A stretch of 64,000 bases of DNA from Corallochytrium limacisporum Hawaii (GCA_002811645.1 PDIP01000048.1:67407-131406); one strand, 5' to 3'. Shown: positions 1 through 64,000, numbered from the stretch's first letter. Notes: generated by a model from the sequence alone, not told the origin. Numbers and translations: made by a program.

Positions 1-1791
1 AGGTCCGACCGTGCAACATCTGAAAACCAGCTGGAGCCCGTCAGCTCCATCACTGGCCGTGATCGTGCCGTAAGTGAGCCTCCAAAGATTGAGATTGACA
101 TACGGGAAGGACCGGGACCGCGCTTACCAAAGAATCCGAACTTCCCGTCATCCCACTTGCTTACTGCTGACCAGCGTGGCATGTCAAATACTTCAGTCTA
201 TTCGTTTGCGGACGAATATGAACGAATCCGCCAGCGTGGTATCGCGGTCAGCAACGAATCGCTGATGGGATCGCATGCGGCCTTGAATGCAACTCCTGGT
301 CAGGAAGAGGATATGGTTATCACGGACGATACCCCCAGCGTTCCGTCTCGACAATCTAAGCCGGTGCCTCCGTCCCGGGAATCAGCGGCTCGGCGACAAC
401 TTGCAAACCTCATGCTCGACTCTGACGAAAGAGATGAAACGATGGAAACAAATGGGGACAATGCAGCTCCCGAAGATGATGTCTACAATGTGCCACCCCG
501 TACATCGACATCCACTGTTGACACAGAGGACGGCGTTGGTGAGCTACCCCCGCGTGGACCGAAAGCCCTGGAGAAATTCAAGATTCGTGATCGCAGCCAC
601 TCCTCCGTCTCCGTCGATGCCAGCCTTGTGGCCGTGGACGACGAGGCTCTCGAGTCTGAGGACGGTAGCGAAGGCGGACAAAGTAGCCGTCGGGAACCTA
701 TGCGCGTACCCCGGGCCAAGAAAGGTGGTGGTGGTGGTGAGAAGGCTTCAGCCTTTGGAACTCGCATCAAGCAGCGCCAGGTCGCCACCGAGGACGGCCG
801 TAAGTTTAATGTTCTCAGCGCCTTCACAGCCAAGGATCTTCGCGAAGAGGCCTTCAAGAAATTCTTCAAGAACCAGCAGAACCAATTCAAGAACATGCTG
901 CGTCAAGAACGGCAGGAACTGCAGGCCCTGCAGAGCAAGCAGGAGACAGATATGGAAAACCTGCGGGAGAAACACAAGGCTGAGCGGGAAAATACACTGG
1001 ACGCTTTCGACAAGCAAGTCAAGGTGCTGAAGAAAACACAGGAAGAGGAGCTGAAGAGCGCTCAGAAGGAGATGAGCCAGAAGATGGCCAAATTCAGCAA
1101 GTCCCACAAGGACAATGCCAAGAAGGCAGAGTTTGGCGTCGAACTCATGCAAAAGGTGAACGATATGGAGACTCAGCACAAAGGTACGTTGGATCTGATC
1201 AACAAGCAGCGCGATAAGGTTCAGGAGGATCAAATGAGCCGTCAGCTGCAGGAGATCCACCGTCTCAAATACCACCACCTGGAGCAGGAGATGTCCCTAA
1301 TGGCGGAGCACCTCCAGGCTCGCAACAATATCGAGATCAAGCGCCACGAAGAACGCAGTCAGGACCTGCACCAGGCTCTGGCCCGCGAACACCGTGAAGA
1401 AATCAAGGTCCTACCTAAGATTCTCAAGGCTGAATTCAAGGAACGTAACAAGGAATACGAATTGAAACGTGCTAAGAAGATCAGTGTACTGAAGAAGCAG
1501 GGACAGAGCAAGTCTGAGATCAAGGAGATCATTAAGGCAGAGGACAGCCGATTCATTCAGCAAGAGAAGGAACGAGAGGACAAGCTGATCAAGTTCATGC
1601 ACAAACGGCAGAAGCAGGATATTCAGAAGCAGGAAGCCGATGATCATGAAGATCTGAAGGAACTCAAGGCTGTCTTCGAACAACGTCAGGAGGGTTTGGA
1701 GGAGACCAAGGCGGATCGCACGAAGGCCCTTCAGGAACAGTGTGAGGTCGAGATGTCGGAACTCGCGGCCCAATTCAGCGAAGCAACGTGA
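1..1791 (+). CDS. 3' part of a STE20-family SLK/LOK (STK10)-like kinase gene: PKK coiled-coil C-terminus, 5'-truncated by the window edge
   Basis: The frame is open from base 1 (AGG TCC GAC...) to TGA at 1789-1791. A disordered region precedes a long K/E/Q coiled coil with SLK/LOK-like segments (RQERQELQALQ, LPKILKAE, KRQKQD, LQEQCE). No kinase domain lies inside the window. Confidence 0.6.
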   Translation, partial: RSDRATSENQLEPVSSITGRDRAVSEPPKIEIDIREGPGPRLPKNPNFPSSHLLTADQRGMSNTSVYSFADEYERIRQRGIAVSNESLMGSHAALNATPGQEEDMVITDDTPSVPSRQSKPVPPSRESAARRQLANLMLDSDERDETMETNGDNAAPEDDVYNVPPRTSTSTVDTEDGVGELPPRGPKALEKFKIRDRSHSSVSVDASLVAVDDEALESEDGSEGGQSSRREPMRVPRAKKGGGGGEKASAFGTRIKQRQVATEDGRKFNVLSAFTAKDLREEAFKKFFKNQQNQFKNMLRQERQELQALQSKQETDMENLREKHKAERENTLDAFDKQVKVLKKTQEEELKSAQKEMSQKMAKFSKSHKDNAKKAEFGVELMQKVNDMETQHKGTLDLINKQRDKVQEDQMSRQLQEIHRLKYHHLEQEMSLMAEHLQARNNIEIKRHEERSQDLHQALAREHREEIKVLPKILKAEFKERNKEYELKRAKKISVLKKQGQSKSEIKEIIKAEDSRFIQQEKEREDKLIKFMHKRQKQDIQKQEADDHEDLKELKAVFEQRQEGLEETKADRTKALQEQCEVEMSELAAQFSEAT

Positions 1792-2028
1792 TTGTGGACT
1801 TCAACCTACACCATAGTACATCAACTGTTTTTGCACATAAACCTATGTATAGAGACCTCAATGTATCTAACCAGTTTTGAAGACCACAAGAAACTGTAAG
1901 GTTTCCGGTAAGCAATTTCTCTATTATGATGTGTTTTGTCTACTTGACATGCCGCGCCATGTTCTTGGCATGGTGTTGGCTTCTTTAACGATCTGGTGGT
2001 TGTGCCTGATTTTTGTATGCCTCCTGAG

Positions 2029-2724
2029 CTAGTTTGTCATGCGCAGATACCATGCATACGCCCGATCTTTGGCCGCCTCGAACGAATCTAGAGCTGGCCT
2101 GACATCGATCTCAATGAATGAATTAGTCTCATCATTCTTGTCCCCGATGCTATAGTAGTCGATGATATAGCGCACGTCTTTGCCACATCTGTCGATGGTC
2201 CAGTCGTGGCGATCAAAGGGAAGCTCATAGCCCAGCCAGCTGCGCATACGGGCCCGGGGACTGAACTCTGTAGCCTTACCCTGAAATTTCTTAAGCATAG
2301 GCATTCGACATTGGTCTGCATGAAGAGCCTCCCATTTAAGAACTTCCCGCCAAGCGTACTCGTTGTTTGCATTGTGGACACGGATAACTTCGGTCATATC
2401 CTCACGAACCATCTCCGGGTTGTCCTCGTGCTTCCATCCCTTACGACGCATGGCATTGTAGAACATTTGCTCACTGGGGTAGATCCAGGGCTTTCCACCT
2501 TCACTAGCCCTTGGAATCGACGAAGTGATGCGCTCTGTGCTCAGCTCAAAGGGCTGTCCTTCAGCCGGCTGTTGGGCAGGATTCTTTGGCATCTGATTCT
2601 GCGGATCAAGGCCAGTGTCCCCCTCGGTCTTCTTAGGCCCGGGCATAGGCTCACGACCAAAGGTCATAGCGGCCTTGTCCCGCTGAGCATCACGGCTCAC
2701 CTCGCTGCTAGCGGAATTTCCCAT
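2029..2724 (-). CDS. HCCS: Holocytochrome c synthase (cytochrome c heme lyase)
   Basis: Family motifs [57 protein letters not shown] and DVRPALDS. Confidence 0.97.
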
Positions 2725-4664
2725 CCTGCTTCTGATTGTTAGTTTAGCGTGGCTTGTTGACCAAGCGGGGAGTAAACAATACGTAATCGCACAATTCCGT
2801 TTTCACGGAACGAAAACCCAAATGAGACATAACGTTCTCGATAAGATCCTTAGAGCCAGGGTACCATATACCAAATCATTCTCATCATGACTGTGCAACA
2901 ACATTCGCAAAGATAGTATTCTGCACAATATGCCGACCACCTCCTCCAAGCACTTAAGCCGCACCCGGCAAGCAAATGGTAACAATTCTCCTCCACCAGG
3001 GGCAGCAAACCTGCTGATTCGTCACATGCCCTAGATTTCTTGGATTTCGAACAGAAAGTAAATAGCGGAGAACCTTTTTCTTTTTTTGTGGCCGGCGGCT
3101 TGCGCTTGTTAGAAAGAAGAAAGTGCGGGAAAGTGCCCAGGGGGAGGAGAAGGGGGGGGGGACGTGAGGGGCCCGCCAGAAAGGGGAGACTCAAACGGAG
3201 AACTGAGAGTGAGAGACATGGGAAAGAAACTATGACCCGGGCCGCCGTGGTGTGGGGAGGGGGGGGCCCTCAGAGTAAGTGGCACTTGCCATCAGAAAAT
3301 GAGGGGGCAACCAGGGGAGAGAGCCACATGGGTGCCAAAAGGTCTTTGTCCCAGTTGACGGAGCAAGAGATTTTTGGGGGAAAACGAACCGCAATTTCTG
3401 GTGAGAACTTGCAATTACAATAACCACCGTCAAGCTCAATACATCCCACAAGTATGACAAATGGGAGACAACACACGCGTTTTTTGGTCACCCGACAGAG
3501 CCACCATAGCCACGGGTGAGGATATGCGAACCTGCCCGTCGTGCGACCGCGCTCCCCTCCGCAGGTGTCGGTTTGGCCAAGCGGCCACACTAGGTGGCCC
3601 GCTAGTCTTTTGTTTCTTGCTGCCTCCCGCCGTTGGGGGTGCGTAGCAATAGAAATTGATACCCCCCTGCAGCGAATGGGACGCATTTTGGCAGTGAGCA
3701 GCAGCAGCCCTTCTTCTGCTCTCTCCACCACCTTTTCCCGTCTCCACCACGGACGGCCAACCGGCCCATGTGCCACACGCGGTGCTGGTCGCTCCGTACG
3801 AGAGAAAAAACACACACACCTACACACACGGCCAGCCCTTTGTCCCGACACATTGGACATGGAAAAAGAGCGCGAGAATAATGGAAAACGACGGGCCAAA
3901 AACCAAGTGGTCCGAGTGCAGAAGGGAAGGAAATGATTGGGATGGGGGGAGAGAGAGAGAGAGCCTTCTAATCAAAGTTCCCCAGCCGTCGCGCTGTGTT
4001 CCTATGCTGGCGCTATGTGTGGCTTCCAGAGGCGGACGGACGTGCCACAGTGGAGGCAAGAGTGGAACACGGGGGGAGGGGAGAGGGACAAAATGGCGGT
4101 GATCGCAAGGACAAGGGGAGAGGGGGACCGAAATTGGCGTCCGTTCTCCTTTTGCGACTGTGCCCCCCTCCCCCCCCCCCGGGGCCCCCGTGTTACTACC
4201 GCACACATTACGTGTGGGGGAAACACCGGCTCTGCCAGGGAGGGGAAGGAGAAACGGAGGACAGGACCAGTCCGTTAGCCTTTGTTTTACCACCAATGGG
4301 AATTCAATGAAGGCCGAAGCTAGTGGGTCACAGGGGCTTTTCCAAGCAGCTACTGCCCCCATTTGGCAGGAAAAAGGAAGAGGATGCGGTTCAGGACCCC
4401 AAGAGGAGAGTTCGCTGTGTCTGGGGAAAAGGGTAGAGAATTGTGATGGAATGTTTAATGGGTCCCCCCTTAGGCCGGGAAGAGTGGGATCGTGTGTCTA
4501 AAGTCTACTATGTAATGATATGCTAATATGTGTTTGATTGTCCATGAGGTAGACACCCTCATTACCGTCTTGCAGGCAGTGACGTTGAAAGCTTCATCTC
4601 CTTACCTTTTGAAGGGGTGGTAAGTGTGTATGCGCAATTTGCTCTAGTGTTAGGTTAGGTTATG

Positions 4665-5609
4665 TCAAGCGATCGACGTCTTACTGCGGCTTCGCAAAGC
4701 ATAACCTCTCCGATGGCCAGCAGGATCGGGCAAGCTGGCGTCGATCACGTCGGAATGCCCGACGTCCCTGGTCTTTTTTGCTCTGGATGCAGACCGGAGG
4801 CTGGCCCTCTTTTCTCTAGCTTGGCGAATCGAATCTTCAAACATCTTGTCGGGCATGGTGTGAGGTTCATGGATTTCCCGACTGCTGCGCTTGTTGACAG
4901 GGGTGCACAGCAAGTCCTCGTCTGTAGGTAGGCTTTGTTTCGAATTCAGGGTCTTTTCGGACAGTTTGGTTGACTGCTCTGAATGCGGATGGACGTTGGT
5001 CCGGACCTCGGAGTCCAGCTTGGACACGCACACTCCACTGTCCGATGAGTCTGCCCGTTCAAAACTTTCCACACAAGGAGGCTCCTCCTTGACTACTGAA
5101 CGGATGTCCCCCTGCATTTGCTCCTTGTTCGGCTGCTGCTGCTGCTGCCTAGGGTTCTCTAGAGATGTGTATGTGGGTTCTTTCTTGATGGGCACATTGA
5201 TTATTTTGGTCGGACGGGTGGATTTCGTGACGTTAAAGAGACCCATCAGCCAAGAAGGAAGGAGAGTGATCCCACTTAAGTCTATTATTCGATTGAACAG
5301 TTTGATGGGAGCGCTAAGAGAGACCTCGAAAATCTGGTCAGCAATGTCAAGCGCATCCTCTGTGAACAGATCGAATAGCCGTGCACACAGCTTGAATGGC
5401 ATCAAACAGTTCAGAATCATGACCATATAGACAATACCCCAAGTGCTCATTGCGAAATCAAAAAGCAAATATCCCGCGAGGACGAGGGCATGTGTCAGGT
5501 TAAGCCAAAGCACGTACTTTATCGCATGTTGCATGGCTTTAGGGTTGTTGCTCTGGTGGCGGATCCGAAGTGCTGGTAGCACCACGGTAAGTAGAACGTT
5601 TGATAACAT
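4665..5609 (-). CDS. Hypothetical membrane protein (N-terminal hydrophobic segments, disordered basic C-terminal tail)
   Basis: 314-aa ATG ORF with A at -3, as in most genes here. It has 2-3 hydrophobic helices in the first ~75 aa and ends RRGYALRSRSK. Confidence 0.65.
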   Translation of the reverse strand: MLSNVLLTVVLPALRIRHQSNNPKAMQHAIKYVLWLNLTHALVLAGYLLFDFAMSTWGIVYMVMILNCLMPFKLCARLFDLFTEDALDIADQIFEVSLSAPIKLFNRIIDLSGITLLPSWLMGLFNVTKSTRPTKIINVPIKKEPTYTSLENPRQQQQQPNKEQMQGDIRSVVKEEPPCVESFERADSSDSGVCVSKLDSEVRTNVHPHSEQSTKLSEKTLNSKQSLPTDEDLLCTPVNKRSSREIHEPHTMPDKMFEDSIRQAREKRASLRSASRAKKTRDVGHSDVIDASLPDPAGHRRGYALRSRSKTSIA

Positions 5610-6542
5610 CGTACCCGATTCTATTCATATCTAGTCAACTTTACAGTACAGTGGTGTATGCTTCCAAATCTGCGGTGGTGACAAGTCCAAGATACCTCTA
5701 TCCGCTTCAGCAGGGTCCTGAAATGCACCCCGTACCTCTCCCCTCCCAGTCTTCAATGTTCAAGGGCTCAACCCCCGCCTTAGGTACGGAAAATATACGA
5801 CATTATTTCAATGAAGCTCTGAACTGTAAGCCTCCACCCCCCACCCCGCGGGTGGGGGCCCAAAGCCACTGTTTTCCGAAAGGACCGGGGCAATACAATC
5901 TGGTCGCTTCCGCTGTTTCGGTGTGTTGCGGCTGAAGGGTTGGCTTGGCGGCGTAAACTGCACTCATCGGCTATTCTGTCCTGCTGTAGACCATCACTCC
6001 GCCACTGATCGATTCTCCAGGAGAGGATGGTCAGTGAATTGATTGATCGCGTGCGCACCCGAGGGGAACTGTGAACCGGCGGCCCATTCCCCCCCTGTGT
6101 ACGCTGTCGTCCCTAAACGGTACGTTCGCAGACTCCTGATTAGGGCGAATGGGGTGCGATGGGCTCGACAAAATAGAACCCCCTCCCCCCAATTAAATTC
6201 AATTTAATGTTCGGAATTTTGTTAGGGGTTTGGCTTCATTAACAGCGCAATCTTTCCGCGCCCGAATCTCTGTGTCCCTTTCCCGTGAAACCAAACGGCA
6301 CCGGCTTTCGGTTGCAGCTACGTGTTTTGATAAGAGACCACAGCACAAAGTGCTCCTTCCGAGTCGGTATGGGCGTGTTTGATGTTGTCTGTCCGGGTAT
6401 TTGATGTTCTGAACTACACCCTTTGTTTTGGAAGTGTTCTACCTGGTGTACAAAAAACAGTATGTATAGTAGGCGCGATTCGCGAACCAAACTGTGCAAG
6501 ATCTTGATGTGGACTAGAAAGTGATCAGACGGCATAGTCAAT

Positions 6543-8888
6543 ATGGCAGCGACAAAGACATCGCCCAAGGCCAAGCAGAAAGCTAAGGCGGCACCAAAGA
6601 AGGCAAGGGCGAGCAGTGGTGGTGGTGAGCCGACAGCCAAAAGGCCTCGCAAGTCTACCAAGGGGTCCAGTGCGAAATCCAACAAGAAGCTGGAACAAAA
6701 GAGTCCTGCAGAGTTCTTTGCACAGAACCGTACCATCGCCGGCTTTGACAACCCGGGCAAGTCGCTATATACCACTGCTCGTGAGTTCATTGAGAATTCT
6801 TTAGATGCCTGCGAAGGCATTCGCGTGCTACCATCTATCCAAGTCAAGATTGAGGAGTACACTGCTGAGCAATTCAACAATCTGATCGGTCTCGAGGCTA
6901 CCGCTCGCCAGCAGCACCATCTCTATGCGGACTCACAATCCAAGAAGAAAGGACGGAAGGGTGCCGCCAGCACAACGGGTTCTACGACGAACTTCGTGGA
7001 ACCGGCCTCTGCAGTATCTTCTCAGACCGCCACGCAAGACGTCCCAATGCCTGAAGCCAACGGAGAGACGCAAGCCGCAGAGAAACCGAAACCGGTTACT
7101 GCGCACAAGGGACAGATGTTTTACAGTGTGGAGGTGACGGACAATGGAAGTGGTATGCATTATCAAGACATTCCAAATATGTTGGGTCGGGTGCTGAGCG
7201 GTACTAAATACGGTGTCGTACAGGCGCGCGGTCGCTTTGGTCTGGGCGCAAAGATGGCTTTAATTTGGGCCAAGATGAGCACCGGCCAGCCCATCGAGGT
7301 CTACAGTACACGGAAGGAGGACGATTTCACCTCCCATTACAAGCTCGACATTGATATTTACAAGAACCAGCCGAACATTATCCTTGCCGAGAAGCTACCA
7401 CGGCAGTCTGAAGATCAAAGAGGGACGACAATCAAAGTAATCATCGAGGGTAGCTGGACCACCTACCGCGCGCGCTTACTGGCTTACATGCGCCAGATTG
7501 CTGTCATTACTCCATACACGGACTTTACCTTCGAGTTCAACACAGAGGACTCAGCCAAAAATCTGCTGGTGCACTACAAGCGCCGGAGTGAGGAGATCCC
7601 TCGTCTGCCCACCGAGATCATGCATCACCCAAGTTCAGTGGACCTCATCACCCTGCAGAAACTCATTAGTGATGCCAAGGGATTGCATCTCAAGAAATTC
7701 CTCACGGATCGGCTCAGCTGTATCAATCGGGATCTGGCTGGTGCCATTATTCAGGAACTGGGTGATGAGTTTGACGAGAAGAAGGCCGTCTCCAGCCTCT
7801 CCGAGTTGCAGATCCAGACCATATTCAAGCTTTTCCGCGAGCTCAAGTTCCCGCCGCCAGATCAGAATTGTTTATCCCCGGTCGGTGAGTACAACCTGCG
7901 TCTGGGTGTCATGAAGGAAATGACTCCAGAAATGGTAGCCACTTACCAGACAGGCGTCAGTGTCTACGACGGGCATCCATTCCAAGTGGAGGCTGCAGTA
8001 TCCCTCGGTGGGCCCATGAAGGTTGGACTGAATGTTTTCCGTTTCGCGAATCGTATTCCTCTCCTTTTTGAAGCTGGTGGCGACGTCGTGACGCAGACAG
8101 TGCTCAACAAGATCAAGTGGCCCACTTACAAAATCCGGCCGACCCAAGACAAAGTTGGAATCTTTGTGTCGATTGTAAGCACTAAGATTCCATTCAAGGG
8201 CACCGGAAAGGAATACGTTGGTGATGACATTAAGGAAATCTCTTCAGAGGTCGCCAAAGCCATCAAGGAGTGTGCAGCACAGCTGAGGGTCAAGTTGGTA
8301 AAGAAGGCAGCCCTGGCCAGTCGACACGAGCGCAAAAATCTTATTGCCAAGTACATTCAACCCGCCGCGCAAAGCGTCTTCCGTGTCTTGGAGCGTGTAG
8401 CCAAAGATACAGAGCAAAATACTAGTCGTCCGTTGCCAGACATTGAACGCGTCAACGCAGTTGCAGTACCCGATCAGCCAGAGGACAGTAAGGAAGATGT
8501 AAAGCCAGCACTGAGCGGCATAAAAAAGGAAGAGGAGAAGTTTAGTGCCGGTCACATGCTTCTGCCCCTGAATGACATGATCTTAAAGACTACCAAGGGA
8601 GATATTGCGGCTGAAACACTGATCTACAAGCTGACACGGTATGTCGAGAAGAGCGATGCACTGCAAGCATTCGAGTTTGCGACACAAAAGAGTTCAACGA
8701 AGAGTACGCCTCAGGACTGGCATCTGGTACCAAAGCACAAGGTCTATCACTCGTATGGATTAGGGTTGAGCAATAGTGGTGGCACATTCTACGTCATGCG
8801 CAGTGCCATGCAGGGCTTTGGTAAGATGGAAGAGAATGGTGGCGATGACGCTGATACCAAGGACTTTGCACTGCCGAATTTGGCATGA
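6543..8888 (+). CDS. TOP6B: DNA topoisomerase VI subunit B (canonical archaeal/plant type)
   Basis: QKSPAEFFAQNRTIAGFDNPGKSLYTT, GHKL motifs EFIENSLDA / DNGSGM / GRFGLGAK, HHPSSV, transducer motifs RFANRIPLLFE, KWPTY and STKIPFKGTGKEY. Confidence 0.96.
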   Translation: MAATKTSPKAKQKAKAAPKKARASSGGGEPTAKRPRKSTKGSSAKSNKKLEQKSPAEFFAQNRTIAGFDNPGKSLYTTAREFIENSLDACEGIRVLPSIQVKIEEYTAEQFNNLIGLEATARQQHHLYADSQSKKKGRKGAASTTGSTTNFVEPASAVSSQTATQDVPMPEANGETQAAEKPKPVTAHKGQMFYSVEVTDNGSGMHYQDIPNMLGRVLSGTKYGVVQARGRFGLGAKMALIWAKMSTGQPIEVYSTRKEDDFTSHYKLDIDIYKNQPNIILAEKLPRQSEDQRGTTIKVIIEGSWTTYRARLLAYMRQIAVITPYTDFTFEFNTEDSAKNLLVHYKRRSEEIPRLPTEIMHHPSSVDLITLQKLISDAKGLHLKKFLTDRLSCINRDLAGAIIQELGDEFDEKKAVSSLSELQIQTIFKLFRELKFPPPDQNCLSPVGEYNLRLGVMKEMTPEMVATYQTGVSVYDGHPFQVEAAVSLGGPMKVGLNVFRFANRIPLLFEAGGDVVTQTVLNKIKWPTYKIRPTQDKVGIFVSIVSTKIPFKGTGKEYVGDDIKEISSEVAKAIKECAAQLRVKLVKKAALASRHERKNLIAKYIQPAAQSVFRVLERVAKDTEQNTSRPLPDIERVNAVAVPDQPEDSKEDVKPALSGIKKEEEKFSAGHMLLPLNDMILKTTKGDIAAETLIYKLTRYVEKSDALQAFEFATQKSSTKSTPQDWHLVPKHKVYHSYGLGLSNSGGTFYVMRSAMQGFGKMEENGGDDADTKDFALPNLA

Positions 8889-9271
8889 ATAAAGTTATGA
8901 CATATCCACAGTTCCCATCAAACTCCATGCGATGGCGGCTGATTTAGAGTCTAGCAAAGCAGCGGTCTCCGGTCCCCCCCCTGCTGTCTACACTTCAGCG
9001 CTGGCTGTCGTCGCCCACCTTTCGACCTTTGCCAGTTCCGCCTCCCCTCCCCGCTACCTAATCGGCGCGAAACAAACCGGGCGCGTGTGGAGACATTTTC
9101 ACGACGCAGGTACCTCAACCGGTGCTACATTTCGGAACCTATGAGTATAGCTCGAATTACGTTGTTTAGAAAGTATTCTATCGGTTACGAACTATCATGG
9201 TTATGATCTTCTTATAGCAAGGATGGGAATTGGGCTTTAGCTGCCTATAGACATACATATATACACAGAGG

Positions 9272-10324
9272 ATGAGGGTTAGTCAGATTCTGAGACTGCT
9301 CACTCCAGTGGGGATCTTAATCATTGTTATTGGCTCTTTCACATTCTTCCGAGGACCACCGAAACTAGCACATGAGGAACTGATCTTTCAATATGAGCAG
9401 AGAATTCGAGAATTCGAGGAGTCAGGACTGTACGAACGGCGGAACGGGACATTGGTCACCTTGATCAGAGGGGACACGAAAAGTGTTACCAAGCTCATTG
9501 GGACCCTGCAAAGCATACATGATCGCTTCAACCATCGGTACCACTACCCTATTGTGGTGTTCTACGAAGAAATCAGTGAAGGGGATTCCGTTCTTCTGAC
9601 CAATTCATTCGAGTGGGAGGTGACGCTGGCCCGTGTTGAGTTCAGCATTCCATCGTTCATTGACATGAACAAAGTACCAGAGGCTATCTCCCATGCGGGC
9701 GAGCCTGATCGATCATACGGAATTGGCTACAGGCACATGACCCGCTTCTTCGGCTTCCTCATGTACGAACATCCAGCCCTGCAGGGCTATGACTGGTACT
9801 GGCGGTTAGATTCCCACATTGACATCCTCTGCGACATTCCGTATGACCTCTTCGCCTTCATGCAGCGCCATGGACTAAAGTACGGCTATAACATGATTGT
9901 ACGGGAGTTCCCTATCTTCCTCGAAGGCCTTTTCGAGGCCACGCAGGACTACAAAGCCGACCGGAATGTTGAGTTTCAGTCTGGGCTCGACAAGTTTTTT
10001 GGCGGCAATGGGAAGACGTACAACACCTATCACTACTGGAATAATTTTGAGATCAGCTCCCTTGCGCTGTGGCGCAGTTCGGATTTCCAGGACTATCTCA
10101 ACTACATTGATCGCCTTGGCGGCGCATACTATAAACGCTGGGGTGATGCCATCACGCACACCATGGCTGTGTCAATGTTCCTAAAGGAGTCGGAGATCCA
10201 CTATTTTGATGATATAGGCTATCAGCACAACGATCGCATCCACTGCCCGGTAAGCTGCAGTGATCCGTGCGAGCCAGTCTGCCTTGATTCAAGTGGTAAG
10301 CAGACGAACTGCATCCTGACATGA
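9272..10324 (+). CDS. GT15 (Kre2/Mnt1/Ktr-like) alpha-1,2-mannosyltransferase, type II membrane protein
   Basis: N-terminal TM helix; RFNHRYHYP, YRHMTRF, YDWYWRLD, CDIPYDLF, HYWNNFEI, GGAYYKRWGDA. Confidence 0.9.
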   Translation: MRVSQILRLLTPVGILIIVIGSFTFFRGPPKLAHEELIFQYEQRIREFEESGLYERRNGTLVTLIRGDTKSVTKLIGTLQSIHDRFNHRYHYPIVVFYEEISEGDSVLLTNSFEWEVTLARVEFSIPSFIDMNKVPEAISHAGEPDRSYGIGYRHMTRFFGFLMYEHPALQGYDWYWRLDSHIDILCDIPYDLFAFMQRHGLKYGYNMIVREFPIFLEGLFEATQDYKADRNVEFQSGLDKFFGGNGKTYNTYHYWNNFEISSLALWRSSDFQDYLNYIDRLGGAYYKRWGDAITHTMAVSMFLKESEIHYFDDIGYQHNDRIHCPVSCSDPCEPVCLDSSGKQTNCILT

Positions 10325-11915
10325 ATAAAGCGTTTCCCATCATCGCCTATAAGGATAGAAAACTCCCTTGGTTACATATGCTGGACTGAAGGCTTTGACC
10401 AGTCATCGCCATGGACGCCTGCGGACAGTGGGCCCGGAGACCCTTCTTGACAACCCCCTCCACCAATATGCGCGATTACATACGGCTGTCGCTAGACTCA
10501 GGAAGACACCCCCAACGGTGAACTTGTATGCATGGCACGCGCCTCGCTGATTGCCATGGTGGACCATGCAGCAGATGGTAATACTCTTGTGGACTTGAAG
10601 TGCTGCTTACTCGACTCCGTACTTCCTTACCCAGAAGAGTGTAGATGTGCCATCTCCGCAGACCACATCGGCAAACAGATGGTACACGATTGCCTCACGG
10701 TGACACCTTTGGACCAGTGAATTGGAGTATATAGCCCCCTGTCGCTCCTTACACTCGAACGAGTTTTGTGTCTGATGCCTGCCGTTTGTGCCGCTGGCGT
10801 GGGAACTCGCTGTGCGGTCCCTTTACTACACTCTGCGGCCCACGGCGAGGGGAACTCCTGTCACTTTCTTTAAAAAATTGGGAGACCAGCACTGTATGGA
10901 ATCACTGCATTGCGACAGAGCGCGATGAATCCCTCCTTCCCTCAGGTGGGGAGGCAAGTTTCCGGTACTCAATATACCGGCCATGCGGGCAAAAATTGAT
11001 CATGGCTTCGAAAAAGAATTGCTCCAGACACGCTTGGAACCCGCGACACAAACAACCAAAAGAACAGAAACTGCGGGACAGGCAGAGCAAGCTCCGGTGT
11101 GAGAAAACTCAACGGGATCGGATGGATTGATCCGTATGCATTCGACCATAGATGGGATGGAACGCGATCACGATCCCCGTCCCCCAACTTTTGCACCAAC
11201 CCACTTGATGATAGCCCACCGTGCTCGAGGATCCACACGGCACGGCAGGGTCGAAAACCTCGTCTTCCTTCTTTGCTGCGTGTGTCGGTATGCGGCAGGT
11301 GTAGTAGAGTTTTGGAAACGGTGACGTAGGTGGACGTTGTGTGAAGTGGGAGCTATATTCCTGCCCAGCACTGTTTTTGCTAAATGCGAAGCCAAGAGGT
11401 ATTGCTGTTGCTGTCCGAATTGACCCCGCTGAAACCGTTCGTCGAGCCCGAACACCGAAGGCTCAAAGACAGCGCAGTTAAGAAATGGTTCTCACAAGGT
11501 TTTGTCCGTTAAAAAAGGATCTTAGCGGGTCCCGCAGACGTAAGAGTTTTCCGTCTCCTCAGGCTTTGCTCACACAGTTGCCAGCAGGGCATTAATGAGA
11601 GCCGGGAGGAGGCACTCAAAATACACTTCATGTTTGTTTGTTTCACTGGCTATCTGTGGAAGGCGGGGGTTCATCCTTCAACCTCCGCTCACACTGTCAC
11701 GTTTCCACACCAGATCGGGATCCAACTGGGAAGCGCCTGTGACCTTTCTTGTCACATAGCGGGTCCCAATGCGTACGGGCATATGTGTGTTTGTTTTGGT
11801 GGCGGTGTGCTGGTACCTAAGATCTTGGAACAAGTCAGCCCGTGTAGGTGACCCGTCTCCAGACAGTACACGAAGATAAAGAATATCGGGCGATAGCACT
11901 GACACATTCTCGAAT

Positions 11916-13112
11916 ATGACGTGGTACGGCATCTTCTGGGACCCCAGTGCCCTTCTCAATGCCAACTTGAGCAATCTGCTGGGTTGGTCATCTGTGGCCT
12001 GCTGGTTCATTGTGGGCTTCCCGCAGTTTTACACGAACTACAAACTTAAGAGCGGTGATGGCCTCGCCATGTCGTTCCTGCTTATCTGGTTATTTGGTGA
12101 TGCCTTCAACCTGGTCGGTTGCTACATAACAAATCAGTTGGTCAGTGAGATTGTCGTGGCGTGGTGGTACACCATCATGGATATCGTATTGATTGGTCAG
12201 ATCATTTACTACGATCGGTACTATAAGCATACCTTGAAGGATCACGAGTATGACGCCTTGGAGGCTGCCGGAGAGGAACAAGATCGATTCCACAGCGAAA
12301 CTACCCCTATCCTTAGTGGCAGCCGGCACGATGTGGCGGAAAGTAGTGTCACGTCCATAGTTGGATCCTTGGAGAAGAGCCGCAACAGTGCTTTTGATGG
12401 TATGAGCACCGCCCGCTCCTACCCTCGTCGTGAATTTGTTCGCCACATGAACGACCAGGAGGCTGAAGAAATTCGTACTTCCATCAGCCACCAGAACAGC
12501 ACAGACAGACAGACCAGCCGCACTCGCCTGCCCACTCTGCCCGCTGTCCTGCTCATCGGTACCTTCGGTCTGCGCATGGTTATAGCTAACATGTACTTTG
12601 GTAGCCTGGACAACAATGACATTTCGGGAACTTACAACGTGGCCGCCGGCGGCGCTGCAGCATACGTTGGTCGGTCACTGCTCGGTCTTGATGATGGACT
12701 GCTGTCCATGGGTAAACACCATGGACACTCCGGTGAACCCACTTCTCCCATCCCGGACCCTGTTGTAGATAGTGATCTGTGTACTGCTGGCCCTGTTGCC
12801 TGCCAGGTGGGAATGGTCATGGGTTGGATCAGCTCCTTCCTGTACATTGTCAGCCGTTTCCCTCAAATCTACCAAAACTTCCAGCGCAAGAGCTGTGAAG
12901 GTGTCAGCATGATGATGTTTGTGTTCGCTGTGCTGGGTAACCTTACTTACGCTTCGTCCATCTTTGTGTTCCGCCATGACCACGCTTTCCTGGTCGAGAA
13001 AATGCCATGGATCGTAGGTGCTCTTGGGACTCTATTGCAGGACGCCATCGTCTTCAGTCAGTTCTTCATCTACGGTGAGGCGCCTAAGGAAGTCGAAGAG
13101 GAGAACATGTAA
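11916..13112 (+). CDS. PQ-loop lysosomal/vacuolar cationic amino acid transporter (PQLC2/LAAT1/Ypq1-like)
   Basis: Two PQ loops (GFPQFYTNYKLKSGDGL, SRFPQIYQNFQRKSCEGVS), plus WLFGDAFNLVG and LGNLTY. About 7 TM segments and an acidic dileucine-like signal ETTPIL. Confidence 0.93.
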   Translation: MTWYGIFWDPSALLNANLSNLLGWSSVACWFIVGFPQFYTNYKLKSGDGLAMSFLLIWLFGDAFNLVGCYITNQLVSEIVVAWWYTIMDIVLIGQIIYYDRYYKHTLKDHEYDALEAAGEEQDRFHSETTPILSGSRHDVAESSVTSIVGSLEKSRNSAFDGMSTARSYPRREFVRHMNDQEAEEIRTSISHQNSTDRQTSRTRLPTLPAVLLIGTFGLRMVIANMYFGSLDNNDISGTYNVAAGGAAAYVGRSLLGLDDGLLSMGKHHGHSGEPTSPIPDPVVDSDLCTAGPVACQVGMVMGWISSFLYIVSRFPQIYQNFQRKSCEGVSMMMFVFAVLGNLTYASSIFVFRHDHAFLVEKMPWIVGALGTLLQDAIVFSQFFIYGEAPKEVEEENM

Positions 13113-13449
13113 AAAGGGTTCGCGGTAACAGGCCAAAATGACAGAGCCAGGAAGCATACGGTCCCGTAGAATCAGCACGCAAAAGACGGCAGTGCCGGAA
13201 ACCTCATGAATAGCATACTGTGTTTACGTTCTCATATGGAGCATCCGTGGGATTCACTTTTAGAACTTTATATCGCACATACGTACCAATTCTATTCACA
13301 TGTTTGCTGCGTTAGAAGTATCCAAATATCATACCGATGAAAACTGGCCAGATACATGTAAATATTACAGAATACTTTGAAATGTATAATGAGGATGCTC
13401 TATGAAGGAAACTGTGAATGAAAAATGGAAAGGAAGGCGAACCCAGAGG

Positions 13450-13932
13450 TCAGTGTTTAGGTCGCTTCGTTGCTGTCTGGCCGTCGGGAATGTCGTCAAT
13501 GGCCCGCTTAAAGGCTCCGCGTAGCCCGATGTTGGTCTGTCCGTCGATACAGACGTGTGTGATAAAGTGCTTGTCGTCGACGTAGTCGTTTAGATCGTCA
13601 GTATTTGTGTCCAGACACACCGACACCTTAGAACTAGGATAGATCTGAGATGGTTCTCGCATGACCCATGATGCATAGTTTGCAACGTCTCGCACATCTC
13701 TAAGGCAAATAATTGATTCTTCCGCCTTCCGATCCGTGGCCGGAGTCACAATTACATAGCTGCGGGTCAGGTATCGTCTTGAGTTCCTCGAGTCTATGCT
13801 TCTGCGCGAGGAGTGGAAATGACAGTATGGGGCTCCACTCTTTTCCCGAAATAAAATATGCGTCGGTGAAGGTGTACTATAATCTCGCGAACCGTCCGAG
13901 TCTCTCCGGACTCTCTTCGCATTTGGCGGCAT
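13450..13932 (-). CDS. Hypothetical protein (~160 aa) with basic NLS-like ends
   Basis: ATG at 13932 in an ACC-ATG context with a TATA-like TATTTATATAG just upstream. Begins PPNAKRVRR and ends KRPKH. No recognisable domain. Confidence 0.5.
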   Translation of the reverse strand: MPPNAKRVRRDSDGSRDYSTPSPTHILFREKSGAPYCHFHSSRRSIDSRNSRRYLTRSYVIVTPATDRKAEESIICLRDVRDVANYASWVMREPSQIYPSSKVSVCLDTNTDDLNDYVDDKHFITHVCIDGQTNIGLRGAFKRAIDDIPDGQTATKRPKH

Positions 13933-14753
13933 GGTCAAGTATGTCTATATAAATATTTGAGTACCCTCTGTCAACTATTTCTTCACATTCTTGTCGTTGA
14001 TTGTAAACTAATTTGCGAGTTTTTATTGGCGCTGCTATATACCTTGTCGGCAATAGTTTGAATTGTCGACAATCGTCCAAATCTTCACAGTGCGTTGGCG
14101 CCCCTTTAGCCCACCATGTTTCTTGCTTAATGGAAATATTAAGCACACGAACTATTTTATAGCCGAACACTAGGATTATTTGCAGCTTCCCGTTCTGTCA
14201 CGTTGCTTGTGCATGTGTGCGTTATGCAGAACAAAAGGACACTGAGAACAAATGATGCGACGTTCAGCTATTTTCTTAAGTTTCTCCTTCCAAACATTTT
14301 TTTTTTCGAGATTTCCGGGTCTATTGATCATGGGCGCGGGGCTAACCAACCAGCGCAGAAGAGAGCGAGAGAGAGAGCGAGAGAGAGGGTGGCCTGGCGC
14401 TGGAAAAAAAAAGGAAAGCGGGGGGGGGGGGGAGGGAGGGAAGAGATGAAGGAAGCGCGGAGGGCAGCGAGGAGGAGCCGAGGTGGGTCTCGGAATCACT
14501 GGCTAGCCGCGGCTAAATAGAAAGTCATTGCAAGCGGTACGACACATAGGATTCACTGGCTATTCAAAGCTTCTCCTTTACCTCCTTTCAACCACACGAA
14601 CAGATGATAACATACTGGGAATTGTGATTTCAACGCACGCAATAGAGATTCCACTTTGGGATCACAAACCTTTCGGCAGTATGGCCACTGTATTGAGTTA
14701 CATAGTGCAGTGGGTTCTTTAGTTCAATACTCCACTACAACACAAAGGCCATC

Positions 14754-17700
14754 ATGGACATATTTGATATCAGCCACAGCGCAATCTTCACATTATGTGG
14801 AGGCGTTGGCTTCGTGAGCCTCCTCTATGCCCTGGAATTGCTACCAGGCTCCGGTGTCTGGGTGTCCAGCACTTGTCTTTTCATCGGATTCCTTGCTGCG
14901 GCATTACAAGCCGCGGAATCATCGGAAAAAGCTGCCACACGCGTACTCGATCGCCTGGGAGAGACTAATTTGAGCAGTCGTTACCTCAAGGACTCACCCG
15001 GTGCCCAGGGATCAGAGTACCGGCACCGGCTGAAGACAGAGTTCGCAGGGTCGCAGGCAGAAAACGGACAAGCGAGTGAGCGATTGTGCAGGCTGAAGGA
15101 CTCCATGCCACTTCTCCATAAGGAATTGAACTGTATTATGGATCTTTTCATGCGGGATTGCGTCTGGTGGTGGTACCAGGACATATTTGAGTCACCGGCC
15201 TTTCCGGATGCAACGCGGGACATGTTAATGGATAGCCTCGCCAAATTGGTAGAGCGAGATACCAATAGTGAAAATTCAGCAGATATTGCAGAACTGGTCA
15301 TCTTTCGATTGTGCCATGCGCTAGTGGTCCACTTGCGGGTTACGAAAGAAGCAAGGAATGCAGTACGGATGGGGAAGCTTGAAGACTTTCGGTCATCGTT
15401 GCATCCGGCATGTGCCAGCCCACAGGCCGAATTGGAGCATGTGCGAAGGCTTAGTGCCACGATCTGTCGCTACGCTGTCCCACCAGGCGAACTGACGGGA
15501 GCCATGGCCAGCACGATGCTGCCGGAGATTCTGGCCACCGGCATTATCATCCCTTCAGTTGCAAGCGTGTCCCAGCCGTACTTCATCCACTCACAGATCG
15601 TCTCGTTCTTTTCGCCAAAGCGATACAAACAGATGGTTACAGAGCCCATGAAGTTCGAATTGAAGCAGCTAAGTTTTCTGCGTAAAGAAAGGAAGCGTAG
15701 CCTGGACAGTGCACAGCGACAGCGGAGTAGAAAGTCAGATCCCCTTACAGATAATGCGGACTCTGTTCTGACCGCGCGAGCAAAGCCATTGCACTATTAT
15801 TATGCACTCGTTCATATGGGACCTCATTTGATGAAAAGCAAGCGAGCACCCGTGGGCGAGGATGACCGCCTCACATTTGATCTTCGGGCTACATTCCCCA
15901 TCTTCCAAGAACATGGCATCAGCGAGCTGCGCATCGATCTATATCGCTACGATCCCATGAGTGTAGTCAAGATGGTAGGATACTGTGCTATTCCCCTGGG
16001 TGTCCTCCTAGAGGCGCGAGAGTCCACCAAGGCATATACGTTATCTGTGTCACAGCTGGATGAGACTGAGCTGTTGGTCGGAGCTGAGTGCACAGTGGAA
16101 TCATTTACCGCAATGTTCAAGGGTACCTTTAAGAATATGATGACGGCAGAACATCACGGCGATCAGCTTAAGCATAGTGAAAGCGGGGAACACCTTGCAG
16201 TCGACGACGATGACGGCGACGACGGCGACGACGAAGAAGACCGAGAGACGAAGACTGCTACTGCTGCACTGCAGAACGCGAAGCCGGTCAAACTCACGAT
16301 GGCACGGGTGCTGAACAACATCCAGGACAGTCTCGGACCATTCACTGAGTACCTGATGGAACGAGACGCCACCGCCGCGCTGCAGGGATGGATGAACATT
16401 CAGAGCTTCCGCTTGGCCTTCCCTGTCAAAGCAACGTCGGAAGACAGTGGCCTGGCCCAGGAGGCCCTGATGCAATGTGGCCGCATCATGGACCTGCACT
16501 TTAAAGAAGATTCTCCGCTACGGCTGCGCATTTCTCCTGACCTGCTACTCAAGCTGATCCAGGATAGGGATTCGAACAATGTCGCTTCTTTATGTACGAC
16601 GATGCTGGAAATCCATCACGAGATCTTCAGTGCTCTGGAACGTTTGTACTTCCGCGACTTTCTGGAATCTGAGTACTACGCCGAGTATCACCGTCAGCGG
16701 AAGGAACGGTACCAGCGCCTTGTCACCGAGCATTCATCGTCAACTAAATCGTCACCACTTGGCAGTGCCAGCGGTGGCTCCACACCTCAGGATGACCTAA
16801 AGGGCAGCAGAGACTTGACGGAACCGTCTCAGAGCGATGCCAAGGGGGAAAGCAAGCACCTCACCAAAAGGATCAGTGAGGACTCGGTGGGAACAGTAGA
16901 ACTTGAGAACGTTGACGACCTCGAGGACGAAATGCATGCGCCTGGCTCTGCGTCCATGAACGATCACTCCGCGATCGGTGCTGCTATGCAGATGCTGAAG
17001 GAAAAGCGAGCGATTGTCAACCAGCAGCTGGACCTTAAGCAAACCGCACACGACCGGCGCTTGCTCCTGAGAGAAAGCCAGCAACTACATGAGGAGATGC
17101 GGTCGCTTGAGGCCGTGGCACGCCTCAGCAACACACAATTTGTGTACAAGGTCCGAGTGCTCAACACACGCATGATACAATACCGTGGCCAGATCACCAC
17201 GTCGTTCCTTCTGGACGTCAGTCGTGTACTGACCAAAACCGGTGTGGTAGATGACAATTACCAAATCTGGCGGACATTCATTTCCTTCCAAGACTTCCAC
17301 CGCGTTATGAAAGGCATTTTTGCAAAGGTTGAGAAGATTCCCTTTCCACAACGTGGGCTTTTCCGTAAGCACTCTCCGGAGCGACTAAAGCAGATCCAGA
17401 GCGACTTGGACAAGTATATGAACATGCTTCTCACAGATGAAATGCTGGCCCAGGCACGACCAGTGCAACTCTTCCTCGCGCCCGTTCGGCGCGCAGAGGC
17501 TCGGGGAACAGGTCCTCGGTCCCACAAGGAAAGCGCCGCTCACATGGCCAATGCTCAGGCCGAACGCTGGCGGGAAAGCGGCGAGCGCAGGTCTGCGGAG
17601 AATAGTCCGCGCCGAACGAACGAGCCGACATCGGCATCCTCACCTAGTTCTAGGGGCGCCTCGCCACGCGAACTAAAGCCACCGTTGAGCCCGCGCCGAA

Positions 17701-18518
17701 ATACCCACCACCCACCCTCCGAGCACGAAATGGCTGAACAGGAGGCGGAAATGTTCCAGAAGGTCACGGAGATCGTGGACACGGCGGAGGACCGTTGGTT
17801 GCTGCTCGCTTCGGAGCTGGAAGGAGACCAGGTAGACTCTTTGAGCGGTTCGCGCCTGAGCGTAGCGTCGTCAACGGCACTGCTCGATGTGCCGTCGTCC
17901 TCGTCGATGACCAACGGTGGGAGTAGCAGCGGTTCCAAGAGCACCAGTGCTGGCAAGGGCTCTGCACAGGCTTCGCCGTCTCAACGCAAGGGTGGCACGA
18001 CATCGAGTCCCAGGGAAGAACAAAATCCCTTTTTCGATGAGGACGCACGTCTCATGCATGAAACCCTATCCGCTGTCCTGGAGGAAGCGTTTGACCTCAA
18101 CCACCGAAACCAATGGTTCCGCCGGCGCGTCTTGGCCGTCTTTAAAGGCACCATCTTCCGCCGCTATGGACAAACCATCAACAAAGAAGTGATCAAGCAG
18201 CTCAACATCCTACAGAGTGAGGAGTACCTCGAAAGCTACTTGAGGACCATACGCGAGAGTGTGTGGCCGGACGGCACCTGGTGTGCGCCATATCCTGCAC
18301 CGACGGAGAAATTGAAGCTCGCGATGCGGATGGACGCCATCCGTGCATTGGGACGGGCCATGCCTGAGCAGGTGGCTCCGTTAGTATCGAACGTATTTTG
18401 GACCGCGTCGATGACAAACCTGATTAATTCATGCAGTGATCCGCTGTTCAATAAGAGTTTAGTGTACACCATGCTGGACGCAATGGTGCAGCAGTTAACG
18501 GACGCTGGGGGCCGGTAG
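14754..18518 (+). CDS. SNX-RGS family sorting nexin (SNX13/14/25, Mdm1-like): TM-PXA-[C2-like]-RGS-PX-PXC
   Basis: N-terminal TM pair; PXA (IMDLFMRDCVWWWYQDI, LHPA...ELEHVRRL, EILA..IIP); RGS (F.EYL, YFRDFLESEYY); PX (WRTFISFQDFH..MK, PFP, LDKYMNMLL); PXC (EAFDL..RNQWFRR, IRESVWPDG, NKSLVYTMLD). Confidence 0.9.
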   Translation: MDIFDISHSAIFTLCGGVGFVSLLYALELLPGSGVWVSSTCLFIGFLAAALQAAESSEKAATRVLDRLGETNLSSRYLKDSPGAQGSEYRHRLKTEFAGSQAENGQASERLCRLKDSMPLLHKELNCIMDLFMRDCVWWWYQDIFESPAFPDATRDMLMDSLAKLVERDTNSENSADIAELVIFRLCHALVVHLRVTKEARNAVRMGKLEDFRSSLHPACASPQAELEHVRRLSATICRYAVPPGELTGAMASTMLPEILATGIIIPSVASVSQPYFIHSQIVSFFSPKRYKQMVTEPMKFELKQLSFLRKERKRSLDSAQRQRSRKSDPLTDNADSVLTARAKPLHYYYALVHMGPHLMKSKRAPVGEDDRLTFDLRATFPIFQEHGISELRIDLYRYDPMSVVKMVGYCAIPLGVLLEARESTKAYTLSVSQLDETELLVGAECTVESFTAMFKGTFKNMMTAEHHGDQLKHSESGEHLAVDDDDGDDGDDEEDRETKTATAALQNAKPVKLTMARVLNNIQDSLGPFTEYLMERDATAALQGWMNIQSFRLAFPVKATSEDSGLAQEALMQCGRIMDLHFKEDSPLRLRISPDLLLKLIQDRDSNNVASLCTTMLEIHHEIFSALERLYFRDFLESEYYAEYHRQRKERYQRLVTEHSSSTKSSPLGSASGGSTPQDDLKGSRDLTEPSQSDAKGESKHLTKRISEDSVGTVELENVDDLEDEMHAPGSASMNDHSAIGAAMQMLKEKRAIVNQQLDLKQTAHDRRLLLRESQQLHEEMRSLEAVARLSNTQFVYKVRVLNTRMIQYRGQITTSFLLDVSRVLTKTGVVDDNYQIWRTFISFQDFHRVMKGIFAKVEKIPFPQRGLFRKHSPERLKQIQSDLDKYMNMLLTDEMLAQARPVQLFLAPVRRAEARGTGPRSHKESAAHMANAQAERWRESGERRSAENSPRRTNEPTSASSPSSRGASPRELKPPLSPRRNTHHPPSEHEMAEQEAEMFQKVTEIVDTAEDRWLLLASELEGDQVDSLSGSRLSVASSTALLDVPSSSSMTNGGSSSGSKSTSAGKGSAQASPSQRKGGTTSSPREEQNPFFDEDARLMHETLSAVLEEAFDLNHRNQWFRRRVLAVFKGTIFRRYGQTINKEVIKQLNILQSEEYLESYLRTIRESVWPDGTWCAPYPAPTEKLKLAMRMDAIRALGRAMPEQVAPLVSNVFWTASMTNLINSCSDPLFNKSLVYTMLDAMVQQLTDAGGR

Positions 18519-18658
18519 AGACTTCATAATGAATCCTGTAAAATATCAAATATGACCGGTGGTATGTCGCAAAAGTGAAAACTTATGTACTGCTTCTTTT
18601 GAAAAGTCTTTATCAAAAGAAATTTTTCATTGAACATTTTGAGATTGTGCTGTCTGTT

Positions 18659-21600
18659 TTAACGGTAACCAGCGCCGCCGTAGCCGCCACGTTCATTGGA
18701 CGAGGATCCGTAGGCCTGTGGCGGCGGAGCATTCCCAAAAGTCTGCGCCATGGGCGCAAGCGGAGCGGCAGGCGCACCGCGTCCGCCGCTTCCGCTTCCT
18801 CCGTAGTCGCGGGGGCGACCGCCGGCTCCCGCTGCTGCCTGTGGAGGAGGACGGGCGTTCCAGTTCTGTTTGAACCAACGAATAAGGTCATCGAGGATCA
18901 TATGGGTCTTACCGCGAAAGCGATAGCCACTGGGGTGCACTTCGACAGATTCCATACGGCAGGAATTGCGCTGACCGGGCTGGTAAGCCAGCGAGAGGGT
19001 GCCCGGGCGCTGGCGGGACAGGAATAGGACGTACGGGAACCGTTCTGGATTGGCTGCGACCTGATCCGCACAGAAGCGCTTGGCGCCTTCCTCGTCAACA
19101 TCTTGGAATTTGGGGTGGTCTGTGGCGTCGCGCATGAAGGAAGAGACGGGCATAACGTACCGACCAATCAGTTCGTCCAGAGAATCGTAGCTCTCACGAC
19201 CGATGCGCAGACGACTGCCAAGCTTGGCGGCCGTTCGATCCGCGCTCTCCTCTATGTCTACGTTTGCGTAAATGCCCTCTGCAATCTTCCAGGTCAGCGT
19301 CAGGTGCAGATCCACACGCGCTGGCCGAATGACACAATCGCCGATGTCCATTTTTTCCAAGTACTTGCTAGCCATAGCGTAATTGAAGTTGCGGAACGAA
19401 TCATGCACGACCTGGCGCACAATATGCTGCGGCGCATTAGCTTCAGTCTTTGTTCGTTCGAGGGCTTCTTGGTCGTCAGCTTCCTTGTACTCATCGTAAT
19501 AACGGTCCAGGTGTCCCCGAGAGCGAGGCATGTTGCGAAGGTCGGAGCTACGACAAGTTAGGTCGACCTCAAACTCTTTGAAACGAATGCTCAAGACGCG
19601 AGCATCGATCGTTTGGTTGCGCTTCAGACGATCCCTCACAGACCGGACGTCGCGGTCTGACACATTGGTGCGACTGATGACGCCGCGCAATCCATTGTCG
19701 AGCTTCACAGCAGCGCTATGGTCATCAACGAAAGCCACAGTCACACGCACCAAACAACCCTCGTAGAGAGTCTTCGGGCTTTCGCCAGTGAGCAGGTAGA
19801 AAACTTCGGGTTCAGTCAGAACCATGTAGCTAGCGCGCTTCTCTCCGAACGGAGCGATCAGTTCCTCCTTAATGTCCCGCAGAGTGATGCTCTTATCGCC
19901 CTTGCCCATGGAAATAAGCTGCTGAGCGTATGCATCGAGGTCTAGAGCTCGCAAGGCGCCAGGGTTCTCACGGATTTCCTCGATGACAGCACTGGGATTA
20001 GCCTTGTCTTCAACTTCGTGTTCGAGGGCGTCGCGCGCTATCTTTCGGGCCATCGAGTACGACTCCGGGTGGATGCGAGTGAGATCGAGTGGCTCTTGCT
20101 TGGTGTCTTCAAACATTGCGTCACGCTCAAAGGCCGACGCCTTGACGGCAAGTACCAACAAGAAAGCAGCACAGTTCTCGAAGACGATCGCCCCAAGCTT
20201 ACCTATGGAAATGATGTCCGTACGGGTGCGTAGTCCGCGGCTTTGGCTTTGGTTAATGTTGTTGATCAGCGCCTCAGCCTTGCGGAAGCCTAGACCGCTC
20301 ACAAACGGCACCACGCTCTGCGTGTGGGTCAGGTGGCAGGCCGCGTTAATGTCCACTCCAACCAGGGCGGTTGCGTTGATGACCTCGCGGTGCAGGATGG
20401 TGCGCAGCAAAGGCCGAGACACGCGGTGGTGCATGTGATGCAGCGGTAGGGTCAGAATATCGTCATCTGCGTTCGCGAGGCCGGCAATCTCCAGCAGCGG
20501 GTCTTGTGCGGCACGGCACAAGGACACGGCCGCGCGAAGATCGTCAGGGAGATCTGGGAACTCGAGCTGTGCCCGCTCGGAAGAACCAAAGGTACGGCCA
20601 ATATCCGGGTTGACAAAGTCAGCCTGTAGGTGGCTTAAACCAACCCGATCGAGGGTGTGCCTGACGTCCTCCATGACATCGCGTGCCTCCATCATATCGG
20701 CAGGGATGAGCATCCGGTCCGGTCGGGCACGGAGCATAATCTCACCCAATTCATCCAATTCTTTCTGGCGCTCCGGATCCTTACGCAGGCGCGGGTTGCC
20801 GACAGCATGGATGAATTGGAGCTTCTCTGTTATATCTAGATTGCCTTTTCGATCGATGGTGACAAGGAAGGAAGATTCCTTGGTCGTATTTGATAGATAG
20901 ATGCAGGCCACTTTGGCCTTGTTTACACCAACGGAGTCATCAAACTCATCATCGTCGTCATCGTAGTCATCATCCCGGTTGTGAGTCTTGCTAAGACGCG
21001 GAACGGGCTGCATCATTACGCGACGGTACAATTTCTGTGCACATTCCTCAGCGATATACTGTGTGGTTGCGCGCGTTAGCGCCGTGCGACATTGCTTCTC
21101 GAAATGTGGGAAGCAATACTTGTTCAAGACCATGTTGATGACCTGACGACGCTCCTCATTCCAAGATGCTGAGTTCTCTACAAAGTCTTCTTCAAGAAAG
21201 AAGTTTTCTACCGTGCGGGTAAACTCCTTGATGTCAGCATCAAAGGTGACTTGCATGAGTCCTTGCTTTTCAGCAGCTTCCAATTCGAGCCATTCGCTGC
21301 CACGGAAGGTGTCCAGCGGCTTGCCACGGAGGTACTTCATGCCACCCACTGGATGGAATTCATCAATGATTTTGATACCCTTCTGTGTCGGTTCCGCATT
21401 GATTCGCACGATAGATGAGTAGTTCGAACGTAGATACTTGCGGACCTTTGGGTGGTTGGCCAAGTCCATTGCATAACAGAGACGTGCGGCAGTCAGCACC
21501 TCGGTAGAGTCTGGGAAGTGACGGCTTACATGCTCCTCGGCCATCACGTCTGGACTGCTCTCCTCCGTCGGTGGCTTGTGAATGAGAGAGCTGGCTTCTA

Positions 21601-23587
21601 GATTTATGGCAAACTGTTCCGCACTGAGACCGAGACGACTAGCGAACTGGATGATCCCACCTTTGCGGAACAAAGGGTACAAATCTCGGCGACTGGCTTT
21701 CTTGGTACCCTTAGCCTTCTCTCCTTTCTGTTGCATAAGAGTGATACGAAGATTGTGGTACGCCGTTAACACGTCACCGTAATGCAGCTGAATAAAATCC
21801 TGGACGTCCGACAACTCTATGTCTGTTGTAGCGGCCTCAAGAAACTCATAGTCTGACTGATGCACTGGCCGAATGTAGGCCAGATCAAGCTGTGCGACCA
21901 TCTCGTACAAAGTTTTGTTGTCCGCTGCTTCCGGATTGTCGTACTTCTCTCCCTTCAACGATACCATAGCAAGAGATTTGGCTGTGTCTGTGACTCCATT
22001 TGTTTCCTTCTCACCGTTCTCGGTATTGTCAGGGGCGGATTCCAGATTGCGTCCGGTCACAGGAAGTGCACCAGACATGGCTCGCTCCAGGCGATCAATA
22101 AGGTTCAGGGTTTGTCCGAGATTCGTGCGAGTCTTCTTGAAAGTGGTCCAACGCATGTCATAGTCGTAGATACGCCACAGGTCGTCCACATTCAGCTGCG
22201 GCCCAATTTCCTCCCGTCTGTATCGAAGGATAAAGGGCACCTCCTTCTTCTCGTTGCGAACGAGCTTCAGCACATTGGCAATGAACAGCTGTATCTCAGG
22301 CTGCTTGACATAGGAAGTTGCCTTTGAACCCTTTCGGGCCAGAGGACGGTCAGTGGGTGAAACACGGAAGTCCTGTTCACCACTGAAGGCATTCTTGAAG
22401 ATCCAGCTTGACTCTTCTTCGATCTCTTCCGGTGCGGCACTGTGATCAACGTCAATGCCCCAGTCTAGCTGCATGCGTTCCGGTACGTCGCTCATGCGAA
22501 TTACATCGTCCTTCTCTGTCAACATCTTCTTCTCCAACACAGCCGGTTCGTAGATTTCTGTAAGATGCATTTTCTTCTTGGCTCGTTTCTGTGCCTTCTG
22601 GCGGCGGCGCTCTTCACGGGCAGCCCTTGCCTCCTGACGAGCGCGCCGGGCTTCCTCAGTCTGTTCATCGTCATCACCCTCAATGAAATCGGCCATGTCA
22701 TCTTCGTCCTCTTCGTCAAGATCATCATCCAAGTCATCTTCCGGCTCCTCGCCTTCTTCAGACTCAACATCTGACCCGAGAATGTCACGCCACTCCATGT
22801 CGTCACCGAAAATTTCACGAGCTTCTGCCAGGGCTTCGTCACCGTAGTCCATGGGTCCCTGATGGATCGCCCGACCCTCATTATCGACTAGCCAACCATC
22901 GTCTTCCTCCTCATACTCTTGTTGACGGCGGGGGCGGTCACGAGGATGGCCACGTCGCGGATCCCGACGGTCGTGGTCGTCGTACTCTTCTCCTTCTTCG
23001 TCCTCCTCGTCATCAACATGGCCCTTGCGGTCTTCGTCCTTACCCTCATAGTCATCTCCATCGCTGAATGCAATATCGTCACGCTCTTTCGTCGATTCCG
23101 GCCGCACATCACGCTCTTCCACTGCACCACGGCGAATTCGAGACTGACCCTTACGTTCGGCACGCAATTCTTCAATGGAACGTCCCGTGTTTTCAGCAAT
23201 AAGTTCAAGATCTTCGTCATCAATATCATCTTCATCGGCGAAGTCATCATCCATGTCCGGAAGTTGTCCTTGCTCGGCACCCTCACCTTCACCCCCTTCG
23301 GCAGAAGGGGCTGCAGCAACCCGATGCCTCCGGATCACCGGTTCATCTTCGTCGTCCTCATCTGAATCCAAAACTGCACGACGCTTTGCGGCCAGTGTCG
23401 CTGCGGCTGTTCCGGGACCGTCGTCCTCGTCATCTTCCGCGGGACGTTTTGACCCACTGGGAATGTCTTCTGTTTTAATCACCGGTTCCTCTTCAGCTTT
23501 GACCGGCTGAGTCGGCTGAGTGGGCTGAACATCGTCGTCCTCGTCGGAGAACGTTGCGATTTCTGCACGGTCTGCTCCGTCTGCCAT
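18659..23587 (-). CDS. SPT6: Transcription elongation factor / histone chaperone SPT6
   Basis: Acidic N-terminus, IYEPAVLEKKMLTEKDDVIR.SDVPERMQL, EVPFI..YRRE, YqgF/HhH core (LDLTRIHPESYSMARKIARDAL), S1 domain and C-terminal tandem SH2. One 1642-aa ORF. Confidence 0.97.
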   Translation of the reverse strand: MADGADRAEIATFSDEDDDVQPTQPTQPVKAEEEPVIKTEDIPSGSKRPAEDDEDDGPGTAAATLAAKRRAVLDSDEDDEDEPVIRRHRVAAAPSAEGGEGEGAEQGQLPDMDDDFADEDDIDDEDLELIAENTGRSIEELRAERKGQSRIRRGAVEERDVRPESTKERDDIAFSDGDDYEGKDEDRKGHVDDEEDEEGEEYDDHDRRDPRRGHPRDRPRRQQEYEEEDDGWLVDNEGRAIHQGPMDYGDEALAEAREIFGDDMEWRDILGSDVESEEGEEPEDDLDDDLDEEDEDDMADFIEGDDDEQTEEARRARQEARAAREERRRQKAQKRAKKKMHLTEIYEPAVLEKKMLTEKDDVIRMSDVPERMQLDWGIDVDHSAAPEEIEEESSWIFKNAFSGEQDFRVSPTDRPLARKGSKATSYVKQPEIQLFIANVLKLVRNEKKEVPFILRYRREEIGPQLNVDDLWRIYDYDMRWTTFKKTRTNLGQTLNLIDRLERAMSGALPVTGRNLESAPDNTENGEKETNGVTDTAKSLAMVSLKGEKYDNPEAADNKTLYEMVAQLDLAYIRPVHQSDYEFLEAATTDIELSDVQDFIQLHYGDVLTAYHNLRITLMQQKGEKAKGTKKASRRDLYPLFRKGGIIQFASRLGLSAEQFAINLEASSLIHKPPTEESSPDVMAEEHVSRHFPDSTEVLTAARLCYAMDLANHPKVRKYLRSNYSSIVRINAEPTQKGIKIIDEFHPVGGMKYLRGKPLDTFRGSEWLELEAAEKQGLMQVTFDADIKEFTRTVENFFLEEDFVENSASWNEERRQVINMVLNKYCFPHFEKQCRTALTRATTQYIAEECAQKLYRRVMMQPVPRLSKTHNRDDDYDDDDDEFDDSVGVNKAKVACIYLSNTTKESSFLVTIDRKGNLDITEKLQFIHAVGNPRLRKDPERQKELDELGEIMLRARPDRMLIPADMMEARDVMEDVRHTLDRVGLSHLQADFVNPDIGRTFGSSERAQLEFPDLPDDLRAAVSLCRAAQDPLLEIAGLANADDDILTLPLHHMHHRVSRPLLRTILHREVINATALVGVDINAACHLTHTQSVVPFVSGLGFRKAEALINNINQSQSRGLRTRTDIISIGKLGAIVFENCAAFLLVLAVKASAFERDAMFEDTKQEPLDLTRIHPESYSMARKIARDALEHEVEDKANPSAVIEEIRENPGALRALDLDAYAQQLISMGKGDKSITLRDIKEELIAPFGEKRASYMVLTEPEVFYLLTGESPKTLYEGCLVRVTVAFVDDHSAAVKLDNGLRGVISRTNVSDRDVRSVRDRLKRNQTIDARVLSIRFKEFEVDLTCRSSDLRNMPRSRGHLDRYYDEYKEADDQEALERTKTEANAPQHIVRQVVHDSFRNFNYAMASKYLEKMDIGDCVIRPARVDLHLTLTWKIAEGIYANVDIEESADRTAAKLGSRLRIGRESYDSLDELIGRYVMPVSSFMRDATDHPKFQDVDEEGAKRFCADQVAANPERFPYVLFLSRQRPGTLSLAYQPGQRNSCRMESVEVHPSGYRFRGKTHMILDDLIRWFKQNWNARPPPQAAAGAGGRPRDYGGSGSGGRGAPAAPLAPMAQTFGNAPPPQAYGSSSNERGGYGGAGYR

Positions 23588-24274
23588 ACTTCCAACGAAA
23601 CAATACTACTCCGTTAACCACACCCTATTTACACCGCATGCTAATTATTTCAAGTGTATGCTCGGTATCCGATTTATGAACCACCAGTATCAATGTTCCG
23701 TTTTCTTTAAAGGAGCGGATTACGCAACGTTCACACCACAACATCATGATTTGCCTTTGCATGACCTAAATAGTAGTGTAAATTGTAACAACAGCATTGG
23801 TGAATTAGTTCGAACATAATCCTCAACTTAGCGAGTAAAGAAGGCTGTGAGCGAAAGAAACTGATGAAATGAAAATAAAAACCAAAACACCTATGGTTCC
23901 AAAAGCCACTGCCGGGTCGTGCCTATATTTTCTCTCTCCTTGGTCCCCGAGCAAGGGCCCTCCCCCTTCCATTGTGACCGCGCGGGATTTCGATCGAGTG
24001 GGCCCCCCCCGGGGGCTTCGGTTTGGAATGGAGTGACGGGGAGAGGCCTCCGCGGGCGGGGAGGGCCACACCACGCAGCTGTTCAGACCCGCCCGGAACC
24101 TAATTGCGGGACTGAGGGACCCGAAAAGTCGTTTGATAGTGACTTGCTGACGAGTTGTCCTCATTTGCTCAGCTACTTCAGTCACTCATGGCCATATGTT
24201 TATTTTGGTCTGGTGACAACATTGCAGACGAATAGACAAGCTGTGCATTTACAGATCACACGGCGGGGTAAACC

Positions 24275-24784
24275 ATGGCAGGCACGAAAGGCATGCGGGA
24301 TCGCATCCGTCGCAAGCATCGCCTTGCAAGCCGAAAAGCAGAAACGGACAAGGCCGAAGAGAAGAAAACAAAAGAAATTGAAGCTGTTGAAGAGCAGAAG
24401 ACTAAACGGGAAAAGAAAGAAGCCAAACGTGCAATCAAAATCGAGGCTATGGCTCGTAGAAACAAAGCACTGCGCAAGATTCAAGCGCGTCATCAGAGAA
24501 ACCAGGACACCAAGGACCAACCCCTGGCAGGAGTGGGATCGATGTTCGATGCTATTGAGAGCATTGATGAAGAGACAATCAAGAAGGACCTTGTGAAGAA
24601 GCACAAGGTCAAGAAGCAACAGATTCAGCCAAAGGTTGTTAAGTCGCGAAAGGGACGACAGTATGCGGCTGTAAAGGAGTCTATGATCTTCAACTCCGTG
24701 CTCAAAAATGATACGTTCAAAAAGGACCCTCTGGGTGCTCTTGCACAGCACATCCGTGCCAAGGTGAACGCAAAGGCCATCTAG
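24275..24784 (+). CDS. SLX9: Ribosome biogenesis protein SLX9/FAM207A-like
   Basis: Very basic small protein ending FNSVLKNDTFKKDPLGALAQHI, the SLX9-type C-terminal signature. ACC-ATG start. Confidence 0.75.
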   Translation: MAGTKGMRDRIRRKHRLASRKAETDKAEEKKTKEIEAVEEQKTKREKKEAKRAIKIEAMARRNKALRKIQARHQRNQDTKDQPLAGVGSMFDAIESIDEETIKKDLVKKHKVKKQQIQPKVVKSRKGRQYAAVKESMIFNSVLKNDTFKKDPLGALAQHIRAKVNAKAI

Positions 24785-24896
24785 GATGTTAGCAACGCTC
24801 GAAACTTACGTAAAGAAAAACCCTGTACCATATCGAATTATTCATGCTTATCTAACATTTTAATACATACAACCTACAAACATTGAAGCTTTTGGT

Positions 24897-25781
24897 TCAT
24901 AGCTTAAATCCAGAATGAATAGCGGCAACACCAAAGGTGAGGTTCTCGTAATCAACTTCTTTGAATCCAGCCTCTCGTACGATGCCAGCAAAGGTTTCTT
25001 GGTCCGGGAATCGTCGAATAGACTCAACTAGGTACTGATACGAGTCACGATCGTCCGCCAGCAGCCGACCCATCTCCGGGATCACATTGAAAGAGTATAG
25101 ATCATAGAGCTGTTTGAGCGCCGGGTAAGGTACCTGAGAGAACTCCAGAACCATCAGCCGACCACCAGGTTTCAGCACCCGGTATGCTTCACGGACCACC
25201 TGGTCCGGGTGTGTTGTGTTGCGAATGCAAAATGCGATCGTATATGCATCGAAGGTATTGTCTTCGAAAGGCAGAGCCTCTGCATTGCCCTGAACCCATT
25301 CCATGATGTTTTCTGAAATTCCCATACTAGACATACGTTGCTTGCCGACTTCTAACATCTCAGCATTGATATCAAAGACCGTGACGATTGGTCCTTCAGC
25401 CTCCATGAGAGCACGTGCGTGGTTTTGTTGCATGTACTTGGCAAAGCGGAAGGCAATATCTCCAGTACCACCGCCCACATCTAAAAGTTTCATTCCTGGC
25501 CTAGGTCCTAGCTTGGCAATGTAGTGGTCTTTCCACAGTCGGTGAACTCCGGCGCTCATAGCATCATTCATAAGATCATAAGAATCCGCTACGTTGGAGA
25601 ATACGGCCCGCACTTTGTCTTCCTTTTCATCTTCGTCGACTGTCTGGTAGCCGAAATGTGTTTTGCGCTTTTCCTCACCGTAATGTCTAGATGTCTTCAG
25701 AAGACCACCAGCAATAGATCGCGGAGCAGTCTTCAGAGGACGCTGTCGCAGAGTTTGCCGGACCAGATTCGCAAGAGACAT
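24897..25781 (-). CDS. COQ5: Ubiquinone biosynthesis C-methyltransferase COQ5 (UbiE family), mitochondrial
   Basis: Presequence-like N-terminus; [64 protein letters not shown]. Confidence 0.97.
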
Positions 25782-26165
25782 GTTTGTGCATGCGTCGATT
25801 CAGATCGTCTGCCATGTGTTCTTCAGTCTTTTCTGCCAAAGTCGTCTATAATGCTATCAGCGTGTGTTGGAATGCGAAACGAAAGGTTCGCGGCCTTAAA
25901 TATGCCCGCCAGCATACATTTTCCTCCTGCCCGGTTATGTCGTCACACGAGCCAGTCTATCAGGTGGGAGAGGGTGGGGAGGAGATCGACCTTAGAATGG
26001 ACTCAAGGGTAGTGGTCGACAAGTGGATACCGGTATGTCGATATGCATCGGATGAAGTGGACGCAACAACAGCAACATGTACTAGATCAACGCAAATGAG
26101 ATAATCATTTTTATTAGACGAGCAGTTGTAGGCTGCCCTAAAATTATTGTTTTTCATACACTAGT

Positions 26166-26366
26166 TTACATTTCGTCAGCCATCTTCTTGCCTTTGTTCG
26201 TCAACTTGCGGAGCATACGACGGATCCAGCGGTTCAGAGAAACTCCGGTCCAAACACCAAAAACATATATGCAACCCGCAATGATAAGACCGGCCTTGCC
26301 GCTGAGAATCAGGCGATTGTCAGGCGTAAGCCCAATTGCACGACCACCAACACCTGAGCCAGACAT
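26166..26366 (-). CDS. Small single-TM protein (66 aa), unknown
   Basis: ACC-ATG start, one hydrophobic Gly-rich helix followed by a basic amphipathic tail (RWIRRMLRKL), and AT-rich sequence after the stop. Confidence 0.55.
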   Translation of the reverse strand: MSGSGVGGRAIGLTPDNRLILSGKAGLIIAGCIYVFGVWTGVSLNRWIRRMLRKLTNKGKKMADEM

Positions 26367-27473
26367 GGTGAACAGAAGAGTCAGTTGTTCTGCAGTAGTA
26401 TGGAGAACGGCTCTCTGTCACGTCGATCTATTGCAACCATAGGACCTCCGGCAAATACCTCCGCGCCCTAGGTGGTAAAATCGTTCTCGTGGCCGCGAAC
26501 GAACAAAGTGGTGGATTTCGGAACGGCGAGCAGGTGGGTTCTTTCAGGGATTTGGAGAAAGGGAGAGGGTGCGGGGGAGTGGACTATGGGGACAAAGAGG
26601 TCTACGCGAGATCGTGCAAAGGTTGAGACACCAATCTGTTGCGAACTGTCATTAAATTGATCTGTTGACTGCTACGATGTCAATGGAGTACTGGATGTCA
26701 ATACCTTTGGATCATTTTCTATACTTACATGGAAAGCAATTGCATAGTGTACGTCCTTTCAACCCCGATCACGATAGTCAACAATGCGAACAGCTCGCCT
26801 CTCCCGACTTTTAACTGAAACCCTCATTTCAGAAACGGAACCCTCCCTGATTGGCTAGTGATGTAGGCAACCCCTTGGTAATAGTATCTGGAGGGGAAAA
26901 TAAAATTTTTGCGGTCAATTTTCATACTACCATAAACCCGTATAGGTGCCAAGAAATAAGCGTGTTACAACAATATAGCGAATGTACTATCAAACTTTCA
27001 GCCCAAAGAAACTTGCCTTCAGCGCTCCAATGAGCAGGCTGATGGGATCGTGCTCGCCCCTTCCCCTACCCCCCCCACGCAGGAAAAGGTCTGAGGAGCA
27101 GGCCCCGTTGCCAGTACAAAATGAACCGACCCGGGCCCGTTGCTAACTGAGCTCGCGGTGGCGGGGTGAGTCCTTCCGACTTGGTCACTAGGCCTTGGCC
27201 GCCTGTGCATCCAATCCCATTCCACGGTCGTGCACTTTTAACATGTACCCGGCCGTAATCGTTGCGTCACAAGCAACCGCAGACAGTATTCAAAAAATAA
27301 TTTTCCCCATTGCAACCAAGGCGTCGGTGTACATGTGGGGGTGGCGCTGTGTCCTGTGAAAACGACAGCTCCAGTAAGCAGGATCTGGAAAATGTCATCT
27401 ATGGGGTATTTTAGAGCTTCTTAGCAGAATAACTCGTCGTGAATATAGGCACAACTACATAAACGAAATAAAG

Positions 27474-28709
27474 ATGACTGTGACACCAGCAACCGGGCTG
27501 GTCAGCCCGCCGGCCATTGTCCCTGAACCCAAGACAGGCGCTAGTCTCCAAGCCGGGCAACGGGAAGAAATCTTGGATGACCATCAAATTATTCTGGATG
27601 AACCCGTGCCGAAGTCAGACCTCTTCGATGACGATGACATTATCGGATACGGGACACATGTACAGAAGGCGATCCGTCGCGGCCGTCTGCAAAAGATTGA
27701 GAAAATGCTAGGTGCCAGACTCGGCGATACACAGCTGAAAGCACAGTCCCTGGTAACCGACTCTCCTGCCGAAATTTCACCGCTGATCACACCCACCAAT
27801 GCAGTGGCAGATCCCTACTACAGACCCAGAAGCCTTGGTAATGAAGACAGTACGGATGAATTGGAAGCAGGGAAGGATAAGGTCGTGCGGCAACGTCGCA
27901 TGCGTAAGATCAATGACTTTTTCGGTGAAGATGTTGGGGAGAAGCTGTTATATGAGCAGAAGATTATCACAGAGCTGGAGCGCGAACAATCAGGCCGATA
28001 CATGTCGGACAAGGATATTCGGTCCCTGGAAAGCGACCTTGTTCAGGTCAGAAGCTCTCTACGGGCTCATAATGGACATCCTTGCACAGGTCGTCTTATT
28101 CTCACTATTCACTCCGTCCGCGATCTGCGTTGCGAAGGACCGAGCTTTGTTAGCGTTCGCATCGATGGCCAGCGGGTTGCACGAAGCAAAGGTTATCGCT
28201 CCCTATCCACCACTACTGAGGCTCTGGACGCATCATTCACATTCTATTGCCACGAAGCGACCGTTGTTGACCTCGTGGTCCAGAGGGAAAGCATTGGTGG
28301 TTTAACTTCAGTGGAGGGCACGTGTCGCATGAGCATTGATCGCATTCTCGAGGAGGGTGTTCCCGAAGGTGGCGCATGGCTTGAGGTCATTCCCGATGGC
28401 CGTATGTTGGTAGAAGCATCCTTCGTGGAGACAATTAATATGGCCGACCGTACACTGCTGCTCAAGAGCAACACAAATCCAAATGACAATATGAATTTTC
28501 TGCAAAAGATCTTCAACAAGGACAAGGGGTCCTCATTGCGACCTTTGGCAAACGTGGAACCTCAGACCTTGGAAGAACTGTTTGCAGAGGAAGAGCGTGA
28601 AATCGTGCGGCTAGCTGCTGAGCATGAAGCAGCTCTCAAGTTGCTGCGTCAGTCCTACCGCGCAAAAATTGCCAATCTATGCCAACAAGGTGCTCGTAGC
28701 CCAAAGTAA
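27474..28709 (+). CDS. C2-domain protein (novel-PKC-like C2) with coiled coils, no kinase domain
   Basis: GRLILTIHSVRDL...FVSVRIDGQRVARSK...FTF...VDLVV...AWLEVIPDGRMLVEASF has a C2 beta-sandwich pattern. AAG-ATG start. Confidence 0.7.
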   Translation: MTVTPATGLVSPPAIVPEPKTGASLQAGQREEILDDHQIILDEPVPKSDLFDDDDIIGYGTHVQKAIRRGRLQKIEKMLGARLGDTQLKAQSLVTDSPAEISPLITPTNAVADPYYRPRSLGNEDSTDELEAGKDKVVRQRRMRKINDFFGEDVGEKLLYEQKIITELEREQSGRYMSDKDIRSLESDLVQVRSSLRAHNGHPCTGRLILTIHSVRDLRCEGPSFVSVRIDGQRVARSKGYRSLSTTTEALDASFTFYCHEATVVDLVVQRESIGGLTSVEGTCRMSIDRILEEGVPEGGAWLEVIPDGRMLVEASFVETINMADRTLLLKSNTNPNDNMNFLQKIFNKDKGSSLRPLANVEPQTLEELFAEEEREIVRLAAEHEAALKLLRQSYRAKIANLCQQGARSPK

Positions 28710-28829
28710 TATAATTCACTTGGTAAAATGTATCAAGATGTGATGAATATATCAGAAAAAGTTCCGCTTTGTTTCGTCGATGTGATACACATGTGATACG
28801 GTACTGGGACCTATACAATGCATCCCAAT

Positions 28830-29702
28830 TTACGTGAGGCTCTCTTCTCCGACACTGTTCTTGATGCGGAGCAGCATGGATGTCATCCACGCCTCCAGAC
28901 GGCTGACACTGTCATACTCGGCAACGACCTGTGTGTACTTTTCGATATCCTCTTCCTCAACTGCATCAATCAGATCCTTTAGGAAGCGATATTCCCGACT
29001 ATCTTCAAAGGCTGCAAACATATCGCAGTAGTTCTGCACGGCCTTTTTTGCTCCTTCGAGATCACCATTGGCGAGATGGCAGATACCAGCCTTCAGGAAG
29101 TAGTCCTTCGCACTCCACTTCAGCAAGTTGTTTTCGCAGCTGACCGCGGCAATACCCTCGTAGATTTCAATGGCCTCCTGGTACCGCTCAAGCTGAGCAG
29201 CGTATTGAGCCACCTTAAGCCGGCACTTGTTGGCTTGGCTTGTACTGTCCTCGCCTTGGAACCAGTCGCCGGCCTGCCTATAGGAGCTCATAGCCTTCTC
29301 CAGATCGGTCAGCTCACCCTCGTAAATCTCGGCAACGGAAACTTCGTGCTTAGCTGCCATGGTAAAGCGGCCATTCTCCAGCAGGCCGTTAATGGCAGCC
29401 CGATAACAGCGCACAGCATTCTCGGGGTTGCCCTTCTTGTATGCACTGGCAGCATTCACCATGATCTGAATGGCTTCAAAGTCGGCTCCAGCCATCTTCA
29501 TCTGCTGCGATTGCTTTTCGTAGGCTTCTCCAGCGCGGTCCCACTCCTTGGCTAGCTTGTAGAGGTTTCCGGCACGACCGTAAATTTCAGCACAATCCTC
29601 ATGCTTGCTACCACCCCCGAGGAAATTGAAGAGACCGCCTCCCTTCTGTGCCTTCTTGTCTGCCTGAGCCATCAGCTCATTGGCTTTTGCTGCGTCTGCC
29701 AT
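28830..29702 (-). CDS. NAPA: Alpha-soluble NSF attachment protein (alpha-SNAP/Sec17)
   Basis: GRFTMAAKH, AEIYE, SQANKCRLKVAQYAAQLERY, LLKWSAKDYFLKA, F.DSRE, YDSVSRL. Confidence 0.97.
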   Translation of the reverse strand: MADAAKANELMAQADKKAQKGGGLFNFLGGGSKHEDCAEIYGRAGNLYKLAKEWDRAGEAYEKQSQQMKMAGADFEAIQIMVNAASAYKKGNPENAVRCYRAAINGLLENGRFTMAAKHEVSVAEIYEGELTDLEKAMSSYRQAGDWFQGEDSTSQANKCRLKVAQYAAQLERYQEAIEIYEGIAAVSCENNLLKWSAKDYFLKAGICHLANGDLEGAKKAVQNYCDMFAAFEDSREYRFLKDLIDAVEEEDIEKYTQVVAEYDSVSRLEAWMTSMLLRIKNSVGEESLT

Positions 29703-30260
29703 GGTTAATCAAGTTTGATTGTCAACATGAACTGAAGCTTAGACTGATGATCAATTTATTCACGTACAATATCTACATGTTAGCTGTCTTATAGCCCTTC
29801 AATCCACTGATCAACGCAGACATGACGAAACATGAGCACGTAAATGATGAGTTTGTGACACTTTCCTTGCACCCCCTCACCCCCCGCTCTCCCAAATGTG
29901 AAATCACAACACAAAGCAATGCTTCCCCCCAACGATTGGATACTACGGGCCAAGGGCCCGCACACTCGAGTACGACTCTCTGACCAGGAGGGGAGGGGAT
30001 CAGCGCTTCCTGGAGCCGGGTTCGTTCAGTGCGGCAGCAGCGACACTCAAAAGCAACGAAGGGGAAAATGGAAGGCCGACCGCCGGTTCCTTTGGTTCTC
30101 TGGATATGGAACCAAAAATGGAAGAAAGGGGGAGAGAGGCCTTCGTGATGGAGTGAAAAAATGGACTCCTCCCGGGAAACCTCTTCACTGTGGGGCTGGT
30201 GCCCTGATCGGATTACTCAAATGTTTGATAGGGTCTTTACTATACTGCTATTGATCGCAC

Positions 30261-32117
30261 TTAGTCACTGGGCGGCACCTTTCGTTCGAACTGGAGCACA
30301 GTCTCGAAGTGGTTAGTATGTGGGAACATATCGACAAGGACAATCTTTTTGATCTCGAAGGGCCTACCCTTGAAGCGTTGGCTTGGTGGGCGGCAGAGAT
30401 CAACAAAATTCCGGGCGGCTTGCTTAACATCGCAGGAGACAAATACTAGGCGCTCGATAGAATCAGTGGTGCGCAGATAGCGCACCAAACTGACGTGTAA
30501 ACCGGCTCGGGGTGGATCTACTACCGCCACAACTTTGTCTGTCTTGTGCTCTTGAGTGACTGGGAATACGGTCTCCTCCGCTTTGCCAACATGATACTCC
30601 ACATTGGTGATGCCATTCATATCTGCATTCTTCTTTGCATCGTCAATGGCATCCTTGACAATCTCAAAGCCGTGAACAAGTTTGAAGGACTTTGCCATGG
30701 CAAGACCTATGGTGCCAGTTCCACAGCAGACATCGAAGAGGACGCTAGTAGACACATCAATACCCTCAGTAGCGAACTCACGAATCTTGTCGTACAGCAC
30801 ATTGGACGCAGGTCGGTTCACCTGGAAAAATGCAGTGGGACTCACCCGGAATTTTAGCCCTTGCAACTTATCCACAAAGTAGTCAGAACCTGCCAGCACC
30901 TTGCACGCTAGATCCGAACGAAAGCCAACATTCACCTGCGCGCCTTCCTGCACCATCACACTCAATTCCGGTACGTCCTTAACAGCCTCACCTGCTGTAC
31001 CATCATTACCATCCTTAGCGCGTGCAAGAGCCAAGGCTTTTATCTCCGATTCCCATGCCTTTGACATACCGGACAGAAACTCTTCGCAGCCCTGCTGGAC
31101 CGCTTCTGCACCTGCAAACTCTGGGTGCACTTGAGCCACGACCATGCAGTCACCGTCATATGCTTCTCTAACCAGCATGGTTCTCCAGAAACCTTTCTTC
31201 TCCAATCTGTCGAACGGAGGCAGCTTTGAGCTGCGAATGATGTTCTGGTAGGTCTTCGCGAACGCCTTGCTTGTGTCGGACATGTGCGGACACTCCGATG
31301 CTGGTCCGACACTGACCGATCCCTCCCGATACAACCCATACTGAAAGCCGACGGTGGGCAATCCATCCGGTCCAGGTCCCAGATTGAAGTCCGATTTGTT
31401 GCGATATCCATTAATCTGTGGACTGGGGATGATGTGTTCCAATAGATTCACAGTGTTCTCCTTGGTCAAATTGCGAAGCCAGTGCAATTGATCTTCACCT
31501 TCGGCCGGGGCCTCACGGTACTTTGTGTCAGCGTTCCGCAGACTCGCTTTCAGCTCATCGTGGAGATTCTTCAGCACTGTTTGAGCTGCCTTAGTCTTGT
31601 GCACAAGCTGATCTTCGTAGCTTAGTCGCCACAAAGGTGCGGTCTTGTCATTGATCTTTTCGGCGGGTGTCCGGTCATCAGCCTCATCAGCTTTCTGATG
31701 TTCCTCCAAGGCTTTGCGTTTTTTCGCAATTGCTCTTTCATTGTTGCGGGGCGCCGCCTCCACCACAGACAGTTGGTTCCCGGAGATGATAACTTCCTCC
31801 AGAATCTTCTTCGCCGCTGCCCTCTTCTCCTCGTTCTCGAACGAAAGGTAGGTGAAGCGGTCCCTGGCATTCATCATGGGCATGACCTTTGTGAACTCTA
31901 CGCCAAGGTTCCGAAGGCGATTCTTCAACTTGCTCATAGGTTCTCTCGGCAAATTCCGAACACCCAGCCTTGGCCGAGGCTGAGCTGCGCTCGAACGATG
32001 GTCGGTTTGCGCAGTCTCACTGCCGTTGGTAGTATTTGTGCCCAGGCCCTCAGTCCCTGTTGCCACATTTTCAGGAGCTCCCGTTACCGATTGATCGGCT
32101 TGCTGTGTGGTTGCCAT
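30261..32117 (-). CDS. TRMT2A: tRNA (uracil-54-C5)-methyltransferase, TRMT2A/Trm2 type with N-terminal RRM
   Basis: PLWRLSYEDQL, GYRNK, GFWR, SPTAFFQVN, DVCCGTGTIG, VDPPRAGLH, FVSC, VDMFPHTNHFE. The first ATG is at 32117; the track start at 32261 is a GTG. Confidence 0.93.
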   Translation of the reverse strand: MATTQQADQSVTGAPENVATGTEGLGTNTTNGSETAQTDHRSSAAQPRPRLGVRNLPREPMSKLKNRLRNLGVEFTKVMPMMNARDRFTYLSFENEEKRAAAKKILEEVIISGNQLSVVEAAPRNNERAIAKKRKALEEHQKADEADDRTPAEKINDKTAPLWRLSYEDQLVHKTKAAQTVLKNLHDELKASLRNADTKYREAPAEGEDQLHWLRNLTKENTVNLLEHIIPSPQINGYRNKSDFNLGPGPDGLPTVGFQYGLYREGSVSVGPASECPHMSDTSKAFAKTYQNIIRSSKLPPFDRLEKKGFWRTMLVREAYDGDCMVVAQVHPEFAGAEAVQQGCEEFLSGMSKAWESEIKALALARAKDGNDGTAGEAVKDVPELSVMVQEGAQVNVGFRSDLACKVLAGSDYFVDKLQGLKFRVSPTAFFQVNRPASNVLYDKIREFATEGIDVSTSVLFDVCCGTGTIGLAMAKSFKLVHGFEIVKDAIDDAKKNADMNGITNVEYHVGKAEETVFPVTQEHKTDKVVAVVDPPRAGLHVSLVRYLRTTDSIERLVFVSCDVKQAARNFVDLCRPPSQRFKGRPFEIKKIVLVDMFPHTNHFETVLQFERKVPPSD

Positions 32118-35100
32118 CGCGAATCGACCAAGCCAGGTGGTTTGCTGACTGAACAAACTACACCGGAAGATTCGGCCAACCTCCAGAGATCTGACTAGGC
32201 GTGCTATGGTTGCATACCCTCGATCGACCCCCGTTAAATTGAATGTCACACCTGTTGCCACACTGATTGCAACCGATTATCAAGTCTGCAGTCAGACTCA
32301 AAAAGTGGTACTCCAAAGTAGCTGTAAACCACTCTACCAAAACCAAGCCTGCTCTCGATCGTTTCGAAATTCTCAATGCCTGACAGCCACCACACATGAG
32401 GGACCAATTTCAGGTACGTCAATAGGAGGTATATCAAATGTGCTACCTTTCGCTTCCAACAGCCCGCCTCCCCCCTACCCAAGGGGAGTCCACGGCGACT
32501 GACCATCAGGCATTCCATCAAAGGGACATCTGTGGGTCGCAAAGTCTATGCAGAGTTGATCAAGCGCATTCGTATAAAATGTATCGAGTTTCTTACTATC
32601 ACGACTTTCACCTATATAAATGAAAAGCAGCCTCGTGACTTGACGAAAGAGGCTCGGTTGCTGCTGTGATTCGATTGCTGCGCTCTGCAGCGGCTAGTGC
32701 GGCTCGTGCTCACAACTTTATCAGCAGATATTCAAGCCTCGTTCGAAATGACTTTATTTCGGAGCATGAGGACGAGGACATGTTCACAAGCTTCGTAAAG
32801 TCTACGGTTCATGAGTGTGTATACCCTTGAATGCTTTGCAAACAGTGCTGTTGCGACAGGGATATGGGAACCTGCTTGAAGCTTACGTTTAGCAACGCAT
32901 GCCCACACCATGTGATACCATGCCCCTTAGCACTGAAAGCCCCTTTGGATATCAGTGTGCGCACGGAAGCAATGATAAGGGGCTTGAGAATGGCCGGTAA
33001 GGGTATTCCTCCTAGGTTCAAATCTCACGGGACCAGTTGTGCACCAGCGCCGGCTTTTGTGCGGAATGCCTTGGAAACAGGACCCCCTTGCCCTTGCTGC
33101 CGCCATTCCATGGGCAAAGTTTTCACCGCTATTCCTTCTGCCTGCTCGATGCCATCGGTGGTGATTGGGGGGGGGGGGGAGAATTGGCCATAAAGAATTC
33201 ATACACAATGTATTTGGACCTGCGAGAGGGGGGACTGATCGGTGCCAGAGCGTAGAACCCATGCTGGTCGGAGGAGGGCGGAGAGGAAGGGGCCGGGGGG
33301 ACTTGTGTTGAAATGGTTGGGTCGCAACCGTTTGATCAACAATATTGTGAATCCTCTCACACCGCTGGGCGTCGCTGCTCTTTGAGGTTTCCCGTCATCT
33401 TACGCACATGCACGGGAGCTTCTTCCCGCGCCGCCGCCACAGGGGGAAAGAATGGTATGCGATCCAGGAGCCAGGACAAATCTCCTTATCAGCGGTGGCG
33501 AGACCGTGGAGCAAGATTGACAGATGGAAGAGTTGCTTTATCGTATTTGTCCACCATAGCCATCGACACAGATACATTGAGGGAAGTTGTGTGTGGCATT
33601 AGTAGGACTCATGATGCACTAAAGTCTCAACAGGATTCTGTCACACAAAGCACTCATTGGGCCGGAGATGGAGCCTTCATTGAGAGAGTTATGGAACCAA
33701 TCTGCACTGGCCCGCTTGACTGTTTATTTGCTGCTTATCACCGCTATTTTCATTTTCTTCAAGTTTTCTTTAAGCAGTTCGCCTTCAACTGTAACCTAGC
33801 ATTGGTACCAATCGCTTGCCGCCAGCGGCATCTTCGTCTCTATAAGTGCGCAGAGTGCGCATTCTATGCACCTATACCGTCAGCACCAGTCCCTGTAAGG
33901 AAGGTAGTGTGGAGAAATCTCCAAAGCAATTTGTAGGACCTTTTTCTTCGGTCGATCACAGCATGTTCACTGCAGCGAAACTACCGAAATCTTCAAAGAT
34001 TTTTGTCACTCTGCTTTAGTTAACGATTCAGAGGATGTGCATCAAGATAGTGGACGACTGAATCCATGCAGATTGGACATCATCAAAGTTATGCAAACAC
34101 AGTAACTGTTCCACAATCTAGGCTGCAAGAAGCACTTATAAGGATAGTGCGCTCTTTGTGCGTAATAGGGGATCACAAAACCAAGTGCTTAACCCATCCC
34201 ACTAAACACAGATCTACCGGCGGAGAAACTTGTTCGGGATTGGCCCATGCTTCTTTCTCGCTTCCTTTCCCTTGCCCCTTTCAGTCGTCGAAATCCTTCC
34301 TGGGTCAATTTCTTCGTCGCCAAAGGACTTCTTTGAGCTTCCCTTGCACAGAAATTTTGAAACCGACGATGCCCACCCTCGGGGACCCTCGGCTTCGAAT
34401 GGTCGTCCAATCAAAAAAGGCCAGCAGTAGCGACAGAGCCACTCAAACCTTTGCGCCATAGAGCAGAAATTGCTGCTATCAACCTCAGAATATCTCATGA
34501 CGAAGAGTGGTGAACTCTTAACTGTGTACCATCACATCACATTGGAAAGCATCCAGAAATTCCGCCATGTGCAAGGCACAGGCGAAGTCACTTTTCTTCA
34601 CAACAGCGGGAAGAAAACCATGCCGTGCTTTGGTTGGATACTCCCCAATGCATGGGTCTGCGCTGTCTTGAATTAGTCGACCACGAAGGAAAAGAAGGAA
34701 ATGAGACACATGAAGATGATGGTGCCCGGGAGCGAAAGTAACTTGAAGAAAACTTCGGTATGCTTGCGTGCTGCGTCGTGTAGCATAATCGGCGGAAACA
34801 AATCTGCGCCTGGGCAGTCAAGCTCCCTGCGATGTAGCTCGTAGGCAGAATGGAGCTGGGGCAGCAATTTGCTGTCTGCTGTGACGATATGCAACAGTAC
34901 TCGGCTGGATTTACCCTGATCTCATAGTGACAACAACGGTAGCAGTGCATTAATGGATGCTTGATCGATGGAATTGATCTTCAAGGGTGCGGCAGCTGCG
35001 AGACAGCAAGACCACAGCTGATAGAATTTTCTTGATGTGTTTTACAGAGAACCCGCGCGCGGCATAGCTCCTAAGAACAGTACCTTAGATAGAGTGTTTT

Positions 35101-35672
35101 TCTTTAACCCCGAGAAGAGAAATCAAGGTTTGAAACGGTAATGAGCATGGTCCGCACCAAAGGAAACAATGTCGGATAGGCACTGGGTCCGTGGAGTGGG
35201 CACGGCGAGTGCGCGGAAGGGCGGGTTTCCGGGGAGGAGGGGCCCGGGTGAGGGAGGTGAGAGCGGGGAAGAGCAAGATGGAGTGGGGAGGCAGGGAGGG
35301 ACGGGGGGAAAGCTGGTTGGAAACAGGACACTGAACCGTCGTCAGCGTTGGTGCTTCAACGGCCCGAAAGTGGCGCATGGTACTCTTATGGTTACCCTAC
35401 TTGTCCCATTTTGGCCACCTAACACCAGCAGTACTTTCGGTGTGACTATAAGATATGTCCCATGAAGGTATACACATTGGTGACGACAAGTATGATCAGT
35501 ATTGATATGCGACCATTGATAATGAGCCTTAGCGCAGACTGCGCATTGACAATGGAATAAGTCCTTGGACAAAGTAGGTGACAAAGACGTCTGAATAAAA
35601 ACTTGATCGCTCGGGCAACGATAACACAGGTGTCATTGGCATTCAGAATTGCGTGATTGTACAGCAGTAAGC

Positions 35673-37643
35673 ATGCGTCAAAGCATCGAAGAGACAGTAC
35701 GCACTGTCCAGGCCCTACCCTTGAACAAAGTTTTCAAGAGTGAGGTCACTCCCCAGACTCCTGGGCGTGTCAATGAGACATGTATCGGTGCATACAAACT
35801 GGGCAATGAGCTGGGAAGTGGTTCCTTTGCGCGGGTGCGCCTGGCCATACACGAACCAACTGGACAAAAAGTTGCATTGAAGATCATCAACAAGCCCGCC
35901 ATGCGCAGCGAGTATGCCATCAAGAATCTGCATCGCGAACATGATTTACTGCGTAGCATTCAACATCCAAATATCATCGAAGTCTACCAGGTTATGGAGA
36001 CAGACAAAGAATATGTCTTGGCCCTCGAGTACGCTGAGGGAGCCGAACTGCTGAACTATATAATTGCCCACGGTCGGCTAAGCGAGCGCCGTACTCGCCA
36101 CTTTATGCGCCAGATCATTCTGGCCCTCGAATATCTACACGCCCACAATGTAGCTCACCGTGATCTGAAGGCTGAAAATTTTCTTCTGGATAAGGATGGC
36201 AACATTAAAATTAGCGACTTTGGTCTCAGCAACCGCTTCCGCTCGGACCAGGCTCTACAGACCTGCTGCGGCTCCCCTGAGTACGCAGCCCCTGAGCTGC
36301 TGAAGGGTAATCCTTACAACGGTCCTGAGGCTGATGTATGGTCCCTGGGTGTGAACTATTATGTCATGCTCACTGGTCGCCTGCCATTTGGCAAGGGTAA
36401 GGGCGCCTCTGTGTTCCATCGCCTTCACTGGGAGCGTGCCTACCGTGTGCCAGACTTTCTCACGGACGATGCCATTGATTTGATTCACCGAATGCTGACT
36501 CCTGATAGCAGATCCCGTGTTACATTGCAGGAAGTTAAACACCACCCTTGGATTCTGGGAGATACAAGGAGTGTGCCGCATGTCAGCTGTCAGGATAGGC
36601 GTACGGTCCTGCTGGAGCGGGCAGCACGTCTTATGGTTGATGCGGGGTGGACCGATGCGGAGATCAGGGAGGCTCTTGAGGACCCAAAACTGGACGACAC
36701 CTATGCTATGATCTGCCTCCTCGGCATCAGCAACGTGGATTCCATCGCAAGCAAAGAAGAAATTATGTGTCTGATTGGCAACCGCCCTATACCCAGCTCT
36801 CTAAGTGAGCTAAAGCGCCGCGGTACATTCCGTCAGAGCGAGACTAGAGAGAACAACATGGCCATGGACATGCGTAGCGAGCTTTCTCAGTCCTTGAAAC
36901 GTGAGCGAGCCAATACTGTCGGCTCCGTCGACCACGACTCTGGTGTTTATCACACTCCTCCAGCAAGCACTACACCGCGTACTGGCCGTACTGCCGGCAC
37001 GACTCGCGTGGGGTCCAACCTGAGCGGGTTGGATCGCAAGGCTTCCACCGTCTCCACCAATGCATCCAAGAAATTGGCTGGCGTGCGCAGCCCGATGACC
37101 CCCCGAGCGGCCCATCTGTCGGCTACCACGGAAGGCAGCTCACCATCGGGATCACCCAGCAGCACTCCCCGAAGCGGTGGCGGCGTGCTGAAGAAGACCG
37201 GACTAACCAACCTGCGCTCACGTCTACAGAAGCGCCGTACCATGCACGCCACCACAGTACCAGAGTACGTCCGCCAGGCAATGGCGGGCGTCGAGCAGGA
37301 GAGCACCCACGGTTCTACGCATGGAAGCCAGGCTCTGGCGGAACCCAAGAATGTTACAAACGAGCGCTTTGCTATTTCCGAGGACATGACGTCCTCCAAG
37401 CCGGTGCCAGAGATCATTGACATAGTGAAAGCTGTGTCGACTAGTATTGGGTTTACTTGCCGCAACGTGTCTGAGAGTCATCGGGTGCTCTGCTCGAAGG
37501 GACGGGATCAATTCTTCGTCGAAGTTCGTCAGATTGGTGGCCTCAAGTTGCACGGTATCAAGTTTAGTCGTTATCACTGCGATATCTGGGACTACAAGGA
37601 GTACTGCGAGAAGCTTGTTAAGGCTCTCAAGCACAAGCTGTAA
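35673..37643 (+). CDS. AMPK-related (CAMKL) Ser/Thr kinase, HUNK/MARK/Kin1-like, with UBA-like segment and C-terminal KA1 domain
   Basis: GSGSFA, VALK, HRDLKAEN, DFG, TCCGSPEYAAPE; C-terminal KA1 (FFVEVRQI...HGIKFSR..CDIWDYKEYC..L..L). First ATG at 35673. Confidence 0.92.
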   Translation: MRQSIEETVRTVQALPLNKVFKSEVTPQTPGRVNETCIGAYKLGNELGSGSFARVRLAIHEPTGQKVALKIINKPAMRSEYAIKNLHREHDLLRSIQHPNIIEVYQVMETDKEYVLALEYAEGAELLNYIIAHGRLSERRTRHFMRQIILALEYLHAHNVAHRDLKAENFLLDKDGNIKISDFGLSNRFRSDQALQTCCGSPEYAAPELLKGNPYNGPEADVWSLGVNYYVMLTGRLPFGKGKGASVFHRLHWERAYRVPDFLTDDAIDLIHRMLTPDSRSRVTLQEVKHHPWILGDTRSVPHVSCQDRRTVLLERAARLMVDAGWTDAEIREALEDPKLDDTYAMICLLGISNVDSIASKEEIMCLIGNRPIPSSLSELKRRGTFRQSETRENNMAMDMRSELSQSLKRERANTVGSVDHDSGVYHTPPASTTPRTGRTAGTTRVGSNLSGLDRKASTVSTNASKKLAGVRSPMTPRAAHLSATTEGSSPSGSPSSTPRSGGGVLKKTGLTNLRSRLQKRRTMHATTVPEYVRQAMAGVEQESTHGSTHGSQALAEPKNVTNERFAISEDMTSSKPVPEIIDIVKAVSTSIGFTCRNVSESHRVLCSKGRDQFFVEVRQIGGLKLHGIKFSRYHCDIWDYKEYCEKLVKALKHKL

Positions 37644-37750
37644 ACCTCTGGCAGCCCTGTATATAAAAATGTTCCTCATTTGTTCGAGTCACTCGTTCTT
37701 AATCTATTAGTGTCTACGGGACAAGGCTGTGTATGTTATCCTTCCACAAT

Positions 37751-38929
37751 TCAATCTTCCTTCTTGCTATTCTTCAGTACGACCGGAATGTCAGGGTCAT
37801 CCTTCTCCTGTACTACCAACCTCGGGAACCAGCCTTTGTCAGTTTTTTCGGAGCGATTTGGTCCATCGATTACTTGCCCATAGACCCAATGGTCGCTTAT
37901 GTCATAAACGTCAACAATGTCACCTCTGTAGACCGTCAGCCGACGCTCAAAAGCAGGCGTATCACACGCTACTGATACACCTTTGCCAATGCCTAGCCAT
38001 CCTCCCCAGTCTTCCTTAATTGCTACCTTGAAGACACGAGCCATCTTCTCCTTCTTCTGAAGGAGCTGTTCCTCTGTAAAGGAGTACTGGTCTGTCCCTG
38101 GGATGACTCGCCAAGTGATTCCGTCTCCAGGACAAGGAATATGAGGCAATAACCATGTTGAGTACGATTCTCCCATGACCACTTTCAAACATTCTAATGC
38201 CGTCGGCAGAGTGTATGGGTGAATGTACTTGGTGTTTCCCCTGTTCTCAGCCTTATCAATAATGTACTCTTCAATGTCATTCGTGCCCGTAGTAATAAAG
38301 GAAAGCTGCGTGAAGGTAAGGAAGCCAACACCGACAAAGACGCCGATGTCAAGGAAGAGTCCAATAGCCATCTGCACCTGCATCCAATACACTTCGGCAT
38401 CAATCCTGGCTGGCTTACCATAGTACAATTTGAACATATTCACCATGCCCATGACTAGACCCTGGAAACTCGCAGTAGTGCAAAAGATGATGAACAGTAG
38501 GAAGGCTTTGTGATTCTTGTGCCCTACACAGTCGTTGATCCAGGGACAATGATGGTCCATCTTCAGCACACATCGATTGCAAGTCCGGCAGTGATGGCTG
38601 CGTGGGGCTTTGTATGCCTTGCAGAGTTCACAGTACTGCACCCGTTTGGTATCTTTCTTATCAGGTGGAGTCCATTCTTTAGGCACATACCCGGGACCAT
38701 AATGCATGGCATAGAACCAACAGAGTTCTACCATGAGAACCTCAACTACAAAAGATCCAGCCATAAGGCAGTAGTACCCTGCAGCTCGGGGGAACGTTTT
38801 CGCCAGATACATGCTGACTACGACCTCACAATACGTGATCGTAAAGATCAGAACCTGCGTACCAACTGCCCCTGGATGGACGATCTTCCAGTGGAACGGG
38901 AAGTTGTCCGGCCGCCGGTTCTTTCCCAT
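37751..38929 (-). CDS. ZDHHC6: DHHC palmitoyltransferase with C-terminal SH3-like domain (ZDHHC6 type)
   Basis: GPGYVP..W.P, QYCELCKAYKAPRSHHCRTCNRCVLKMDHHCPWINDCVGH.NH, GDGITW, QYSFTEEQLLQKKEK and SH3-like HWVYG...KGWFPR. Confidence 0.92.
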   Translation of the reverse strand: MGKNRRPDNFPFHWKIVHPGAVGTQVLIFTITYCEVVVSMYLAKTFPRAAGYYCLMAGSFVVEVLMVELCWFYAMHYGPGYVPKEWTPPDKKDTKRVQYCELCKAYKAPRSHHCRTCNRCVLKMDHHCPWINDCVGHKNHKAFLLFIIFCTTASFQGLVMGMVNMFKLYYGKPARIDAEVYWMQVQMAIGLFLDIGVFVGVGFLTFTQLSFITTGTNDIEEYIIDKAENRGNTKYIHPYTLPTALECLKVVMGESYSTWLLPHIPCPGDGITWRVIPGTDQYSFTEEQLLQKKEKMARVFKVAIKEDWGGWLGIGKGVSVACDTPAFERRLTVYRGDIVDVYDISDHWVYGQVIDGPNRSEKTDKGWFPRLVVQEKDDPDIPVVLKNSKKED

Positions 38930-40548
38930 GGTGTCAACAGTTTCAACAACTTGCCAGAAGCAAGTAAGAAATCACATTTTCAGAATAGAAATATGAATGC
39001 TGCTTTCCTGGCTCACTGTGTGCGCACAAGGGTGTCTCCGTGGAGCCGCACAGATGGAGGTTTGAGGCCAATGGCCCTTTTCTAGCTTGCTCTCAAAACA
39101 CAGGGTGAGACCCAGTCACGGTCTCGACTACACCCAACCTCCGGGTGCTCTCCCCCTGCCCACCGCGATATACGGCGTCTCTTAGTTTCTTTTAGATTCA
39201 CAAAATATTTGGAACCGCACGATGCGTTTCTACCTCTCCCGTAAACACCCGCATGGCTCATACAAGTGTGATAAGTGTTTTCAGACACCTCTTTCCGTAC
39301 GAACGCATTACAGTGCCTCTAACGACCTATACTGAACGTATTGCCGAAGAACCGCCAAGACCAGTCCAAGTGAGACTTCAACCCATCTGCACGAGATCCA
39401 TGAAAAAATTGAACAATCTGCGGAGAGAAAAAACCGAGATTTCTCAGCAACCCTTCCCTGTGGCCAATGGGCAGGTAGCCATTGCGAGCACACGCACAGC
39501 GAAGGAGGAGAGCGGGCAAGCCAGAGAGAATATAAAAAAAAAAATTGGAGGGAACTCAACGGGGCACAAACGAAAGAAAGAGAGGCCCCAGAATGCAAAC
39601 ACCACCGTCTCCCCCGTTTGCCTCTTGTCCCCGTCCCAACCCCCCCCCACTGCAGCACGCAAGGTTTGGCTTGCGAATGGAAAAAAATTGACAGCCAAGC
39701 AGGGCCACCGGCACCAGAGAACCACAGACCGCCACCCCGCAGCGCCACACACATACACACACACACACAGACAGCGCCCGGAGACACCACCCGACAACCG
39801 CAATCCCCAGGAAACCCAGAGCGTTCAGACGGAAAGGTGAGCGAACTGATGCCAGGCAAAGGCACAAGGGGTTCTCCCGCTTTCGGCCTCGTTCGTTTAC
39901 TGCGAAGTACAGGGGCGGGAGTGGGGTGTGTGTTACGTGTGTGGAGGGAAGGGAAAATAAGGTCTGGCCCCCCCCCCCCCCGCGGCGGGGAGGGGGGTAA
40001 TTTTTGTGCCCGCTGAAGAAACGAAAGTTGGAGAGAGAGAGAAAGAAGTGGGCGCGGTCTTGAAAGGGGCCCCTCTGTCCCCACCGGCGCGGCGCAGCCA
40101 GTTTTCGAGCGCCCAGCGGTGGCGGTTGAACGTGGTCGCGTAGGGGCGTGTGGTGCCTGTTTGCGTGATTATTCTTGCCCGTCCCGTCGTTGTGCCTAAC
40201 GATTCTCTGCTAAGACCTATCTTCTGGACAAATACACTATGTACATGTTAGTGATGACTTGTAGTGAGAGTGGGAGCTGTCTCGAGATTGGGCTGGCAAC
40301 TGCCGGGTGGTGTCTTGGGAGAGACGCAGACCTCGAACAGGGATAAACGATGGCGTGAATCCGGTGAGGTATGTGAAGCAAGACACAACTGACAGACGTA
40401 TCAGATTCCGCTGGATGATCAATCAGCTGGGCTGATGACGATATTGTAAGAGAAGATAAGAACGCAAACTACACCGCAGCAGAAATATGATCCGGGTCTG
40501 TGCGCTGGTCTGAAACATAGAGAGTACCTTCCAGATTACGGACCACTC

Positions 40549-42864
40549 ATGGGAAAGATGCCGGAGTCCAACATCGCGCCGGTGAACGTGACGCTCTTCG
40601 GAGAATCCAGACAGGCCATGCTTGACATCTCCGGGCACTTGAATAACCTCTGCGATGACCTCTTGGATTATCTTGCCATACCCGCCGTTGACGGATTGCA
40701 TCACACTGACGTGCTCCTCAAACACGGAGAAGCATTCAAGGGACAGATCCGGGCAATCACGGAAGCCGCAGAACGCGACCTCATGAAGGTTGTGGTTGTT
40801 GGACACACCAGCGCAGGAAAGAGTACTTTCATCAACGCAGTACTTCGTGACGCTGTGCTGCCCACTGGTATGGGCCACACTACGAACTGCATGTGCATTC
40901 TGCAAGGCACACCGGAAGAGTTACCATACATTGTCCGCGAAGAGCCGATCGGATCAAAGGAGAACACTCATGATGACATGAAAGCGACAAAGCGATTGAG
41001 TGCAGACTACATGAAGAGCCTAGCCCATGCGCTGCGTCCTGAGGGCCAAGTGAATGCCAATGGTGTCATTTCTCTCCACTGGCCAACGAACCGTTGTAAG
41101 GTGCTTGCAGAACCGCTACAAATAATCGACTCGCCAGGTATTGACGTGAGCACAGACATGAACGAGTTCATAGATCGTTACTGTATGGATGCCGATGTAT
41201 TCATCCTGATCGCCAATGCCGAGAGCACCATCAAAATGGGCGAGAAACATTTCTTTGAGAAGGTCAGCGAGAAGATTAGCAAACCGAACGTGTTCATCAT
41301 TCAGAACCGCTGGGACTTGGCTGACCAGCAGGGTGAGGACGCAGAGGAGGTCCGCAAACAGCACCTAGAGAGCAGCCGAAAGTTTTTGGTTGACGAATTA
41401 CAGGTTGTGCGGGAAGAGCAACTGAACCAGCGGGTATGGTTCCTGAGTTGCCGCGAGATGCTGAAGGCTACTCAGGTAGGAGGGCTTCAAGAGCTCATGG
41501 ATAACCTATCTACAAATGGTCTGAACAACAGTGCCAATGCTAAGGCTGTACAAGAACGTTTCAATGATTTCAAGAGCTTTGAGCACGAGCTGCAGACCTG
41601 TGTGACGCACGGAGCCATTAAGACCAAGTTTCAGAACCATGTTAACCGGGGTTTGCACATTGCGTACACTATGACTGAAGATTTTGACGAGATGTTGAGC
41701 GCTGCTGAGACTCTGCGGAAGGAAATCGACGCCGACGGTGCCAAGGTTCGCAACCGCGTGTTTCGATTGCGCAACAATTTGGCCAGAGCCGATTCATTCA
41801 TTCACGGAGTCATCGAAGACACCTGCGCTCGCATCCGCAGCGATGTGATGACTGTCCTCGAGGAAGATATCGCATTCCGTCTCGAAGTTGTGATCAATCA
41901 GTACGACTACTGCCGCTTCAGCATGTCGACATTGCCGAACTACAAGCGAATGCTCGGTCAGCACATGTCCACACACTTCCAACACGAAGTGGAGGAGCGC
42001 TGCCGCTACCGCTGTCAGCAATTGATCGAAGAAGCGCAGACCTCTGTTCTAGACGAAATAGTCCGCAGCGCACTTGAGGACAATCGGGAAGACATGGAAC
42101 GGGAGAAAATGTGGCTGAACTCGCTGATGCGACCGGACGTTATTGTGGTTAGTATGGACTGCAATCACATAGTGAGCGAATTTCATGAGGATCTGACCTT
42201 CCGATTTTTCCTCAGCCCAGAGAACATCCTCATCACTGTCCTCGGTGGCAGGATGGCGCGCAGTCTGGGTATTGTAGATAACTCCAAGAGCTTGAACGGG
42301 GTTGCGGCGAGAAAGGCATCGGGTGACATGACCAACGGCCATCCCGTGTCTGCCGCCCGTGAGACAGAAGTGTCCGTGTCACTGTGGCGCTTCATCATGA
42401 ACCAGATAATGAAGCCGTCCTCCGTTCTGCTCACTGCTGTGGTGAGTGCAGTCATCACAAAACCTCAGTTTTGGAGCGGGGTGGTGATAATGGGTGCAAC
42501 CTACGGTGGTATCTACGCACTGGAGTACTGCCGCTACAATAACCGTGCCAAAGAAAAGCGCTTCAAGGAGCAATTTGCTGCTCACTCCAAGCTGATGCTG
42601 TCCGACTCGGTGCGTCATATTGCGAGTGGCATTGAGAGCAGTGTTCGCCGGGAAATGAAACACTCCTTTGGCATCATGAGCCAGCACCTTGACGCCCGGG
42701 AACAGGAATTATCCCAAGAACTAAGTGCCATGGATGCCGAGTGTCAGGGTCTAGCGGTGGTACTGAAGGACGGTTCTAGCCTGCGCAAGCGCTGCATCCA
42801 CCTGCGCGTCATGCTGACCGAGTACCATGAAGCCTACATTGATAGTCACCCCCAGGCGGCCTAA
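40549..42864 (+). CDS. MFN: Mitofusin (animal MFN/Fzo-type dynamin-like GTPase)
   Basis: G1 GHTSAGKS, LPTGMGHTTNC, G3 DSPGIDV, CMDADVFILIANAEST, EKHFF.KVSEKISKPNVFI, G4 NRWD, FHEDLTFRF, TM segment and RAKEKRFKEQF. Confidence 0.95.
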   Translation: MGKMPESNIAPVNVTLFGESRQAMLDISGHLNNLCDDLLDYLAIPAVDGLHHTDVLLKHGEAFKGQIRAITEAAERDLMKVVVVGHTSAGKSTFINAVLRDAVLPTGMGHTTNCMCILQGTPEELPYIVREEPIGSKENTHDDMKATKRLSADYMKSLAHALRPEGQVNANGVISLHWPTNRCKVLAEPLQIIDSPGIDVSTDMNEFIDRYCMDADVFILIANAESTIKMGEKHFFEKVSEKISKPNVFIIQNRWDLADQQGEDAEEVRKQHLESSRKFLVDELQVVREEQLNQRVWFLSCREMLKATQVGGLQELMDNLSTNGLNNSANAKAVQERFNDFKSFEHELQTCVTHGAIKTKFQNHVNRGLHIAYTMTEDFDEMLSAAETLRKEIDADGAKVRNRVFRLRNNLARADSFIHGVIEDTCARIRSDVMTVLEEDIAFRLEVVINQYDYCRFSMSTLPNYKRMLGQHMSTHFQHEVEERCRYRCQQLIEEAQTSVLDEIVRSALEDNREDMEREKMWLNSLMRPDVIVVSMDCNHIVSEFHEDLTFRFFLSPENILITVLGGRMARSLGIVDNSKSLNGVAARKASGDMTNGHPVSAARETEVSVSLWRFIMNQIMKPSSVLLTAVVSAVITKPQFWSGVVIMGATYGGIYALEYCRYNNRAKEKRFKEQFAAHSKLMLSDSVRHIASGIESSVRREMKHSFGIMSQHLDAREQELSQELSAMDAECQGLAVVLKDGSSLRKRCIHLRVMLTEYHEAYIDSHPQAA

Positions 42865-43002
42865 TCCCGGCAAACATACAAATGTATCACTTAAATAGAC
42901 ACAAATTACTTAGCCCTCACTGATCATGGGCTTTTGTATGGAAATTCAGTGGTTTATGTACGATTAGACATTGGGAACAATGGAGACCCCCACAGAAGTC
43001 TT

Positions 43003-43956
43003 TTAGAAGTTCTCTGGATGCACATCCTTAAAGTAAGGATGTGCGAGTGCCTCCTTGGCACTGATCCGCCGCGAGGGCTTGTAGTACAGGAACATCTGGA
43101 GCAGCTCCAGGCCGTCAGAGTCCAGATTCTTCACTACGGTGCTCATGTCCTCGGCGGGCCAGCGCGGGAAGGATGGCTTATACTCAGCCAATTCCGTAAC
43201 ACCGGGCCAGGTCTCCTCAGTTGGTGTTCCAAGAACGCGGAAGATGCGGAAGAGCTGGTCAATCTCGGAGTCGCCCGGGAACAAGGGTGCCTTATTGGCC
43301 AATTCTGCAAAGATGCAACCCAGGGACCAGGTGTCAACTGGTGTGGCGTAGTTGCGGGCACCGAGGAGAATCTCAGGTGCGCGGTACCACAAAGTGATGA
43401 CTTCATGGGTGTAGGCTCGGATGGGTACACCGAAACTGCGAGCCAGACCGAAGTCAGCAAGTTTGATGTCTCCATTCTTGGTGATCAAAATATTCTGCGG
43501 CTTGAGATCCCGGTGCAAAATTCTGTGCGAGTGAATGTAGTCGACGCCGTTCACCATCTGCCACATCAAACGGCGCACAGTGGGAGGACTGAGGTCACCT
43601 TTCTCGAGATACTTCTTCAGGTCGTTGTCAGCGTATTCAAAGATCAGAGTCAGCTTATCAGTGGAATGAGCCACATCGATTAGGCGCACAACGTTCTCGC
43701 AACGAATCTCACGCAAGAGGGAGATCTCACGGAGAGACGTACTGGGAATACCCTCACCCCCAACGGTGTCCATGCGGACCTGTTTGAGAGCCACATATTC
43801 CTTGGTTTGCTTGTGCTGAGCCATGAACACAACGCCGTACGTACCTTCGCCAATCTTTTCTATTTTCTTGTACTCGGCCTCAATGTTGATCTTGCCCATG
43901 GACCCGTGGGTCCTGTCGAGGGGCGTTGGCTTTGGAAGGGTCTGCGCGACCGGCAT
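43003..43956 (-). CDS. Cyclin-dependent kinase, CDK1/2-like (PSTSLRE variant)
   Basis: [74 protein letters not shown]. Confidence 0.93.
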
Positions 43957-44328
43957 GATTCGTATCGTATGTGTTTGTGTAAGTCCCAGATTAATATGTC
44001 TATGCCAGTGCTATCCCGCTATTAGTATGGCTGTCCGTCTTTGATGCTATTGCCCCGTTTCTACGTGCCATGTAACCTCTGATCAACGAGGATCGGAGTC
44101 TGCTCTGTTTTACACCTGGTGACTCCGTTCAAGAATCCAATGCCTCTCAACACAACGAGAACAATATTTGAGAATCCTTTGTTTCCATCAAAATGGGTAT
44201 CCTTCTCATCTATCCATGCGTACTCCAAACTCCGGGATTCGTGCGAGCAGAGAAACACATTGACGTTGGTAGAGATGCGTTTGATCTTTTTGGGCTCTAC
44301 GTTCAGTGCGTGTGCCTCCCACTCCAAT

Positions 44329-44660
44329 TTTGGCGCGTTGGGGTGGACCGAATCTGGCACCCCTGCCAGCACCCTCGCATTTCACCAGTTCCCCGACCTC
44401 GCCTCCAAATATTTCCCATAGAAACCCCATGGCCAGCAGTCTCAGCAGCTTGAGACTGGGATTCAACGGGAGAGAGAGAGAAACCGCCCCGGGGGGGGGG
44501 TGGGGAAGTGGGGGAAAAGGGGTTCGTCAGCGGGGTGAGATCGTTAATTGCAGGAAAATGTGCCCTGGTTCTCGCTCAGTCCCATACATTCACTATGAAC
44601 CAGAGGGGAAAAATATTTGATTCACAGACAATGGATCAATAAAATACAAACTTTTCGCGC
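44329..44660. promoter_or_regulatory. Two E2F-consensus sites (TTTGGCGC at 44329, TTTCGCGC at 44653) upstream of the CDK1/2-like gene
   Basis: Exact TTTSSCGC matches about 370 and 700 bp upstream of the CDK ATG, in the CDK/HSP60 divergent spacer. Similar 8-mers also occur elsewhere in the window. Confidence 0.3.
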
Positions 44661-45800
44661 GCGGAGGAAAGGGGAACGTTTGGAACGGTTTGGGGGTGCG
44701 GGGGGCTACTCGCTACCCTACTTACCGCGTTCGAACGCGAGGAGTCTCACCTGCGCAAAGCAGAGGTGAGCCCTCCTGCACGGACGGAGCAGCAGCAGCG
44801 GCCCGCCCAGCAGCAAGAGCTGGCTGGGACGATCTCACCTGCACGAATACCCTGCACATTCGCTGTGGGACTGATGGAGCATGCCATTGCTCAGAGAAAC
44901 CTCATCTGAGGGCACTTGAGCGACTCAAGGCCATTCGAGCTCGCAGTGATAATGGGATCACGTCGAGTTGCAGAGCCGACGATCCACTGCCACCGGGGTG
45001 GCCGACCGTCACAGGGTCTCTTTCTTGTTTAATCCAAGTAATTAAATGTTGGGGGCTCTTCAGGGTTTCAGCTAAAATTTTAGTGCCATCTCAGAGTTGT
45101 CACATGGCCCGCCCCCCTTCCTCCCCCTGTCCCATTGCTATACACCCAAATTGCTCAACCTCGGTGCCTGTTGGTGTAACCCGTCAAGTACTTTCAGTAC
45201 TGTAACCACACCCTTGGAACCCTAGAGCGAGTTGCTCTTGGCAAACTGATAGCCGGACGACATGCAGACCACATATGCACACCAGAGCGACAAGAGACCG
45301 TGATCGCGAGTCTCCTGAGAACCATAGGCACTTGCGGTGACACCATGGATGTCGTCGGGCTTTGTGCTACCGTTCAAGCCACTTGAGAATTGCCTTGTAA
45401 TGCGAGTCCTAGACAGGACCGTCAGTGGAGACCCTCTGTATATTCATTATGGGAAAAAGTCTGGTTTGACCTTCAGCAGCTGAAACGTTCGGGAATTTTT
45501 TTTCTCTCCAAACCGTAGTGTACCCCTACTTCACTGGCTGACCAGTGTGTGCAGTTGCGAATAGTAAAAGTGCTGAGCGGGCCGGTTTCCTGCGCTGTGC
45601 CCCTGCTGGGAACCGCAGGAGGTCTCCTTGCTTGGGGCTTGATGCGTGCACACAATAACAAAAACCATAAACCCAAAATGCACACTTTGAACACGAACCA
45701 CTACACAGAGAACAAGGAAATGCATAGATGACACACTCGTAGATTGAAACATGTGCATATTGTGGAGGTAGTAATCGCGGAGGTCAGTCAGGGTATGTAA

Positions 45801-47717
<1,917 letters not shown>

Positions 47718-50700
47718 GCCAATACCCTTCCACGTTTTCGCCTCCCAACATGTGATATCATGTTGAACCCCCTGATAATCGATTGATGGTGTACCGCTGC
47801 AACTATGGTGGCTACCATCTATTCGTTTGCACACCGTCTCGACTCGACGATTTGTAATATTACTTTCAGTTGGGGGCAACTCCACTACTTAGTGGGGCCT
47901 GCACCTAAAACCTGAACCCCCCATTTTGAATTCCACATACCATTAAATTCATTCTACAACCCTCATTAGCATGTCTTCAGCCAGAACCGATTACCTAGAG
48001 CGCAGGAATGGCTTCGCTGCTAAACTGACAGACAGGTATACACTTGGATCACTACAGTCTAATACTATCGCCGAAGTTCGTGATGTCGGTTGCATCCCCT
48101 TGATATCATTGGGCAGTTCGCCCGCATCTTCTTTAGCATGTTACATCAGATCCGTCACTGCCTTTCACCTAGGTGGTTGTCCCCGAAAGATGGGCCATGG
48201 CTTGCTCTATTCTGGGCCGTGGTATGCCCCGAGATCCAATGATGCTAGGAGTATTAGGATGGGTATAAGTTTGAACATTTATGTCGTACGGACTTCTTGA
48301 GAGCATTCTCCCGTCAGAAGCAGAGCGGGAGTAGTTGGTTTTGACTCATTTTTCGCAATAGCCGAAAGCATGCCGGATCATCGGAATGTAATAGTTGAGA
48401 AACATGCGATCTGCGTCCTACTGTTTTCCTACACATCGGTCGATGATTGTTCTATGAAGGAAGTTTCACGGCTCGCCGGGATGGGCCTCTGGGGATTGAA
48501 TAGTCGCCAAGTGTAGTTCTGATGGTCCATACAATTAGCTCACCGTTTGAAAGGGTAAAATATATAGACTTCAGCACTATGACTGATTCTGCATCTGCAG
48601 TACTCGCACGATCCCTTTGGGTACCCCTCGGAATGAAGCTCCAAGTGTGTTCCACTGCTGGTGGGGGAGACCAACAAGGGGATCTTGGCACGGAGGTTTG
48701 TGTGCGCACAAGCAATTTGCCATCTGTATCGTGGTATGTGGTTGGCCTACCCCAATTATCACACACTGGTAAGCTGTGCGGTGTGCCGTAGACATCGTGT
48801 CCTGGGACCCAGTTATGTACAGACTATCTTGTAGGTACGAAAAGGATCCGCACAGAATGGTGGGGGTCGATGCCGGCCGCCGCAGTTGCGAATACATCTC
48901 TTGTCCTTCTATCGCTGTTGCCGATTGCTGGAGCAGCACCGATGGTATGGAACGCACTCGGCACACTACTGGTCTCCGCATCTTCTCTCCCCGCTCCTGA
49001 TCAGACGTACGAATTGTGAATTCATCCCCAGTAGTGTGTGATCCGATACAATCCGGCGACGGAACATTGACTATTCTTATCAAAACAATTCCAAGTCTCA
49101 CTGGAGTCTGCCAGCTGTCAAAAGTCAGGAAAGGTTGGTGCTGGTGCTGCAGACCATCCGTTGCTGGCGATTGAAAGAGGTGCAATAGTGTCCGCCGTGG
49201 CAGGTGTGTGTGCTCTGTGACTTCCACGAGGATAGTGGGCCGTCTGGTTCCTTTTGCCTGGAACCGGTTCTTCGTTAGTTGCTCAAATCGGGTTTGAGAT
49301 TTTATTCTGCTCGTGTAAATGCTACGCTGTGGGTGGTGGTCTGATGGGGGCGTGAAACAGTTCATGACGTACGCAGACAACAAAACAACACTGTGCTGCG
49401 ATCACTTACCCATCAGTCCGCGTGAACCTTGATCTGTTTTATATTTTTAGTCCCTTCTGTGCGAAAATCCATATTCTCATCTGTTGGCAGTGGACGTCCC
49501 CCTCATGGGTTTCTCAAACATTTGTGTGTCCAGGTCTTTAGGGAGGCTGGCTGACAAAATGCGCCGTATCCCGCTTGTTTATTCTTCCACGCCCGTCTGT
49601 TCCCTTCCGCCGCTCCAGGAAGTTCCTTCCCTCCCAGGCCCCCCCCCCCTCACTGGCTGTGTGGCCTCCGGCTTTCCATATACGTGCCACCAGTCAACCC
49701 TTGTCCGTCGCCGATATGGCAATCCAACACCCCACGGACGCCCGTTCCCTCCCTATTTCTCCCTCTCTCTCTCTCTCTCTTTTTTTTTTTTTTCCTTTTC
49801 TGTTCTTAAAATCATATGTTCTTCTTTAAGGCTTTTCTCTTAACGTTCTACTTGTTTTCCAACACTTGCCTTTTTCCAACAACCGGTGACGGTCTGGACT
49901 GACGGAATGACGCGGAAGTGTGTGGGTGTCCCAACATTTTTTTTCTCCTGCTTGCGATAAGTTCGTTTTTCTCTCCTCTTGGCTGGCCACGATGGCTGTC
50001 TGACTTGGTGGTGCGTGTGGGAGGAAACTCGTAGAAAGGGAACGAGGGAAGAGGAAGGGTGAGGGTGGAACATAGACAGAGCATGATGGTGTGGGCACAC
50101 CAGCGCATGCTGACGGGTTAAGACTTCGTCGCAGCCATGCAATGCGGTACATTTACAATGTCTTCCAATGAACCATTTCGGGTCATCAAAAGGACTGTGT
50201 TGATGCGCGCTGCACCTCTGTATTGAACACTGAAGCATTGAATAGTATACTCAACGATGGGCGATCTAGTGTCGACTTCCGTGGTGGATAGAGCTCTGGC
50301 CTCACTAGTGCCCCACCGGAAAAGCTTCCCCGCGATCTGTCAACAGTTGCAATCCTACCGCAAATTAACACAGCATTAAAGTGATGGGTACTGCGAAGGT
50401 CAGAGGGCTGAGTTCGTACTACCTTTGGCCTTTGTATGGCCAATGTCTGGAGGTCGCTGACGAATTCTTGGGTCATTGGTTTGAATGTGTGGTGGTGTAC
50501 GACACCGGGTGGTTGGAGTTTGGTTTACGAGCGGCATCATGGAGGATATTGCAGTCTCGCTAGATTGCTATCTGTTTCCACTGGGGTCCTGAACATGAGA
50601 AGGAAAGCTTTAGCTTGCCAGAAGCTCTGTGATTCCCGGGATCGAGATTCGTTATCGATGAGTCTGAGAAGTGCTGAGGAGGGCCAGTTCCACCGGTCGT

Positions 50701-51142
50701 CCACCCTGCACGATGAGGTGATGATGGACTGAGGCTTGCCGGTCCATCACCAAGAGAGGATGAAACAGAGGACATTGTGTGCGCAAAGAGGACATCATAC
50801 AGTCAGTGGGACCAAGCGAAAACGGACAAAGACGATGAGATGTGTCCTGAATGTTGTTACACCTGTGACACCTTTTGAAACAATTTGCACCGTAATTTCC
50901 AAAGACAGCTGTAATTAATACAAGGTGCCTGGTCTGGGTTCGTCTTCGATGCCGTGCTTCGCTCCAATCGACCTTTGTCATGCAATATGATATAGTATAC
51001 ACATTGTGTATGCCGTTGCATGCCCGTATTAGCACTATATGATGGAAACGATCACGACCTGCCCCGCCTCCGGAGACTTCTTGCTAGAGATCAGTTGCTC
51101 TTCTTGGATCCAATCGCAATTCCAATGCCCTCCCCCCCCACC

Positions 51143-51384
51143 NNNNNNNNNNNNNNNNNNNNNNNNNNNNNNNNNNNNNNNNNNNNNNNNNNNNNNNNNN
51201 NNNNNNNNNNNNNNNNNNNNNNNNNNNNNNNNNNNNNNNNNNNNNNNNNNNNNNNNNNNNNNNNNNNNNNNNNNNNNNNNNNNNNNNNNNNNNNNNNNNN
51301 NNNNNNNNNNNNNNNNNNNNNNNNNNNNNNNNNNNNNNNNNNNNNNNNNNNNNNNNNNNNNNNNNNNNNNNNNNNNNNNNNNNN
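51143..51384. other. Assembly gap (N run) flanked by poly-C tracts
   Basis: 242 N bases. Confidence 0.99.
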
Positions 51385-52513
51385 CCCCCCCCCGGGGGGC
51401 CTCCCCTTCTGCCATAGTAGAAAACTGGCTCACATTTGCAACGTATGTAAATTTTTCTTGCAGCATTCGTCGTCCCCCCTTCCAAAGCTCACAACACCCT
51501 CTCACGATCTGCAGAGCAACACGATCGTTGGGAATAACTTTGGCGTTCGGAGAGGGGCTCTGTGCAAGAGCAGAACCATCTCCACTCCGGTTACAAGAGA
51601 AAGAACCATATTCATAGTATGCAACTTTTCTTAGGACAGAACCTGAGTATGTGAACCGTGTGACCTCAACGACAGGTTCAAGTGGTTGACCACTGACGCA
51701 GAACTGGCTTCCAGGTCTTAGAGGTTATCAGTTTTGCGCATACTCTCTCGAATGTTTTCTTCTCAGATCCAGGTCTTCCTCTCCAAGACTATTCTATAGT
51801 GATTATATGGACGAATGTGAAAGGTGTGTTCCGTTTATTGCTCCGTCAGCATTTTCGAACCCATTGGTGTGGCACTGACATTCTTGTTTCGACACTACCG
51901 TTCTGTATGCGGCAAGTGCGCGACCAGACGAGCACGAGCACGAACGTTCCTGGGTAGAAGAGTTAGGGTAATCGTGGCGCGCCAGCAAGAACCGCACAAA
52001 GAGTTTGCCTCTGGCTCTGTAAAGCACCTACCTGCTTTAGCAACTTGTTGTTACCGATACTTTGCTGTTTTGCACAGCAGCATCTTTGTCTTCCACACGC
52101 TACACATGCAAATACACGGAACATGCAGTGCGATCGTGCATGAGCGATACAATGGATTCGGCTGCATGCCAGAGTATCAATGGGATTGATAGCAGTCTGC
52201 TGGCAGCAGCAATTACAATTGCAGGAAATTGAACGTTCTCCTCTCTCATTGCCAAGGTACCGGGTAAGTTGCAAGAAATTGCTTCATCTGGTCACAAGTG
52301 TACGGGTGTTCTACATATCAGTGCATTGAGGATATTGAAGAACATTTTATACGGAACAATGAGCTTGAATGGTCCTCCGGCCTGTTTGCGCATCACAGCA
52401 ACCAAGCAACCTCCTCCCAACGGCAAGCACCCTGCAAGCCTTGTTGTCTCACAGTGCCAAAACACTGACGGAAAACACCGAAGACCCAAAGTATAAAGCG
52501 TGATGCTTCCGTG

Positions 52514-52514
<1 letters not shown>

Positions 52515-52611
<97 letters not shown>

Positions 52612-52617
52612 GCACAC
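52515..52617. repeat. (CA)n microsatellite, ~100 bp
   Basis: Near-perfect CA dinucleotide run. Confidence 0.98.
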
Positions 52618-55159
52618 GTCACCTCTCTGACTATATGGCCAATACCAAGTAGTACTGAAATATATACTCTGACCGTGTGGGGCTGAATTGGAAGAAATTT
52701 GGTGATTCAAGAGACTTTTCCTTTTTGTTCTGCGGTCCTTCGTATGGGGCTGTATGGAAAGGGGCGAACAAACGAGAGCGAAAAAAACCCCCCCCCCCTA
52801 TTTCAGTGGAGAAAGCTCCGTGGTGTATTTCGAAATGATTCAGTAATTAGCAAATTGAAAAGGGAGCTCTGTCAGTTTGGGGAAACAAGGGCACAATACT
52901 TGAAACCAAAAAGTTAAATGCCGCTGTATAGGTCTGGCTCTTTGTGTCTCCGGACAGGCTTAGAAGGAAGGGCGAAAGGGGGCGTGTCCGCATGTCGACT
53001 AAAATGGTTTACTAGGTGATGATGAGGAAAAGCCCTTTTTTTCTTTTCTCTTTGGGCAAGGCACATAGAAAAAACTTGCTTACTCATGCAGTCTGTTGTG
53101 TGTGTGTGTTCTATTTAGTGTTTTGATAGTGACACCTTTGTCAGTTTGCTGAGGTGTGCTTTCCGCCCCAGGGAGACGATAGCACTTTGCATCTGACGAC
53201 ATCTGGTCGCTGATACACGCTGAACTACCATCCGGTAGTCTGTCCAGATAACACAGTGCCGGTGGTGAAATGTTCTGCGATGTGTCAGTCAGTGTGTATA
53301 CGAAGCGGACATGCTTCTGCCGATGTGAGTCACCAGGCGTATGGACATCCAGCAAGACATCTACGCCCTGTGGCAGAGAGTATTTGGCTACGTAGCATGT
53401 GTCTTTTCGGTACGATGTTTGTTGTACATTGCGGTCAGCGTTCCTAGATTCTGTTTTCTCAAGTGCACACGTCACTCTCTGATCACGAACTCATTCCTAG
53501 CTTTTTCTCAATTTGTGGCGTACGGAGGGGCAGTATTTGAAGGATCTGCCACACGGGTGTCGGCGTCTCCCTAGTTTTTGATTCTGAGCACAATACACGT
53601 ACCATACATACGGGGAATCGCAGTGATCGGGACACAGGCTGCGAGGTGTACAGGGCAATAGCCAAGTTAAAAGATGGTGGAATCTGATGGATGCATTCTA
53701 TGGAGGTATTCGGCAATCCGTTCTCTCGCATGGTTAAGATCGCATGGTCACATAACTGTGCACTCAGTATGAGTGTCGCTGTCAAAATACAGATATGTGA
53801 GTGTGGCCACATCATGCTGTGAAGATGGTGCCCCAAGGGCTCCATCTCCGTTGCTCAACGCTCACGCACAGTCACAGGCACTCTGAAGAGAGCGAAGGTG
53901 GCAGAGAGAGACGAGAGAAGGAAGTGTGGGCGATGGGGACACGCGCACAGAAGAACAAAATTCGAAAGGGGTCCCCCGGGGGGGGAGAACCTGGTGGAAA
54001 GAATATAGCAAGGAACCATAGAGCAGAAAGTTTGGGAGAAGGCGATGGAAAAAAAAAAGGAAGAATGGACACAGAAAGAAAAGAAAGTTAGGTTTCGGAG
54101 GGGTGTGGTGGTGGGGTGTGCTTCGTCACAGGCTTCCTCAGGCGGAAGCCCCAAATCATGGCCCAAAAGTCATTTTCTCAGTATTTGGCGCCACGTTCGT
54201 TGGTAGACGAAGGCCTAGGGGCTCGCGCGGTGGTTGCTACTCCCCCACCCCCTCCGTCCCCCCCCAGGACGGTTCAAAATAGTATGGGGGGGCAAGTCAT
54301 GGGTTCTTTCTTTGAATTTTATACAATACATTCAGTATATTAACTCTGGCAATGATGCCCTGGACGTGGTGGTGGGTGGTACGCCGGGGTTCTCGCCAGG
54401 ATAACTTCTTCATGTCCAACTGCAGAGATAAACCCGTGTGTCACCATGCGACGTTGGTACCCACAGGGAGAGAGCGAGCTTCTCGTGACCGCTTGCATCA
54501 TCCCTTCCGGACGGTCCTAATTCTCTGAAACTCCCCTTCCACACTTACTAACTGCCCTTTCAATAGATCACTCACATCTTTCTCGACTGCCAAGCAACTC
54601 GGGTCGGCCAGTAGAGCAGCAGTACCCTTTGTACGGCGCGGGGGGGGGTTTCGCTTTCCGTTTTGGGTCCATTCCAAGTCCGTCGTCCCCAGCCTTCTCC
54701 CCAAGAGACCAAGTAATCCCGACGTGACACGGTCGGATACACACGGTTCGGCCGATGGGGGTTGGAGCTCAGTGCCCGGTTCCCAGGTCCCGATACACAG
54801 GCCACGAGACATATGGTGCGGCATCAGCAGCAGACGTGAAAGGATCCAACAATTGTGCACTGTTTGTGCTGGCTCTGTCAAAGATCTACATCAGATGGCG
54901 CACGATGCCAAGAATTCCAGTGTGCAAAGGGAAATTGCAAAACACAGAGCGAGAGAGAGGGGGAGAGGAGGGGTGCAACAGAGACCACAGCAAGAGGAGC
55001 AGGGAAAGGTGGCTTGACCCAGCCATTCGTGTTCTTTGAGTTTGCCGCTCCCAGTCCTTTTTTCTTTTTTTTTTCAAGACACTTGACCTTCTTTTGGTTT
55101 TTCTTTTCCTTGGCCGCGGAGAAAACAGACGAAGCGGGAAGGGGGGGGAGGGGGAAAGG

Positions 55160-55385
55160 NNNNNNNNNNNNNNNNNNNNNNNNNNNNNNNNNNNNNNNNN
55201 NNNNNNNNNNNNNNNNNNNNNNNNNNNNNNNNNNNNNNNNNNNNNNNNNNNNNNNNNNNNNNNNNNNNNNNNNNNNNNNNNNNNNNNNNNNNNNNNNNNN
55301 NNNNNNNNNNNNNNNNNNNNNNNNNNNNNNNNNNNNNNNNNNNNNNNNNNNNNNNNNNNNNNNNNNNNNNNNNNNNNNNNNNNNN
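55160..55385. other. Assembly gap (N run) flanked by poly-G tracts
   Basis: 226 N bases. Confidence 0.99.
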
Positions 55386-55807
55386 GTGGGGGGGAAAGGG
55401 GGGTCTGGGGGCTAAGGAAAAGGACCAGTGGCTCGCTTCTCGTTGACATGTCCCAGAGCCCGGTCTGTATGCCCCATCCAAGATCCCACATCCCAGTCGA
55501 AACATTTCCCATACAGGATGTGAAGGGATATCATGACTTTTTCAGGTAAGGTTCCATTGTCCCATGAAGTTGGTTACTGGACCCTTGTGGTGCAGGAACA
55601 CTCGGGATCTGTGAAAGTGGCTTTGCGGGGCTCCGAGATGATAGGATGACCGGTAAGTGAAGAAGATGAAGAAGGTGCCGCGCCCTGGCTTACTACTATT
55701 TCAAGTATCCTACACTCAATCACTAAGAAAATGATCTTTTGGTTGCTGTGAATAGAACAAAACAATATAGAACAAAGCATAGTTCAGCTAGTAGGAGGCA
55801 GAAAGGT

Positions 55808-56659
55808 ATGCCCCCGCAGACACGGTTAACAAACGAGTTCTCCGAAACTGGCGGCATGAGAGAGACACAGACTTCCACAGATAAGAAAATCACGGGAATA
55901 GGGAAGAAGTTTGCGAGAAAATTGTCCTCTGCGATGTCAAAAGCACCCGAAAACAATGGAGCAGGAACACGCCGTGGTTCCATAGTCTCAGAATCTGAGG
56001 CCTCCTGGACTCCTCGTTCGTTTTCTAATGACTCCGGTGACACGGTTAGCAATTTGTCCCTTGCGTCATCAGGGAGCTCGTCCAGCATTGCTTTTCTAGA
56101 ACATTTTAAGGGTCGTAAGATTAATGGACGCTGCAACAGCCCTCGACTACGCCGCACTAGTTCTCCTGTGGAATCTTTCAACACGAGCGACATAAGACGG
56201 ATGTCTGAGCCTGTCAGACAGACTGCTGTCAAGCCAACTCTTCAGGCTGCTGGTAAGCCTCACTTAAGGACTGTTTTCCATTCAAGGATCATGTACGCCA
56301 TGGTTAGCATGTCCACAGAGACGAGTAAGGTAGAGCGTTGGGCTCTGAAGAATGAGAAAACTGAAGTTGTCAATGGCAAGGAGATCGCACATATCCGGTT
56401 CCGCGCCGGTGAAGCCATTTTCCGAGTTCCCTGCGAAGTTCATGAGTCTTTGGAGGCCGAAGTTATCCTTGGATTTGACTTCCTTGTAACTCAAGGAAAG
56501 ACCCATGGCATTCGTACAGCGTCCACCAAGCAGATCGTCATGCGGGACAACAAGAAGCCTCTGGCACTAATGCCCTACACGCGGAAATCTTCCATGAAAA
56601 GGGTTTCTTTTAATCGTACCGTTCAGGTCATGTCGATGCCGGAAATCCCTGTACAGTAA
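55808..56659 (+). CDS. Orphan protein: Ser-rich disordered N-terminal half, retropepsin-like domain lacking the catalytic Asp, C-terminal RVxF motif
   Basis: Intact 283-aa ORF from ATG 55808. YAMVSMSTETSKV ... EVILGFDFL resembles the retropepsin xALVDSGAxxS ... ILGxDFL pattern. It ends KSSMKRVSFNRTVQV. Confidence 0.65.
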   Translation: MPPQTRLTNEFSETGGMRETQTSTDKKITGIGKKFARKLSSAMSKAPENNGAGTRRGSIVSESEASWTPRSFSNDSGDTVSNLSLASSGSSSSIAFLEHFKGRKINGRCNSPRLRRTSSPVESFNTSDIRRMSEPVRQTAVKPTLQAAGKPHLRTVFHSRIMYAMVSMSTETSKVERWALKNEKTEVVNGKEIAHIRFRAGEAIFRVPCEVHESLEAEVILGFDFLVTQGKTHGIRTASTKQIVMRDNKKPLALMPYTRKSSMKRVSFNRTVQVMSMPEIPVQ

Positions 56660-56863
56660 TTTGAACACATCAGCAACACACATACCACATAACATACAAT
56701 ACTCATATTTCATCCTAGTTCAGGAGTGCGCCCCATGATATGGCACACCTATCATCATCATCATTATCCTCCATACACTACTAGCAATAACGCGTGAACT
56801 GATATTACGTACTTTCGCATCTGGGCTGCGTACATTTCTCTGATTCAATACTCATCAGTGGGT

Positions 56864-57788
56864 CTACAGGCCCCAAACCCGGAGTTTACCATCTCTGGAG
56901 CCGGAAATCCAGCGATCACCAATCACGCGACACAAGCTGTTTACACCTTCGGCATGTCCATTCATGTCACAGATCTTGTCCTGCGTTGGCACATTGTAGG
57001 CTACAATACTACCGTCATCCAGCCATAACAACACAGCCACTGCGATCAAACCTCACACAGTTGATCACGTGTGGTCCACAGTCGGGGCTGCTAATCTCTG
57101 CACCCATTCGCACAGCCCAGGCACACACTACTCCATCCGCATCAGATGATACAACGGAGTCTCCGCGCAGGCTGAAATCCACACTCGTGTACGCGTTCAG
57201 GTGACCGTGCAGGGTGTGCGCGAAGAGACCAGTGCGGACATCCCAGAGGGAAACGGTCTTGTCTGCACTGGCCGTGCATGCCACCGGGGTGTAGGGCTGA
57301 AAACACGCAGCGTTAACAGCGTCGGCGTGGCCACGAAGTGTGGTCCGACTGACCTGATACTGCAGGTCCCAAATCTTCGCAGTCTGATCCATGGAACCCG
57401 AAATCAGGGAGTCCCCTCCGACCAGGTGGGATACGCTCCACACAGCACCAGCGTGCTCTGTGAGAGTGTGCAGGCGCTGGGACTTTAGATACGACCGGAT
57501 CTTGATCTGACAATCACCGCTACCGGTCACCAACAAAGGCTTTGAGGGGTTGAAGTCAGCTGTGGCGATCCAGTCACGGTGGCCCTTACCGCTCGTTATC
57601 AATTCACCGCTATTGATGCTCCACATACTCCACAAAACGTTGTCACTAGCGCTAACAGCTACTACCTTGGTCGGATGGGAAGCCACCGTCGAAATGGGGA
57701 GTTTGTGAGTTGTATAGTTAGTTTGGCTTCCCTGCGGAAGTGCCTTTCGTGAATGCCAACCCGTGTCCGTTCGGAACCATGCTCCCAT
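56864..57788 (-). pseudogene. SPAG16: PF20/SPAG16 flagellar central-apparatus WD40 protein; frameshifted near 57020 and lacking the N-terminal coiled-coil half
   Basis: HPTK...SD..W.MW...G.LI..G.GHRDWIA..DF.P, LRGHADAVN...QPY, TASADKTVSLWDVRTGL, GHLN, SSDADGVV..W..RM.AE and FDRSG follow the PF20 repeats in order. The last repeat (DDGSIVAY...GHAEGVN...SGSRDGKLRVW) is in another frame (56864-57049). Confidence 0.8.
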
Positions 57789-60700
57789 GGACTTCCTGTA
57801 CGAATTCTAGCCTCCCTGCCGTCCCCAAACCCACATCCCCCTTCCCAACTCGCACTCTGGGGTGCGCGCGACCAAACGCCGTCCTTCGTTGGGTGCCTGC
57901 AATAGGGCAATGAAAAATAGGCCCCAGATTGAAGTCCACGAAGGGTGCACTCGATCCTGGTGATTTAAATAAGTAATATCATTCCATTGTTTAAAAAGTA
58001 AAGATGAGACTAAATTACAGGTATCCGGATATGGAAAATATGACCCGTATTCGGCCGCGTCAGTTCTCCCGGTGTATGGACTGCTCAATAGTGAGAGTAC
58101 CGAGGGGAATGTTGGGGAGCGACACCAGGAATAGTTTGTATACAAAACCGGGCTAAATTTTCTAGAGACAGAACCACGATTGGTTTCCGGCCACACAGGT
58201 ACAACTAAGAGTTCTATTCCATAGCCACCATCGCACTGCACCGCACTGCCATGCTCAAAGATGGATGTTGTGTTCTGTGCAATGGATACCTCCACACAGT
58301 ACAAAGACCCCGGTCGATAATGATTTTGATGCCGGAGTGAATTGATACGGGGCGGTATGGTGCCAAATCTCTTAGGATGTCGAGGGCAAAGGGAAACAAA
58401 AGAGGAGGTCCCAAACTCGTCCGGTACCAAACCAAGCCAAAAGAGGGGCTTGAGCGTGGCCGGAGGAAGCGGGTTTTCCGCTGAATTAGAGAGCATTCAT
58501 TTCGTTTCCGAACCCAACCGAACCCAACCGAAAATAAACCTGGCGCTAGTATATATCTATGGTAGTCAATGCTGGAGTGCTGCTGCCTCTTGAACGAATA
58601 TTTGTACGTAGGGTGTGTATGGGATAGGGAGCAAGAATTCCACTGTGCAACGACCACACACGAATCTATTCTAAGAGCATACAACATCTGCTTACCGCCT
58701 ACTGTCCACACTTCATCACATGGCGCGAAAAGTGAAAATAATGGTGGTCTCCTACTAGGGCACAGTTGTGACCCTCGACTTAATGCCGGTCTGGAAATGG
58801 AGACGCAGGGCTGTGAGCGGGGGTGTGGGGAGATCCTTGTGTGGTGGAGAGACCGGTGGGATGAGATGGCCCAATGTCGTACATTCCTGGCCGTGTTCCT
58901 CGAGCCTTGTTCGACGTTGCGTGCCCCTCGGTGCACATGGATGGGGACCAGTTGTTGAATAGTCAATGCATGGGGAAATGCAAAGAGCTGTGTGCGTATG
59001 AATCCAAGGCGCACAGTGTTTGGTCGTGACAACGCACCAAGTTTTCTTGTTGCACTACACGAGGTCCCAAACCCAACAAATCGTCCTATAAAATGGCAGC
59101 AGTGCATTTGTCCATTCAATCGCCGTGCGCTTGAGGAGCACCTTGGTTTTGCGTTTCAGCTTCCAAAGGAACCGAACTGGGAAACTCACTGCACAGATAG
59201 GTGACACGTATGCTTATGGCCGCGCGAAAAACCAAGTATGTTGTGAACTGTGCGCATGCTCAAACTCATAGCTTCTTTCGATTGACACGTCAATGCTCGC
59301 CCGCGAATCCAAATGGGCCCAATTATTACTCTGCTCTCGAGTGTGACCTTCTGCATTTTCCCATCATCTAGTTTGAATCCCCCACAGATCCCCCCTTCTC
59401 CTCAGAGAACCTCAAACGGCGCTGGCTATTGTTTATGTGTTGAGTGGTATGGTGTGCGGGTACCTCGCGTTATCCTTGTAGCGGGAGACCATGTGCCCTT
59501 GCGCTCAGGACTGCTCCACAATTGCTTTCCATACTCACGGAACTGAGACCGAAGGAAGAGGGGGGGGTGGGCGCCCGGTGAATTAAAGAGGTTCAAAAGC
59601 TAAAGCTTGCACAGCGAACGAACTTTCAGAACCAACTCCGGTCGTCCTTCTCGCCTGCTTTGCATCCCTCCTTCATTATTTCTTCACGTCTGTTTCCTTC
59701 TTTACCCCTTTCCCTATTAGCACGGGGGACAACTAGGGAACTGAAAATGAGCCAACCTAAACTTCATACTTTGCGTATGGCCAGGACAGGACCATCGGAC
59801 TCTCTGCAGACTTTGGTGATTGGATTATACCCTAATTAGTGCTGAACGGGTGTTGGGGAAATAGCAGGGATACACACTAGGAACCCCTTTACTGCACTCG
59901 TACTCCTTCTTTCTTCGTGTTCCTTCCTCAAGTGCTTCAGTTTTCTGAGCTCTGGTCCTCTCCGTGCACGGGAACTGGCCACCCTGGCCTCCCACTCTTT
60001 CATTACGCGACTAATTCCTTCCGACACTCATACCGCAAGTCAACCGACCGGCCGGTAATTTAGCGTTCCCCGCCACTGTTGATGACGTCGGAAATTTCTT
60101 TTCTCCATCGGGCGCATTCGCGTACACTATCGGTCCATGCCCTCCGTTTCAGCCCTATCCACCGCACAATTCCTGCTCCTAAGTGTTTGTCCACTGTGGA
60201 AAAATGGAGCAACTGGGTATGGACGCCATTGTCATCTATGTGTGGATCCATCGACGGCGTTGGCATTGGGAAGTTACTAGAGGGTGCCCATGAAGGTGAT
60301 GATTACTATTGTTGATTTCCCGATGGATAACACACTCTGACTGTCCAAAGCACTTTGTTCAACCGGAGACAATCACGGATTTGGTTGTGTTGTCTGGGAC
60401 GTCTACCGGTGTGCCTGGAACGATGATGTGCGAAAGAATTGGGCTGCAGCGCAAAATTCTGCGCCTCAGTCTGCAGTTGACATTCCTCGAATAGGCATCG
60501 TTCCCGGTGCGGAGAGTGTCAGTGTTGTCGGCGTGTCGCTTAGCTGCTAGGTGAGAGCCCCACCTTTCGGCAGTGTAAGAATCGGTCTGTCTCGATACTG
60601 TGCCAGCCTGTGCTGTTCCTTAAGTTTTGGTTGCAAAGCAGCGAGCTGGCGGAAGAGCCCGGGGTACAGTCATCAATGATGAATGGATAGGTTGGTGCAG

Positions 60701-63171
60701 CGGGTATCTGGCCACGAGGGAGTACGGATATGTCGCTTGAGCGATAGGGGCGGTACATGTACCCATATCGTATCTGGCGTTGTGATTTGCGAACTGTGCG
60801 TCGATGGCTCGTGTTGGTGCTTGGTATTCGGTCCGTTTGATTTGTGATCGATGTCGTAGTAGTGAAGGGTCAACATTCACATTTGAAACCAACGAGTCGA
60901 TTTGCTCATTTGGTGGACCTACTTGGGCTCACCAAGCGCTCTTAAATCAACAAGTATATTGTTTCAGCCCACTTGTGTTGTGTGGTGAGCACGTCCAGCG
61001 CTGCTTAATGTGAGAGTCTCCAAATGAATGCGCTGTTTGGTTGGTTGGTGGATTGCGAGAGCACGTCTGTGGTATAGGTATGCATCTCTCCCCATTGAGC
61101 CAGTCTATTCCTGTCAGTTCACCGTCATCACTCTGCTGGACCTTCTGCATGTCCCGCTGCATTGGTACTTTCCCATGGTCCCTCGAAGATCCAAGTCCTT
61201 TCTGGTATATGAAATATGCGGCAAAGGATAGTGTTGTTTGAGGTAGTACTGAAGCAGGAGACATGGAGGGAACAGACAAGCAAGAGAACAAGAAGGAGGC
61301 GCCCATTGCGATGGCACAGACAAGCACTCGGGCTCGTCACTGTTGAAAGAAGTCGAAGATTGGGGCTGAGCCGTGCGGAAGAAGGTCAGCCACCGCACGG
61401 GACGAGACAAAAAGACATGAAATGGTGCTGTACTGAAATAACCCAAGCATTCAACTTTGCATCACTGTGTATCGCAAAAGTTGACCGTATGACGTGGTTA
61501 TACGTTGAGAACGGGTGAATGCCTGTTTTTTTTTCCTTCCTTGTGGTTTTATGCCAGTACCACAGATACTAAAACTATCTATCTGTTTAGATCCAGAAAA
61601 ATGAGCAAAAGGCCGACGAAGGGGCCCTTTTGCTGTCAAGATTTGGCAATTCTTGTCCATCAAATGAGCAGATAAATTAGTAGTCAATGAACCGGTCGTT
61701 CAGTCCGACCCCCTTTCAACCCCCTCACTTCGCTCCGTGTCTTATTCCATTCCCCGGTTTTCATCGATAAAGCACCTTAACCCGTGTAGGGAACGTGTCG
61801 CCATTGATCGAACACAGAGTGTGGCAGAAAGATGACTTACTTTCAGTACCGCGAACATCAGGGAACGCGAAAAGTAGTGAGAACGCGAAAGGAAGAAGAA
61901 CCAAAGCCCCGGGCCCCGAAGAACCGAGATGGCCCTTATGTCCCCGGAGGACTGCAAATGGAGATGAGAGTTGTTTCCATAGTGTATGAACTCAGATCCT
62001 TCCGAAAGGCCTGAGCTATACGCGCGTCCTTTCTCTCGTCCTCTTTACCTTTACGTCCCAATACTTTCTGTAGGGAACCAGGAACAATTCCTTCCGACGG
62101 ACTTTGAGACTGTGTGGGCTGAAAGTGGGAGACCCGGAGCACATAAACCGCTGGGGCGCTGCGATCGCGAATACTGCCGTACGAATTAGTAAAAGTGGGG
62201 TACAGCTATGTGACTGAAACGTCAGCAATAGATCCACTTACAAACAAGGCGTGAAGAAATTTTCGTTGGACGGAACACTAGGAACAAGATGTACAGCCGG
62301 GAGATGGATGAAGAAAAAATCGTGTTGTGCCCCACTCTCTTTCTACCTGTCAGTTTCTTCGACTCACTACTGCACGATTCTGTCACTATTTAAAGGGGAG
62401 GGGGGGGGTCCCACAAAATACAACCTCACGCCGGGATGCTAAACCACACCCAAATGGGCTCCGCAGGCGCCGACATGTGAAATATAAAGGTATCAAAATT
62501 TTCTTCATACTGTTGAGTATAGAAATTCGTTTGTGGAGCCATCTCGAGACCTATATTCGAATCCCAGGCGTTCAGCAACCGCATGGGACACCGATTTGAT
62601 GCACACACCGTTCCGGAGAACAAAAGAGATGTGGAGATGGGTCCTCGTCTTTCTTGGTACTATGAGTATCCGATCTCACCCCCTTTACACACACCTCATA
62701 ATCTGGTCTAATCTCCCGATTTCCTTATATTTGCATTTAATAGCTTCGCCTATCAATCGTATCCCTCATATTCGGCGGTCTTATCCTTCACCCCAGCGCT
62801 AAGAACTGTTGCTCTTCCTTCTCTCCTTCCTGTGCTCCGTGTTTCGCCATCGTAGGCTCTTTGCCTTCTTTGGCTATAGCCCTGTCACCACTACCATTTC
62901 AAGCCGTAGTACTGAACGTTCCCCGAGGTTCCCTTTCCCCTCCTTCCATCTTGCACCTCTGGCACGGGCTGCGCGGGCTCGGCTCCGAGGTTGAACGATT
63001 TACGTTCTGACAGTGGGAACACTTTATGTATTGAATATAGAGAAGACAATTCTTGGCTAGCCAAGGAGGTGTGACGAGGTGATCCTACTGTGTGGAGAGG
63101 TCCGGCCACTTTGTGGCTTGTCTGATGTGACGAAGTCCTGCGAAGGAAAAAAAGAAGGGGAGGAGGCGAGG

Positions 63172-63259
63172 AGGGGGAGGGAGGAGAGAGAGAGAGAGGG
63201 AGAGAGAGAGAGGGAGAGAGAGAGGGAGAGAGAGAGAGGGAGAGAGAGGGAAGGAGAGA
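63172..63259. repeat. (GA)n / GAGG purine-rich microsatellite
   Basis: Imperfect GA run seen directly. Confidence 0.9.
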
Positions 63260-64000
63260 ACGTGAGCACTTTCTCCTTCTCTCACACGAGCGTAGCTCGC
63301 CGACGACTACATCGGAGTCCATATAGTTAGTACTAATAAATAAATGCTCATGGAAGGAACGCTTATGGCAATGTTTGGGAGGAACAGAAGAAAAGCTCTG
63401 AGAAATATGGCTTTGTCTGCGGAAAAATTTGTTCTCTCTTCGTCGCCCCAGTGCCTGTCCCTTTCACGCTCCCGTGTTTCGGCCCCGCCGAAGTCGCAGT
63501 CTCTGAGCAGCAAGGTGCGAATGGAATTCTCTTGGAATCACTCTAAGTCTTGCAGAAAGGGAGGTCAGAAATATATGAATTGCGCAACCTACCACACCAC
63601 CTTTCAGACCCTCAATCCTTTCAACACAGGGGATGAAGTTTTATAGGTCTCTTCGAAACAAGCATAGTCTCTTTGGTACGTATTGACTCAATTAATGAGA
63701 CCCTATCACAGTATATAAGATCCCGGAGAAAGCGTATGAGCATGTGCCGCCCCTCTGACCACCCAGCCGCATTGGGGGCTGAAGTTCACCAGAGCTCTTG
63801 CCGAACACCGAGCAACGGCCGCCCACAGAGATAGAGATAGACAAGCAGCAAAGACGGTTGAGATAGGCAGAGATTTTGCCATTTAGAATTTCGACCGTCG
63901 TCAGACATTATTCCTTTCGAGCTTCCTTCACTCTCCGGCCTCGTCTCCTTTCCGTGTCCTGCGTTTCTCCGCCGCCCGCCCCTCCCCCTCTCCCCCCCCC

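What the first reader, a model, noticed from the sequence alone, without database searches (positions are those of the whole stretch)
56864..57788. Flagellar central-pair gene PF20/SPAG16 apparently caught in the act of pseudogenisation
Seen: the WD40 repeats match PF20 order, but the frame breaks at ...GTT ATG GCT G|GAT GAC GGT (minus strand, ~57020), giving a premature TGA with the last repeat in another frame. Conserved WD residues are eroded (IKIRSY for IKIWDF, AWAVR for LWDxR, VSHL for xWH), and I find no N-terminal coiled-coil half upstream. Known: PF20/SPAG16 is specific to motile 9+2 axonemes, and Corallochytrium has no observed flagellum yet was reported to retain flagellar genes. Inference: a molecular fossil of recent loss of flagellar motility, which would argue against a cryptic motile stage.
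Basis: partly seen in the sequence, partly recalled or inferred. Interest (0 to 1): 0.8.

Follow-up and report, generated by a model that had tools for sequence, protein, structure and literature searches.

The report
Broken PF20/SPAG16 flagellar gene relic
This is the only copy of the flagellar central-pair gene PF20/SPAG16 in Corallochytrium limacisporum; it has lost its front half, carries a frame break and gave no transcript, which, with other dead flagellar genes in this genome, argues against the hidden swimming stage proposed in the literature.

Summary
On the minus strand, 57788-57018 and 57019-56867 encode the C-terminal WD40 propeller of PF20/SPAG16. The two parts are colinear with 105 orthologues at 42-51% identity, and the match is reciprocal-best in the 24.1-Mb genome. 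An orphan G at 57020 shifts the frame, giving TGA at 57017-57015. The last blade stays open in the +1 frame and ends at the orthologous C-terminus.

An independent contig of the source reads (depth about 178) reproduces the break. The conserved N-terminal half is absent from the 6.2 kb upstream, which runs to the contig end, and gave no match in the assembly. A transcriptome assembly holds the convergent neighbour but nothing from this locus. Eleven of 63 near-invariant residues are changed (orthologues: at most 3). Codon periodicity and GC3 are kept and there is no in-frame stop, so inactivation looks recent.

Genome context agrees. There is one intact dynein heavy chain, at least four axonemal dynein fragments and an IFT46 fragment. 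RSP3, RSP4/6, the hydin ADK domain and tektin gave no match. GAS8 and PACRG are intact.

Best reading: a unitary pseudogene left by flagellum decay (confidence 0.8). This scan has already noted the same decay pattern on other DNA of this genome. I found no paper describing it.

The parts
57018..57788 (-). Open frame A (257 aa): blades 1 to about 6 of the PF20/SPAG16 WD40 propeller. Homology to orthologues starts at about aa 8-25 (about 57767-57716).
   Evidence: It is 42-51% identical and colinear with residues of about 290-525 in orthologues of about 580 aa. Frame-specific codon signal is present and GC3 is 61%.
57015..57017 (-). Premature TGA that ends frame A
57020..57020 (-). Frame break: an orphan G between GCT (57023-57021) and GAT (57019-57017). 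Orthologues have 7 residues between FDRSG and DDG; here there are 5 codons plus 1 nt, a net loss of 5 (or 2) nt.
   Evidence: The X1 Logan contig (7373 bp, depth 178) reproduces it with 0 differences and 0 gaps.
56867..57019 (-). Frame B (51 codons, +1 frame): the last WD40 blade and the C-terminus, which ends one residue past the orthologous C-terminus
   Evidence: (WD40 27 bits). Identity to orthologues is 26% against 44% among orthologues. No stop occurs in 51 codons.
56864..56866 (-). Original stop codon (TAG) of the gene, still at the orthologous position
57807..57809 (-). In-frame TAG six codons upstream of the first ATG of frame A. It marks the 5' truncation boundary, and no homology lies upstream of it.
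57810..64000 (.). 6.2 kb upstream flank running to the end of contig C229. It has no assembly gap and no trace of the N-terminal half. The first 4 kb (57790-61790) was searched and is unique. The two long ORFs here (57810-58496 and 58217-59119, minus strand) lack a coding signal.
   Evidence: N runs only at 51143-51384 and 55160-55385; contig length 131406; GC1=GC2=GC3 of about 50%, no frame-specific codon signal.
55756..56793 (+). Convergent neighbouring gene (ORF 55739-56659). It is present as a 1038-bp transcriptome contig that stops 70 bp short of the relic's stop codon, and serves as an internal expression control.
   Evidence: X3 contig at depth 101, with nothing laid on 56864-57788.

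Best explanation
The locus is a unitary pseudogene: the only remaining piece of the PF20/SPAG16 gene of Corallochytrium limacisporum.

Shown:
- The 3' half, which encodes the seven-blade WD40 propeller, survives. The 5' half, which encodes the conserved N-terminal region, is absent from the 6.2 kb upstream and gave no match in the assembly.
- An indel whose length is not a multiple of three (orphan G at 57020) cuts the reading frame before the last blade.
- The locus is missing from a transcriptome assembly in which the abutting gene is well represented.

Inferred:
- The 5' half was removed by a deletion or rearrangement, not by decay in place. The surviving half is still 42-51% identical to orthologues, so a half decayed in place would still be detectable.
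- The WD half drifted under relaxed or altered constraint while its frame was kept, and was frame-shifted only recently.
- No functional product is made. A 257-aa product would lack the closing blade of the propeller. It would also lack the N-terminal half, which every one of the 105 full-length orthologues carries.

The relic is one of several left by the dismantling of the flagellar apparatus in this lineage.
For: Orthology:
- The best single-stretch structure hits are PF20 and SPAG16.
- Database hits include proteins named SPAG16.
- The alignment with 105 full-length orthologues is colinear.
- The match is reciprocal-best: orthologue P0216 hits this locus at 253 bits and 50% identity, and the next locus at 147 bits. 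The best own-genome paralogue reaches only 28-32%.

Lesions:
- The frame break and TGA are in the sequence.
- An independently built contig of the source reads shows the same sequence at depth 178.
- The N-terminal half is absent.
- The upstream long ORFs have no coding signal and no Pfam match, and the 4 kb searched (57790-61790) is unique.

Expression:
- X3 holds the neighbour at depth 101 and nothing from the relic.
- No gene model of 141-450 aa for this locus appeared in the protein collection. The same collection does hold this organism's GAS8 model, Clim_evm17s201.

Relaxed constraint:
- 11 of 63 near-invariant columns are changed, against a maximum of 3 in any orthologue.
- Median identity to orthologues is 42%, against 60% among orthologues. 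The branch length is at least 1.36, against a maximum of 0.575.

Context:
- One intact dynein heavy chain.
- Axonemal dynein relics: DNAH5-type with a frame break at DNAH5 residues 4519/4520, DNAH2-type, and two more.
- An IFT46 C-terminal fragment only.
- No match for RSP3, RSP4/6, hydin ADK, tektin, BBS1 or IFT43.
Against: - Apart from the single break, the reading frame is clean: no in-frame stop in 287 homologous codons. Codon periodicity and GC3 (61%) look like those of a live gene. A product expressed in an unsampled life stage is therefore not excluded.
- Absence from assembled transcriptome contigs does not prove silence.
- All DNA evidence comes from one strain and sample. The contig ends 6.2 kb upstream, so an N-terminal exon in unassembled DNA cannot be formally excluded.
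- The genome-wide Pfam absences had no positive control in another eukaryote.
- GAS8 (60-63% identical to animal DRC4) and PACRG are intact, and p28 gives a strong match without stops.
Confidence: 0.8

Rival explanations
1. The locus is still a working gene for a WD40-only protein, comparable to the SPAG16S isoform of mammals. It would have a non-axonemal role. It would either be made as the 257-aa truncated product or be frame-shifted only in this cultured strain.
For: The frame has been kept through a large amount of divergence. A neutral simulation gives P(no stop) of 0.13 to 0.024 for the observed excess divergence. The codon signal is frame-specific and GC3 is 61%. An ATG lies 21 codons before the homology. 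Mouse Spag16 makes a 35-kDa WD-only nuclear isoform (PMC3105110).
Against: No transcript contig is present although the abutting gene has one. The frame break removes the last blade. From established knowledge of WD40 propellers, that blade is needed to close the propeller. Eleven of 63 near-invariant residues are changed. The lesion pattern, a 3' remnant with a frame break, matches the DNAH5-type relic, which cannot be functional.
Confidence: 0.13
2. The frame break is a sequencing or assembly error, or one allele of a heterozygous site, and the real gene has an intact 3' half.
For: The published assembly is short-read and scaffolded, with N gaps in the window. Contigs drop rare variants (note).
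Against: An independent Logan assembly of the reads gives the identical sequence over 5.9 kb at word depth of about 178, with no gaps. Both source runs hold all sampled words. The site has no homopolymer longer than 2. An intact 3' half would still leave the gene without its 5' half.
Confidence: 0.04
3. The ORF belongs to a non-flagellar WD40 family and only resembles PF20 through generic WD40 similarity.
For: Generic WD40 proteins give high summed scores.
Against: Those high scores are sums over many overlapping repeat matches. The only long single-stretch, end-to-end colinear matches are PF20 and SPAG16. Identity is 42-51% to 105 orthologues, against 28-37% to any other WD40 locus in the genome. 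The C-terminus coincides with that of the orthologues.
Confidence: 0.02

Closest known systems
Chlamydomonas PF20 / mammalian SPAG16L (central-pair C2 protein of 9+2 axonemes)
   Same: The C-terminal WD40 propeller is colinear blade by blade, at 42-51% identity. The match is reciprocal-best and the stop codon sits at the orthologous position.
   Different: The conserved N-terminal half of about 290 aa is missing. The frame is broken before the last blade. Eleven of 63 near-invariant residues are changed. No transcript was found. No intact axonemal dynein heavy chain was found, and the radial-spoke families and the hydin ADK domain gave no match.
SPAG16S, the 35-kDa WD-only isoform of mouse Spag16 (PMC3105110)
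   Same: It covers the same part of the protein, the C-terminal WD repeats alone.
   Different: SPAG16S is made from an internal promoter of an intact gene and has an intact frame. Here the 5' half is absent from the DNA and the frame is broken.
Reduced flagellar toolkit of sanchytrid fungi with a non-motile pseudocilium (PMC8371127)
   Same: An opisthokont lineage that has lost its axonemal dyneins and many other flagellar components while keeping others.
   Different: That paper reports the losses as absences and the organisms still build a visible pseudocilium. Here recognisable gene fragments remain and no flagellum has been observed.
DNAH5-type outer-arm dynein relic in the same genome (G000:C180:104865-105570)
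   Same: The anatomy is the same: only the 3' end of the gene survives, with one frame break and the original C-terminus and stop retained. GC3 is still high.
   Different: It is a different gene family. It is much closer to its orthologues (161 bits over 99 aa to human DNAH5) than the PF20 relic is to its own.

Membership tests
PF20/SPAG16 | C-terminal seven-blade WD40 propeller that is colinear with orthologues and reciprocal-best | tested here: met
   253 bits and 50% identity to orthologue P0216 residues 292-526; the next genome locus scores 147 bits.
PF20/SPAG16 | Conserved N-terminal half of about 290 aa, including the invariant ERD.H.MH.R..QEK motif | tested here: not met
   A profile of 105 sequences finds nothing in the six-frame window. 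A profile of 34 sequences finds nothing in the assembly. None of the full-length orthologue's matches reaches its residues 1-253. Caveat: the contig ends 6.2 kb upstream.
PF20/SPAG16 | Continuous reading frame through all blades | tested here: not met
   Orphan G at 57020 and TGA at 57017-57015. The same sequence appears in an independent contig of the reads.
PF20/SPAG16 | Retention of family-wide near-invariant residues | tested here: not met
   11 of 63 columns that are at least 98% conserved are changed; the 105 orthologues average 0.35 with a maximum of 3. The orthologue set was chosen as the best hits to one query, so very divergent orthologues may be missing.
PF20/SPAG16 | Co-occurrence with the motile 9+2 apparatus (axonemal dyneins, radial spokes, other central-pair proteins) | tested here: not met
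   One intact dynein heavy chain only. No RSP3, RSP4/6 or hydin ADK. No positive control in another eukaryote. SPAG6/PF16 and PF6 were not tested.
PF20/SPAG16 | Localisation to the C2 central microtubule and requirement for central-pair assembly | not testable with these tools
   Needs microscopy or genetics.
Unitary pseudogene | Single locus with no intact paralogue elsewhere in the genome | tested here: met
Unitary pseudogene | Disabling lesions present in the DNA itself rather than in the assembly only | tested here: met
   X1 contig with 0 differences; X1 and X2 hold all sampled words. Source strain only.
Unitary pseudogene | No transcription or translation | tested here: inconclusive
   Absent from one transcriptome contig set in which the neighbour has depth 101. 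Raw RNA reads could not be examined.
Unitary pseudogene | Relaxed selective constraint | tested here: inconclusive
   The rate is strongly raised, but the frame was kept through most of the divergence. dN/dS was not computable without a close relative. The GAS8 control was invalid.

The most novel reading that the evidence does not exclude
Corallochytrium limacisporum has no flagellated stage at all. Its published 'flagellar toolkit' is partly a fossil record. Genes for the motors (outer- and inner-arm dynein heavy chains), the central pair (PF20) and IFT-B (IFT46) survive only as young 3'-end fragments. A minority of 'flagellar' genes (GAS8/DRC4, PACRG) stay intact and conserved, and p28 and a SPEF1-like gene also give strong matches without stops. 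These survivors would therefore have functions outside the axoneme. The lineage would then be a natural experiment for separating ciliary from non-ciliary roles of these proteins and for dating a flagellum loss close to the animal stem.
Probability: 0.55. Interest if true: 0.7.

Novelty: new member of a known kind. Interest (0 to 1): 0.6.

Why it matters
Corallochytrium is one of the few unicellular relatives of animals. Since 2015 it has been cited as having a cryptic flagellated stage on the strength of gene presence alone (PMC7147346 and PMC12731214, both citing Torruella et al. 2015).

The PF20/SPAG16 locus shows that at least one such 'present' gene is a truncated, frame-broken, apparently silent fragment. 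The other relics I found suggest this is general. Presence/absence tables built from similarity searches can therefore overstate a toolkit, which affects reconstructions of when flagella were lost among holozoans.

The question also becomes directly testable, by strain resequencing, stage-resolved RNA-seq and electron microscopy. The finding also points to conserved survivors such as GAS8 and PACRG as candidates for non-ciliary functions.

Tried and rejected
- Exhaustive representative search with the 257-aa ORF. The top 150 were giant multi-WD40 proteins that add up repeat scores, so it was useless for orthology. I obtained full-length orthologues by searching with a 423-aa partial orthologue instead.
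- Micro-intron at the break. Restoring the frame needs removal of 3k+1 nt. No GT..AG of that length exists that would not also delete the conserved residues just before the DDG motif. Rejected.
- TGA read-through. A TAG follows two codons later in that frame. Rejected.
- Upstream long ORFs (57810-58496, which is in the same frame as ORF A, and 58217-59119) as a novel N-terminal extension. They have no Pfam match, no codon periodicity, and GC1=GC2=GC3 of about 50%. Rejected as chance ORFs.
- Transposon insertion as the cause of the truncation. The 4 kb searched upstream (57790-61790) is single-copy and has no Pfam domains. No support.
- GAS8 as a control for lineage-wide fast evolution. The hits were almost all animals, so the conserved-column statistic is not comparable (17.7% 'violations'). 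Only the plain 60-63% identity to animal DRC4 is used.
- Second-strain evidence. The metagenome and other-organism contigs (X5, X6) cover 58344-58604 and 56390-56609 only, not the break. The exact-product look-up found nothing.
The ORF there gave no Pfam match at E<=0.01.
- Torruella et al. 2015 is not in the held library.

Full report
WHAT IS THERE. On the minus strand, 57788..57018 is an open frame of 257 codons ending in TGA at 57017-57015. A second open frame of 51 homologous codons, 57019..56867, follows in the +1 frame and ends at TAG 56866-56864. Both pieces contain WD40 repeats. Generic WD40 proteins and designed propellers get high summed scores against solved structures. The only long, single-stretch, end-to-end matches are Chlamydomonas PF20 (7n61_0A, 217 bits, our aa 24-254 against PF20 321-551 of 606) and SPAG16 (9ijj_Q, 181 bits). 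The organism is Corallochytrium limacisporum: an intact GAS8 gene of the same assembly is 100% identical to the EukProt model Clim_evm17s201. The assembly has 24.1 Mb in 286 contigs.

ORTHOLOGY.
- A word search returned proteins 41-47% identical over at least 90% of the query, some named sperm-associated antigen 16.
- Searching with one of them gave more than 100 full-length orthologues of about 580 aa from across eukaryotes, including Andalucia Pf20 and Klebsormidium, Guillardia, Polarella and Tetraparma SPAG16.
- Our frame A aligns colinearly with residues of about 290-525 of all 105, at 42-51% identity.
- Frame B aligns with their last blade and ends one residue past their C-terminus.
- In the reverse direction, orthologue P0216 finds this locus as its best match in the genome (253 bits, 50%). 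The next locus scores 147 bits and 37%.
- The best own-genome paralogue of our ORF is 28-32% identical.
So this is the single PF20/SPAG16 locus of the genome.

THE BREAK. Orthologues have seven residues between the conserved FDRSG and DDG motifs. Here there are five codons, an orphan G at 57020, and then GAT GAC GGT. That is a net loss of 5 nt, or of 2 nt after an earlier in-frame loss. The site has no homopolymer. No GT..AG interval of length 3k+1 could restore the frame without deleting conserved residues. Reading through the TGA only reaches a TAG two codons on.

A Logan contig built independently from the public reads of the source sample (7373 bp, word depth about 178) lies on 55434-61300 with no difference and no gap. 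Both source runs hold all sampled 31-mers of 56400-59400. The break is therefore in the DNA of that strain, as far as contigs can show. No second strain could be examined: the metagenome and other-organism contigs that share words lie at 58344-58604 and 56390-56609.

THE MISSING HALF. The N-terminal 290 aa of the family is well conserved; 20 columns are invariant in 34 sequences, including an ERD.H.MH.R..QEK motif.
- A profile built from 105 sequences and searched with all filters off against every open stretch of the six frames of the window gave nothing better than E 6.7. Nothing appeared on the minus strand upstream of the relic.
- A profile of 34 sequences gave no candidate in the whole assembly.
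- As an internal positive control, full-length P0216 gave 100 matches in the genome, and none reaches its residues 1-253.
- Homology stops about 8-25 codons into frame A. An in-frame TAG lies at 57809-57807.
- The first 4 kb upstream is single-copy and has no Pfam domain.
- The two long ORFs there have no frame-specific codon signal, with GC1=GC2=GC3 of about 50%.
- There is no assembly gap upstream; the N runs are at 51143-51384 and 55160-55385.
- The contig ends at window position 64000. A distant exon in unassembled DNA therefore cannot be formally excluded. I infer it is unlikely: the few multi-piece genes I saw in this genome have their pieces tens of bases apart.

EXPRESSION. Run X3 is a set of 10,617 contigs totalling 13.5 Mb. 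Its one contig here begins and ends at the boundaries of the neighbouring ORF, so it behaves as a transcriptome. It holds a 1038-bp contig on 55756-56793 (ORF 55739-56659, depth 101) and nothing on 56864-57788. That contig differs from the genome at two places, so it may come from a slightly different strain. Contigs show presence, not absence, so this is suggestive only. No gene model of 141-450 aa for the relic appeared in the protein collection, although that collection contains this organism's proteome.

RATE AND TIMING.
- At alignment columns at least 98% conserved in the 105 orthologues, the relic deviates at 11 of 63 (orthologues: mean 0.35, maximum 3). At 95% or more it deviates at 15 of 73 (mean 0.92, maximum 5).
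- Median identity is 42% to orthologues, against 60% among orthologues (minimum 47.6%). In a FastTree tree the branch to the relic is at least 1.36 substitutions per site, against a maximum terminal branch of 0.575.
- Yet there is no in-frame stop in 287 homologous codons and only one frame-breaking indel.
- Simulated neutral substitution that produces 17% to 29% amino-acid change leaves the frame stop-free in only 13% to 2.4% of trials.
- The relic keeps a frame-specific codon signal and GC3 of 61% (frame A), against about 50% in the flanks.
- The last blade is only slightly more degraded than the others: identity ratio 0.59, against 0.61-0.85.
My reading, which is an inference: the WD half evolved quickly but as coding sequence for a long time, under relaxed or altered constraint and perhaps after losing its 5' half. 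The frame break is recent. The attempted control with GAS8 failed because its hits were nearly all animals. I use only the plain fact that GAS8 is 60-63% identical to animal DRC4, so the lineage is not generally fast-evolving.

GENOME CONTEXT (own survey with Pfam families, six-frame, no eukaryotic positive control).
- Six dynein heavy-chain families find one complete gene, C184 with a 4907-aa ORF.
- They also find fragments. At C180:104865-105570 lie the last 200 or so codons of a DNAH5-type outer-arm chain, in two frames that meet at human DNAH5 residues 4519/4520 (161.5 and 118.5 bits).
- At C261:50670-51260 a 197-aa open frame matches DNAH2 residues 1256-1372, beside a RAD51/DMC1-like gene.
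- At C285 there are Dynein_C pieces in several frames with stops. At C228 there is a very divergent 262-aa Dynein_C ORF.
- IFT46 survives only as its C-terminal third, behind an ETF-beta-like gene.
- RSP4/6, RSP3, hydin ADK, tektin, BBS1 and IFT43 gave no match.
- GAS8 and PACRG are intact ORFs. p28, a CH_2/SPEF1-like gene and two CFA20-domain genes match strongly without stops.
- IFT57 lies in two frames 46 nt apart, which is unresolved.
The PF20 relic is thus one of several 3'-end remnants of flagellar genes.

COMPARISON AND NOVELTY. The locus descends from PF20/SPAG16 but fails the family's defining features of an N-terminal half, a continuous frame and a motile-axoneme context. It is a relic of the family, not a working member. 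It covers the same part of the protein as mouse SPAG16S (PMC3105110), but that isoform comes from an intact gene. Gene decay after loss of a flagellum is a known kind of event; sanchytrid fungi are a described parallel (PMC8371127). In the held library I found no paper that describes flagellar pseudogenes in Corallochytrium. Recent papers still cite a cryptic flagellated stage (PMC7147346, PMC12731214). PMC12731214 itself found only a 32-aa TPPP fragment in this species. After forming my reading I found that this scan has already noted the same decay pattern on other DNA of this genome. Those are unchecked AI notes and are not counted as evidence. My dynein survey independently agrees with them.

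PROCEDURE. Database and structure-sequence searches used the two pieces separately, by reference. For the local alignment, tree and column statistics the two pieces were joined with an X at the break. For the neutral stop-codon simulation I joined the two in-frame coding pieces directly in a local script (aa 22-257 of frame A plus frame B), leaving out the orphan G. That is a real-letter join made only to count stops; it was not printed, saved or sent to any tool.

Noticed in passing
G000:C180:104865-105570 (L012:2366-3071, minus strand): The last 200 or so codons of a DNAH5-type outer-arm dynein heavy chain lie in two open frames (133 and 109 aa). The frames meet at human DNAH5 residues 4519/4520 (161.5 and 118.5 bits), and nothing of the motor lies upstream. 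The anatomy matches the PF20 relic. GC3 is 62-65%.
   Followed up: partly
G000:C261:50670-51260 (L008:4171-4761, minus strand): A 197-aa open frame whose aa 5-115 match DNAH2 (inner-arm I1 beta) residues 1256-1372 (E 5e-16). It lies just downstream of a RAD51/DMC1-like gene. The rest of the 4400-aa gene is gone.
   Followed up: partly
G000:C285:52129-52650 (L014:2130-2651) and G000:C228:5201-5950 (L013:2202-2951): Two further Dynein_C fragments. The C285 one is split over at least three frames with stops. The C228 one is a very divergent 262-aa ORF (53 bits).
   Followed up: partly
G000:C88:255259-255492 (L015: about 2700-3050): Only the C-terminal third of IFT46 (profile positions 134-211 of 211, 82 bits) remains. 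It lies behind an ETF-beta-like gene, with stops in all frames upstream.
   Followed up: partly
G000:C143:188816-189830 (L016:1017-2031, minus strand): The two halves of IFT57 lie in different frames 46 nt apart, with no obvious GT..AG. This is either a very short intron or a frameshift.
   Followed up: no
G000:C233:67514-68980 (L009:1515-2981); G000:C250:130109-130756 (L011:1610-2257); G000:C231:108020-108448 and 127149-127436: GAS8/DRC4 (488 aa, 60-63% identical to animal orthologues) and PACRG (215 aa) are intact ORFs. The inner-arm light chain p28 and a CH_2/SPEF1-like gene match strongly without stops. All this is in a genome without any intact axonemal dynein heavy chain, so these genes are candidates for non-axonemal roles.
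   Followed up: partly
window 55898 and 56263: The transcriptome contig of the neighbouring gene differs from the genome at two places (A>C and C>T). It may come from another strain, or these may be allelic or editing differences.
   Followed up: no
window 57810-58496 and 58217-59119 (minus strand): Two unusually long ORFs (229 and 301 aa) overlap in the flank upstream of the relic. They have no Pfam match and no codon periodicity. I treat them as chance ORFs, but their length is unusual for DNA of about 50% GC.
   Followed up: partly
window 58344-58604 and 56390-56609: A marine metagenome (X5, 2 differences in 261 bp) and a run labelled as another organism (X6, identical over 220 bp) hold short contigs of this locus. 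Corallochytrium or a near-identical strain therefore occurs in those samples.
   Followed up: no
window 55739-56659 (plus strand): The transcribed neighbouring ORF (306 aa), noted earlier as retropepsin-like, gave no Pfam match at E<=0.01.
   Followed up: partly
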